The notes under the pieces are model-generated. The model saw only the letters and a list, made by a program, of their open reading frames with translations, was not told the DNA's origin and made no database searches. A program made the position numbers and the translations under genes. DNA of 63,472 bases, the filler included, from Bigelowiella natans CCMP2755 (Eukaryota; Protista; Cercozoa), in the NCBI GenBank assembly GCA_000320545.1. It is 6 parts of 6 records of this genome, joined end to end, with 100 filler letters (N's around TTAATTAATTAA, not from the genome) between each part and the next. Parts side by side here need not be neighbours in the genome. Positions count along the whole stretch, not along the records: positions 1 to 23,358 come from ADNK01000802.1; 5 more parts are not named here. One strand, 5' to 3'. Below, one piece after another: positions 1 to 63,472 of the stretch (within the stretch, counting starts at the first letter, position 1; every line of letters begins with the position of its first letter).

Positions 1-99
1 TCCCCCCCCCCCCCTCCCCCACCCCCCTTTCTCTGGAGAGAAGAGGAAAATGAAGAAATAAGCACATATCATAGACAACGGGGAGATCCGTCATCATAC

Positions 100-204
100 C
101 AATGTCTGAGACGATTTGAACATCTTGCAGCGATCTAATGCCCCCAGCGTAAGTTACTGGGATGGGACTTACAGAACCGAGGAAGCTCACCTATATTACG
201 TAAA

Positions 205-250
<46 letters not shown>

Positions 251-477
251 TGGATATCCGTCACCATCGCATCAAAACCATCTTTTTAATCTTCGTACGT
301 CGTACACCATCCTTTACCCCCTTCTCACAATGCGCCTCGCCATGATAGCGCAGCTTCAAACGGGACGGGTGGAGAAGGAGGAGGAGGAGGAGGAGGAGGA
401 GGAGTAGAAGACACAGAGAGAGAAAGTAGTTTCGCATGCACGCAAACAGCAGGGTGGCTGAGAAAGACAAGGAGAGA

Positions 478-515
<38 letters not shown>

Positions 516-580
516 CCAGCTCTGTTTCGATCCCAGAGCGTTTTCCCTCCTACCAATAATCGTGGAAAGAGGAGGAATAT

Positions 581-627
<47 letters not shown>

Positions 628-734
628 GTAGACTGTTTATCGCGCATCGCATAGCATGCCCTCCCCCCCCGCCCTACGAAACCTAAATGATACATGATAC
701 ATATTCACCCAAAGAATAAAAGAGGCGTGCAATA

Positions 735-766
<32 letters not shown>

Positions 767-1208
767 CGATAAGGAGACGATTCACGGTGATCGTGCCCTC
801 TGCTGTTTGCGGCAGCAGTGTGAAGAAGAGATACAAGTCTTAGTTTCCCAAAAATAAAATAAGGAAAAACGAATGCGCGACGACGATCAGGAAACCTTAT
901 CGACGCCGTGGACAAGGAACTCGCTGCAGTACTTCGCGAGCATCATTATGTTCTATTTCATCGATAGTTACACGGCACAAACACGTCAAACATATACAAA
1001 CAAGCAAAGGGCTCTCTCAACTCCTTGTCGCCCCCTCCTCTTTTGACTACGTTCCGAATACAGCTGATAGTACTGCTACTACTACTACTTACTACCACTA
1101 CTACTTACTGCTACTTGCTACTGCTGCTTGCTGCTACCTCCTCGTTAATTTCATAGTTTGTAAACTTTTGCCACCGATCAGTGACGACGTAGAAGCCCTT
1201 CGATGCGC

Positions 1209-1254
<46 letters not shown>

Positions 1255-1657
1255 TATACATATGAGGTCGTGACTACGGTGGCACGGCAAGATGACGACA
1301 AGCATAGCACACACTGCATTTGTGTTCGTACGAATACGCACCCCCCTTCATGAGACGCCTGCAGCTGAGATCTAACACCAAACGCTCCTTTCCCACCGTA
1401 TCGACGAGCTCCTGTGCGCCATTTAACAAAGTCCATCGCGTTCAGGAATTACACAACACGCTTATCTCGGTCCCCCCCCCCCCCCCCCCCCACCCCCTTC
1501 CGGCTCTTATTCCCCGATCGGCGCACGTGCTTATCAAACCTTTAGCTTGTCCAGTTTTATCTCGCCGTTCTTAAACACGTAGGATGTGACTATCACATGG
1601 GAGGCTCCTGGGAGAAGGAGGGCAAGAAGATAGGTATCTATCAGGGGTGACGAAGGG

Positions 1658-1691
<34 letters not shown>

Positions 1692-1797
1692 CAGGTGCCT
1701 TTCTACTCCGTGGTGGGTGGGCTCGATCTACTGCATCATATTGCCGATGATCGATTCTGTACTGACGTTTGCTATGAGTATGTTTGGGCTATCTCTA

Positions 1798-1889
<92 letters not shown>

Positions 1890-2051
1890 TGTGTGTGTTT
1901 ATGCGTAATTGCTTGCGTTCAATCATGCAGCAACAACAACCAGCGTCGAGGTACTTCTGTGCGTTTTCTGGAGTGATCCCACCTACCCAGTTAGATGCAA
2001 ACCAAAAATATCAGAATATAAGGAACACACTCACACAGACGCGCAGACGCG

Positions 2052-2088
<37 letters not shown>

Positions 2089-2829
2089 CACACCACACCA
2101 CACCACACCTTCACACACGCGCGCGGGCATGCACATGCGGACATAGACGGGATTGTTGGATGAAAATGTATATTTGTATATGTTTCGAGCGGCTTCCACT
2201 ACTCCCAGCGGAAAAGACATAACGTCGCACCTCCGACGTGCAATCCTCCAGGATATGCCCGCAGCGCTTCAAGCGCAGCTTCTTCATTTCCAGGGCCGAG
2301 CATGATCACGTGCCCTCTGAAAACACACACAAACAACGCAAATTTGAGTGTCTTCGCGTAAAGATACATACATATATAGATATATAGGTATAGATATAGA
2401 TATCTTATTTATTATATTTATACTTATGCAGTTTTCAAGTCTGTATCTATCTATCACCCCTTCAGTCGGTCCTTCTTGTACATCTGGGCAAAGTATGCGG
2501 CGCCTTTCTTGCTCTCGAAATTGGTCACGGCCTGTATATAGACGAGAAGCGAGGCGAGATCGGTCAAAACGAACGAGCAGTAAGATGCGGATGACTGAAT
2601 TGGTGTTGCTCGATGCTGCCACCTCAGTGCCGCCCTTTTCGTTGTCTTTGAGGGTTGCCCCTACAATTTGAGTCACTTTCCCGCCTCCTAACATCAGAAA
2701 TAATCCATTAATTTGGCTGATCGTCTATGATATGGCTGCCTCCCCTCCCCCCCCCTCCCACTCACTTAGGTCGATGCAAGGCCTAAACTGGACACGGCGC
2801 AGTTTGCTGTCCTCCCTTCCCTGCATCAT
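100..2829 (-). CDS. HIS6: ProFAR isomerase, eukaryote-type HisA (HIS6/HISN3). Multi-exon; the 3' end runs off the window start.
   Basis: Hand-spliced GT-AG exons read VQFRPCIDL|RGGKVTQIVGATL|AVTNFESKKGAAYFAQMYKKDRLK|GHVIMLGPGNEEAALEALRAYPGGLHVG|GITPENAQKYLDAG|ASHVIVTSYVF|ELVDTVGKERLVLDLSCRR|FYVVTDRWQKFT|LAKYCSEFLVHGVDK|EGKRSGIETEL|VSFLGSVSPIPVTYAGGIRSLQD. All are diagnostic HIS6 motifs. The start ATG at 2829 is tentative. Confidence 0.93.
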
Positions 2830-3330
2830 CTTCAATGCTGCTTCCTCCTGCCCGTCTTCTGGCGAACCCCGCGGGAGAGCTTCGTCCGTCTCGGAGGGGG
2901 TGGTCGGGATTTGGTGAAGAGCTCACCGTTCTGCTACGAACGACAAAGGTGTACCACGACTACAAAGAGAGCGACAAGGAGTTTCGCAAGATTTAGGAGG
3001 AAAACGGCATTACATCGACGTGTTGCGACAGCGAACACACGGGGTGGTAGGGTTCGTTGATTACCAGGGTTCGTTGGATTTCGGGAGGAGGAAGGGCGAT
3101 TTTATTCTGAAATTGGTGATAAGGGAATGTCGCTCTTAGTAATCACTGAGGATAAGAAGCCATCTTATGGGGCGGTAGTGGTACTGTAGGTCCAGATCTC
3201 GATCTTCACCGGGATTTTACCGGGATTCTACCGGGGAAAACGGGCAGAGATCTTCGATCGGAAACGGACCAAAGCCGACCGGAAACAACCGATCGGCTCC
3301 CGTCGCAACAGCAGCAGCTCTCTTTCTGTT
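2830..3330. promoter_or_regulatory. Putative bidirectional promoter between HIS6 and the next gene
   Basis: Divergent gene starts about 500 bp apart. The interval is CpG-rich and microsatellite-free, with three tandem ACCGGGATTTT-like 11-mers (3208-3240), AGATCT sites and CCGGAA at 3279. Confidence 0.45.
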
Positions 3331-3667
3331 ATGCCCGTCGCTCTGCTAGCAAGGGCAGCCGGGTTTACCTGTCGGAGAAGAAGGTGTGGATGTAGGGAGA
3401 GGAGGGGGGGTGATAGATATTCCGCAAGCAGCCCCGTAGCCGCTGCGGGTTTGAAATGGAGCTTGGCGGGGTGTTGATGATGAAGGCATGGGGAAGGCTG
3501 TGGTGATTCCTCTTGATGTTGGTTTCAGCACATGGCTGTTTCACCGGCGGGCACTATTCTCTACAGAGTGCACACGTGTTGTGGATGGTGTGCGCTTCAT
3601 CGATGCTGAGGCGTGGTGGGGCAGGTATCTACCCGGGTGTCAACCTTCTAATGAACGCGATACACTG

Positions 3668-3706
<39 letters not shown>

Positions 3707-4154
3707 GTGTTTCGGGGAAACAAAAAGAAAATCTTGTGCATATGTGAACATAGGGCCAGTCACCTTTTTGTTCGTTCGTTCTTCTTCATTCTCCTCCTCC
3801 TCCTCCTCCTCCTCTTCCTCCTCCTCCTCCTCCTCCTCTATATCACGCGAAACATACTGGTAGCATCGACGAGCTGCCCCGTCCGGTCCCAAGCTCTCCG
3901 GTCTCCTCACGAACGCAGGGGTCGGCTTCTGGGAGGATGACGATGCCGAGACAGCGGAAAATGCGACAAAAAATGGACCAGGGAAGGTCACCGAGGGATT
4001 TGATATAGCGGGGAGGGGCTCGTCTGAGACGAATATTGAATCAACAGGCTGTTTGTTAGAGATCCAGTCCTCGCTGTGTCTGCAATCGGAGGAATCCCTA
4101 TTCGGTACCATAAAACGTATACTCCCACGTTTGTTGAGTCCTCTTTCCCTTTCC

Positions 4155-4202
<48 letters not shown>

Positions 4203-4663
4203 ACTTCTTTCTGTCTGTGTTGGGGGTGTGGGGAGGGGGGGGTATGCATGCGATGCGTGATTTGGCTCTAACGAATGTCAAATTCGAAACTTTCTCTTTT
4301 GATGCCCAACCCCAAAATGCGACGACGATGTCCTTCTATTGTTGTTGTAATTTAAGGTTGGGAACTTCAGTTCCGAGAGACTGCGTGGAGCTTGGTATTG
4401 GCCCTGTTGGAAAGGGGTGAGCAGTCGAAAGGAAAAACTAGTAGTGGTTTGTAGAAGAAGAAGAAGAAGTAGTAGTAGAAGTAGTAGTAGCAGGTTGTTG
4501 TAGAAGTAGCAGCAATAAGTTGGAAGAATGGAGCTGAGGCCAACCTGTATGATCTTCAATCTCATCGTATCTCCTACTCTTTGTCAACTAAAGGCCGGTG
4601 GTGCATGTGAAAGACCTTGCCGATGCGTTTCGGGTGAGCAATGCTTAGTAGCGCTTATTCGTC

Positions 4664-4706
<43 letters not shown>

Positions 4707-4881
4707 TTAGTATTTTGCGTAGGATGAGAGGTGAAGTGTAGCCATGTCATATTACCAAGGATGAGTGTTGCATCAGCGGCAAATGGGCCTGGCAGGGTTC
4801 CCCTCTTATCTAAATCCTAAGGGCATCTCAGCCGATCAGATGTGGGATGTGGTGAGCTGAATCTTTGTTTGTCAGCTGCAT

Positions 4882-4928
<47 letters not shown>

Positions 4929-6179
4929 TTATTATATATTTGCTGAAGTGAGTGAGTACACCCACAAATACAGGTAGCAAAACACCGGCATTTCAGTGTG
5001 GCACACGCTGCTTCTGTCTCCTTCGTAATGGCTGGTAAATTGGAAACGTTACCGTGTTGGCATGCAAAGAGGGGGGGGGGCGGGGAGGGGAGAAGGGAGA
5101 GCTTCGCTTATAGACCACATCCCACTGTGCTGCAAATCATTCCTTACACCCCTGGCAACAACGGCACGCACCGCCGGCGGACGTTTCTTTTTCAGGCCAC
5201 TCGTGTGCAGTCGAGAACGAGTTCAACTGCCAACGGTGAGAGAAGGAAGTCCAATTGTGCGTGCTTTTATTTAAAACCAAAAAAAAAAAATGATGGGAGA
5301 AAAGTCGCGGGCAGGCACTCCAAAGCTGTCCCTGCACTATACCCAACCCTCTTTCATTTCCGATCACTCTGAGCTTTCCGGCTGAACATTCTTCTCATTC
5401 GTTGTCTGTGCTACTGCTGAAACGATGACGCTCCTACTACCACTTCCTCCCTGCCGCTATTCCGGTCCCCGAGTAGCGATATCATCCACATAGCGCGGCT
5501 GACTGTGGCAAGGACGGCGGCGCAAGCCAACCCGCCACTCGTCGTCCCCCATCGAGAACTCCTTCCTGCATATAGAAGGGTAATAATGATACGACTGCAT
5601 CTATGCATAGTCGATCAGGGTGGTATACTTCAGTACCAAGTGCTGATAAGAAGCAAAAGCGTTGATTCGATCCCCTCCCCCGCCCTCCCTCTTTTCGCAT
5701 CCGTGCCTCCCCGCCTTCCATTCCGCTCGATGTGGCAGGTGAGAGAATCGACGGCAGGACTGATCGAAGAAATGAAGCAGAGGAAGAGGCCAGAGGAAAG
5801 TGTGTCCGATAGTCTTATTGTTGTCGTTGCTGCTGCTGCTGCTGCTTGGCAGCATCTACGTCTCCTTTCGTTGATTCTCCTCAAAGCGTTTAATAATTAT
5901 GAGCCGCCGCAATGATCTTCATCCCCTCCCCCCTCTCCATACTACGATACAGTGAACGTCGGCGATTGGCAGGAAGCTCGCTTCGCAATGTTTCCGGCTG
6001 CAAAGGCCCACGTTGCTGTGGTCACCGGTTCTCTTCGTAATCTGCAGAAACTGTCAGGGGAAATGTCCTCGGGCGGTAAGGAGATCGAGTATGTTCGCTT
6101 ACTTTCCAAGATGAACGACAGCCTTCACGCGATGCTGCCCGATATGTTTGCGCCATCACCGGACTGCATCAGTCCCTGA
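3331..6179 (+). CDS. Multi-exon hypothetical protein
   Basis: Protein-like segments bounded by AG/GT between microsatellite introns (TWLFHRRALFSTEC..., GVGFWEDDDAETAE..., LGTSVPRDCVELGIG, ARTAAQANPPLVVPHRELL). The terminal exon reads NVGDWQEARFAMFP...PDCISP*. No family recognised, and the exon structure is approximate. Confidence 0.5.
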
Positions 6180-6748
6180 ATACGAATGTGAACACGTTGT
6201 TGGAGTAACCCACAAACACACACACACACACACAGAAATGTGGAGTGAAAGGACGCTTGTACCCATTGTGCCCATGGAAGGCGTGTGTAGCAGCTGCGCA
6301 CTACACGCGCGCGCATAGCCCGCAAGCTAGTACGTACGTGCGTGCATAAGCATGCTGCCTGGAGGGTATGTCTGCCCTCTTGGCCTTCCGCATTTGCGCT
6401 GACACTCGCCACAGACATGCAGCCACGTGCTCTAGCATTTAGGCATCATCATCATCATCATTGAGTGTGATTCAGTTGAAGGGGCCGCCACACCCATTCC
6501 ACACCACCGATTTGTTGTGCCAGTCGGCATATTGTGTTGATCACTTGTTTGTACACAACATTGGAGCATAATATAACAGGACCTACAATTACAGGGTCCC
6601 ATGCTAGCATGTGAGCTACATGCTAGCTAGCAACCAGCATGTTAGCAGCGCACTACTTGCTGTGTGTCGATCCATCAGAACCAGCGTCGCATATAATGCA
6701 TGACGAAATGAGAATGACACAATGATCATCATGGTGCAATGATAACGG

Positions 6749-6882
6749 ACTCATTATAGACATAGTTATATCATATGTGCACACATTACACACATGGTGT
6801 GACGTGTGTCTATACTTATTGTAGACATAGTTATATCATATATGCATTATATACATGGTATAACGTGTCTATTATACTCATT
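6749..6882. repeat. Diverged tandem duplication, unit about 65 bp
   Basis: The unit actcattatagacatagttatatcatat... (6749-6813) repeats at 6814-6875, and a third copy begins at 6876. Confidence 0.85.
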
Positions 6883-7113
6883 CGGACAAATGTAGCAATA
6901 ATGTCAATCATGTGACGCGCATGGCTCCTCGCGCGAACATACTATGCCAGAACAATGCACACATGCATGCGCATGCTTGCGCACATACGTAGCAGACAGA
7001 CAATAATGCGGGATCAAGAGTGGGGCGCCATCTATACACATAGCTCAACTATGCAACACACGCAGTAGTGCGTGCGTGATAGCTACAGCACATCCTAGCA
7101 TACAATTGCGGCT

Positions 7114-9915
7114 CTAATGTTGGTTCAATATGAACTTTGTAGGTCCTGGAATCGACAGGACATCCGGAGCCTCAGCCCAATTGAGTAGTTCTTGCTCGCC
7201 AATGCCGTCGTCGATGGACCTCTGCACGCGCTGGTACGTGTATGAGGAGTTGGGGAGATCCTGATGATGAGTGGATGAGTGAATGAGTGAATGCAGTGGT
7301 GGTAGTCGGCACAGCGTGTGAGTGGACGTTTTGCTACTAAGTTTTCTGGCAAACAAAATGAGTAAGTTTTAGTTTTTTGCTTAGGTGGCTTTAATATCAT
7401 CATTATCATCATCGTCGTCGTCGTCGTCGTCTCCATAAAAATCAACTCGCCTCTATCGCCATTAATTACACAACATACACTCAACCAGCTGGCGTTGTAC
7501 GTCGATCGAGACGCTAGTGTTGCAGAGCTCAATCATCATCATCTTCTTCTTCTTCGTATCATTGTTATTCTATGGCTACTACTACTACTACTACTCACTA
7601 CTACTTCTACTTCTTCTTCTTCTTCTACGACCGACCTTATCGTCCCGCTCCTTCAGGAAGTGCCACTCTCGTGTCTCCGGATTCCACACGCACTCCACGA
7701 TCCTGCCGTCGAGCTGGAGCGCCTCGCTGGGCGTCATGCGTGGCGGAAAGCGTAACGGAGTCGGGATGATCCTAAACTCCTCCTTGGCCTGCTGCTCCTC
7801 CCCTGGCTCTCCGTCGAAGCCCTCATGCGCCGCAGAGTCCACCACTTCTAGCACTGCGCGTTCACTGAGGTCGTACAGGGAGAGTGATGATAATGACCCC
7901 GTCCCCTGCCCCCCGCCCCCTCCCTCTCCCGGCTGCTCCTCTTTCGCCTTGCGGAAGGAGAGGCGGAAATCCATCGAGTTGAGGTGCGGGAACTTCCACT
8001 TGAGAACCGACCCGTCAGTCCCCGGCTCGTACTGAGCGCCCCACGGCTGCACGACCACGCCATCTGATTCGTGGGGGACGGAGGGAATCACCTGCTGCAC
8101 CACCTCCTTCATCGAGCTGAGCTCCCAGTAACGCTTTCGCCGCACCTTCGCCGCCTCGGCGCCGTAGGCGCGTGCGACGCTGCCGTCGGGCCCCCACTGT
8201 GAAGAGGACGACGACGACGACGATGATGATGATGATGGGGAGACCTGGCGCTCCTCCTCCCTACCCCCTTCTTCCCCGATCCGCGCGGGCAGCGTGTAGC
8301 GGGTGCCGTTGGAAGCCAGGAGCTGCTGCTCGACGCGGCGCGGCCAAATGACGTGGTCGAGGATGGCCTGATACCGCGCGTAGAAGGGCAGGTCGGTGAG
8401 GGTCTTCATGTTAAGAGCGATCATGTCGTATATCAGCAGGCGGGGCTGGATGCTTCCATCCGGCTCGCGATCCAGGGTGAGCTCGGCATCGAAGAGCGTG
8501 CCGTGGTGTACTCCGTTGAACTTGGGGAGTTTCCCCGGCGCTGGAGGCCACGCCTCGTCGGTGGAGGATAGCGTCACGCGCCCGCTGTCGCCGGCCTGCT
8601 GCTGCCGTCGCTGCTTCTGATCGCCAAAGTCGGCTCTGGAGAGAAAGTCGTCCTCCTTTGACTCCGCCCCGTCTCCGTCCTCATCCTCGTCAATGTTGTC
8701 GTCCCCCCCGCTGTCGTCCTCTAACACCGGGTACTCCTCCACCACGTTGAAGGAGGGCGGTTGATCCTGCTGTCGCTGCCGTTGCTTATCGAGGCCCCCC
8801 CCGTCGCTGCTAGCTCCATTGTCCATCACCAGCCCCTCCCCCTCCGCCATCTGGCCCTCCACCCCGTATTCGGTGTCGTCGTACCACTTGATCACCTGCG
8901 GGAAGGGCCTGACGACCGTCGGAAAGCGCATGTGGAGGCGCGTCACGCGAAAGCTGCGGTCGATGAGGTAGACCCCGTGCCGCATCGCCAGCGTCAGCGC
9001 ACGAGTTCCGTCGGCCTTCCAAGTGACGCAGTACGGGTACCTCCTGACTAGGTTCTCATTGTCTTTGTAGAGAGAAACTGGCTGCGAGCCGGGGAAGGGT
9101 ATGTCCAGCCCACAGTCCGCGAGGCGACAGGCCAGGGCGCGTATCTTGGAGATAACGTGTGGGTTGTAGATGGGCTCGCCGAGGTGAGCAAGAGGGCTGG
9201 TGAGCCTTTGGAGGTCCGCTCCGTCTCGAATCCCTGGCTGATACGACCTGAACTTGCCGTCCTCTGGTAAAGCCTGGAGATCCGTCGGGGCCTCGTCGAG
9301 GAGGTTGCTCCGAGAGAGCCTCACCTGCCGCCCGTTCTTTAGGTATACTGTCGCGAATGCGAACTCGTCGACTCCGGCGGGCTCATTCGTCGCTGGCCCA
9401 GCTGGCTCTTTCGTCGCGGCCTGTGCCCCATCTGGCGTGGATGCCGGCTTCTGGTCCTTCCCGAAATCGACCTTGGGGAGGAATTCCTCGCCCTTTAGCT
9501 TCTTGGCCCCGCCTTCATATCTTTCGTCGAAATCGTGCCATCTCTTTATCTTCTCCTCGCGCCGCAGCCTCGCGTCCTCTACGCCCTTGAACCCAGCTGC
9601 GCCCTCTCTTCGGCCAGCGTTCTTCGACTCGCCGCCCGCCTCCCCGCGCGCATCTGCCGGAAGCTTTGCAGGAGTGGACCCCTCATCCTTTGGGCGGATC
9701 ATCGACTTAAGAAAGCTTCCAAGCCCTCCCTTGGGAATCTGTTTGAGCTTAGGCTTGGCTGTTACCCCAGAATCAACCCCCAGGCCTGCAGCGGAGCCTG
9801 CATGCCTTGGTGCAAGATTAGTTGTCAAGGAACAAATGGATCCCATTACCATCAACAGGACTATCCCTCCGCCCCTTCCTCCCTGTTTGCGAGCCAGGGG
9901 GGGGTGACGCCGCAT
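7114..9915 (-). CDS. mRNA capping enzyme, guanylyltransferase plus OB domain. No RNA triphosphatase domain; N-terminal signal/transit-like leader.
   Basis: Motifs seen: FPGSQPVSL, motif I VTWKADGTR (KxDG), III TLFDAEL, IIIa LLIYDMI, IV HESDGVV, V VLKWK, IVECVW and VI WHFLKERDDK. One phase-0 GT-AG intron (7635-7261) joins to DLPNSSYTYQRVQRSIDDGI, with the stop at 7114. The first in-frame ATG is at 9915. Confidence 0.93.
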
Positions 9916-10223
9916 CCAAACACGCAGCCCTCGGAAGGTCAGCGGGGCGGCGCCATCCGTCGTTTTGGCTGCTGTCGGCAATGTGAGGAATATTTTAAGC
10001 TGAATGCCATTCCTGGTCGCAAGCACTGTTCATTTCGAAAATAGATATAGACATGAATTTACCCTTGTCGTAAGAAGGTTTTGTGAGCTAATTTGATCCG
10101 TCGATGTAAATCCTGCTTTGTGGGGATTTCTGGTTGTCGCACCCTCTATGCCCCCTGCTGTATATGTGTTCATACGCTCGTATCGGCTCGGGTCGAGAAG
10201 GGGGGAAGAAATTTCCGAAACGT

Positions 10224-10580
10224 TCATCGTCGACCCGGAAGAACAGGATGCTGTAGTTGATGGGAACACACATTCCTTGTTCATTCTATAAGGGAGTAAG
10301 AACTCGTACAGCAACAAAAAAACGTAACAATATCTGTGTTTGACGCTCGACGGCTTGAGTTCTGTTTTTGTTCTGTGACTCGCTTTTCCTCATCGCCGAC
10401 CCGGAAGAACAGGATGCTGTGCTTGATGGGAACATGCATTCCTTGTTTGTTCCATGGGGGAGTAAGAACTCGTGCAGCAACAAGAAAACAAATCCACACG
10501 TGTTCAACGCTCGACGGCTTTGCGGCTCGTCGTCGGGCTTGAGTTCTGTTTTTGTGTTCTGTGACTCGCTTTTTGCCTTC
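10224..10580. repeat. Diverged tandem duplication, unit about 165 bp, upstream of the capping enzyme
   Basis: cgacccggaagaacaggatgctgt...gggagtaagaactcgt...gagttctgtttttg..ctgtgactcgctttt occurs at 10224-10391 and again at 10390-10580. Confidence 0.85.
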
Positions 10581-11399
10581 GCTAGCTTGTTGTCCATGAC
10601 AGACACAGCAACGCATCATGCATGTCATGTTGCACATCCATCATGCCTCGATCGTTGGCTCCTCGAGTGACTCTTCATCTGTTGCAGTTGCTCCCATCCG
10701 AATCAAATTGCATCCGTCTTGCGTGAGAGCACACTGCTGCGCTGTACATGACCACGCAGATCACGTCATAAGTTTGTGTCATGCATCACACATGAACGTG
10801 GGAGTGAGCACGCATGGCTACTAGGGACACTTGTGTGCACCCAGGCTACACCAGTGCACGGGCTAAGGCATTATCATGCAAACGACAAATGAACAGCCTA
10901 GCAATTAAGACAACTCAACTTGCGCAGCATGATGTGGACATGCAACATCATGTGTCTGTGATCACACATGACGTGCACAAACCAACAACATGTTCTACGT
11001 GTGGTGAAAAGAGCGCATGAGTTGCAATGCATGTGCACACATCATCAAATGTGCAACAGCAGTGCCATGCATGTCATAGCTTTCTGCTAGCTTTGTGCAA
11101 CATGCATGACGAGCTACATTGCATTCGAAAAGTTGACGCTGCATGCGCTCTGAAAAGTGATGCGCACACACAGCGCAAGCCGGGCCTGCAGTAGATCGAA
11201 CACATCTCCGTTCAAAACACACAACTTGAACGGGAAATGCTAAATTCCTCCTCTAAGATAGTGGGCAAATGTGCGTTGCTGGCACGTCAACTCTATATCT
11301 CGCTGGATTTTCGTCTCGTATTCTAGAGCCACTAGCTTGTCATCATTTGTAGTCAACTGTATCTCTGCTGTTTCATTCGCCTCACATCCTGCTTCTCAT

Positions 11400-11731
11400 T
11401 CTAACCGCCTTGAGATCACGCATTTTTTGCCTTAAGCCTATTCAAGTATTTTTCAAGTTTTTAGCTGCTTTGTTGCTTTATTGCTTTTGTTGTTGTAGGG
11501 TAAGTATGTATGCCCAAAAAATGCCCGCTTTCAATCGTGACATCATCGTTGTGACCATCATGACATGAATCCCAATCACCTTCTTTTCGTTGAAGGCCCG
11601 CTCGGAGACGGCTCGAGCGCACTCTTGGGGCTCTCCGCCATATATCCACTGGTTGCGAGGCTTTAGCGTGATGAGGATCTCGTCGCACATCTCAGCTTCC
11701 TTTGGCTCCAGACGTCTGCTCGCACACACAA

Positions 11732-11791
<60 letters not shown>

Positions 11792-12689
11792 TTAGTAAAA
11801 GTGTCCGTGCGTGCAAGTGTGCGCCTGCATTGAAAAAGTGATAACAAAAGACAAATCAAGATGATGACAATATCGCATTACTCTAGGACTTCCTCCTTCG
11901 TCGCCCACATAAAATCAGACTTCCCATCAACGACTTTGATGTCGCCGCTGCAGTAGAGCGTGTGGAAGAAGAAAGTGCGTGTGTCCCCCTCCTCAACGCA
12001 TCCGATTGGAGCGTTGCCCAGAATGAAGTGATCGAGCTCGTCTGAGAATACATCAAGCAGCTGCACATTGGCGCTTTGCCGCAGCGACGTGTTCCGCGTC
12101 CAGTTACCGGATGGGATGCGCCAAACTTATGACGACGGGGCGGAATTTATGAGGAAGAGGAGGAAGAGGAGGAGGAGGAGGAGGAGGAGGAGGAGGAAGA
12201 GGAGGATTGAGGAGCAAGTCAGTGGGGAGGATTGGTGTGTCATCACAGCGTCGCACATCAACAAAACACAATGAAGCTTGAAGAAAGAGAAGTGATGATG
12301 GTGGCACTCTCGTGGTAGATACTGTTAGGATCTCCCTTTCTTCTTCAAAAAATGCTACGGTTTCGGAGAGGTTGTCTATCTATTTTGTGATATCGCGGCA
12401 GGGTCTCCGCTTTGTCCAATCTATGCCGTCTTGTATGGTTGTGTTGATGTATAAAGATAGTGGACGACGAGTGCAGATTATGGCAAAAACTCGATGGCTA
12501 ATTACTCCGCAATTACCTCCATCCTGCTGCACGATTAGATACAGATGCTCGCACAGTCTACGATTCATCGATCGCAGGTCGTTTGCCTCATCCTCCTTCG
12601 TCACTACTGGCGCAGGCACGTATTCTTCATTCGCCTAGGAACAAAGAAACACGATGCAGATATGGTTGTGAAATGAGGAGGTGGAGGAG

Positions 12690-12733
<44 letters not shown>

Positions 12734-13511
12734 GGGAGAGAAAAGGAGAGAAACGTAGAGATTCAATAGATGTCTGATGTATTGTGCATGGGAGTAAAAT
12801 GTATATCAGGAAATTGGCTCGGGGCGATAATCTCAGAATGCTCTATTTGACTCCCCCCCCCCGCCCTCTCGCTCAATTTGATTGTGTATTACGGCTTGGT
12901 CCGCGGCGTAGTCAAATTCGTCATACGGGTCGAACATGACTTTTGGCATCTCTCGCCGTCTCCTCGCCTGTCGTGCAGCCTGCCACTCATAGTACTCCTT
13001 CTGCAGGAGGAGGAGGAGGAGGAGGAGGAGGAGGAGGAGGAGGGGCACAGTTGTCATTATCACGAGAAGTGGTAGTAGTACAACAACGGCGGCTTTCTCG
13101 AGCGCATCGAAACGAGGGAAAAGAAGCCAAAAGGTGGCGACAAGCTTGAATCAACTCCACGGTTTTACCTCCCAGGGTTCGTAGGGGGGCATCACTGGCG
13201 GAATGCGCTCCAGGATTATGCCAGCTCTTAGTTTCCAGGGATACTCCTCACTGTACACGCTCGCTTCACTTGCCTGGAACATGCGTGTGGAGATGACAAA
13301 TACAAATACCATCCCCATCCAGTCACGTGTCATAAACAGAAAAAAGACAATGTCAAGCAGCACTTCATTGTGGTGTGGAATGTATCTTCACCTCCGTGGA
13401 GAAAACTCTATTGTTGTTACGCGAGCGTGCCAGCGAAGGGAGGGGGGCGACAGGGAGCCGCATCCTGGCGGCTAACCGAAAGGCACTGGCGCATTTTGAG
13501 CTTCGTCTCAT
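11400..13511 (-). CDS. MRPL46: Mitochondrial large ribosomal subunit protein mL46 (MRPL46, yeast MRPL17 family)
   Basis: Arg/Ser-rich presequence MRRSSKCASAFRLAARMRLPVAPLPSLARSRNNNRVFSTE. Later exons read WKLRAGIILERIPPVMPPYEPWE, PAPVVTKEDEANDLRSMNRRLCEHLYLIV and the Nudix-like WRIP..SLRQSA..FILGNAPIG..TFFFH..DFMWATKEE. The last exon is approximate. Confidence 0.88.
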
Positions 13512-14390
13512 TCCAGAGCTGGGTAGGATTCAAAAAGAAAGGACGTGTGAGCAATGGATGGTCCCGCGGTGCTGCAGGAACTCTCATTGTGAAAAACACA
13601 ATCGAACCAAAGAACAGCACCCCTCCACCAAAAATAGCATTCCAGAGGGCATGTTTCGCGCAAGACTTGGGATAGACAAGGTTTTAAAAAAAGGAGAGTT
13701 CGAGTGCGGGTTGCGGCCGCGATGGTGACCCTGGTGGGGAGGGGGATGCGCAATGGGGTGTGCGCCAGATATTCAGACATATTTTTTTCGATGTTTCTCC
13801 GAATAGGATGAGTCATAGAACTTCCGTATATTATCATAAATTGTTGGTCATATTTCTTCGAAGTTTCTCTGATAAAAAACTCTCCAAGTAGAACGTGGCT
13901 GAATTCCTTCGCGGACTGGACGACGGACCTTTTGTATCACATGGCCTGCGGCATCAAAATCGTCATGTCGCAGTAGGAAATTCGTCGCGGATCGTGCGAA
14001 TCGTAACTATCATGGTAGAACACTCGCTGCGACACGAGTTTTTTACTGACGTTCGCACAACATTCCATGGCGTTTGAGCTCCCATCGGGCCTGAACGAGC
14101 TTCTCGCTTCCGAGCGCGTGGGCGTGAAAGGAAGGAAATATCCCCTTCAAATCATACATGTGGCAAGGAAATCGGAGTAGAAATCTTAGAAATCTACGCC
14201 GTTCGGGTGGTGGTTTCGGCACGAGTTACACTCTGTGCAACGCGCTACCCTTTTGACCCTCTTTCTGTGATCGTGCTTTTCTATCGACCGCCGTGCCCAC
14301 AAGATCAGACATAGATCTAGACGAGCGTGACCGGAAATTGCGGGGGAAAGCTACGTCTGCGGCGATCAGGGAAGGGAAGGAGAGTCAGCG

Positions 14391-17300
14391 ATGCTCTGCT
14401 TCTCATTCTTACCGGGATGGCGGCGATGGCGCTCGCAAATCAGGGTGTTGATAGCAATGTTTGCTGCTACCTTGCTGTCCGAGGCGCAACAAGGTGTCAC
14501 CGTTAGCTTGAATTCATCGACAAGGATTGAAGGGGAGAAGTTAAGGGGAGAACTATTTGAGATCAAAGCTGATGCGGCGAATCGAGCTCTAATTGTGAAG
14601 ATGTTACAAATCGTGACGTCTTTCCCTGATGATCTTCCCCTCTGTTTTATTTTGGCAATGTTGTTTTTTGTCGTGGCATCGTACCCCATATTTTTCCTCA
14701 TACTGGAAGATCTCGGACCCTCATCACCAACGTGCCAACCAGGTGCGGCGTCCGCGCGAAACACAAATACACGGATACCCGATTTTGATGTGTTTGTGTG
14801 TGTTTGATGTTTCGAATGCGCGCCCTGTAAATAAATAAAACAAATAAGTTTTTCATGCATGAGACTGATACCATGGTATGTCTTCAGCGTGTAGCACCAA
14901 TGAGCACTGTGTCGGGGGAATAAAGTAGTATGCAGACAAATCATCAACTTCGTAGCTGGAGCAGATATGCACAGCGAATTAATGCACAACAACCTGGACT
15001 TATCAACGTTGGATATCCTTAAACCACACAAACACCATATCTATAGAAACATGACAACCAGGAGTGACATTTCATCTTTTGCAATTTTTTCATTACCGCT
15101 CGTATCAGCCGACAAAATGAGTGCGCGTGCATCGACGGGTTCATAAAATTGGAAGGAGCCTGCAGCAGCTGCAGGCCCAAAGTTTCCATACCTACGGACT
15201 TCTCCGTAATTCCTAGCGAAGCACTGAATATCGGAGCCACAATCCTGCTACCATCGACTATGTGTTACGGGGAAGTATCTGTGAAGCCCAGCTACAGGTT
15301 CTCTCGCTAACGCCTCATACTACCTGAAGAGATATTTGTTTCTTAAATTTCTGGAAGTAAGTTATATTGCGCCACGGCTTCCTATTCGTAGTATAGTCTC
15401 CCTAGTCGATCTTCAAAGAGCAAGTCGAGTTTCAATCAGATTGCAGAGCCTCTGCTTGTTTATGTCCAAAATGAATATTCGAACGACAATGTTGCGGTGG
15501 AAATGATCGTCACCCCGCCCCTATCCTTCCTCTCATTCAAAGACAAACAAGCAAATATAAATATATATAAATACCACAGCTGGATACTAAGGGAGAGCGG
15601 GTCAACCTTAATCATTATTAAGAGCTATACTGACAACTTGACCATCGGCCCCTCTCTCCTCAAGGCAAATCGCTCCTACTCCGCCAAGTTAAGGTGATAA
15701 CAAGATATCCTGAGGAGAACCAATGGTTTGTTGTTTCTTGCGATTTTCATTCCTTCTATTTCTATCATTTGGGAAGTTACAACACACCTTGAGAAAACCC
15801 TTTCGTGCTGATATGGTGCTGCTGACGGATAGTGTTGCTTTCACCGGTCTGCAGTGGATTGGGACTGCTCAAGGTAACGAGACTCTGTAACGATATTTGC
15901 GCTGCACACACTCACACACACGAACACACACCCCATAATATGTTATGTGTGTGAGAGTTAGATATTAATATTTATGTATGTACAATGAATGTAATTGGGG
16001 GCGTTCTCACATGTCCTCCTCCCTTGGTTGAAGATACTACCTCCACTACGCCTCTGCAGTCGCTGGTGCGACGGTGATCGATAATACTGATTTTGCCGCT
16101 TCGCTGTTCGTTCATCCCCTTCATCTTTTCCCGTTGTCCTTTCTACTGAAATCCCCATATAGGCTCCTTCACGACTATTTCGTCTGATTTACACGCTGTG
16201 ATATCGGGAGCAAATGCGTTCACTGTGGGGCCCATAGGTGCTGATGCCTTTCGTTTACGCTATTGTTGGTTGTGTGGCGACTCGCATGAAGAAACGAGAG
16301 GATGCAGAGCATCACTCTCCTCATATCTCCTATGACACCTCCTGCTGAGTGCCTCCCCCCTCCCCCCTCCCCCCACACGCACATACTGCCGCTGGCGGGC
16401 GTGCGTAGGCAACCTCGAGCTGAACGCATCGCGGTCCTTCGATCCGGATGGTGAAGCGACTCCACAGAACTCCCTCTTCACATGGACTTGCATCAGACTA
16501 AGCGACGGAATGGATGTTGCGGCGGCCTTCTCGAGGCACTCGCAGCGGTGGAACCTCGGGGAACGGTACCCATGCTGTGGTTTGTCTTTGCGGGAAAACG
16601 AAGATGAGAGGGAGGATGGGGGACAAAGTGCGGGGGCATCACCGGAAAAAAACGGCCACCTCGAGCTCTGTCTATTTGGCCGTCGAGTCGCATTTACAAA
16701 TTGAGATAAAAATACGACGCTAGTTCCCAACGATTCGCTATGTTGGCCACGCTCTTTTACCTCCTGTCTCCTTACTGTGTTGCCTTCGCCTTTAGGCTAT
16801 CACTGAACACTTCGTGGTTTCCTACAACCGCAACCTACCGTTTCACAGTGGAGTTCCGCGTATATCTCCGGTTGTAGTGGTAGCAGTATTGGTGTGATGT
16901 GTATTTATTCTTTCTTCTCTCTGCCAGGACATCTCGCCCATCGTTCAAACTCCTAATCGTTCTCTCAACCTTCGTCTCCTCCTCTCTACTGCCCCCTTAC
17001 CCCCCCCCCCCTCCCTAACCTTCCCCTTTGATTTCAGAAGCGCAACCGCGAGCGTGGATGTTACGCTCGCGGGATTTCGCGTCCCCTACATTACGATTGA
17101 CGCCCCGAAATACGTGAATGTGCACCAGACAAACACGCTCAAAGCGAAGGTAGCGATGCCGTTGAGGGGGGAGGGGCTCACGAAGAGTCCCTGTTGGATA
17201 TCAGAAGATGACCTATCAACGAATGGTTGCTTACGAAGGGTCTGATTGTGCCCCCCTCTGACGTAGATTGCCCAAAGCGAGGTCGGTCTCTCATACGTTT

Positions 17301-20300
17301 GGGAGGAAGAGACCTCCTTCATCGCAGGCGGCATCGACAGCATTCTACAGATGTCGAGCCAGAGCCCTCAGATCGTTATTCGGCCGGACGTGCTTGAAGC
17401 AAGATCCCACATGTTCTCTGTTTCAGCTACGAGCAAGGAGACAGGGAGTCTTGGCCGCGCGACTGTTCTGGTGAATAATCTTCTGTTTCCGTGCCCCCAC
17501 CCTCTCCTACCCGGTAACTTTGCCCCGTAACACTCTAGATTAGAGGCAATGTCGGACCTCTTGGCGGCACTGTCACCGTAACGCCTAATACCGGATTTAG
17601 TTTCCAAACCACTTTCTCCCTTGCGACGTCTTCGTGGGTTGATGAAGCCGGGCAAATCCCGTATGATCAACACTACCCGCACCGTCCTGACTGTCTGTCT
17701 ATTGACATATGCGGACGACTGTTGATAAGTGCGCGTGTGTAGGGGGGGGGAGGTATATGTTTGATATATACTTCTCACAGAAGATAAGCATGATTATGCG
17801 TGGCCGCAACGAATCAACACGTCGATAATTTCTCTCTCCTAATCCCACCTAGTTCCCTTTCTCTCTTTGTTCCACTTCTTCCTCCTCCTTCTCCTCCTTC
17901 TTCTTCTCATTCTCATTCTCAATCTCCTGCTCCTCTCTTGGGCTCTCATTTGTGACTCCATCAAAAGGTTCACCTATACGTTTTGCGTCGGTCCGCGAAG
18001 TCTCGAGATAAATACGACTGCTGCACTGGTTCGATCCCCGTTGGTTTCTTGCCTGGCGAATCGAGTGAGGGCACCGTCCACTGTAAGCAATGCCTTCTCA
18101 GCGGGCCAGCAAAGCGTCTACGCCATCGCGTTAGTAACACCAAGATTTGTTGAAGTGTTGTAATAATGATGTATCGATGATAGTGGCGATGATGACATGA
18201 TGGCGAGCTGGTGATAGACAGTGCACAGTTTGAATTCCCAAAAAATGGAAAACGACTCGCTATCGTGAAATACTCGTCACGAAGTCCGCGGTGATTTTGG
18301 TGAGTCCACAAGGCCATAGCAGCTCTCCAATATGCTTGGCATCCTCTGGATTTTCGTCTGATTCGCATAATAGTCGAGCGTATTGCTGCCTTGCCAACCA
18401 CAGACATTCACACTTCTCCTGCTATCACCGCCACCATCAGATACGACAACATGGGCGCTGCTTCTGAGGAACCCGTAAGCACGCAGCTCTCCGTCCTTTT
18501 GCCGGCGAGGCCATCTCCCTCCCCCACCAGTAACTCCTCACTTTGCTACGCGCATGAGGTTGCTTCGTCATTTCTCTCTAGAAATAACTCTATATCGTCG
18601 CGCTCAGAGATCATAGCAGTCGTTCGCGCGGTGGTGAAACTTTCCACCATTGGAGACTCTCAGGGGGGGGGGCGAGACTCCTTGCCAGTCTCTCGCAACT
18701 GCACAACCGGGGATGGAAGAGTCGTCACGGAGAGGGAGTCAGGCCGGGCAGCCATTGCAGACGCAGCGCGAGCACTGAGAAGTACCCTCGAAAGCTCTCC
18801 AACCACCACTTTATCATCAGCCGATGCCGAATCCGCGGCAATGGCAGTCGCGAGTGTCGCCGCAGCGCTCAGGGAAGAGGAGGACGGGTGCAGCACTATC
18901 ACGGAGGAGAATGCTGCAGCAGCATTCGTCGAAGCTGCGGGCACCATTCGGGCTCTAGTGGTGGGCGCACGGCCCAGCTTCAGCGACGGCTCTACGACAT
19001 CAGAAGGTATTGGAAGCGCACTGGCGGGCCTCGCAACAGCCGCAAAGACCTGCGCCCAGATTGAGAGGGTGGGGCGGCTCTCGGGGCGGTACCTCGAGAC
19101 CGTCGCACGCTCGCTTGTGGTTGGGCAGAATGTTGGGACGCTGTCCTATGGCCATGAAGGAGAGGATGGCAACTGGGTCGCTGGAATGAGGAAGCTGCGT
19201 GCCGAGGAAGGTCTTTCTTCGTTGCGATCCATTGCCCCCCCCCCCCCTGCCCTTCCTCGTCCTCCTCCTCCCTCTCCTATCAAAGCTCGTCCATCACACC
19301 GGAATACATATGCATAAGAGACAAACTGCCCCCCCCAAAAAACACAGTTCTCTTCCCACACACATGCAAATAAAACGCATGCACACACATTACACACATA
19401 TTGCAAGGTGGTGTCGCTAAGTGGGCAAGCGGGCGCATCGTCGGCGTCTCATCAATCTCGGTGCCGAGCGGCGTATTCTCAGGCGCAGACATTGACATTT
19501 CCCTCCTCAAGATAAATAGTAGCCAGCTGCATCGATGCCGGAGGGTGCCTACCACTGCGGACACCGATTTTGCCGTGAAGCCCTTCTCCGTATTCATCTC
19601 GAGGGACGGCGTGGAGCAGACGGTAAGGAAGAATACGAGGGAGGAGGAGGGGGGGGGGGGAGGAGGGGAAAACATCCTTGAAACGTCCCTAGCCCCTCCA
19701 CCCTGACTAAGCAGTAAGCATTAACACAGCGACGAATAAAGACCGTGCTCAGAGAGGGCTATGGCACTGCCTGCCTCACATCTAACCCAACCCCATTCCC
19801 CCCCCCCAAACCCCCTTTTCCCTCTCACCTTCCTTTGTATTAGGTGGAACGACTGCGAGAACCATTGGAGTTTCGACTTCGCCCCTCTCCTCCGATCTCC
19901 CCCCCCAAGGTCTCTCCAGCCGGGGGCAGAAGTATCAGTGCGTGTTCTGGGATCTTGGGGAGGGAGGATGGTCCGCGTCGGGGTGTAAGACTCAGAGAGA
20001 CGCAGAAGACCCCGAAACTTACGTCAAGTGCCTATGTAAGCAAGCAATGGCGTAGACGAAGAGTGACGGCGAAAACAAAGAGCAGCACCAAGAAGAAGAA
20101 CAGAGGAGGGGGGAGGGGGGGTGAGAGCAAAGTCATGGGAAGGGTGTACCGCAGCATGGCCATTAGGAATGGCGCTATACGCAAAGCAGCCCGACCAGCT
20201 GCAGCCATGTATGTGGGCGCAGAGCGCGTTTGTGCTTGTTTCCCCCATTCCCAAGCCTTGGCGCGCTGATCCCTTCAAACCCACCGCAGGTACCCATTTG

Positions 20301-21027
20301 TCCGAGTTTGCTTTGCTCGCAGCTGAGGACCCCATGGAGTCGGGGGATGGCCCCGCCCCCCCGTACGCTTCTGGCCTGTTCTACTTTCTGGCCTCCCTCT
20401 ACTCTCTTACTGCTACCTCGCTGCTGGCGCAGCTCTGCTACCTCATGTAAGAGACAGACACCACTAGCATAGCGTCGAGAACATGTCTTCGTAACACACG
20501 CCAACGCATGGCTTTGTCGTAGCGAGAATCATCGGTATTTTCTTAATTTATTTACCGTGGCCTCTTCGCGGAAAGCAGTTTGTACGCGAGTAGATCGAAG
20601 CGGTTCTGTATGCACACACGCCACGCACTTCTTATCGTCATTGGTCGGTGTCTACTGATATCACCCCTAAGTGTCTGCGTCACCGTCATCACTTCTGCAG
20701 TCCACGTTTATATTCAGTACTCATGGGCGCCGTTGCATTTTACCGACTCGCTTGTCGCCAAGCCGTTGTTCCCTTATATATTCTTTTTCGTTTCTTCACG
20801 GCGTGTTCTCTCTTCTCCCCTCCTCCTCCTCCTCCTCCTCCTCCTCCTCCTCCTTTATCCCAAAGGCGGGGCGTGCGTCTCAAGAAGGAAGTTGCTGCAA
20901 AGGTCCAGCTGGTCTGGCTTCTGCTGCTTTGCGCGTGTCGCGTCACCCTCTGCCTCCGCTATAGCCAAGGCATACCGTGGTTCAATCAAATGCCGCAATC
21001 TGCTCTCGCGGTAAACATGTAATGTGG

Positions 21028-21067
<40 letters not shown>

Positions 21068-21563
21068 TAATGATATATATTCACTCACATCTACTCGGTG
21101 TGCAGGCGGTTGCAGCGCTTCCATATGCGATGCTTTGTTGGACATTTGCTCTGACTGCGCTGCAGTGGGCGGCTGTCTTCAATGTCTCGATGAAATCTCT
21201 TCGGCGTTTGAGATTCTCGGACTACAGCAGCTGGTGATACCAGCTCTATTGGGAGATAACAAAGGGGGGGGAGGGGGGGGAAGCATGATCCTGGGGGGCG
21301 CGAGTATTTGGCTCAGACGAGAATGAAGAAATGATTGCTTTTGATAGATGTTTCACGTGTATAATAAACAAACATTAGGTACATTGGTGGCTGCTCGGCT
21401 GCATCCGTCTCTGAAGTAGCGCTCTTCTTCGCGGTGTGAACGAAATAAGATTAACCGTCATCAATGTAGACACGGACACGCGCGCTCAAACAAAAATGAG
21501 ATGATTGTATATACGTTGTCTATATGCCATTTATTTTATGTGCGCTGGGATGTGTATGTGTGT

Positions 21564-21600
<37 letters not shown>

Positions 21601-22344
21601 CGTTTGTTTGTGCATTTCATTATTTTACATTGACTATAAGCTGCGGGGCTTTTGTTCGTTCGTGCTTATGCTTGGAAGGTCATGGGTGGCTACGGCGCGC
21701 TGTCCTCCGATGTTGTGGACGGATTTGTCATCACTGGCTCGGTGATAATAGCCGTCGTTGCACTTCTAATCGCTGGAGGTTGGGCCAGTACACGCGACTT
21801 TAACGATGATATAACCAAATTTATATATTGATTCAAAGATTCAAAGTAGTAGGTTTCTCACTCATATTAAGCTATTCAATCTCACCCCCCCTCCTCCCCC
21901 CTCCTTTCCGTCTCTCTTCAGGTGTCACAATCTACGGTGTTGCCGTGGGGCGTCAGTTCACCAGGATGACAACGAGCGCACATAAAAGAGCAGGGCGGCG
22001 CATGATCATCTGCGCTTTGGTAGCCGCTTTTAGTTATTGCAGCAGCGGAAGAATGATGGGATCTCAGCTTCCTTTGCTGTATTTCCAAAAAAGGGAAAAA
22101 CGAAGTGAATGCATGCTGCATGTATACGTAAGCAATCCTCCCTTAACACCTCCTTCCTCGCGTGTGTCTTGATATGTATTGCTAACACGCAGACAATTGG
22201 CATTTGCTTCTTTCTTGATTCGGTGCTGTGGGTAAGCTCCATTGCCATCATGGCAAGCAGCGCTTCCTGGCTCACTGCTCAGGCTCTCGTTGCAGCCTCC
22301 TACCTGCTCAATCTCATTTGTACGTTGACAAGGGGGGGGGAAGG

Positions 22345-22388
<44 letters not shown>

Positions 22389-23151
22389 GAGAGAGGAGGA
22401 AAAGGAGAGGGGAGAGAAAAGCTCAGAGTTGATGACAACAACGTCGTTCTTTGTCGTTTCATTCATTCCCTTCCCTCCCTCCTGACTACCATCCTTAGGC
22501 ATCGGCGTCCTCTCATGGCAGTTTCAGGTCACCATCAATAAGATCAGGGCTCAAATCGAGCGTGATCGCCGGCCTCGGCATAACCGAGACGGGGTGCGTA
22601 TTAAGGCAGTGCTGCTGCTGCTGCTGATGATGATGATGATGGTGGCGGTGGTGGTGGGGAGCACCATGAGAGAAATCTAGGAGAACGTGCACATACAATC
22701 ATCTTTATTAGTTTTTATTTAGTTTATTTATTCATTTGTATTGACGTTTGACACGGTTGCAGACACATTGCTGACTTCTTTTTTGGTAATACAGAGGAAT
22801 TCCACACCGGCGCGCAAAGGCATGGACGCGGGACGGGCCGCGACGCATAGCACCCAAAGCGCCCACGTGCCTCCTCCTCCTCCTCCTCCTCCTCCTCCTC
22901 CTCCTCTTCCTCCTATTCCCTCCCATCCTTCTCCTCATCTCCCTCATAATGGTCATTCTCATAGTAGCCATAGCAGCCATTTGCCGCCCCCTCCTCAATT
23001 TGTGGGGAAGCACTCCAAAAGTGTTCAGCCCAGGGATTTTAGCTTTTCCCCTGACGGAAGCTTTCCAGAGCAGCAGTACGACGTGAAGGAGGTGCTAGCG
23101 ATCCCGTCAAGGCTTAATTTCCCCCGCCCCGTCAACAGCAACCTTCGGTAG
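14391..23151 (+). CDS. Large receptor: signal peptide, REJ (polycystin-type) ectodomain, GAIN/GPS, 7TM (THH1/TOM1/TOM3-like) and Pro-rich tail
   Basis: Hydrophobic N-terminus. REJ motifs: LTIGPSLLKANRSY, LHAVISG, LELNASRSFDPDG..LFTWTC and YDNMGAAS. GPS elements: WNDCENHW..SWEGC..PC|THLSEFALL (intron 20209-20289). TM exons: LFYFLASLYSL, VQLVWLLLLCACRV, ALPYAMLCWTFALTALQWAAVF, GSVIIAVVALLIAG|GVTIYG and TIGICFFLDSVLW. Confidence 0.78.
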
Positions 23152-23268
23152 TAGTGGGGGTGAGAGCAGGGGGGGGGGGGGGGGGATATTTTGGAGAGCG
23201 CCATTTCATTTCCAAATGCATTGATAGATCCCTCTCCGTTGTGATATATCAAAATGCATAAACCCTGT

Positions 23269-23310
<42 letters not shown>

Positions 23311-23358
23311 CATGAAATAATATAATATACATACGCCTGCTTACATTCTTCCTCCACA

Positions 23359-23458
23359 NNNNNNNNNNNNNNNNNNNNNNNNNNNNNNNNNNNNNNNNNN
23401 NNTTAATTAATTAANNNNNNNNNNNNNNNNNNNNNNNNNNNNNNNNNNNNNNNNNNNN
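23359..23458. other. Assembly gap linker
   Basis: N44-TTAATTAATTAA-N44, with stops in all six frames. Confidence 0.97.
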
Positions 23459-23477
23459 TCATAAATACCCTATTGTC

Positions 23478-30350
<6,873 letters not shown>

Positions 30351-31743
30351 TCCAGTCTGTGCGAGTGTATAGGTCGAATTTTTGGTATTGATGTGTGTTG
30401 ATGGGAAGGGGGGGGTGCGCTTTTGGGTTTGCTTTGTCTCTCGCCCACATACAATATTACATAAACTTCGTGTGTGTGCGCGTGTGCTCTTTAGTATGAA
30501 ATTTATGTTTGAGGGGGGGCTCGCGCTCGCATCAATGAAACTAAATCCTCCTTACTGAATGGTGCTAGTGCCGGAGTCGTACGTGAGCTGCAAGCAAATA
30601 ATAGTGAGGGGATTTACCTTCTTTTAGAATTTGTACCATTCCACATGTTGCGCTAAAAAAGGGTACTGGGTGCAAGCTACCAATGTCGTGTCGATCTTAG
30701 CCGCGACCGGCATCGGCTCAATGTACACCAGGTGAATGTTCTGCTCCAAGGCTGATTAGTAGATAGTTGCGAAAATGGATGTGAAGTGCATGCGCGTGCA
30801 TTTTTATATTGTCTGTTCGTGGTACCTTGCCCCTCGCTGGTGTCAGAGGCATAGACCACAAAGCACGACTGCAAGTATTAATTCAAAATAGTGCAACGAG
30901 ACATGAATCAATACGAGAATGTATCCCTGCTTTCCCCCCCCCAGTAATGCAATATATGGGGGGATAAGGGGATGAAAAGAAGCATCTCTGAATAAGGTGT
31001 TGGCATCTTGAGTTGAAGTAGCTACAGAAGAGAGATCGGGCGGTGGAAATACGCTTTCGAGAGGAGTGGAGGATTAATAATTCGCTCAGACCTTATCCTG
31101 TATCTGGTCGTTGAAAAACGGTAGCACGTCTGCTGACTAAGAAACAAGTTGGCAATCAAGCGACCGAAGCTGGCAAGGCAAGTGAAACACAAGAAACAGC
31201 ATTTGACATAAATAGAACAATTTGTCTTTATTCTGGAACGGTCTGATATGTTTCTTCCTTCAGCAGATAGCTTCTGTCGACATTGTGTCTTAGAACTGCG
31301 TTAGAATTATCTTACATTTCCCACAGTCTGAACGAGGCTATCCATAGTAGTCCTAGACACAGAGTTTGTCGAGCCTGGACAACATGAGCAACGAGGGAGT
31401 ACAAGTTGCATTAGTACGGAAACGTCAGCTCGATATCAAAATGGCTAGTCTCGAAATATCCCTCAAAGCTACAATGCAGGGATAGGGTGAGTTTATTTGG
31501 CTGGGAAAATACTCGGAAAGCTTAGTGCTACTTGCCACGCAAGCAAGTAGTTCCGTTATCTGAACAAAAATCTACTGTACATGCTAGGTAGTTGTAAGTT
31601 GTGCTTCGAGCGTATGTCCACTCGTCCGTGATCCTCGCGGTGTTTGAGGCTACACGAGAGCAGGGGGAAGAGGGAAGAAAAATTAAAACAGGAAGCACTA
31701 TCGAAAGTAGGATTTGTGGGGACGATGATCCATCTCAAGATCC

Positions 31744-31795
<52 letters not shown>

Positions 31796-32464
31796 GAGTC
31801 GTTCGCAGATTGTATAGCGTCTAGGATTAGGGAATGAGATAAGATTACAACAAATCATATCGAATGCGGTGAGGTGGGATTGAAGTAGGACCTGTAGATT
31901 GAAAAATCTGTGAAAGCTCATTAATCGGGAGCCAGAGAGCCGGGGCTGAGTGACCTGTCAGGAAACAACGAGCTATCTGTGAGTCCGTGGATTCGAAAAC
32001 AAACCAACTTTACGCGAGTGCGGCACGCACCGAACTCGGGGATTAGCCAAAGAAGCAATAGAAGATTCCTCATGTTGAGCTGCCTCCACGCTAAAGGATG
32101 GGCAATGAAGGTCCGAGACGGTAAGGTGCTTGATGTAACTCTCTTATGCGGATTAACTGTTAACGGACCAAAATAATAAATAGAAGGCATTTTGTACCTG
32201 CGACATGGAATTTTCATTATCGCAACAATAACGTTTCTTCAGTATGTCTCTCGCGCGTGTGGTAACGCCTGCGCGTGCGTTGTCGCTAGAGAAGCGAGGT
32301 GTTTCGCAATTCTGCGACAACAAAAATTTCATTGTCGCAAGAGCAAAATTGGTTGCCACGTGCGCAAAAAAATACCTCTTTCCCGGAAGCAGCCTCACAA
32401 TCCATTAGATCTACCCGAACGGGAATACATCTACTTGCCCTCCTCCGAGGCCCGACGTGGAACG

Positions 32465-32623
32465 ATGGGAATTTGCAGCAGCGCAGAGAAAGGTATGGCT
32501 CGCAGTGGCTCCATAGGGTGCATAAGTGTTACAAAAATAGACGACCACCGCCCCAGCGCCATCATGAAGAAATCGGAAGACAAGCTGACGAAAAGCTTGG
32601 TGCCAAAGAAAACTATATTTTGA
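32465..32623 (+). CDS. Candidate 52-aa small protein with an N-terminal myristoylation/palmitoylation motif
   Basis: Reads MGICSSAEKG...KKTIF*, with an MGxCxS motif. CCGGAA lies about 80 bp upstream, and a 3'-type CATG/CTAG patch lies downstream. Confidence 0.35.
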   Translation: MGICSSAEKGMARSGSIGCISVTKIDDHRPSAIMKKSEDKLTKSLVPKKTIF

Positions 32624-33832
32624 TGCGGCACGATTGCACGGGAACTAGAGATCTCCTTACTATGTAAATTAGTTTTTGAAGAAAACGATTAATTACAATG
32701 AGCTAATGAAGAAACGCTATGATATACTGCGCAAAATGAGACTTTGTACAGAGCGCGTTCCAGTTACAGTAAGCCATGAATCTGGAAATTTACTTCGTAG
32801 AAGCAAACTGAACATATCTTACACTAAACAACGACTACTGCATTACACACACAAATATTTATTTATCTGCAATCAATGCCATGACTTGATTTTCTGAATG
32901 AATCTACCAATTGGCCAGACACTGCATTGATGCAAGAGGTTGCAGCGTGGCCAAACATGAATTTGCTGCCAAATATACAAAAAATTTACAGCTAAGCCGA
33001 AGTATATATGCGTGCCTCGTAGCTTGATGGGTTTCTCTCATACCCTGAGATGGCATCAATTACTTTTTGCGTTAAGACGATAACTGGATGATAATTTTGG
33101 TTTTGCTGATTCCTATCCTAGCCACATGTGCAGCCGCGCCTAGCTGCTAATGTCCCATTCACTCACCACCAGGCTTTTATTTGATGTTTTTGCCGTACTA
33201 TACAACTATTAGATCGATGTAATGCATCAGTGCTGCTGTCGTAACAATTACTTATACTAGCTAGGCTATCAGATGCAACTATGCAGCGCCTGTCTTGGCA
33301 GCTCACAATTGACATCTAGACATGTACTGTGTATGCCTTGTCAATAGTGCTCACTATTATCTTTAGTTAGCTAGCACAGTATCAAATCCTTATGGTTGCA
33401 TGAAGTCATCACTGATCATATGCGGACAGTGTTGTGTGTATCGAATTTGTAGCACGCACATACAGTGTGTCAATGGCAATGGTGCAACAGAGCACGCGCA
33501 GGTTTCAGTAGGTGCTGGTGGCAGCGATGTGTGATACGTGGCTCTTGTCATCAGGCTGCTTCATATAAGCATGCAGTGCGCACTAGCTACCTACCATGAG
33601 AATGTCAAGAATTAGCGCAGCATCCTCAGGGCATCTATACATCATCGCATGTGCGTGGCAATAACATTGTGACCGGCACAATACAATGAAATGAATAATG
33701 TGCGAGCGTTCTCTTTTATGTGACATAGCGTGTTGCGCGCTTCTTACGATGGCTGCTTAGAGTGGAATAACTAAGATACTATTCTGATTCTTCCTCTAAC
33801 GTGGGCGTTTGGTATTGTACTCAAAGTATCAT

Positions 33833-33903
33833 CTCAATAACTAACACACACAATTCTGTGTTAACCTCAATAACTAGCACACACAATGCTGTGTTAACCT
33901 CAA
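33833..33903. repeat. 33-bp tandem duplication
   Basis: ctcaataacta(a/g)cacacacaat(t/g)ctgtgttaac occurs twice. Confidence 0.8.
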
Positions 33904-35087
33904 AGTGTACTGCTACAACTATGCATGCGTGATGTATCATTTGTTCAATTTTCACAAAATTTTGGATGAAATCATTTATTCTTGAGGATGAGCTCGTTGC
34001 GATGTTTCAGCTATAAATTCTTCTAGGGCGGTGTGAACCTAGAATTTATACACATCAATTTAGGGGCAAACACAGTGGATCAGATAAGCAATCACTACCG
34101 CTTCTACGTGAGCTCGTTCTTTTTCGAGGAAACTGCTGGCCATCTACAGTAATAATGCAAAGAAGATAATTAGAGACCTCCAATAAGATATCACATGTCT
34201 GAGGTTTGAGCTACCAAGCCTCCAGACTGTCTTAATAAAGCTTCGGAGTAGAATATTCCAGCTTCTCGGAACTTCTTCGCTGCAATGCCGTAATCTCCAT
34301 TTCTTTGATACTCATAAGCCTTATCCCTAGTAAAGGGTATATTTAAATTTGAATTTAAGGTGACTACGACATTGATGGCGACGCATTGTGTTTACCGCAT
34401 AACATTGAATTCCTTGAGATCCTGTCCTTCCAAAACGGTTGACATTACTAGATCCTCTTCTACCTCTGCGCATAGGGAGACCTAGAGAATATTAGAATGT
34501 TACTTCATCTAGGAAGCATATACTTGAGTAATTATGAATGATCGTTACATTAAGAATGACAAGAAGAAGAACGCCAACAAGGGATGAATTGAAGATCATT
34601 AAATCTGTTCTCGAGCGGTGTAGTCAAAGTCTAGACGGACACAAGAGTGGACAAGCCAACAAGAGGGATATCACTCAGGTCGGAAAGAAAATAACAACAC
34701 TTAGAAGCAGAACAGAGCTCGGTACATTCTATGCAGGTATGCACCTTGGAACTGGCGATCCGCCATTTGAAATTTGAGTTTGTATTTCATTGAATTTATT
34801 TAAAATCCGCCTGCATTTTATCCTCCTTTCAAACTTTTCTATGTCGCAGCAAAAAAATACATTCCGGCTGTCGGGATTTGACTTCCGACGGCGGACGTTT
34901 TTACAGCCACCCCTCATATTTGGATGACGAATGGGAAAAATGCCCTATCTTTTCCCAGAAATGCTCACTCTCTGATCCTTTTTATGTCTGACTACAGCTC
35001 CACCACAGCGGAAGTAAGGTGGCCGTCGTCGTCGTCGCCATCGTTGTTGTCGCCTCCCGTTGCTGGCACGGGTAGGGGGAACCAAGC

Positions 35088-36438
35088 ATGCGTCCGATAA
35101 TATTCCTTACGCTTCAGCTTTCCTGTGGCCTGGCGAGTCTACCCCCCGAATTCACAGGAGCAGAAATTGCCAGCACCCTGAGCCGATCGGCCTTTCTCCG
35201 TGGATTGGCTACGGTAGGAGGTGCTGCAGCAGCCTTCCGGGGTGCAGCTAGAGTCAGCGTCATCGGTCACCCCCGGATACCCCCAATCCCTCCCTCTTCG
35301 AAGCATGAGGTGATCGGAGAGAAGATCATCCGTGTCGGGGCAGGGCCAGAGAGCTGTCGCGCACGAGTTTTCTACCCGGCCACATCGTCCCTGAACTCTG
35401 ACAGTAGCGTCTCACCGTATCTGACGGACGGGAAGGCCACCAGTGACGGAATGGCTAGTCTTGTGGGATTTGATAGGCTAGGCTTGTCGTTTCTGCTCGA
35501 ACATTTATCCAGCGCCAAGTCTGGAGGCACGACAAATGCTGTTCCAAACTATGACACCGCATTCCCGCTCTTGGTCTATTCCCACGGTACGCTCAGTCCA
35601 CCCCCCCCCCCCTCCGCTGCTCCGTCCCTATATTATCTAATACCTTCTCTAAGTTTTAAACCAGTTGCATTGATTGATCTTCGTGTTAAATACAGGTTTT
35701 GGAGGGAACATGGACATGGCCGCCTCTCTCTTGCGACAGATAGCTTCAGAGGGAATTGTGGTGCTTGCATTAGAGCACACAGACGGAACAGCTTCTAGGA
35801 CGGTTCTGGCTGACGGCTCGGAAAGGAAGTTTCAGCCGACTCTTTTTTCGCGAGAACAGCAGCTTCTACGACGTTCGGAGGAATTGCTCGTCGGCAGCCA
35901 ACCTTCTTCGTTCCCCCCGGAATTGCGACGTATGATTGACTGGGATTCTGTCTTCCTCGGCGGCCATTCCTATGGCGGACCAAGCGCACTTTTAGCTCTA
36001 GAGCGGTCGAAAAAATTAGAGATCACTGGAGGAAATGATGTAGGCATCCGTGGGTTGATCCTACATGACCCAGCACTCGGACGAATGACGGATTCTCCGA
36101 CCGGTGCCCAAGATTCCGTTCCAATCGTCAGCTTCACTTCTGATGAGTACGATCGCTATGGCGTGCGATGCGGTAGCACGTTTCATTGCCGTGGGGCCTT
36201 CCATGGAAACTTTGTGGATGCTCCCTTGTGGGCGCCGTCATGGGTCATGCGGCCACTTTCAAAGATCATTCCAGCTGCTGGACCAGCTGATCCGGTGCTG
36301 CTTCACCGTGAGCTTGCCGAAGCCGCCAGAAAGTTTGTGGCAAGTGTCAGAAGAGGGAAGACCAGAAGCGATGAGGCGTCGGCTACCATCATCGAAAATA
36401 CTGCAGACGCTATGACATTTGAATCTCGCAAAATCTAA
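35088..36438 (+). CDS. PAF-acetylhydrolase-like alpha/beta hydrolase with a signal plus transit-like leader; 2 exons
   Basis: Motifs: ARVFYPA, FPLLVYSH|GFGG (intron 35587-35695), GIVVLALEHTDGTAS, nucleophile elbow GGHSYGG, LHDPA and GAFHGNFVD. Confidence 0.88.
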
Positions 36439-37302
36439 CAATGCTAGAATAATTAGCTTCATCTGCTGTTGTTGAATGCCAGAGTGACACTGCTTGTTGC
36501 ATAGTTATGTAGATCGTATTTGTTACAAACCCGATACAGCTAGCTAGCTAGACATGCTAGCATGCATGCACGTGCCACAGCTAGACAGTCCTGCCTTGCA
36601 GTTGTTGCTAACTCACGCCGATGCATGCGCGGGCACCAGTCGATACGTCACTAGCTAGCTAGGAACTATGAGCGTAGCGCCAATGGAAGCTGCCCTGGTA
36701 CTAGAGTAGCATGTGTGATGCTAGAATAGCGACAATTACGATGCAGGCATACTGAGCCATGCATTACACTTTCTTTCTAAGATTGAATGACAAAGAGAAT
36801 ATTTACGTTGCGTTCAGCTCACATTCATGAAGACCTTGACATATTAGTTTGCAATAGCGTCGCGCAGACGTTCCGGGTGTAGAACTCCTGCATTTCACAC
36901 CATCAACTTCATAGTCGTGGTCTTGCTTGGACGCAGCCGGAGCACAATTTGCTATTGAGAAACTCGAGAATTTGAATAAATCGAAAGGGAAAGATGCTCA
37001 GCGAATCCAGCGACGAGTATGTATGAAGCACCATAGTTTACAAAACGTCAAAGCAACACAAATTCCTTTGGGGGATGTACCACTGATGCATTAAGCACCA
37101 GCTTCCACATGCCCATGTACGCAAATGTGGCCTAGACGTTTCGCTTGTTGTGATACCCACAGTATACACGTGGCAGTGCACGAGATAGCATATTTCCTTC
37201 TCCAGCCACTCATGTTCAGACCTACTGTAACATAACATCAACCCGCTGTTGTACGACATTTGTCGCTGACTAGTTTGATGATTTTGTTAACGGGTTGATC
37301 AC

Positions 37303-38249
37303 CTAGATGAGGGCACACACTCGCTTTTTCTTGGTCTTCTTTGGCGCCATGCCAGTTATGATGGCTTCGCCGAAAACATTTTTTAGGCCATCCTGCGTGA
37401 GCGCAGAGCACTCAAGGTACCTGACACCACCAGAGGGAAGTTTCATTTAGTTATTGCACAGGACGCTCCAGATCATCACCCATGCGATCGATGAATTGCG
37501 TGGAGTTTACGATCAACAATTACTGACTTGATGCAGCCTAATTCCTTGGCAAGGTTTTCTGCCTCCTTTGGATCGACAAATTCACCTCCTTTTCGCTTGA
37601 ACTCTTCAACGTACTCATCATCCTCACGGAGGTCCATCTTCGTGCCGACCAGAATCACTGGCACGCCGGGGCAGTGGTGGCCGAGCTCAGGCATCCACTT
37701 GGACTTGACGTTCTCCAAAGACGCACGAGAGTTTACGGAGAACACGACAAGGAACACGTTGGTCTGTGGATACGATCTGCGGCATGGGAAAGGGGAAGGA
37801 GCAATCATGAAGGATAGCTTGCCATCTGTCACAATTTCCATCTCCCATATTCCTCCGTATCAACTTACAGGGGTCTTAATCTGTCGTAGTCATCCTGACC
37901 AGCTGTGTCCCAAAGGCCTTTTTATGAGGTAAGTTGCCACAATGAAGAGTCCGCACGAATACATTGCCTTTTAGGCGTTGTAAATTAGGCATCTTACTGA
38001 GGTTAATGGTCTTGCCGTCGACCATAACGTTGGCGCAGTAGTTCTCGAAGACCGTAGGTACGTACTCGCCAGGGAATGCGTCAGTGGTATACGAGATCAA
38101 CATGCAGGTCTTGCCTCTGAGGAGGGAGGAGGGGGAGATTGAGGGGGAAAACACACGAGAAAATAGGAGGTCACTTAGAGAGAATAAATATTCGAATACA
38201 CAACTTACGCAGCTCCATCGCCGACAGTAACACATTTCACGTTCTGCAT
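37303..38249 (-). CDS. RAC: Rho-family small GTPase, Rac-like; 5 exons
   Basis: Spliced protein: [13 protein letters not shown]|[27 protein letters not shown]..|[16 protein letters not shown]|[17 protein letters not shown]..|[28 protein letters not shown]. It ends in a polybasic stretch plus CAAX. Confidence 0.96.
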
Positions 38250-38786
38250 CGTGCTCTGGTGTGCGGGAGTCTGGGTTATGCTCCGCAGTCGGGGGCCGGA
38301 AAGTTCCGAAACCTGTCCAGGTTTTGTTGTTTTTAATGGCCCGGCTGAATCCTTAACTTGCCGCTGTCCGAAAAATGCTCCCGTTTTGGCCCTTCCCTCT
38401 CTTCAGCGACACATTCTTTACATCCGCTTTTTCTCGGATTTGGGTTTTGAGGCAGCAGGACCTTCCGTGGCAAGAGTTCCTGCGCACACACGAACGGAAA
38501 CACCGAGAAATATCTTCGTGCGACAACCTAAGATCACCGCACTCCCCCCCAAATTCCCATCTTCGAACGAGCTTCAGAGAGCACGGGAGAGAATATGCAC
38601 GTCGCATCGAATAAATGCCCTGAATATTCCATCCAAATTCATTGTCGCACCGCATAAACGGCATATGTATTCCCAATTTTGTGGGTAATTTCTTCTGCGA
38701 TCTGCGACATCCCGCGACCGGCAGGACGTACTCTTTTCGCGAGCCCCCCCTTAAGACTGATACCCGGCCGACGGTGCACAGACAGC

Positions 38787-39858
38787 ATGCAGCGGATTTG
38801 TCTTCAGCGAGGATTCCTTCGCAGGCACAGTCGGATATTTAAGGGGACCATTGGCACCTGCGCGCGTAGCTTCGTCGTATCGCATGGCAGGGGGGGGAAA
38901 CAGGTTTGGAAAACTACTTCCTCGCACTTCGCTCTTTGCTGATCGTATCCTCTCACCCAGGCAGGTGCGGGTAACTGTGAGGTCGGAGATATTGCATATT
39001 CACCGCACGACATTCGCTCGGCCTGGGTGAAGGAGGCCTTCCGCACGATCTATCGACTCGATCAGAGGGAATCAACCACTCCAATGATTCAGCTGGAGGA
39101 CCACCAGGGCGGTTATCCTTCCTTCTCAAAAGGTATTCTCTATATGCAATGGCGGACTGTCACTCCTATTTTCTCCGCCAAGGTTGTTGTGGTGCGAGCG
39201 TGATGTGGACATGTTTTCTCTTTATTCACATGCACACACACACACACACACCCCACACACACCCCACACACACCTAACATTTTCATATTCACTTCACAGG
39301 TGAAAATGGAATTGACCTCTACATTAAGAACGAGGTCGCAGAGAACGAGTCTGCTGATGCCTTCCTCTACTTGCCGACTAAAAATCCATGCGTAACACAC
39401 GCATGATGCCGAATTCTATGTATTAGGCAGCGCTACCTTCAGGCTCCCTGAAGCATCGGCTCGCACGCTCATTGTTCATGTATGCTTTAGCGACGGGACA
39501 GCTGAGGGTACCGTCATTTGATAAACAAATATGATTCAAAAAGTATAGTTAGATATATGCATATATCGCGCACTTTATAAAATCTAGACGCGCCTTGATC
39601 TGACGCATAATAGCCCCCCCCCTCACTCCCTCCTTGTTTTCCTGATCTCTCACCATCATCATCAGGAGAACATGACCATCGTGGAGGCAAGTTCAGGGAG
39701 TACGGCTATCAGTGAGGCCTGGTTTGCACGCCGCTTAGGGTTGAGCTACATCAGCGTTGTGGTAGTTGTATTAGTAGTATTAGTAGTAGTATTAGCCGTA
39801 TAAACAGCTACAGTAACAATGATACTTTAAGAGTTATCTTGAGGATCATCACTTCATA

Positions 39859-39936
<78 letters not shown>

Positions 39937-40294
39937 GTAGCATAGATATGTGTCCTTCCCATAGTCTACACAACAGACATATTCCTCCAATCGCCTCCTA
40001 ACCCCGTCGGTCTCGTTGTCGTTATTTGCGTAACCAATCAGGCTAAAAGCACGGCCAAGGAAAAAATTGAGGTTTTTTATTAATTCATAAACTACTTCTC
40101 TTCCGACAAAACGCAGAGCATCTCAACGCGTAGATCTTGAAAACAAAATCGCCAATGAGGGCAGCCCCTGCTGCTGTTCATGGTATATCTATTTATAGGC
40201 GATAGAGAGCCTTGGCGGTGAATGCGTGCTCGTCGAATCGACGGCGAAGATATATGACAAGTGTGAAGAGATCGTGAAAGAGCTGAATGAAAAG
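38787..40294 (+). CDS. PLP-dependent cysteine-synthase-fold enzyme of the bacterial Cds1/Rv3684 (L-cysteine desulfhydrase) type, with a putative mitochondrial presequence. No further exon was recognised before the gap at 40725.
   Basis: Spliced exons: AWVKEAFRTI..TPMIQL|GIDLYIKNE|AALPSGSLKHRLARSLFMYALATGQLR|ENMTIVEASSGSTAISEAWFARRLGLSYISVV|AKSTAKEKIE|AIESLGGECVLVE. GSLKHRLARSLF and EASSGSTAxSEA are subfamily hallmarks. Confidence 0.88.
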
Positions 40295-40329
40295 GCCAAG
40301 CTGCAGCCTGCATGTGCGTGCGTATGCGA

Positions 40330-40367
<38 letters not shown>

Positions 40368-40724
40368 AGTGACTCCCCACCCCCCCCCTCTCTCCCCCTG
40401 TTTTAACGGTAGTTGTGCTGCTGCTGCTGCTGCTGCTGGTGGTGGTGGTGGTGATTGTGGTGATTGTGGTGGCGTAAACACCGTGATTCTTTCGGCCCTT
40501 TCTGCATTTGCCCCCAGCAATAATGCAAACACCTTCCTTTCTATCATCATCGAAATGATCTCCATTACCATCACCTACCTCAAACTCGTAACATGCGTCC
40601 TCCATTTCTTCCATGTCACCTGCAAGGCCCATTATCATCTCCTACTTCCCCTCTCTCCCCGTTGTAAACTTCTGTCCATCGACGACAAGGAGGACGAGGA
40701 AGGTGGCGATGATGATGATTGATG

Positions 40725-40824
40725 NNNNNNNNNNNNNNNNNNNNNNNNNNNNNNNNNNNNNNNNNNNNTTAATTAATTAANNNNNNNNNNNNNNNNNNNN
40801 NNNNNNNNNNNNNNNNNNNNNNNN
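40725..40824. other. Assembly gap linker
   Basis: N44-TTAATTAATTAA-N44. Confidence 0.97.
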
Positions 40825-41090
40825 CAAAATGCAGACACTCTGGGCCGAGGAGCACAACGGGATGTTCGATGAATTCATGAGTAAGGCGCTCGGGTTCCAA
40901 CGGTCGGTATACATATCTGTCCACTTAGCATCTCTACGGCTGATGGGCAAGGACGAATCCATGCATGCTCCTCAAACTAGCCACGCATATCGCTCTTAAA
41001 CAGCCAAACGTTCGAAACGAGTATGTACCAAGCAGCGTGCCCGACGTTGTCACCTAAACACGCCAGTCAAACATCTTTCTCTCCCTCTCC

Positions 41091-41132
<42 letters not shown>

Positions 41133-41570
41133 CTCAGATATGCGGAAAACGCGGTACGAGCCCTTGACACACGGCTTCAAAGCATCGAAAAGCTGGAAAA
41201 GGCTACCATGGACAAGATGGATAGGTCAGATTGCCCGCAACGATATGATTTGCCTCTCTGTTTGATGAACATAAGACATTCATATGTCTATGCGTGCAAG
41301 GAAGGAATGGAAAGCAATATAGTTTTTTTATACACAAGAGTAGAGATTGCTTGCAATGCACCCTTTCGTGCGAGTTTTGCGTGCGTGTGTGCGTGTGTGT
41401 ATGTGCGAGTGCGCGGAAGCGAAGAGTGATGTTCCTTGGCGTTGATTCACGTTCTCAGCGTTGACCGGCGGATAAACGACGAAAGATCTGCACGACAGCT
41501 CTTTCTTGCAGAGTAGGACATTAATCAAAACATCTCCTTCAAACCATTCGATGCCGTCGGGAATATAGCA

Positions 41571-41611
<41 letters not shown>

Positions 41612-42218
41612 ATGCGCTTTTGAAAAATAAATAATTTACACCTGAAAGAGAGACGGAGCACCGTATATATTCATCTCTATCTAATAGATAAGGTTTCTTG
41701 TAAGAGACCCGTCGTCACTCCCCTCCTTCTCGTCTTTCCAGCTTGCACACTGATTGATGGATGGGTGGGTGGGTGGTTCTTTGCAGGAACGCAGAAGCGC
41801 AGAAGCGGGCGCAGTCTGAAAGAGCACGGCAAATCGAAGTGCTGTATAACCACCGGCGCCATTCCGAGGCCATTCTTGCTAAGATGAAGGGGGTAAGTGT
41901 CAGTAGAAGTAGCAGCAGCAGCAGCAGCACTAGTAGAGGAAGCGATGCCAGCAATACAGGAGCTACTTTCGCCCCTTTTTGGGAGAGATTTCTTGCATGG
42001 TGCAGACACGCATAGACCTGCAATCGAGAGGCCATTGTACAATGGCGTGTCTACTCGGTTTTGAGTACAATCTCTCTTCAAAGTGCCAACTTCCTCCTTT
42101 TCACCGTCCCTTTCTACCCCCTCGCCCCCCCCTCGTAGATTCAAGATAATATTACCTCTACAACGACTTCATTCGTCGAGTCTCTCCGCCAACCATCGCT
42201 CTCCCCACACCACTCCGT

Positions 42219-42253
<35 letters not shown>

Positions 42254-42352
42254 CAACGATACGTGCCTACCCCCAATCCTCGTCAATCCGTAATTCTAGA
42301 TTATCATACTTTTTTCAAAACTTTAGTTTCCTTGTGATCCATCCAATTAGGG

Positions 42353-42388
<36 letters not shown>

Positions 42389-42470
42389 CTGCGCGCGCGC
42401 GCGCGTGCATTGTGTACAAGGATGCTCTCGGCTTCGCCGTGCGGCCGATCATCATCATAGTTTGAGATGA
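40825..42470 (+). CDS. 3' part of a hypothetical coiled-coil protein
   Basis: Phase-consistent splicing gives KMQTLWAEEHNGMFDEFMSKALGFQR|YAENAVRALDTRLQSIEKLEKATMDKMD|RNAEAQKRAQSERARQIEVLYNHRRHSEAILAKMKG. The end is approximate. Confidence 0.5.
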
Positions 42471-44325
42471 AACCGGATTGGTTCCAAATCTCTAATTTTC
42501 TTCATTCGCACTTCCCTCCTCCAGGATCGCCCATTGTTGCGATGGGTAGAGGGGTAAGATCTCCCGGGATGGTAATGTCGGCAGCCCCTGCCCCCCCTCC
42601 TAATGCGGAATATGCTGAAAGGACACGACAGCATAATCGGTACAAGAAGCAGGAGCAACAATCTCAAAGGCCGCTGCGACACTCAAGCCTACTCTCTTGG
42701 ACGGGGATTGCAGCACCTGAAGACGAAGAAGAGGACTCTTCGAGGTATCTTGTCCTCTCAATAACACATGGAAAACGTCCCACATTTTCACTTTTAAGAG
42801 GGGGGGGGAGGGGGGGCGGCTAGGAAAAGGTTTTTTTTATCAGTGTCATTCTTGTAACGTGCCGTTTGTCACATCAACTCGAAATACCATATCTCTCCTA
42901 TATTCATGGTCATCTTCAAAAGCAGGAGCAATGTTGCCAGGCCTCATCATTCATCCTCGCGGGCACGAGACAAGAGTGTAGTTTTTTCAGCCTGCCCGTC
43001 CCCTGCATGGGAATAGTACGCAAAGATCACCAAAATGGTCAATTTGGAGGGTATGGAGCGAGCTAAGATGCGAGTCGATTTTTTAAAAAATATTTTATCG
43101 TGAATGTGAAAGTTAATGCATGTAAAGTATCAGTAGGCAGAAGGGTGCATGATAGAATGCATCAACTAATGCTAGTCTAGTAATCGCGTGCTTGTTTATT
43201 CTGGCTCGTGCATGAGTGCTAAAGAAAATGCCCCTCGCTCTACAATGGCGCTACGCTGTAATTGCAAGCTAGCAAGAGCAATCGTGCTAGCGTGAGTATC
43301 AATAAATGATGCTGCATATCGTCTATTTTTGTCAATCAACCTCTACCTACCTCTTCTCAATATCACAAGGCTATGTAATTCATGCGACACTGTGATTAAG
43401 CAATGATAGCAATGTAGACGCAACGCCTTGAATTTGGTCACCACATTCAAGCACATCATGCAGCGTTGCGCATTGCAACTTATTCAACGAAGGACTATGC
43501 TAGCTAGCTAGCTCGGTGATGTCATGTGCACAGCCGCATATTGCCCACACATGCGCATGCTGGCCAGCTTGCTAGCTTGCGTGCTAGCTAGCTAGCTAGC
43601 TAGTTTCACCGATTAGATGGATGATTCCGCAGAATGATCAGCTTCAACAAAGTTCGGCTGCAAGCCAATTAATGCCATGATTCTGAGCAATCTTGCAATC
43701 TGGCGCCTGACTGCACGCAACTGCTCTGCCTGCCACATGCACGTGCTTGTGAGCTAACCAGCTAGTCATCTAGCCACGTACGTGTGCTTCATGTGACAAT
43801 GTCGACTGTGTGCGCCAGGGCGAGGTAGCTGCTAGCGCACTGCCTGCAAGCGTTGATGATGACATGCTAGCACGAAAGACCATCCGTTTCAGAATAAGAG
43901 AGAGCTGCCATCACAATCTGACGACGAGTCGTCTAGCACAACGATCTGGACGAGCTTGCGAGTAGTGGCGGCTGTGAATTGTGAGCCACGACTGTTACGA
44001 AAAATTATGCCAATTTGATGCACCGCGACAGCGACAATTTCGGGATTCAAAGTTCCCTCGGAGCGGAGCGGTTTCCGTACGATCTTCGTTAATACCGTTG
44101 TCGCAGATGCCATTCGACATTCGTTAAGATGTTTTCGGTCATTATTTCTAATTATAGCCGCTCGATTTTAGTCGCAGAGGCGGTTGCAGTAACGAAAAAA
44201 AAACCTCGTCTAGCCGTACTCACCCCTATCCAAGCTCCGCCGACGATCCGAGGTTTGATGCCGTTGAGCACGACTGTGTAGTCGTTGGAGAAAAAGAGGA
44301 TGGTTCAAGCCACTCATTCTCGGGG

Positions 44326-47064
44326 ATGAAGGTCTCAGGTCCTGTTAGTGAGAGAAAAAGGCCGGAAACGGCCGCACCGCACCTTGAAAACCCAGGGGAG
44401 GGTTCTGAGAATCAATGGCGTATTGCTTGCTTGGATTGGATAGCAAATAAAGGGAGAGGACTTCTCTTCGTTTCCGCGCTATTCATTGTTGTGTCTGGGT
44501 CATTCCTTTTCGGTGTCGCTAACCTTGTGGCTTTCCCTGGAGTGACCTCGCGGACATGGCCGGCCACAGCAGCTCTGCTCCACGCGCTGCTGTTCTTAAT
44601 CGAGTTCCTGATTTTCCCAGAGAGCATCTATACAATGGCACCTGGAATAACGACGACACCCTGGATTACCTACTGGCACGCGAGCGCGTGCGGCTCGATA
44701 TTCTTCCTGAAGTTTGTGACGGAGTACGCGGTCACCAGAAGCGTGAGTGCATGGGTTTGGGCTTATTCCTGGTTATTTGGCCTGGTTGTTTACCTGCTCA
44801 TCTGCGTTGTTCCCACTTGTACCTTGGTCAGCAAGCTGGGATGGGGCCGCGGTCACATTTTAAATAAAGTATTTATATGGTCAATCATTCTGGGATCTAC
44901 TGCGTCTATGAGCTTGGCTGTCGTGTTTTGGCCGATTTCCAGACAGGTAGTCATATTGCTCATTATCGTACTTTGATGTAGTTCAACTATGTTTTGGCGT
45001 GTATACTTGTTGGTTTTGGGGCCGAATTCAGAGCCACATCCAAAGCGGACATTCTTTTTTGGCCATGATTATTACTTCCACCCTGAAAACCTAGCCGCAC
45101 TCCTCCATGGGATGAACTACAATTGTGCTTTCAATCGCACAGGTCAATAATATCTGCGTGGACATAGCTTCTGCAGCGGGATTTACCGGCTTTATATACC
45201 TTGCAATATTTAGCAAGTGGCTGTCCTCCCATAAAGCGGCGTATATACTCTATACCTGCTTGATAGCGTTTTCAACTCGAGTTTTAGGCACGATAGTCTT
45301 CAATTTCACATCGTACAGCGGTGGTGTCCTGCTCGCAGGTTTATCACAAATTGTTTTTGCAAAGTTGCTCTATTCTGTCAGCCTCTTCTTGTTCGGTGAG
45401 ATGCTGGACAATGTGGATCTTCCTCCAGAGAAAAGATGCGCCATGCTGTTTATGCTGCAGTTTGGCGAGGTTGCACTTTCTGATTAATGAAAATATCATA
45501 TTGTGCGTTAATGTGTTGCGTGAACATCCCCGCTTTATGTCTCCCTTTCCCCCTCCCTTTCATCTTTCTCTCTTTCTCATTCGAACGTTTTATCGAATGA
45601 ATTTTGAAAAAGTATGAGCTTTGTGTTGTGTGTCTGTGTGTGTTTGTCTGCATGGGACGGGGCGCAGGACTTTAGTGTGAGCGCGATCTTCTCCACGATC
45701 AAGCTCACGGGCCAGTTCGCCGCCATTCTACTTTTGGTGACAGCCTTCGCATCCCTGAGAGCGTCCGGGTTTTTGAGTGAGCACTGGTCGCGCATCGTGA
45801 AAGGAAATACCTGCCCCCACAAGTACTGTTTAACAGCTCCCACCACTACCAAGAACAACAACAAAAACAACTTGTACTACTGCTGCTGCTGCTACTACTA
45901 CTACTACTACATTACTACTACATTACTACTATGACTCACGCATTGCCTCTCTTTACTCTCCAGAATGATGCAGTACATGGATAAAGCGTTCCGATATCAG
46001 GAGCAGGGGATGGTATCAGACTGCCTGGCTTGTTGCGCTGTTGCTGCTGTGGTAAGTGTAGATTTTTGAGGAATAAATAGACCAATTGCCGAACTCGCTG
46101 CTTAATTTTAAGGATGCAGAAACTGCCTAATTTCTCAGTGTTGGGTGCATGCATCGCCAGATGGCAACCCCTTTCATCTTCTTCATATTTCGTATTATCG
46201 CTTATACTAATGGGGGGGAGAGCAAACGCCGTTAACGTCACACGAACTGTCAAGGTTATGTCCGAGTTTCTGCTCGCGGATGAAGTATCACCAGGCCGCA
46301 AGCGCAGGTTCACTCGCAAAATAGCGAGGAAAGATGATATCATCCACGATACGATATGGGTGCTCCTGGTCATGATTGTAGTCCAATTTATTCGTTGCGG
46401 CATCTGCTCGATATGGCTGAGGCAGCGCTTGGCTCGGCTGCAGAAGGTCCATCTGAATGCAATGCTTGGCGCCGCTGATAGCGGGAAGCGTTCTGTCGAG
46501 ATGGGGTCGCTGCGAAATCTAGAGAGTCGGGACGCGGAAAGGCCTGAGGAGAAAGAGGACAAAGATGACTCGAAATCGCAAGGCAATTCAGTGGGGGATG
46601 CAGCTTCGATCGCTAATACCCATGCCAAGTCGCCGTCAGTTCGGACTATATTTCCCAAATTTCCTGAGCAATCCAATGAGGGGCCTCGCATAGAAACGCC
46701 ACCACATTTTGAGGGTGATGAAAGAGATGTTCCAGAACGAGCGCCTCGAGAGATACCGAGTCCTGAGACTCCTAAACGGGGCAGGGAGCTCCATGTGGAA
46801 GGGCAGCGCGTATCATCTATTGGGGGGATTCCTAATAAATTTAGATCCAATACAATTTCAGAGGTTAACATAACTTCGATGATGAGCTCTGAGAAAGGGC
46901 TGGGAAGGCATAGGCACAAGCGGGCATCGCTACTTGCCCGCACGAGCGTTGCCAATTCCTCAGATCAGCACTGGCGTGAGAATTACATCCTCTTCCTAGC
47001 AGCAATTGCTTCGATCATAACGGGCGTTAGGTACTGGCAAGCAGAGTATTCCGATGGGGAATAG
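44326..47064 (+). CDS. Hypothetical polytopic membrane protein with a large charged C-terminal loop
   Basis: Consecutive hydrophobic ORFs (44326-44976, 45125-45487, 45670-45810, 46114-47064) linked by plausible GT-AG introns, e.g. LQFGE|DFSVSAIF. About 10 or more TM-like segments. Confidence 0.65.
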
Positions 47065-47872
47065 TGCGACAGTGTCACAGTTCCTCGCCATGAGAATGTT
47101 ACAGAGACAACTAAATGTAGCCACAGTCAAGCATGATTCAAATCTTTAAACCGGCTACACCACATGAGCGCATGACGCACTTCTGTTCGAGACAGACTAG
47201 CGCGCAAAAGCTAACGTTGATGCATTAGAGTTTTTGTCGGGCCGGCCGACTACATCCAAAGTACTCCAAAGTGCGTCTTCAATCAATGGGTGTCAAATGC
47301 TAGTGCACTCGTCCATTTCCGTGACTTGGGTTGAGTTGATGCCATGTCTAGTCTGTAGCCCGTGCGAGCCCAATGAATTCACTGATATGCAAACATTGCT
47401 CGTTGCACTGCTGCTGCTCGGCATGAAATCACGCGCGTCTACGTGCACGTAGCTGTGAGAACGCTTTGTAGCACTCATTGCTACATTGCTACATTGCTAC
47501 AATGAAAACCAGCGTAAGTAGCCAGTACGCATTGTATCCCGGCATTGTATGTGCTAGTAATTTGCTGCAATATCTTGTTTACTTCAACTAATAACTTAAG
47601 TACATATGTACGACAAAGCTAGTAAATTAGTAGTAAATAGCGGCCAACCCTTACTTTCCCCAGGCGGGCCTTTTGCCGCTGTTATCCCTTGCAGCATTAG
47701 TCGATGAATGTACCTCCACGCTCGGAGTTATGCTGCTGCTGCTGCTGCAGCTATTCTCCGGCAGCGTTGATTTCAGCTGATGTGAGGTATCAACGCTGCC
47801 ATGGGCAGTAATGGCTGAACTTGATGATTTTGCAGAGGTGACGATATTTGACGATTGATCTTTCGCAATTTC

Positions 47873-47972
47873 NNNNNNNNNNNNNNNNNNNNNNNNNNNN
47901 NNNNNNNNNNNNNNNNTTAATTAATTAANNNNNNNNNNNNNNNNNNNNNNNNNNNNNNNNNNNNNNNNNNNN
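47873..47972. other. Assembly gap linker
   Basis: N44-TTAATTAATTAA-N44. Confidence 0.97.
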
Positions 47973-48199
47973 GTCCATCGGCCGCAAGTGTCAAAATGCC
48001 AAGCAATTAGCTAACTATCCGCTGGTCCTGTAGCTATACCAATGTTTTTATAAAACCCCTCCCCCCCTAAAACACAACCCCCTCCCCCCCCCCCCAGGAG
48101 GAGAATTCAGACCCCCCCCGTTGCCCCCCCAAAAACATTTATTTTGAAAAAAAAACCCCCCCCCCCCCCCCCCCCCCCCCCCCTTCTGACATCCTGTGC

Positions 48200-49861
48200 A
48201 GCGCGCGGCGTATGAGGCATAGCTACGGATACGAGTGGGAGCCCATCAGGGGTTGCGAGTGCGCGCTCTTCACGGCGACCCAGACGGTGGACGCCATCCT
48301 CCCCTTCTACAACAACAGCGCCTGGCTCAAGGATGCGCAGGAGGGGCACATACGGATAAACGCAAAGTAGTAGTAAAAGCGTGCAGGGGAGGAGGGACGA
48401 TAGGGATTTTAATGATGATGACGATGATGATGCTGATGCTGATGCTGATAACTGTGATGGCTCGAGGTTATTGGGGGAGCGGGGGGGGGCGATGAGCATT
48501 TTTTCATCAAATGATTCGCTTGTGAGCGTGCAACGAGGTGTTGGCTGATCATCAACATCAGCATCATCATCGTCATGGTTCGTCTCTGCGTTGCTGCTGC
48601 TTCTGCTCATCTTTTGCATCCGTGGATGTGTGCAGGCTGCCCTTCCTCAAAGTCCATATGGTCCATGATCCTCCCTCAGGTACCAGTAGTAGTCGTCGTA
48701 CTACTACTCCTACTCTAGTAGTAGTAGTAGTAGTAGTAGTAGTAGCAGTAGTAGTCTCGCCTTACTACTACTACTACTAGTAGTAGTAGTAGTAGTAGTA
48801 GTAGCAGCAGCGGTACACCACAACAGCTAGAACAACAACGGTGCGAGAAGCGGACGAATATCTTTCTCCCATGCATCACTTTCATCATCCTTATCCTCAT
48901 CCTCATCCTCATCCTCATCGTCGTCATCAAAAACCGCCACGCAGGGAGCGACGACGAAGACGCCCACGGCCACGACGAGGACTACAGAGACCAATCGCAG
49001 CTGTTCGCCTCCTCTAGTGATGACGACGACGAGAGCAGCGACGAGGACTTCAACGAAGACGACGACGACGACGACGATGATGACGATGACGACGACGATA
49101 GCGATGGGAATGATAACAGTCGCAACAATGCGCGTGCTGGCCGCGCCAGCGAGAAGAAGGCGACGAAGGGGAAGAAGAAATCGGCGGCGGTGGCGACGAC
49201 ATCCCATCGAGAGAAGAATCCGAAGGCTGCTGGGCAGAAACCGCGACGTGAGACGGCGACGGCAATCAAGCGCGCCTCTTCACCCCAGAAGCGCCAGAAC
49301 GATAACAACAATAACAACGGCGACGGCGACGACGATGGTGGAGAGCATAGCAGCAGTAGCAGCAGCAGTGATGACGACCTCGACTTGAGGGTCAAGTACA
49401 GACGTGACATTCTCAATAATAAACATTAGCCTGCCGCGAACACAAAAACAACTCTCAGCAAGAGCGGTGCAATAGTAGAAGTAATAGTAGTAGTAGTAGG
49501 GGTGGGGGTGGTGGTGGCAACATCGTGCTTCGGTGGTGGGGAACGATAATGAGGATGTTGGGGGGGGGGGGGGGGGGAAAATTTTGGCTTCGGTGTGGGG
49601 AAACAATAATAAGAATTTCGGGGGGGGGGGGGGGGAGGTGCCTCTCTCACTCTTACCCCCCAAGCAGTGTAAATTGTAGTTTTGCAGTAGTAGTAGTCGT
49701 AGTAGTAGCGAATTCAGCTTGAAATCTTTGACTGTGGCGAGGAGGGCGGCGGATGGATTTTGCTGTCCGTGTTAAACAACGAGCTCCCCCAAAACATGAG
49801 GTTCCCCGTGAGAGGAGGGGAAATGTATAATATGTCCGGGATCCTGCGAAAACGATTCTGA
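48200..49861 (+). CDS. 3' part of a hypothetical protein with Asp/Ser-rich low-complexity regions
   Basis: Exon-like segments RHSYGYEWEPIRGCECALFTATQTVDAILPFY, LPFLKVHMVHDPPS, an acidic/basic low-complexity exon, and a terminal LEIFDCGEEGGGWILLSVL...ILRKRF*. Confidence 0.45.
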
Positions 49862-51174
49862 GCGCCGCCATCATCATGCAGAGGATGGGATTGGGTGACC
49901 ATGGAGCAGCAGGACGGGGTAACCATAGAAATACCGCAAGAATAACAACGAAGTTTTGTCATTTCTATGGTTGCAATCCGTCTTGGTGTTTGGAGGGAGC
50001 TGATAACCGGAAACCCGTGCACAACGTAGAAAAATGTAAATTTATTGGTGATAGCAATGGTACCGATTACTAACACAAAATTGTAGCAGCATTAGCATGT
50101 ACTCGCTCTCCTATGCGTTGCACTGGATCTCATTGCGTATGTCAGCATTTGCCATGCTAACGAGGCTTAGGCACAATGACGCCCAATGCATCAGCGAAGC
50201 ACGGGTAGTTTTTAGCACAGGGTGCTGGACATGTGCAGAACATAGAGCACTTGTTTTAGCTGCACGGGCGCATTAGCGTGTCTAATGGATGTAGAGATGT
50301 GGGGCGTACTAGCGTAGTGCGAGCGCAGTGCATGTAGGTGAGTGCTGGCGGTAGCACAATAAGATCGCGCGGGGTTTCTAGATTTGCTGTGGCTATCAAG
50401 CTATGTGCGCACCTACATAGCTGTGCGCAGTGTGTGGTAGTGCATGCGCAAATCGTTCCGATTCAACCCTAGAACCAGCCGCCGCAGCGCACACGTTATA
50501 CGTACAGCAAGGCAACATGCTAGCATGCATGAAGGCACATGCTGCACAAATGTGAACAACAATTTCAACATTAACGCTGTAGTCGCTACGTACGTTGCAC
50601 AGCTACGCAAGGATGGCCATTGAGCAAATTTAATTGATTAATTGCATCCGTCAACAAGCGTGAATGAGCGTGCGCACACGAAGCATGCCTATGCACCGCA
50701 GCAATGCCTTCACAAACACGACGCAACAAAGGATGGACTAGACATGCGCTGCTGATGTACATGACACATGGCGTGCACGAACTCACGAGATTAATGAATA
50801 TTAATTTGTCGTGAGTGATCACAGCCGACACAAGCCTGAAGAGATCACTATTCCGTTGTTATAATCAACCATCTGTACAATGAGTTTTCATATCCCATAC
50901 ATGTCTACATGGTCTGTGATGCAACATAACGAAGCACCAGAAGCGGTGAGTCTATATCATTTTCGATGAGCATGGACGAGCTTCGAGCTAACTCATCTTC
51001 CCCCGAAATTTAGCAATCAGTATCGTCATCTATCATTTTCACAACAGCCATTTGATTCTATATCGCCTTCCCCCCCCTCAAAAAAGGATTACTTTAGAGA
51101 GAGTGAGGGTGAGATAGGGATATTGACAGAGAGAGGTTGGAATTAGTATCAACCCTCCGATGTGGACGAATTCT

Positions 51175-53700
51175 TTAATTGGCCCGCGGTGTGCTTGGGT
51201 TGGTGTTAATGAATGTTACTGTCACTGAATTATCCCTCGCTACTACGGCTGCCGCCGATGCTGCTGCCGCCCCATCGTTACGTCCCCTACCCTTGGACCC
51301 ATGCTCACTTTTAAGCGTTGTAGCATCATAAGCATTAGTGATGTCTGTACTTGTTACCAAAGACGTTTTACCTTGTGTAGTGGAACAGGAGGAGGAGGAA
51401 GGGGAGGAGGAGGGGCCTTTCTTCCTTTTGCCGCTGCTGCGCCTGCCTTCCTCCTCTTCTTCCGCCTCTTCCTCCTCCTCACCATCTACTTGATCGTTGC
51501 GCTTCCCTCCCACCCTTCTTGGAGCATGAACGCGGTAACGAGGTTGGCGCCAGGTAGCTCTGAGCTTCTTCTTCTTGCGACTACTGCTTCGTGTTGTAAT
51601 ACTAGCAGGGGCTGCTTCAGCAACATCCGTGCTATTACCACGACGGCGATCTACCACGTTCTCCTTTTGTGGCAGCGACAGCAGCTTTTCAGCTTCCTCC
51701 TCCTCCTCCTCCTCCTCCTCCTCTTCCTCGTAGTCCTTATCCTCTTCCTCGTCTTTGTTCTGCTCGGGATTGCCACTACCACCGTCATCGACGTCACAGT
51801 CACTATCTCCAACAGCAGTAGATTGGGCATTTCCCTCTTCATTGGTTACTTCCTCTGCATGTTTAGTTCGCTTTCGCTTTCGCTTGCAGCCCCCAGCCTT
51901 GCGACGCCACATGTAGAACTCATGCCCCCCGTCCTCATTTTTCCATGAAGTAGAATATCCGTCGCCGCGGTTGAATTCGCGGAAGGGGAAGGAGCGGTCG
52001 GATGGCCAACGCAGCTTAATGTTCTCATAGGTGAGCACGCGTGCTCCACGCTTTAGGTTGCAAAGAACCTCTACGACCTGAAACATAGGAAGAATAAGTT
52101 GACCTTAGAAATCATCACCTAAAAGCCAATGGTGTTTTTGTAGCGTCTTACATCATTGGCTATTACTCACGGACATACACAGCATCTGGTATGCATGCAT
52201 TGAATATTAGTAGTTCGCACCCCTAGTGGCATTGTGGAGGAAAATGCAACATCCATGACAACAATGTCCACGTCAGCGTCATCCAGAAAATTCTTCATCA
52301 CGCCAACATCGTCCTGGTATATTTCAAGCGTCCTCCAAATGATTCGGGGTTTGCCGTTACTGCCGGGAGCTCCTAGCCGCCGGACGATCCTGTTGGTCCC
52401 ACTCGCCCCTTCCATGGAGACGTTCTTCTGCCTACAGGAGTGAGAGGTTGAAAAAGTCATCACAACGATAGGGAGAGGTTGTAGAATGTAAGAAATGATC
52501 TCGATCCAATTTCTGTCGCCAGTTATAACTCCCCTATCTTGTTTTTTTAGTTCCTAGTAAGGGAAATATTTATAGATAGCTTACTCTATCGAGATCTAGA
52601 TGTAGACCCCAAATTAATAATCATAGAAAGCTGCTCAATTTTGAGTTTGACATTATCTCCCTCCCCCCTCTATATTTCCTTCGCCGCTCATTATCATTCA
52701 TAATTTTTCATTACAACTCCTTACGTTATGGTGCTATGGCCCTCTTCGATACATCGTTTAGCGTAGAGTTCGATCGCCGTATCGCAGATTCCGAATCGGT
52801 CCCGAGAGATTTCCACGCCGATTACGCGCTTGAGATGCTTAAACTGATCAAAGCACTGAATCGCCAACCGTCCACGCCCAGACCCAATATCAAGGATAAC
52901 TTTCGCTGAAGAGAACAAAGTACGTTTACACATATTGGGCTTGTATTCTACATCTCTCACGAAGTATGCAAGGGTTAATAGTTTTTGTAAGTTTTAAAGA
53001 AATAACACAAAAGTTGAAAATGATTATGTTTTCTACCAACTAGCAATGCGCACATTTCCATGAATACCTCGTTTGATGTTGAGATGACGTTCGTCCATCA
53101 CTTTCAAAACCTTAAGGTGGAAGCAGCAGTGAGGATATTCAAGTCACTCGTGAGTTTCGTTTATCCAGTTCTCTCCCACAACTCATGTTCTGCTAACAAT
53201 GCTACAACGCACCCCTTTGGGAAGAATTTCCCCGTAGGTAAGTCTGGTGCCTGCTGCTTCAGCGGCCTTTACGTCTGAATCACCAGGATGACGGCTAGAC
53301 GATGAACAGTAGTGATAACATCAGAGAATCGTCCACTTACAATAAAAACTGTTTGCAAGCAGATGTACTATTTTTCTATCGATATGTGTCGGGAAATAGG
53401 AGAGGATGAGGGCGACAAATAGAAGAAGAAAGTCACACTTGGTAATTTCCGGTATTTCTCGATAGATTTCTTTCAGCATTTCCAGTGTCTTGTCGCCACC
53501 CCTGAGTAAGTAACAAAAGCGGGGGCGAGCAGCCTGATAACTATTTTGAAGTCAATTTGAAAGAAAGAAATCGACCTAATGTGGTCCGAGCTCTTGCTTT
53601 CGCGATCCGCAACCTGCATTGACTTTGGTTTCTTCTTTCTTCTGTTTGCGAGTAGGGACTCCTTCCTGTGTTCGAATTTGGTGATGGAGTTCAGCGACTT
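51175..53700 (-). CDS. DOT1-like class I SAM-dependent methyltransferase with an acidic/basic disordered C-tail
   Basis: Motifs: LTYGEILPKG (about 53230), motif I VILDIGSGRGRLAIQ, VIGVEISRDR, DVDIVVMD, LKRGARVLT and YSTSW..HEFYMW. NLS-like KRKRKR. The 5' end is uncertain and may extend to about 54560. Confidence 0.72.
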
Positions 53701-55491
53701 TTCACGCTAATTGGGAACGTACATGTGCAGCAAGGAGAATTGAAACATAAACAAACGCCTAATTAGGTAAAATCTAAATCAATTGAAAGAATTCTCGAGA
53801 ATTTTGGTACTTCCTTCCTCTTCGGAAATTTAAAGCGGCGGAAGAGTGCAGGTGCGATGACCGCATTTGTGGTAAGGAAGCACATTTCTCGGGCACCCTT
53901 TCGATTGAGGGTCGAAGTCTGTGTTCGTTCTCTTCTTTGGAATTCGCACTCAAGCAAAATTCCCATTGATTGGGCAAAGGGGCTTGGGGGGGGAGAACGA
54001 TTGAGAAGTGCTACCGAAGATGAAAAAAATCATTCCGTATTTAAGCTTCCGGGACTTTTATTTCTATGTCGCTGAGGAAAAACCGGATAGTTTTTGGAGT
54101 ACGCACAAGCCCCCTACTTCAGTATTTTTTCGCGTTAGGAAGTTGCTGTGTCAGATTAAGCCAGAACGAGGAGCATTTTCCGCCTGGCTGCCCTGCAGGT
54201 GTGGCCGCACGGGGCAGAACGCAGCCCTTTTCATGCCGTATGGACAGATATGTGATGGTTGTTTTCCCTCTTTTTCCGATGATCGCACGACGTAGTACGA
54301 GTGGTGAATGTTCGCATGCTTTCGTCATTTTGTGCGAAAAAGAAGCGAGGAAGGAAAGAATAGATCTAGATCTACTTGCCAAAAAAAAATTAATTTTTGC
54401 GGGCATGTAGTGCTCGCACGATACTCTGAGCCAAATGGGACATTTTGTACGAGCGACAAGCTTCACAATTGTGTCGCCGAAGATGAACACGATTGTTTCT
54501 GATGCAAGTTTTATTTGCCTGAATGCCGTGAGAGAAACGCAGCCCGTGCCCAGCATCCGACTACCCCTCTGATTTGTCAGGAGAACGACTCGGTCTTCAA
54601 CTCATCAAGAAGGATTGAGAGGGGAAAAGAGAGAGAGGGAGGATAATAGACGCAATGAGGGAGGGTTGCAAGAAAGAAAACAAGAATGAAGCTTCAGTGT
54701 GTTCACAGAGATGATGTCAGAAGCACTTCATCGCCAAAAATCCACTTTCTAGCTTTGACATGCTGCTGCTGCTGGCATGCGAATTGCAACCGACTGCGTG
54801 TGTGAGATGTCAAGATGTGACAAGAACGCTCCCCTTGCGATTCATTGATCTGTCGATGCAACAGTGGCGATTTACCAAAGCACACCAAAGGACATCATTA
54901 TGAAGAATGTGAGGATCACTGATGCGCAAATCAAAGCGTTCGATCACGTCATTTCGTGATGGAAAACTTGTGCACATGCACATTGCTAGATTGCGACGAA
55001 AGGCATTGCCAAATTGCTAGATTGCGTTCTTGATGGGGATCGGCGATGCTTCTCTAGTTCTGCTGTGGAGTGACTTGTCAACTTTCAAATTGCGCTGCAA
55101 AGTCACATGTCAATGCGTAGCAGCTTGCATCAATTGCAACTGCGCACAAATCGTGGCACACATTCCAGCATTCGATCGACACGTGTCATGGTCGCACGCT
55201 TGATGACCGCCTGTATCTACCAACTCGGAGAGTCTCCAGAGTCAGTTTTCCAAAAAATATATCCAACTCAACTAACAAAGAATCCCCTTGCCCAAACACT
55301 CACTTTGACCAGGCTGCACATTTTTGTAGCACTCCATGCATTGTTCGCACTGTGTTGATTCCCATCGGATTATTCGGAGACCCGCCTTCATGTTTGAAGA
55401 ATGTGCCGCACGTACAGACAAACTTGCATTGCAGCGCGCTGAGCTAGACTAGTAGAGGCCATGAAGTTGTTGCCCATGAACCAGCAATCCA

Positions 55492-56295
55492 CTACTCATC
55501 TAATATGAGGCCATTTTCGTCAAACTCTTCGTCAAACTTGAAAATGGGTAGCGGATGCGCCTCCGTAGTCCACACATACTCGTCCATGGCTGCATCCCCT
55601 AGTAGTCAGCAGTTTCACGCATTCATAAGAACGATCATAGATGAGGGGGGATGAGATGACTGAGATTTTGGTTCAAAATCATGAAAACACAAGACAATAC
55701 AGACACAGCAAACGTGCGTGTACACGCGCCCGCGCGCACGCGCGCACACACACACACACACACAGACACACGCACACACAGCCCCCACACGCCCATCGCG
55801 CACGCACACGTACCCTCTGGCGAGAACAAGAGATACAAATACTTGAGAGTTTCTGCCAGGAAGAATGACTGCATGGAGTTGTTAGGCTCCGCGGGAAGCT
55901 GCTGCACGTCTGGTCATTATGATGGTGGACGCGACGGCAACAACAACGACAACGACAACGACGAATATTATCAGCAAAACACACCCGCGATTTCAATGGG
56001 AGGTGCCTGCGTCCGGCTCTACAAAATGAAAGGGAGGAAAAAACTTCGGATGCTCTGTTGATCGAAATCGGCGGCAAGATGGGACGCACTAACATCATCG
56101 ATGGTGCAGCCGACTACTACTGCAGCATCATTCCTACCATCACCGCACCAAGGCGCCAAGGACATATCACAACGACAATCACTACTACTCCTACTTTATG
56201 TCAGATTTGCTCCTTCTCTCTCCCCTTCCTCTTCCTAACAACTACTCTACTACTGCTGCTGCTACCTCCACCACTATTCCTACTACTACTACTAT

Positions 56296-56334
<39 letters not shown>

Positions 56335-56498
56335 CAACGACTCCTGTATAGCAGCACTCGGTTTTACAATGATGCTGGATGGCCTCGAATATTCTCCACC
56401 CCATCTCCCGGTACCTTCAGACCACGACAACGATAAAATAAATAGGGGCGTCGTTGCATTTCACGTAAGTAACAGTATCTTTCTCTCTCCCCCCCCCC

Positions 56499-56546
<48 letters not shown>

Positions 56547-56889
56547 ACCATTACCATCATCATCACCACCCTCGCCACTATCATTGGTAGTATGAATATA
56601 ATAAGCCTCACGAAGCAAAAGGACATCCCCAGTAGCAGCAGCAGCAGCAGCAGCAGTTTCCAGCCAACCCAACCAGAAACTCATTTCCAAGCAACCATCA
56701 CAACCGTCGCCAACTTACTTCTGCTCCCCCGTCGCACGATAGAGGACAAATATGCTCTCCACCGTCTCTGGCCGGAGGATGTACCGGCCCTCTTTCACCT
56801 TTTCATTCCAAGCAACCAGCATTCAAACACACACACAAACACACCCACACACACACGGGAAAAAGAAATGTGAGTAATAATCATCAATA

Positions 56890-56957
<68 letters not shown>

Positions 56958-57583
56958 CGCATATATGTAAATTCTTATTTATATATCATCCCCTCTTTGC
57001 CTCGATGATATTCACCCCAAAAACGCGACGGGACGCGAGTAGCGAACATTCCGTAAAACACGCGCGATCCCCTCATCCTGGCGCGCCACGCGGCGGTTCT
57101 ATACAATCGTCCACCTTGATTCTTTGCGAAATCGGGGCGGTTTCGTCAAATGCAAACCTCTCTGGACCTAGCTCTGCGTGGAGAGAACAGCATCGTATGT
57201 GAGCGTCGTTTGAAGGCGCTCCAGCTCTATGGAAGCTTCACGTGATTTTTATGGCGACGACGAGGAGACGGTGACGGCAGCTGCTGCTGCTGCAACTAGC
57301 ACTGCTACCACGAACCCACCTGTTATCATTGCATCGTAGCTCGAAACACATCCCAGCAGAAGTTGCCCGGCGAGTCTGTGCGTGAGTAGCAAACAACAAC
57401 AACAACAACGACGACGACGACCACCACCACGACGACGATTACAGCAGACAGCAAACAACAGCGTGCAGCTCAGTGGGATGGAGACAATGGATGAATGGGG
57501 TGTCTCGACGATGTGCCGGGGGGAAGATATTCGCTGGGCTGCTCTGCCTGTTAGCGAGGCAATGTGCCTGAAATCTTAATGGC

Positions 57584-57623
<40 letters not shown>

Positions 57624-57957
57624 CCACTGTACATAACATATAAACAAATAAATAAATATATATTTTTTTTATACACACACACATTTATTCGCACATTAAT
57701 TTATTCCCGCATTTAGTTCGTGCACGTCTCATCTCCCTGTTCCTGTTCTTCTTCTTCTTATTCTTCTTCTTCTTCTTCTTCCTCTTCTAATCCCGAAGAA
57801 GCGATATATAGGAAGTTGTTGTTGTTGTTGTTGTTGTTGTTGCTGGTACTTCATGTGACTCTCGGATTTCGCACCCCCCCCCCCCCCCCCCCGCTCGAAG
57901 ATAGTGACGACGAGGAAGATGGCAAGAGAAAAACAACACGAATAGTAACAACACATC

Positions 57958-57998
<41 letters not shown>

Positions 57999-58290
57999 TA
58001 TCCATCTATACGACGTCTACAAATGAACAAAATGCGCACGAATATGGCTCTCGGTAGTATTTGGGCGATGGGGGGTTGAGGGGGGGGGGATGATAGCATT
58101 GTCCCCTTTATCATGATCATCGGTGCTAACGCATCATCATCATCATCATCATCATCCACCGCTGTCGGTGCTGTTGTCGTACCTCGGGGGTGAGGGCCTT
58201 TGAGGGGTTGTAGTTCTTGTTTTTGCCGGTATCAAACGACTTGGCGCCTGAGAGCGCACACGCGCACGGTTCAACTCCCACCACTACTGC
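55492..58290 (-). CDS. Class I alpha-1,2-mannosidase (GH47), C-terminal part
   Basis: Motifs: LAGQLLLG, LGPERFAF, RPETVESIFVLYRATG, RIFEAIQHHCKT, MQSFFLAETLKYLYLLFS and YVWTTEAHPLPI. Stop at 55492. Confidence 0.92.
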
Positions 58291-58390
58291 NNNNNNNNNN
58301 NNNNNNNNNNNNNNNNNNNNNNNNNNNNNNNNNNTTAATTAATTAANNNNNNNNNNNNNNNNNNNNNNNNNNNNNNNNNNNNNNNNNNNN
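58291..58390. other. Assembly gap linker
   Basis: N44-TTAATTAATTAA-N44. Confidence 0.97.
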
Positions 58391-58749
58391 CAAGATTTGG
58401 GGACATTTCACACAGTGTGAGTGTGAATAGGTTGATGTTGTTGTTTTTGTTGTTGTTGTTGTTGTTGTTGTTGTGAGCAAGAATGGCAATCACACTCCAT
58501 AATTATTGCGAGTATGGGTCGATAGCATACACAGCAATATTATTGCACATATTGCTTATCACTGCATTTAGAAGACTCTTTAATTACCTCCCCCAAATAC
58601 AGCACCTGTAGGATTCATTTCACCTTGTTTCCAAGTAAACAATAGACAATCACAATAAAGACAGAGATAACATTATATGCACACACACACACACACACGG
58701 GGGGCACACACACATCAACTTTGTGCACTCATATTGTTTCTTCCTACCA

Positions 58750-59818
58750 CCATCGTTGTCGAATGAGTTCTGGGCAAAACCCTACGGGTTCTTTTCCCTT
58801 TCATTGCTGTCCGATGATAACGGCACTCCAAATTCAAATCCCTTTTTCACTGGTAACGAATCATCAGAACTTGGCGCTGCTGGGGTATCATCCCATGAAA
58901 ATGTGGTATCGTCAACATCCTGTCCTGCCTCCTTCTTCTCCTTCTCTTTCTCCCCCCCCTCCTCTTTTTTTGGCTCTTTGTTCTCCTCCTCCTCCTCGGA
59001 CTTAAAATCGATTGGGTTTTTGTCCAAACCGAGATTAAAGTTATCAAAAGGCAAATCCGGATTGACCTTCGTATTGCAAGATGATAACGACACCGATGAT
59101 AACAGTAAAAAAGGCAGCACGCAAAAACCATTTGTCTCAGGAGCTGCCGCTCTACTTTAGATATTGATTCTTAGTCAACGATGGTAGAGATAGATCGATC
59201 GATCGATCGATTGATGCACTCGATTGTACGTATTTAAAGGAAAAATAGATTAAGAGTATCAGCATAAATATCATAGGGAGAACCACGTACATCATTTTCA
59301 TCATCATCATCATCATCATCATACTTCATGAGGACCGACCTCATCTGCGATCGTCGTCTTCTCTTCCCTCTTCTTCTCCTCCCTCGTTTCATTAGCACCT
59401 TGCTTTGCGTGTTCAGAAGAGCTTTCTGAGACGTTCGTGGATGATGGTGTAAGGCATGAGGACGAGAGTAAGAACACAAGCAAATATAAATAATCATCGA
59501 AGACTCTTCCTTTTATCAGCGTGGTCGTCGATTGGCACACCACCGCCACCAACACCACTACTACTACTACTACTATTCGGCACGGTAGTATTACTCTTAT
59601 GAATATAACTATGATTAGATAATTAACACAGAGCTTGACGCTTATTGCTTCTCTCTGTATTTCTCGATAGTACTCCCTAAATAAGACTTCGTTCTCACCA
59701 TGAATCAGGAGCGCATACCTCCCATATCATCACCATCATCATCATCATTATCATCATCCTTAAAAAAGGGCTGATGCGGGTGGGTACCGTAGCAAAACGT
59801 ACAACGACGCCCAATAAT

Positions 59819-59856
<38 letters not shown>

Positions 59857-60973
59857 GCTTTCTCACTCTCTCCACACTACACACTACACACAAACACACA
59901 TACACAAATAATACAATTTCTATCACATTCTTACCTTTACTATCTGAGGCGATGGTGGGTTTGGGCTCAAGTACTACGGCCGTTGGCTGTGCTGTGGGTT
60001 GCTTTACTGTTTTGATGCCATCCACATCATCGAAAACATCAACAACAACATCAACAGCATCATCAGCGCACGACGATTCCATCAGCAAGTTTTATTGCGG
60101 TGAGGGAGGAGGCGACCAAAGTGTGATGAGGTGAGATAGGAGCAAGGATGATGACAGAAGAAAAAGAAGGAGAAGGAGGACGAGGAGGATGAGGAGGAAA
60201 AGAACGAGGAGGCGTGAAGAAAACACAAGTAGACTGGCTCTGATGTAATAAGCGCGAACTGTGACCATATATGACATCAATACTACTACTACAACTACTA
60301 CCACCTTCAAAGGTTAAATTGCTGAAATCATCATCTCCTTCAAATCCGTCGGTATTGACATCCTTTTCCAGATAATCCTTAATGGGCGACTGATGAGGAG
60401 GCAACAACAACAACAAGAACATCATCGAGTAGTGAACATCACACCTCAATGCATTCCAAATTCAGGCATAATGATTACGCAGCATTGGAGAGCAGAACAG
60501 GAAGTAATAGTAAAAATAATAGCAGCAACTAGCAGCTGGGCGAGCGTTGTCGTAAATCTCATCCCCCTCATCATCATCTTATTATTATTATTGTCATGAG
60601 CAAACAATCATTGTGGTAACAATCGTTCCTCCTCCTCCTCCTCCTCCTCCTCCTCCTCCTGTCTTCATCCATTCTATGTAGCTACCACTCTGATATTAGT
60701 AGTATACACCACCCGTATAAGCACCACCCTCAGACGACGACTTTCTCTCACCTGGAACCCTTCGTTGAGATCCACGGCGGCATTGGCGTTGACGTTGTAT
60801 TCCTGATGCGGCTGCTGTGGGGCTGTAAAGTTCCCGTAGATTTCACCTGGCGACTGGATTTGATCTATGCTGCTTCCGACATCAATGCTGCTGCTGCTAG
60901 TGCTATACTTCTCCTCAAAATTCTTAAAGTGTGAGATGTCTCGTTTCAACGCGTCTAAAGAGTTCCAAAGACT
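58750..60973 (-). CDS. Acidic low-complexity coding exons; possibly the N-terminal stem of the GH47 gene, or a separate gene
   Basis: Exon-like SLWNSLDALKRDISHFKNFEEK.., DYLEKDVNTDGFEGDDDFSNLTFE and VNPDLPFDNFNLGLDKNPIDF. Same strand as GH47 but separated from it by a gap. Confidence 0.45.
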
Positions 60974-61313
60974 CTGAAGGGAGTGGATGGAGGGGGGAAG
61001 GGAGGGGGGGGGGGGGGAGGGTGTACATACCTACAGCGCGGGAAAAGGGGCAAAGATTGATGATCTCTCTCATATCTGAAGAAACTCATCATTTCCCCCT
61101 TAAACCTTCCATCAGTTTGGCCCTTTTTGTTAGATAAAGGACTAACAGCTTGCAGCAGCTAATCTCTCTTACTACTACTACTACTGGTGCTGCTACTACT
61201 GCTACCGTTCCTGCCCACTGAAAATTTCTTGGGATCTTGAAAAGGGGGAAGGAAGATGGAGAGGAGAAAGATCAACCCTTCGTTTCACATTCCTGCCGTT
61301 GGGCCTCTTGGCC

Positions 61314-61413
61314 NNNNNNNNNNNNNNNNNNNNNNNNNNNNNNNNNNNNNNNNNNNNTTAATTAATTAANNNNNNNNNNNNNNNNNNNNNNNNNNNNNNN
61401 NNNNNNNNNNNNN
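61314..61413. other. Assembly gap linker
   Basis: N44-TTAATTAATTAA-N44. Confidence 0.97.
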
Positions 61414-61634
61414 TCATATTACATGTCGCAGGGGCATGTGCCTTGATTTGGGTAGATGACGATGATAATAATGATGGGTGATGATGACGAAGGCGTCGTG
61501 TAGTAGCTAAATGCTGTTCGCGATATTGCTTGGATACATTGTACACGCCACGCGCACGTACACACGCATACATACACTAGCGATATGTATTATGTAGTGT
61601 GTAATATCCTGCGTGAGTGTGCTTGTGTGCGGTA

Positions 61635-61792
61635 GGCTCTACTTTGCTCAGCATCACCTGGAGATCGTGGACCTGGAGCGCATGCGGGTCGCAACAGACA
61701 GCGCGGACATTTGCTTGCTTAATTCTCTCTCTCTTTCTCTTTCTTTCTCTCTCTCTTTCTCTTTCTTTCTCTCTCTCTCTCTCTCTTTCTCT

Positions 61793-61856
<64 letters not shown>

Positions 61857-61898
61857 AACACAAATATTGAAGATGAGGCCATCAATCTCAGGAAGCAG

Positions 61899-61952
<54 letters not shown>

Positions 61953-63096
61953 AACACAAATATTGAAGATGAGGCCATCAATCTCAGGAAGCAGCACAGC
62001 TCCTCCTGGGCACGCATGATTTCTCGAATTTTACGGAGAAAAGGCAGCAAAACATGCGCAACACACGGTGGAGCAGTATAGACTATAGTGTGTTGTATCT
62101 GATAGGACGCTCAATGAGTCAACCCGAATTATGGTTTTTGAAACCAAAAAAATTGCCAGGATAAAATCGTTTATAAAACAGCAAAAGGGCGTTGCTTTCC
62201 AGCAGCACCCATACCGAATTTTACGACATTCAGACAGAAAAGCGACGTAGTTATGCTACGGTCGCAGTCGTCTGCAAAACCGTCAAAACGAGGAGGAAAA
62301 CACGCAACTATATCGCCTTTTTTCGTCCATCACTACTAGTAGATTTGAAACCGTTCCCTTCCCTTTCTATCCCCCCCCCCCTGCTTTCTCCTCCCAGCAC
62401 TCTGTACTCAATCTCCATATCGTTGGCATGTGCTCTCAACGCTTGCGAGGAGGTAGCTTGATCACGCACCAACAGCAGTTCTCTCGCATCGTTCCTATTC
62501 TATTCATAATAAGATATGAGATGTGCCTGTGTGCGCTGTCCTCACGCTGGGTGCTGTGTATGATGGCAAGGTGCAGTCATCGCAAGGGGAGGGGAGCGAA
62601 AGGAGAAGTGACAGGAAGGGAAAGCAAGAAGAGGAGGAGGAGGAAGAGGAGGAGGACAGGCAAGGGAGGAAGAAGAGGAGTGCTGTCGCGAAGGAGATGA
62701 CGGAGCATAATCACAACAACGGCGAGACCGATGAGGATGGCCGCAGCGATAAGGACGACGGCGCTAATGCTGATGATAAAGAAGATGAAGAAGAAGAAGA
62801 TGAGGAGGATGAAAATGATGGTGATAAAGACGGAGAGGACGATGAGACTGAAGATGAGACCGAGGATGATGATGATGATGAGGAGGAGGAGGAGGATGAA
62901 AACGTTATTGACAATTCTGGAGACAACAACGCGCTCATATCGAAGACTTTGGTCTCGTTCGGAGGGGGGCCATTCACTCCTCACCCCTCCCCCACTCCTC
63001 CTTCGTCCTTAGACCGATCGTCCAACCTTCTCCTCCAGCTAGAAGTGCAGCCTAAGGGCTGCCCGCAAAGAAACATATGCAAGATGCTCTCCTCAG
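61635..63096 (+). CDS. Fragment of a hypothetical protein with a long Asp/Glu tract
   Basis: Exon-like LYFAQHHLEIVDLERMR, the acidic ORF at 62523-62960, and LEVQPKGCPQRNICKMLSS. Confidence 0.35.
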
Positions 63097-63472
63097 GTGT
63101 GTGCTATCCGTGCGCGCTTGCGTGCGTGTCAGTCATGATTTACGGTATTTATCTTCCCCCCCCCCCCCCCCCCTCTTTTTTTTTTTTTTTCTCTTGGTTC
63201 TCCCCTCCACTCCCCCCCGATTTGAAAATAAATTAATACACCCACCCACGCGCACCCTGACCCACATGGGTAAAAAGTAACAGCAAGCGGCGGCCCGGAA
63301 GCCGAAGCGTTTATGGAGAACCGTTTCCTAGCATTTTCTCGGGAAGATAAGGGGGGGGAGGGGGGTGTTCACAACAAACTCTTGGTGAAAACACCCCCCC
63401 CCCCCCGTAAATCGAACACTTTTGGGGGGAGGGGATTTCTGAAAGGGGATGTTGCAAAGTATGACTTAAAGA

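Follow-up and report, generated by a model that had tools for sequence, protein, structure and literature searches.

A nucleus-encoded, green-like capping guanylyltransferase with a putative import leader in Bigelowiella natans: a candidate capping enzyme for the nucleomorph

We found in the nuclear genome of Bigelowiella natans, a chlorarachniophyte, a gene for a green-like guanylyltransferase that carries an N-terminal leader, and its product is probably imported to cap the mRNAs of the nucleomorph. The gene lies on the minus strand at 9915..7114 of the window, that is, the whole stretch of 63,472 nucleotides that was analyzed. The combination of a green-like capping enzyme with a putative import leader means that the host most likely supplies the cap-adding enzyme of the nucleomorph. 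The protein would be translated into the endoplasmic reticulum (ER), would then cross the outer plastid membranes to reach the periplastidial compartment (PPC), and would enter the nucleomorph, possibly aided by basic clusters that follow the leader. There, Lys300 would form the enzyme-GMP intermediate and pass GMP to Pol II transcripts of the nucleomorph at their 5'-diphosphate ends, while the host nucleus would use a separate, leaderless guanylyltransferase of the stand-alone type encoded on contig C2161. We infer this destination, this substrate and an origin by endosymbiotic gene transfer from the evidence set out below.

The gene has two exons separated by a single 375-nt GT..AG intron at 7635..7261, and its features, all on the minus strand, are as follows.

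9808..9915, minus: residues 1-36, a signal-peptide-like N-terminus with the start codon at 9915-9913 (first in-frame ATG; hydropathy)
9826-9870, minus: hydrophobic core GGIVLLMVMGSICSL (hydropathy)
9526..9807, minus: transit-peptide-like stretch, residues ~37-130 (net charge; ortholog comparison)
9697-9726, minus: GLGSFLKSMI motif inside the transit-like stretch (aligns across three genera)
9097..9375, minus: chlorarachniophyte-conserved pre-domain region, residues 181-273 (alignment; without Pfam domain)
7981..9096, minus: nucleotidyltransferase (guanylyltransferase) domain, residues 274-645 (PF01331 at 3.5e-40)
9001-9024, minus: motif I, TWKADGTR, with Lys300 (motif read)
8551..8895, minus: residues 341-455, an acidic insert of low complexity after MRFP and before motif III (ortholog alignment; pLDDT)
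8479-8499, minus: motif III, TLFDAEL (motif read)
8413-8439, minus: motif IIIa, LLIYDMIAL (motif read)
8044-8070, minus: motif IV, ESDGVVVQP (motif read)
7966-8004, minus: motif V, LKWKFPHLNSMDF (motif read)
7636..7980, minus: OB-fold domain, exon-1 part, residues 646-760 (PF03919 at 8.6e-7)
7774-7845, minus: chlorarachniophyte-specific insert VVDSAAHEGFDGEPGEEQQAKEEF in the OB fold (alignment)
7636-7659, minus: motif VI, FLKERDDK (motif read)
7261..7635, minus: intron, 375 nt, GT..AG, phase 0, GC 42% (sequence read and orthologs)
7114..7260, minus: exon 2, coding for the 48 C-terminal residues (DLPNSSYTYQRVQRSIDDGIGEQELLNWAEAPDVLSIPGPTKFILNQH), with the TAG stop at 7114-7116 (ortholog C-termini; profile)

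The open reading frame runs without a stop from 10026 to 7591; its first in-frame ATG is at 9915, and the open stretch between 10026 and 9915 contains no ATG. At the other end, the tail of the reading frame (VGRRRRRR...) is read-through into the intron, and splicing joins motif VI (..ERDDK) to exon 2 (DLPNSSYTYQRV...LNQH*). We could fix the intron boundaries because the orthologs run on as ..DKDLPNSSY.. across this point. Exon 2 agrees with the C-terminal ends of both the Chlorarachnion and the Amorphochlora ortholog (P0001 and P0002) and aligns with positions 529-565 of the family profile (E 8.8e-6), and the 3' end placed at 7114 in the preliminary description proved right. One intron, a 2.28-kb exon and a GC content of 63% are unusual in a B. 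natans gene. Its context is nuclear, with a spliceosomal GT..AG intron and flanks rich in microsatellites.

A complete guanylyltransferase and OB fold had been claimed for this locus, and the domain and motif evidence bears this out. Pfam recognizes PF01331 (3.5e-40), broken into three stretches by low-complexity inserts, as well as the OB-fold domain PF03919, above its cut-off, and motifs I, III, IIIa, IV, V and VI are all present and collinear. Every segment cited earlier was located in the protein (TWKADGTR, YLIDRSFRVTRLHMRFP, HHGTL, PFYAR, VRRKRYWELS, LKWKFPHLNSMDF and GIVLLMVMGSICSLTTNL). In an alignment of 57 homologs, K300, D302 and G303 are kept in at least 90%, and D476, E478, D497, G619, K639, K641, R757, D759 and K760 are invariant. 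The best sequence matches in PDB are the guanylyltransferase domains of human and mouse RNGTT (~3e-27). An AF2 model made without exon 2 has a core with pLDDT >90, and its top Foldseek matches are the Pce1, RNGTT, Mce1, Ceg1 and PBCV-1 guanylyltransferases (TMt 0.65-0.76). Residues 1-228 are predicted to be mostly disordered. The acidic insert, which is alignable only with chlorarachniophyte orthologs, is likewise predicted to be disordered (pLDDT <50 at 344-452). The low-complexity inserts first raised the thought of an apicomplexan origin, which was rejected because the matches and the assembly statistics led to B. natans. The pre-domain region includes GVDEFAFATVY, YQPGIRDGADLQRLTSP and LAHLGEPIYNP, the last of which aligns with the HDDxLGEE linker of green bifunctional enzymes. 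Read from its sequence and predicted fold, the gene encodes an intact capping guanylyltransferase with Lys300 as the predicted catalytic residue.

To our knowledge, the triphosphatase of plants and animals is always fused to the guanylyltransferase. The preliminary description had reported that no cysteine-phosphatase domain stands in front of the B. natans enzyme, and we reached the same result: Pfam gave no PF00782 match in the protein, and neither HC..G..R nor C.....R motifs occur in exon 1. The Chlorarachnion and Amorphochlora orthologs are likewise devoid of the cysteine-phosphatase (DSPc) domain. Because it has no DSPc domain or P-loop, the protein falls outside the fused bifunctional architecture and is kin to its guanylyltransferase half; relative to its putative green kin, the fused N-terminal triphosphatase has been lost. 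We searched the nuclear assembly (91,405,885 bases in 3,736 contigs) for a partner enzyme. PF02940 gave no match there, nor in the control genomes; the full-length Chloropicon protein and a DSPc-containing profile retrieved no DSPc match; and a DNA pattern for HCTHGxNRxG matched 0 times. These negatives are weak, since the genome is intron-rich.

B. natans is a nucleomorph-bearing alga, as the preliminary description had assumed, and the published gene list for the nucleomorphs of B. natans and L. oceanica contains no capping enzyme. From this list, the nucleomorph copy may have been lost. An uncharacterized gene named 'mce' has been listed for the nucleomorph of Lotharella vacuolata (Suzuki et al. 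2015), and if it is a functional guanylyltransferase, it would make the imported protein redundant in that species. We sought this 'mce' by profile search, in which the best 120 matches were all plant or green bifunctional enzymes, and by HMMER, in which it was not among the best 150 of 7,467 matches; a metagenome scan returned 80 loci, none of them AT-rich or nucleomorph-like. One AT-rich candidate with a guanylyltransferase domain alone (P0190) was considered as a nucleomorph-encoded enzyme and rejected, as it is really exon 2 of a DSPc-plus-guanylyltransferase gene: it lies within a Logan contig of 2.6 kb, where ~55 nt separate the reading frames, and the trees make it sister to Bryopsis. 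Taken with the missing triphosphatase, these data allow, with a rather low probability, a tentative extension of our preferred reading, namely that the nucleomorph capping apparatus is split between two nuclei. The ancestral fused green enzyme would have fissioned, its guanylyltransferase half would have moved to the host nucleus and would now be imported, and the triphosphatase would be 'mce' or would have been lost or replaced by an unrecognized activity.

The nearest matches outside chlorarachniophytes are all green algae, at 30-33% identity. The B. natans protein scores 30-64 bits higher on a Viridiplantae HMM than on HMMs of the holozoan-type and fungal/other groups (the fungal/other score lies 55-64 bits below the green score). 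In a PMSF tree, the chlorarachniophyte clade falls inside a Viridiplantae-containing clade (SH-aLRT 91), and in a LG+F+G4 UFBoot tree all the non-green sequences form one clade (95.3/98) with the chlorarachniophytes joining among chlorophytes. The tree was built on exon 1 alone, and its named non-green sequences come from Holozoa, Amoebozoa, Metamonada and Fungi, without a rhizarian or other SAR guanylyltransferase. Matches, ML trees and group HMM scores thus make a green affinity the best-supported origin and the best fit to the data. The grouping with green enzymes anticipated in the preliminary description held in all three, but AU tests did not reject trees with the clade outside Viridiplantae (p 0.41), nor trees with it outside a group of green and holozoan-type sequences together (p 0.30). 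The stem branch of the clade is long, at 1.1-1.4 substitutions per site, and neither ML tree settles its position inside the greens.

These last results bear on an alternative in which the enzyme and its import route are the same and the source is different: the gene would have been acquired horizontally, whether from some other green alga or from a giant virus, or would be an old paralog, and in each case would have been recruited later to serve the nucleomorph. The AU tests and the unsettled place within the greens leave room for it, as does the gene itself, which is intron-poor and GC-rich for the B. natans genome. Giant viruses of chlorarachniophytes carry capping enzymes, and a precedent is found in the nucleomorph-targeted POLD, which is related to giant-virus sequences; such a recruitment has been proposed for this virus-like nucleomorph DNA polymerase delta. 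However, the closest viral contigs share 27-29% identity with the B. natans protein and are no nearer than the green cellular enzymes; with 29% for the best of them, a viral origin was rejected. In the best ML trees as in the HMM scores, Viridiplantae come out ahead; and because four chlorarachniophyte genera carry the gene, it was acquired before their radiation. We consider another source unlikely.

Orthologs with the same architecture are found in Chlorarachnion, Amorphochlora and Partenskyella, the last seen as a C-terminal fragment. Complete N-termini are known in three genera (Bigelowiella, Chlorarachnion and Amorphochlora), and all consist of a signal-like segment followed by a basic stretch. 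In B. natans, the n-region before the hydrophobic core is basic and, at 15 residues, unusually long. The Kyte-Doolittle maximum over 15 residues (KD15) is 2.15, at residues 16-30, compared with 2.50 and 2.18 in the Chlorarachnion and Amorphochlora leaders, and the net charge of the basic stretch ranges from +5 to +8 among the three genera. The B. natans protein carries a net charge of +5 at residues 31-70 and of +2 at residues 71-130, which hold 12 acidic residues; the transit-like stretch is basic and Gly/Ala/Ser-rich at its start and then of mixed charge with basic clusters. No such N-terminal hydrophobic segment is found in green-algal, fungal or host-type homologs. Hydropathy and charge agree with the basic stretch, hydrophobic core and transit-like segment described before, an equivalent exists in both complete orthologs, and the leader is retained in a transcript-derived Chlorarachnion ortholog as well as in the Amorphochlora gene model. 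By hydropathy and charge, the leader is a putative bipartite import signal made of a signal peptide and a transit-like sequence. This signal-plus-basic architecture is that of chlorarachniophyte PPC, nucleomorph and plastid pre-proteins.

Alternatively, this N-terminus might hold the protein in a membrane or direct it to the ER, the secretory pathway or the plastid stroma, in which case the enzyme would do something other than nucleomorph capping. The long basic n-region is in keeping with such a role, and the 'mce' gene may already cover capping in the nucleomorph of at least one species. Against it, neither the ER lumen nor a plastid stroma of bacterial type is known to contain a substrate that a capping guanylyltransferase could use, and all catalytic residues are under conservation. 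The leader has the layout of pre-proteins bound for the PPC, nucleomorph or plastid, and it is kept across the three genera in property and not in sequence, as is usual for targeting peptides. A destination outside the nucleomorph therefore strikes us as quite unlikely.

The gene is not the sole capping guanylyltransferase of the genome. A second one, on contig C2161, is intron-rich (at least 8 exons), leaderless and of the stand-alone type. It was read and searched exon by exon and is absent from the tree. All six motifs are kept, among them KSDGDR, LLDGELV, DGIIFTP, LKWKP and RARPDK; its N-terminus is RGG-rich without a hydrophobic segment (KD15 maximum 0.27), and its exons score lowest on the green HMM. 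The literature calls nucleomorph proteins by the presence of an algal copy with a signal peptide beside a host copy without one, and, judged by their sequences, the two B. natans genes match this pattern of an algal copy with a leader and a host copy without. It is very improbable that the leader-bearing gene also works for the host nucleus, or works only there, as an additional capping enzyme of the host, through dual targeting or plain paralogy: in-frame Met codons at residues 22, 24 and 72 could serve as a downstream start (or ER targeting could be inefficient) to give a leaderless nuclear isoform, NLS-like basic clusters follow the leader, and the C2161 paralog is very divergent, yet that paralog has a full motif set, every complete ortholog keeps the leader, including the transcript-derived one, and no sign of an upstream or alternative exon was seen.

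Import into the nucleomorph, the reading we favor, places the protein beside several known systems. Bifunctional enzymes of green algae and land plants (such as those of Chloropicon primus, Bathycoccus, Bryopsis and Sphagnum) are its best database matches, rank first both by group HMM and by ML placement, and have in common with it the guanylyltransferase and OB domains, TWKADGTR, LKWK.xHLNSxDF, DK.xPN and a C-terminal helix. Unlike them, it has no DSPc domain or HCxxGxxR, bears a leader and three lineage-specific inserts, and is encoded in a rhizarian nucleus. Human and mouse RNGTT (Mce1; PDB 3S24 and 3RTX) and S. pombe Pce1 (4PZ6) have the same fold and catalytic motifs (Foldseek E 4e-20, TMt 0.65-0.76), with an identity of only 16-20% in the structural alignment. 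Ceg1-type stand-alone guanylyltransferases of fungi are paired with a separate metal-dependent triphosphatase. The B. natans protein is like them in having no fused triphosphatase, but its domain is of the plant/animal WKADGTR type and not of the Ceg1 type, which the C2161 paralog resembles (EKSDGxR motif I). In the cryptophyte Guillardia theta, the nucleomorph encodes its own capping enzyme, 'mce', whereas B. natans apparently encodes its guanylyltransferase in the host nucleus and imports it.

Further parallels are the nucleomorph-targeted histones, POLD, POLH, RFC1, RPA1, algal-type Nup98 and Rae1, which have a nuclear gene, an N-terminal signal, and algal and host copies, and which serve functions that the nucleomorph genome lacks. 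Those proteins have GFP localization or SignalP predictions, whereas the present leader is known from hydropathy; for POLD, POLH, RFC1 and RPA1, leader-GFP fusions were expressed in Amorphochlora amoebiformis. In the literature searched, no capping enzyme is named among known nucleomorph-targeted proteins. Our comparison suggests that the guanylyltransferase joins this nucleus-encoded class, and that the missing triphosphatase sets it apart.

Nucleomorphs are the smallest known eukaryotic nuclei and show, as an experiment of nature, to what extent a nucleus can be reduced and placed under the direction of a second genome. Should the host produce and import this enzyme, every nucleomorph Pol II transcript would depend on a host gene for its stability, export and translation, including the mRNAs for the 17 plastid proteins that the nucleomorph still encodes, and the host could control endosymbiont gene expression at one simple point. 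With the triphosphatase shed and a substitute not found, the preparation of nucleomorph mRNA 5' ends becomes a concrete, testable question, and the protein is a clean candidate for localization in the transformable Amorphochlora. Finally, a second cap N7-methyltransferase-like gene, for which a word search returned no homologs (perhaps owing to its length filter), was seen on contig C3641, with a hydrophobic stretch in the open reading frame upstream; under the split reading, its product may be imported too.

The gene on the minus strand at 9915 to 7114 is almost certainly that of an mRNA capping guanylyltransferase. Its open frame runs without interruption from 10026 to 7591, with the first ATG at 9915; the Arg/Ser tail of this frame is read-through into an intron, and beyond this intron motif VI (..FLKERDDK) continues into an exon of 48 codons.

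GT at 7635 to AG at 7261, minus strand: intron, 375 nt, phase 0
7260 to 7117, stop 7116-7114, minus strand: exon 2, reading DLPNSSYTYQRV...LNQH

Because exon 2 runs collinear with the C-termini of the two nearest database proteins and fits the family profile (E 8.8e-6), the span of 7114-9915 proposed in the preliminary description is correct, from the ATG to the end of exon 2. Exon 1 (760 residues) and exon 2 were used separately, unjoined, in all searches, fold and tree. The gene has a single intron and an exon of 2,280 bp, which is atypical of a genome with published averages of 7.8 introns per gene and 159-bp exons, and the GC content of exon 1 (62.6%) is higher than that of its flanks (48-50%) and of the genome as a whole (45%). 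Long antisense ORFs overlap the gene (e.g. 9254-9907 on the plus strand, 217 aa) as by-products of the GC-rich coding strand.

Pfam searches identified the mRNA capping enzyme catalytic domain (PF01331, 3.5e-40), split into three stretches by low-complexity inserts, and the C-terminal OB domain (PF03919, 8.6e-7). No phosphatase domain was matched by Pfam in the protein, and neither an HC..G..R nor a C.....R motif is present in exon 1. All six nucleotidyltransferase motifs were found in order:

Motif I: TWKADGTR, including Lys300
Motif III: TLFDAEL
Motif IIIa: LLIYDMIAL
Motif IV: ESDGVVVQP
Motif V: LKWKFPHLNSMDF
Motif VI: FLKERDDK

Across 57 aligned homologs, which represent plants, green algae, holozoans, amoebozoans, metamonads and fungi, the catalytic positions are invariant or nearly so. 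The AlphaFold2 model built on this alignment has 282 residues with pLDDT >=90, spanning both domains, and predicted disorder in residues 1-228 and the insert 344-452; its top Foldseek PDB matches were S. pombe Pce1, human RNGTT, mouse Mce1, yeast Ceg1 and the PBCV-1 capping enzyme. By sequence, the closest solved structures are the human and mouse RNGTT guanylyltransferase domains (about 3e-27). Pfam, the motif scan and AlphaFold2/Foldseek fully bear out the earlier description of a guanylyltransferase plus OB fold with no HCxxGxxR triphosphatase.

Chlorarachniophytes supply the closest proteins in the public collection: a Chlorarachnion reptans MMETSP transcript protein (49% identity), an Amorphochlora amoebiformis protein (45%) and, among the closest, a C-terminal fragment from Partenskyella glossopodia. 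The source organism is a nucleomorph-bearing alga, as had been supposed, and the presence of orthologs in several genera implies that the gene is older than the radiation of these genera. Past the chlorarachniophytes, the named matches of the first search were all green algae, including Chloropicon, Elliptochloris, Parachlorella, Chlamydomonas and Helicosporidium, nearly all with a fused DSPc domain. An exhaustive profile search returned 7,467 matches; Bathycoccus, Pycnococcus, a Tetraselmis cluster, Bryopsis, Tritrichomonas, Ichthyophonus, Balamuthia and Anaeramoeba were named among the best 150 of these. The best viral contigs (27-29% identity) were no nearer than cellular green enzymes.

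In a PMSF LG+C20 quick tree (75 rows), the four chlorarachniophyte sequences were monophyletic (100) and fell inside a 43-row clade with all Viridiplantae (SH-aLRT 91), their placement inside the clade being unresolved. The LG+F+G4 tree (57 rows, 1,000 ultrafast bootstraps) recovered one clade of all non-green sequences (95.3/98), with chlorarachniophytes branching among chlorophytes via weakly supported nodes. Using group HMMs built from sequences excluding all chlorarachniophytes, the Viridiplantae model scored above the holozoan-type model by 30-46 bits and above the fungal/other-type model by 55-64 bits for all four proteins. Trees and HMMs favour the green-type phylogeny that had been proposed, but AU tests rejected neither a chlorarachniophyte clade sister to Viridiplantae as a whole (delta lnL 4.9, p 0.41) nor one outside the green and holozoan types (delta lnL 12.5, p 0.30). 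Green ancestry is the best-fitting reading but not statistically exclusive, because of these AU results, the long stem branch under the chlorarachniophyte clade and a sampled tree set that contains no SAR sequence.

The hydrophobic core and transit-like leader noted earlier are present, and their properties are common to all three chlorarachniophyte proteins with complete N-termini even where the leader sequence is not conserved, a single short motif (G-x-FL-x-S) apart. The core lies inside the first 33 residues in each (15-residue Kyte-Doolittle maxima of 2.15, 2.50 and 2.18) and is followed by 40 Ser/Thr/Ala/Gly-rich residues with a net charge of +5 to +8. Beyond this basic stretch, each has mixed-charge sequence with basic clusters. 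Maxima in green-algal and fungal homologs are just 0.8-1.3 and are located away from the N-terminus. In periplastid-retained chlorarachniophyte proteins, the later portion of the transit-like part holds acidic residues, and positions 71-130 of the window protein contain 12 acidic residues. Judged from composition, the leader would have a signal-peptide plus transit-peptide-like layout, which according to the literature is required for chlorarachniophyte periplastid, nucleomorph and plastid pre-proteins.

Searched in six frames with Pfam, the whole nuclear assembly (G000) yielded only one further guanylyltransferase locus, on contig C2161.

C2161 ~40,800-44,820 (2800-6820 of its extract L007), minus strand: host-type stand-alone guanylyltransferase gene, from Pfam and exon-by-exon reading

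Because of this locus, the window gene is not the only capping guanylyltransferase in the genome, and the second, host-type enzyme sought in the preliminary description exists. It has at least 8 exons with all six motifs (AEKSDGDR, LLDGELV, YLLFDVVELAG, DGIIFTP, LKWKP and LRARPDKNHPN), a motif I of the stand-alone (Ceg1-like) type and an RGG-rich, non-hydrophobic N-terminus (15-residue maximum 0.27). The gene is very divergent, with single exons just 25-31% identical to any reference; among the group HMMs, the fungal/other or holozoan model gives its exons the best score and the green model the lowest. In this genome an algal-type copy bearing a leader stands beside a leaderless host-type copy, the pattern that Irwin and Keeling used in the case of Nup98 and Rae1.

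Plants and animals have the guanylyltransferase fused to a cysteine-phosphatase triphosphatase, while other eukaryotes use a separate metal-dependent enzyme. From the window protein and its orthologs, the fused triphosphatase domain has been lost. Profile searches of the nuclear assembly found no DSPc-type or Cet1-type RNA triphosphatase, even for the host nucleus: PF02940 gave no match (a weak test, as controls gave none either), nor did the search for DSPc with a capping-enzyme profile or the Chloropicon protein, and the whole-assembly DNA pattern for HCTHGxNRxG with up to 1 mismatch gave zero matches. All three approaches are limited by short exons, which may account for these negatives. 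Two loci belong to the cap N7-methyltransferase family PF03291, a canonical gene on contig C1238 (67.6 bits in the genome-wide search and 70.1 bits on a scan of its ORF) and a second on contig C3641.

C3641 ~95,500-98,000 (3500-6000 of its extract L020), plus strand: second cap (guanine-N7) methyltransferase-like gene, PF03291

One ORF exon of the latter, reading LSLLDVGCGRACDLAKWRDAGLDYVFGIDKS, matches PF03291 above cut-off (4e-10, 39.7 bits), and a later exon reads LRPGGYAIFVFPDGKRV. The ORF just upstream holds a hydrophobic stretch, MGLFITMAMMILAPP, and the gene may encode another imported, leader-bearing capping component. Separately, the 2,618-bp AT-rich (26-32% GC) Logan SRR23287135 contig L022 encodes a plant-type capping enzyme with DSPc and guanylyltransferase in separate ORFs ~55 nt apart, the gap probably being one intron; in trees, the half with the guanylyltransferase is the sister of Bryopsis, and the contig is not nucleomorph-like.

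By convention in nucleomorph annotation, the gene name mce denotes mRNA capping enzyme. According to Suzuki et al. 2015, a nucleomorph gene of this name adjoins orf776 and the U5 snRNP 116-kDa gene in Lotharella vacuolata. It may encode a guanylyltransferase, the triphosphatase half or a protein of another kind. Tanifuji et al. 2014 (Additional file 1) list the gene content of the B. natans and L. oceanica nucleomorphs, which includes RNA polymerase subunits, components of the spliceosome and translation factors; capping enzyme and eIF4E are both absent from the list. This list supports loss of the nucleomorph copy, with the L. vacuolata gene as a caveat. The nuclear genome holds at least 5 eIF4E-family loci, against none in the published nucleomorph list.

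C3175 16321-16913: eIF4E family, strongest copy, no hydrophobic leader
C2141 84703-84867: eIF4E family
C3191 14138-14353: eIF4E family
C2017 24009-24149: eIF4E family
C1447 134875-134949: eIF4E family

A leader-bearing copy, if present, would mean that translation in the periplastidial compartment depends on caps.

An intact green-type guanylyltransferase with no triphosphatase, a conserved bipartite-like leader and a host-type paralog form the basis of the mechanism that we propose. The protein would enter the ER co-translationally and pass to the periplastidial compartment and then into the nucleomorph, where Lys300 would form the GMP adduct and cap Pol II transcripts, their 5' ends having first been trimmed to diphosphates by a putative triphosphatase; a methyltransferase would then complete the cap. 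We regard the full chain from ER entry to capping in the nucleomorph as moderately likely. Nucleus-encoded nucleomorph-targeted proteins are already a known class, with 147 predicted in B. natans by Suzuki et al. 2016 and 1,002 PPC/nucleomorph candidates by Curtis et al. 2012. The window gene may well be in their supplementary lists, unremarked; the papers searched name no nucleus-encoded capping enzyme for a nucleomorph. Two points deserve further work, namely the loss of the fused triphosphatase and a capping apparatus possibly divided between two nuclei.

No other ORF of at least 110 aa in window 1-23358 has a Pfam domain; neighbouring genes are presumably intron-rich and so hidden from the ORF listing. 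The same segment is rich in microsatellites (32 arrays by TRF), chiefly AT, TC/GA, AC/TG and trinucleotides.
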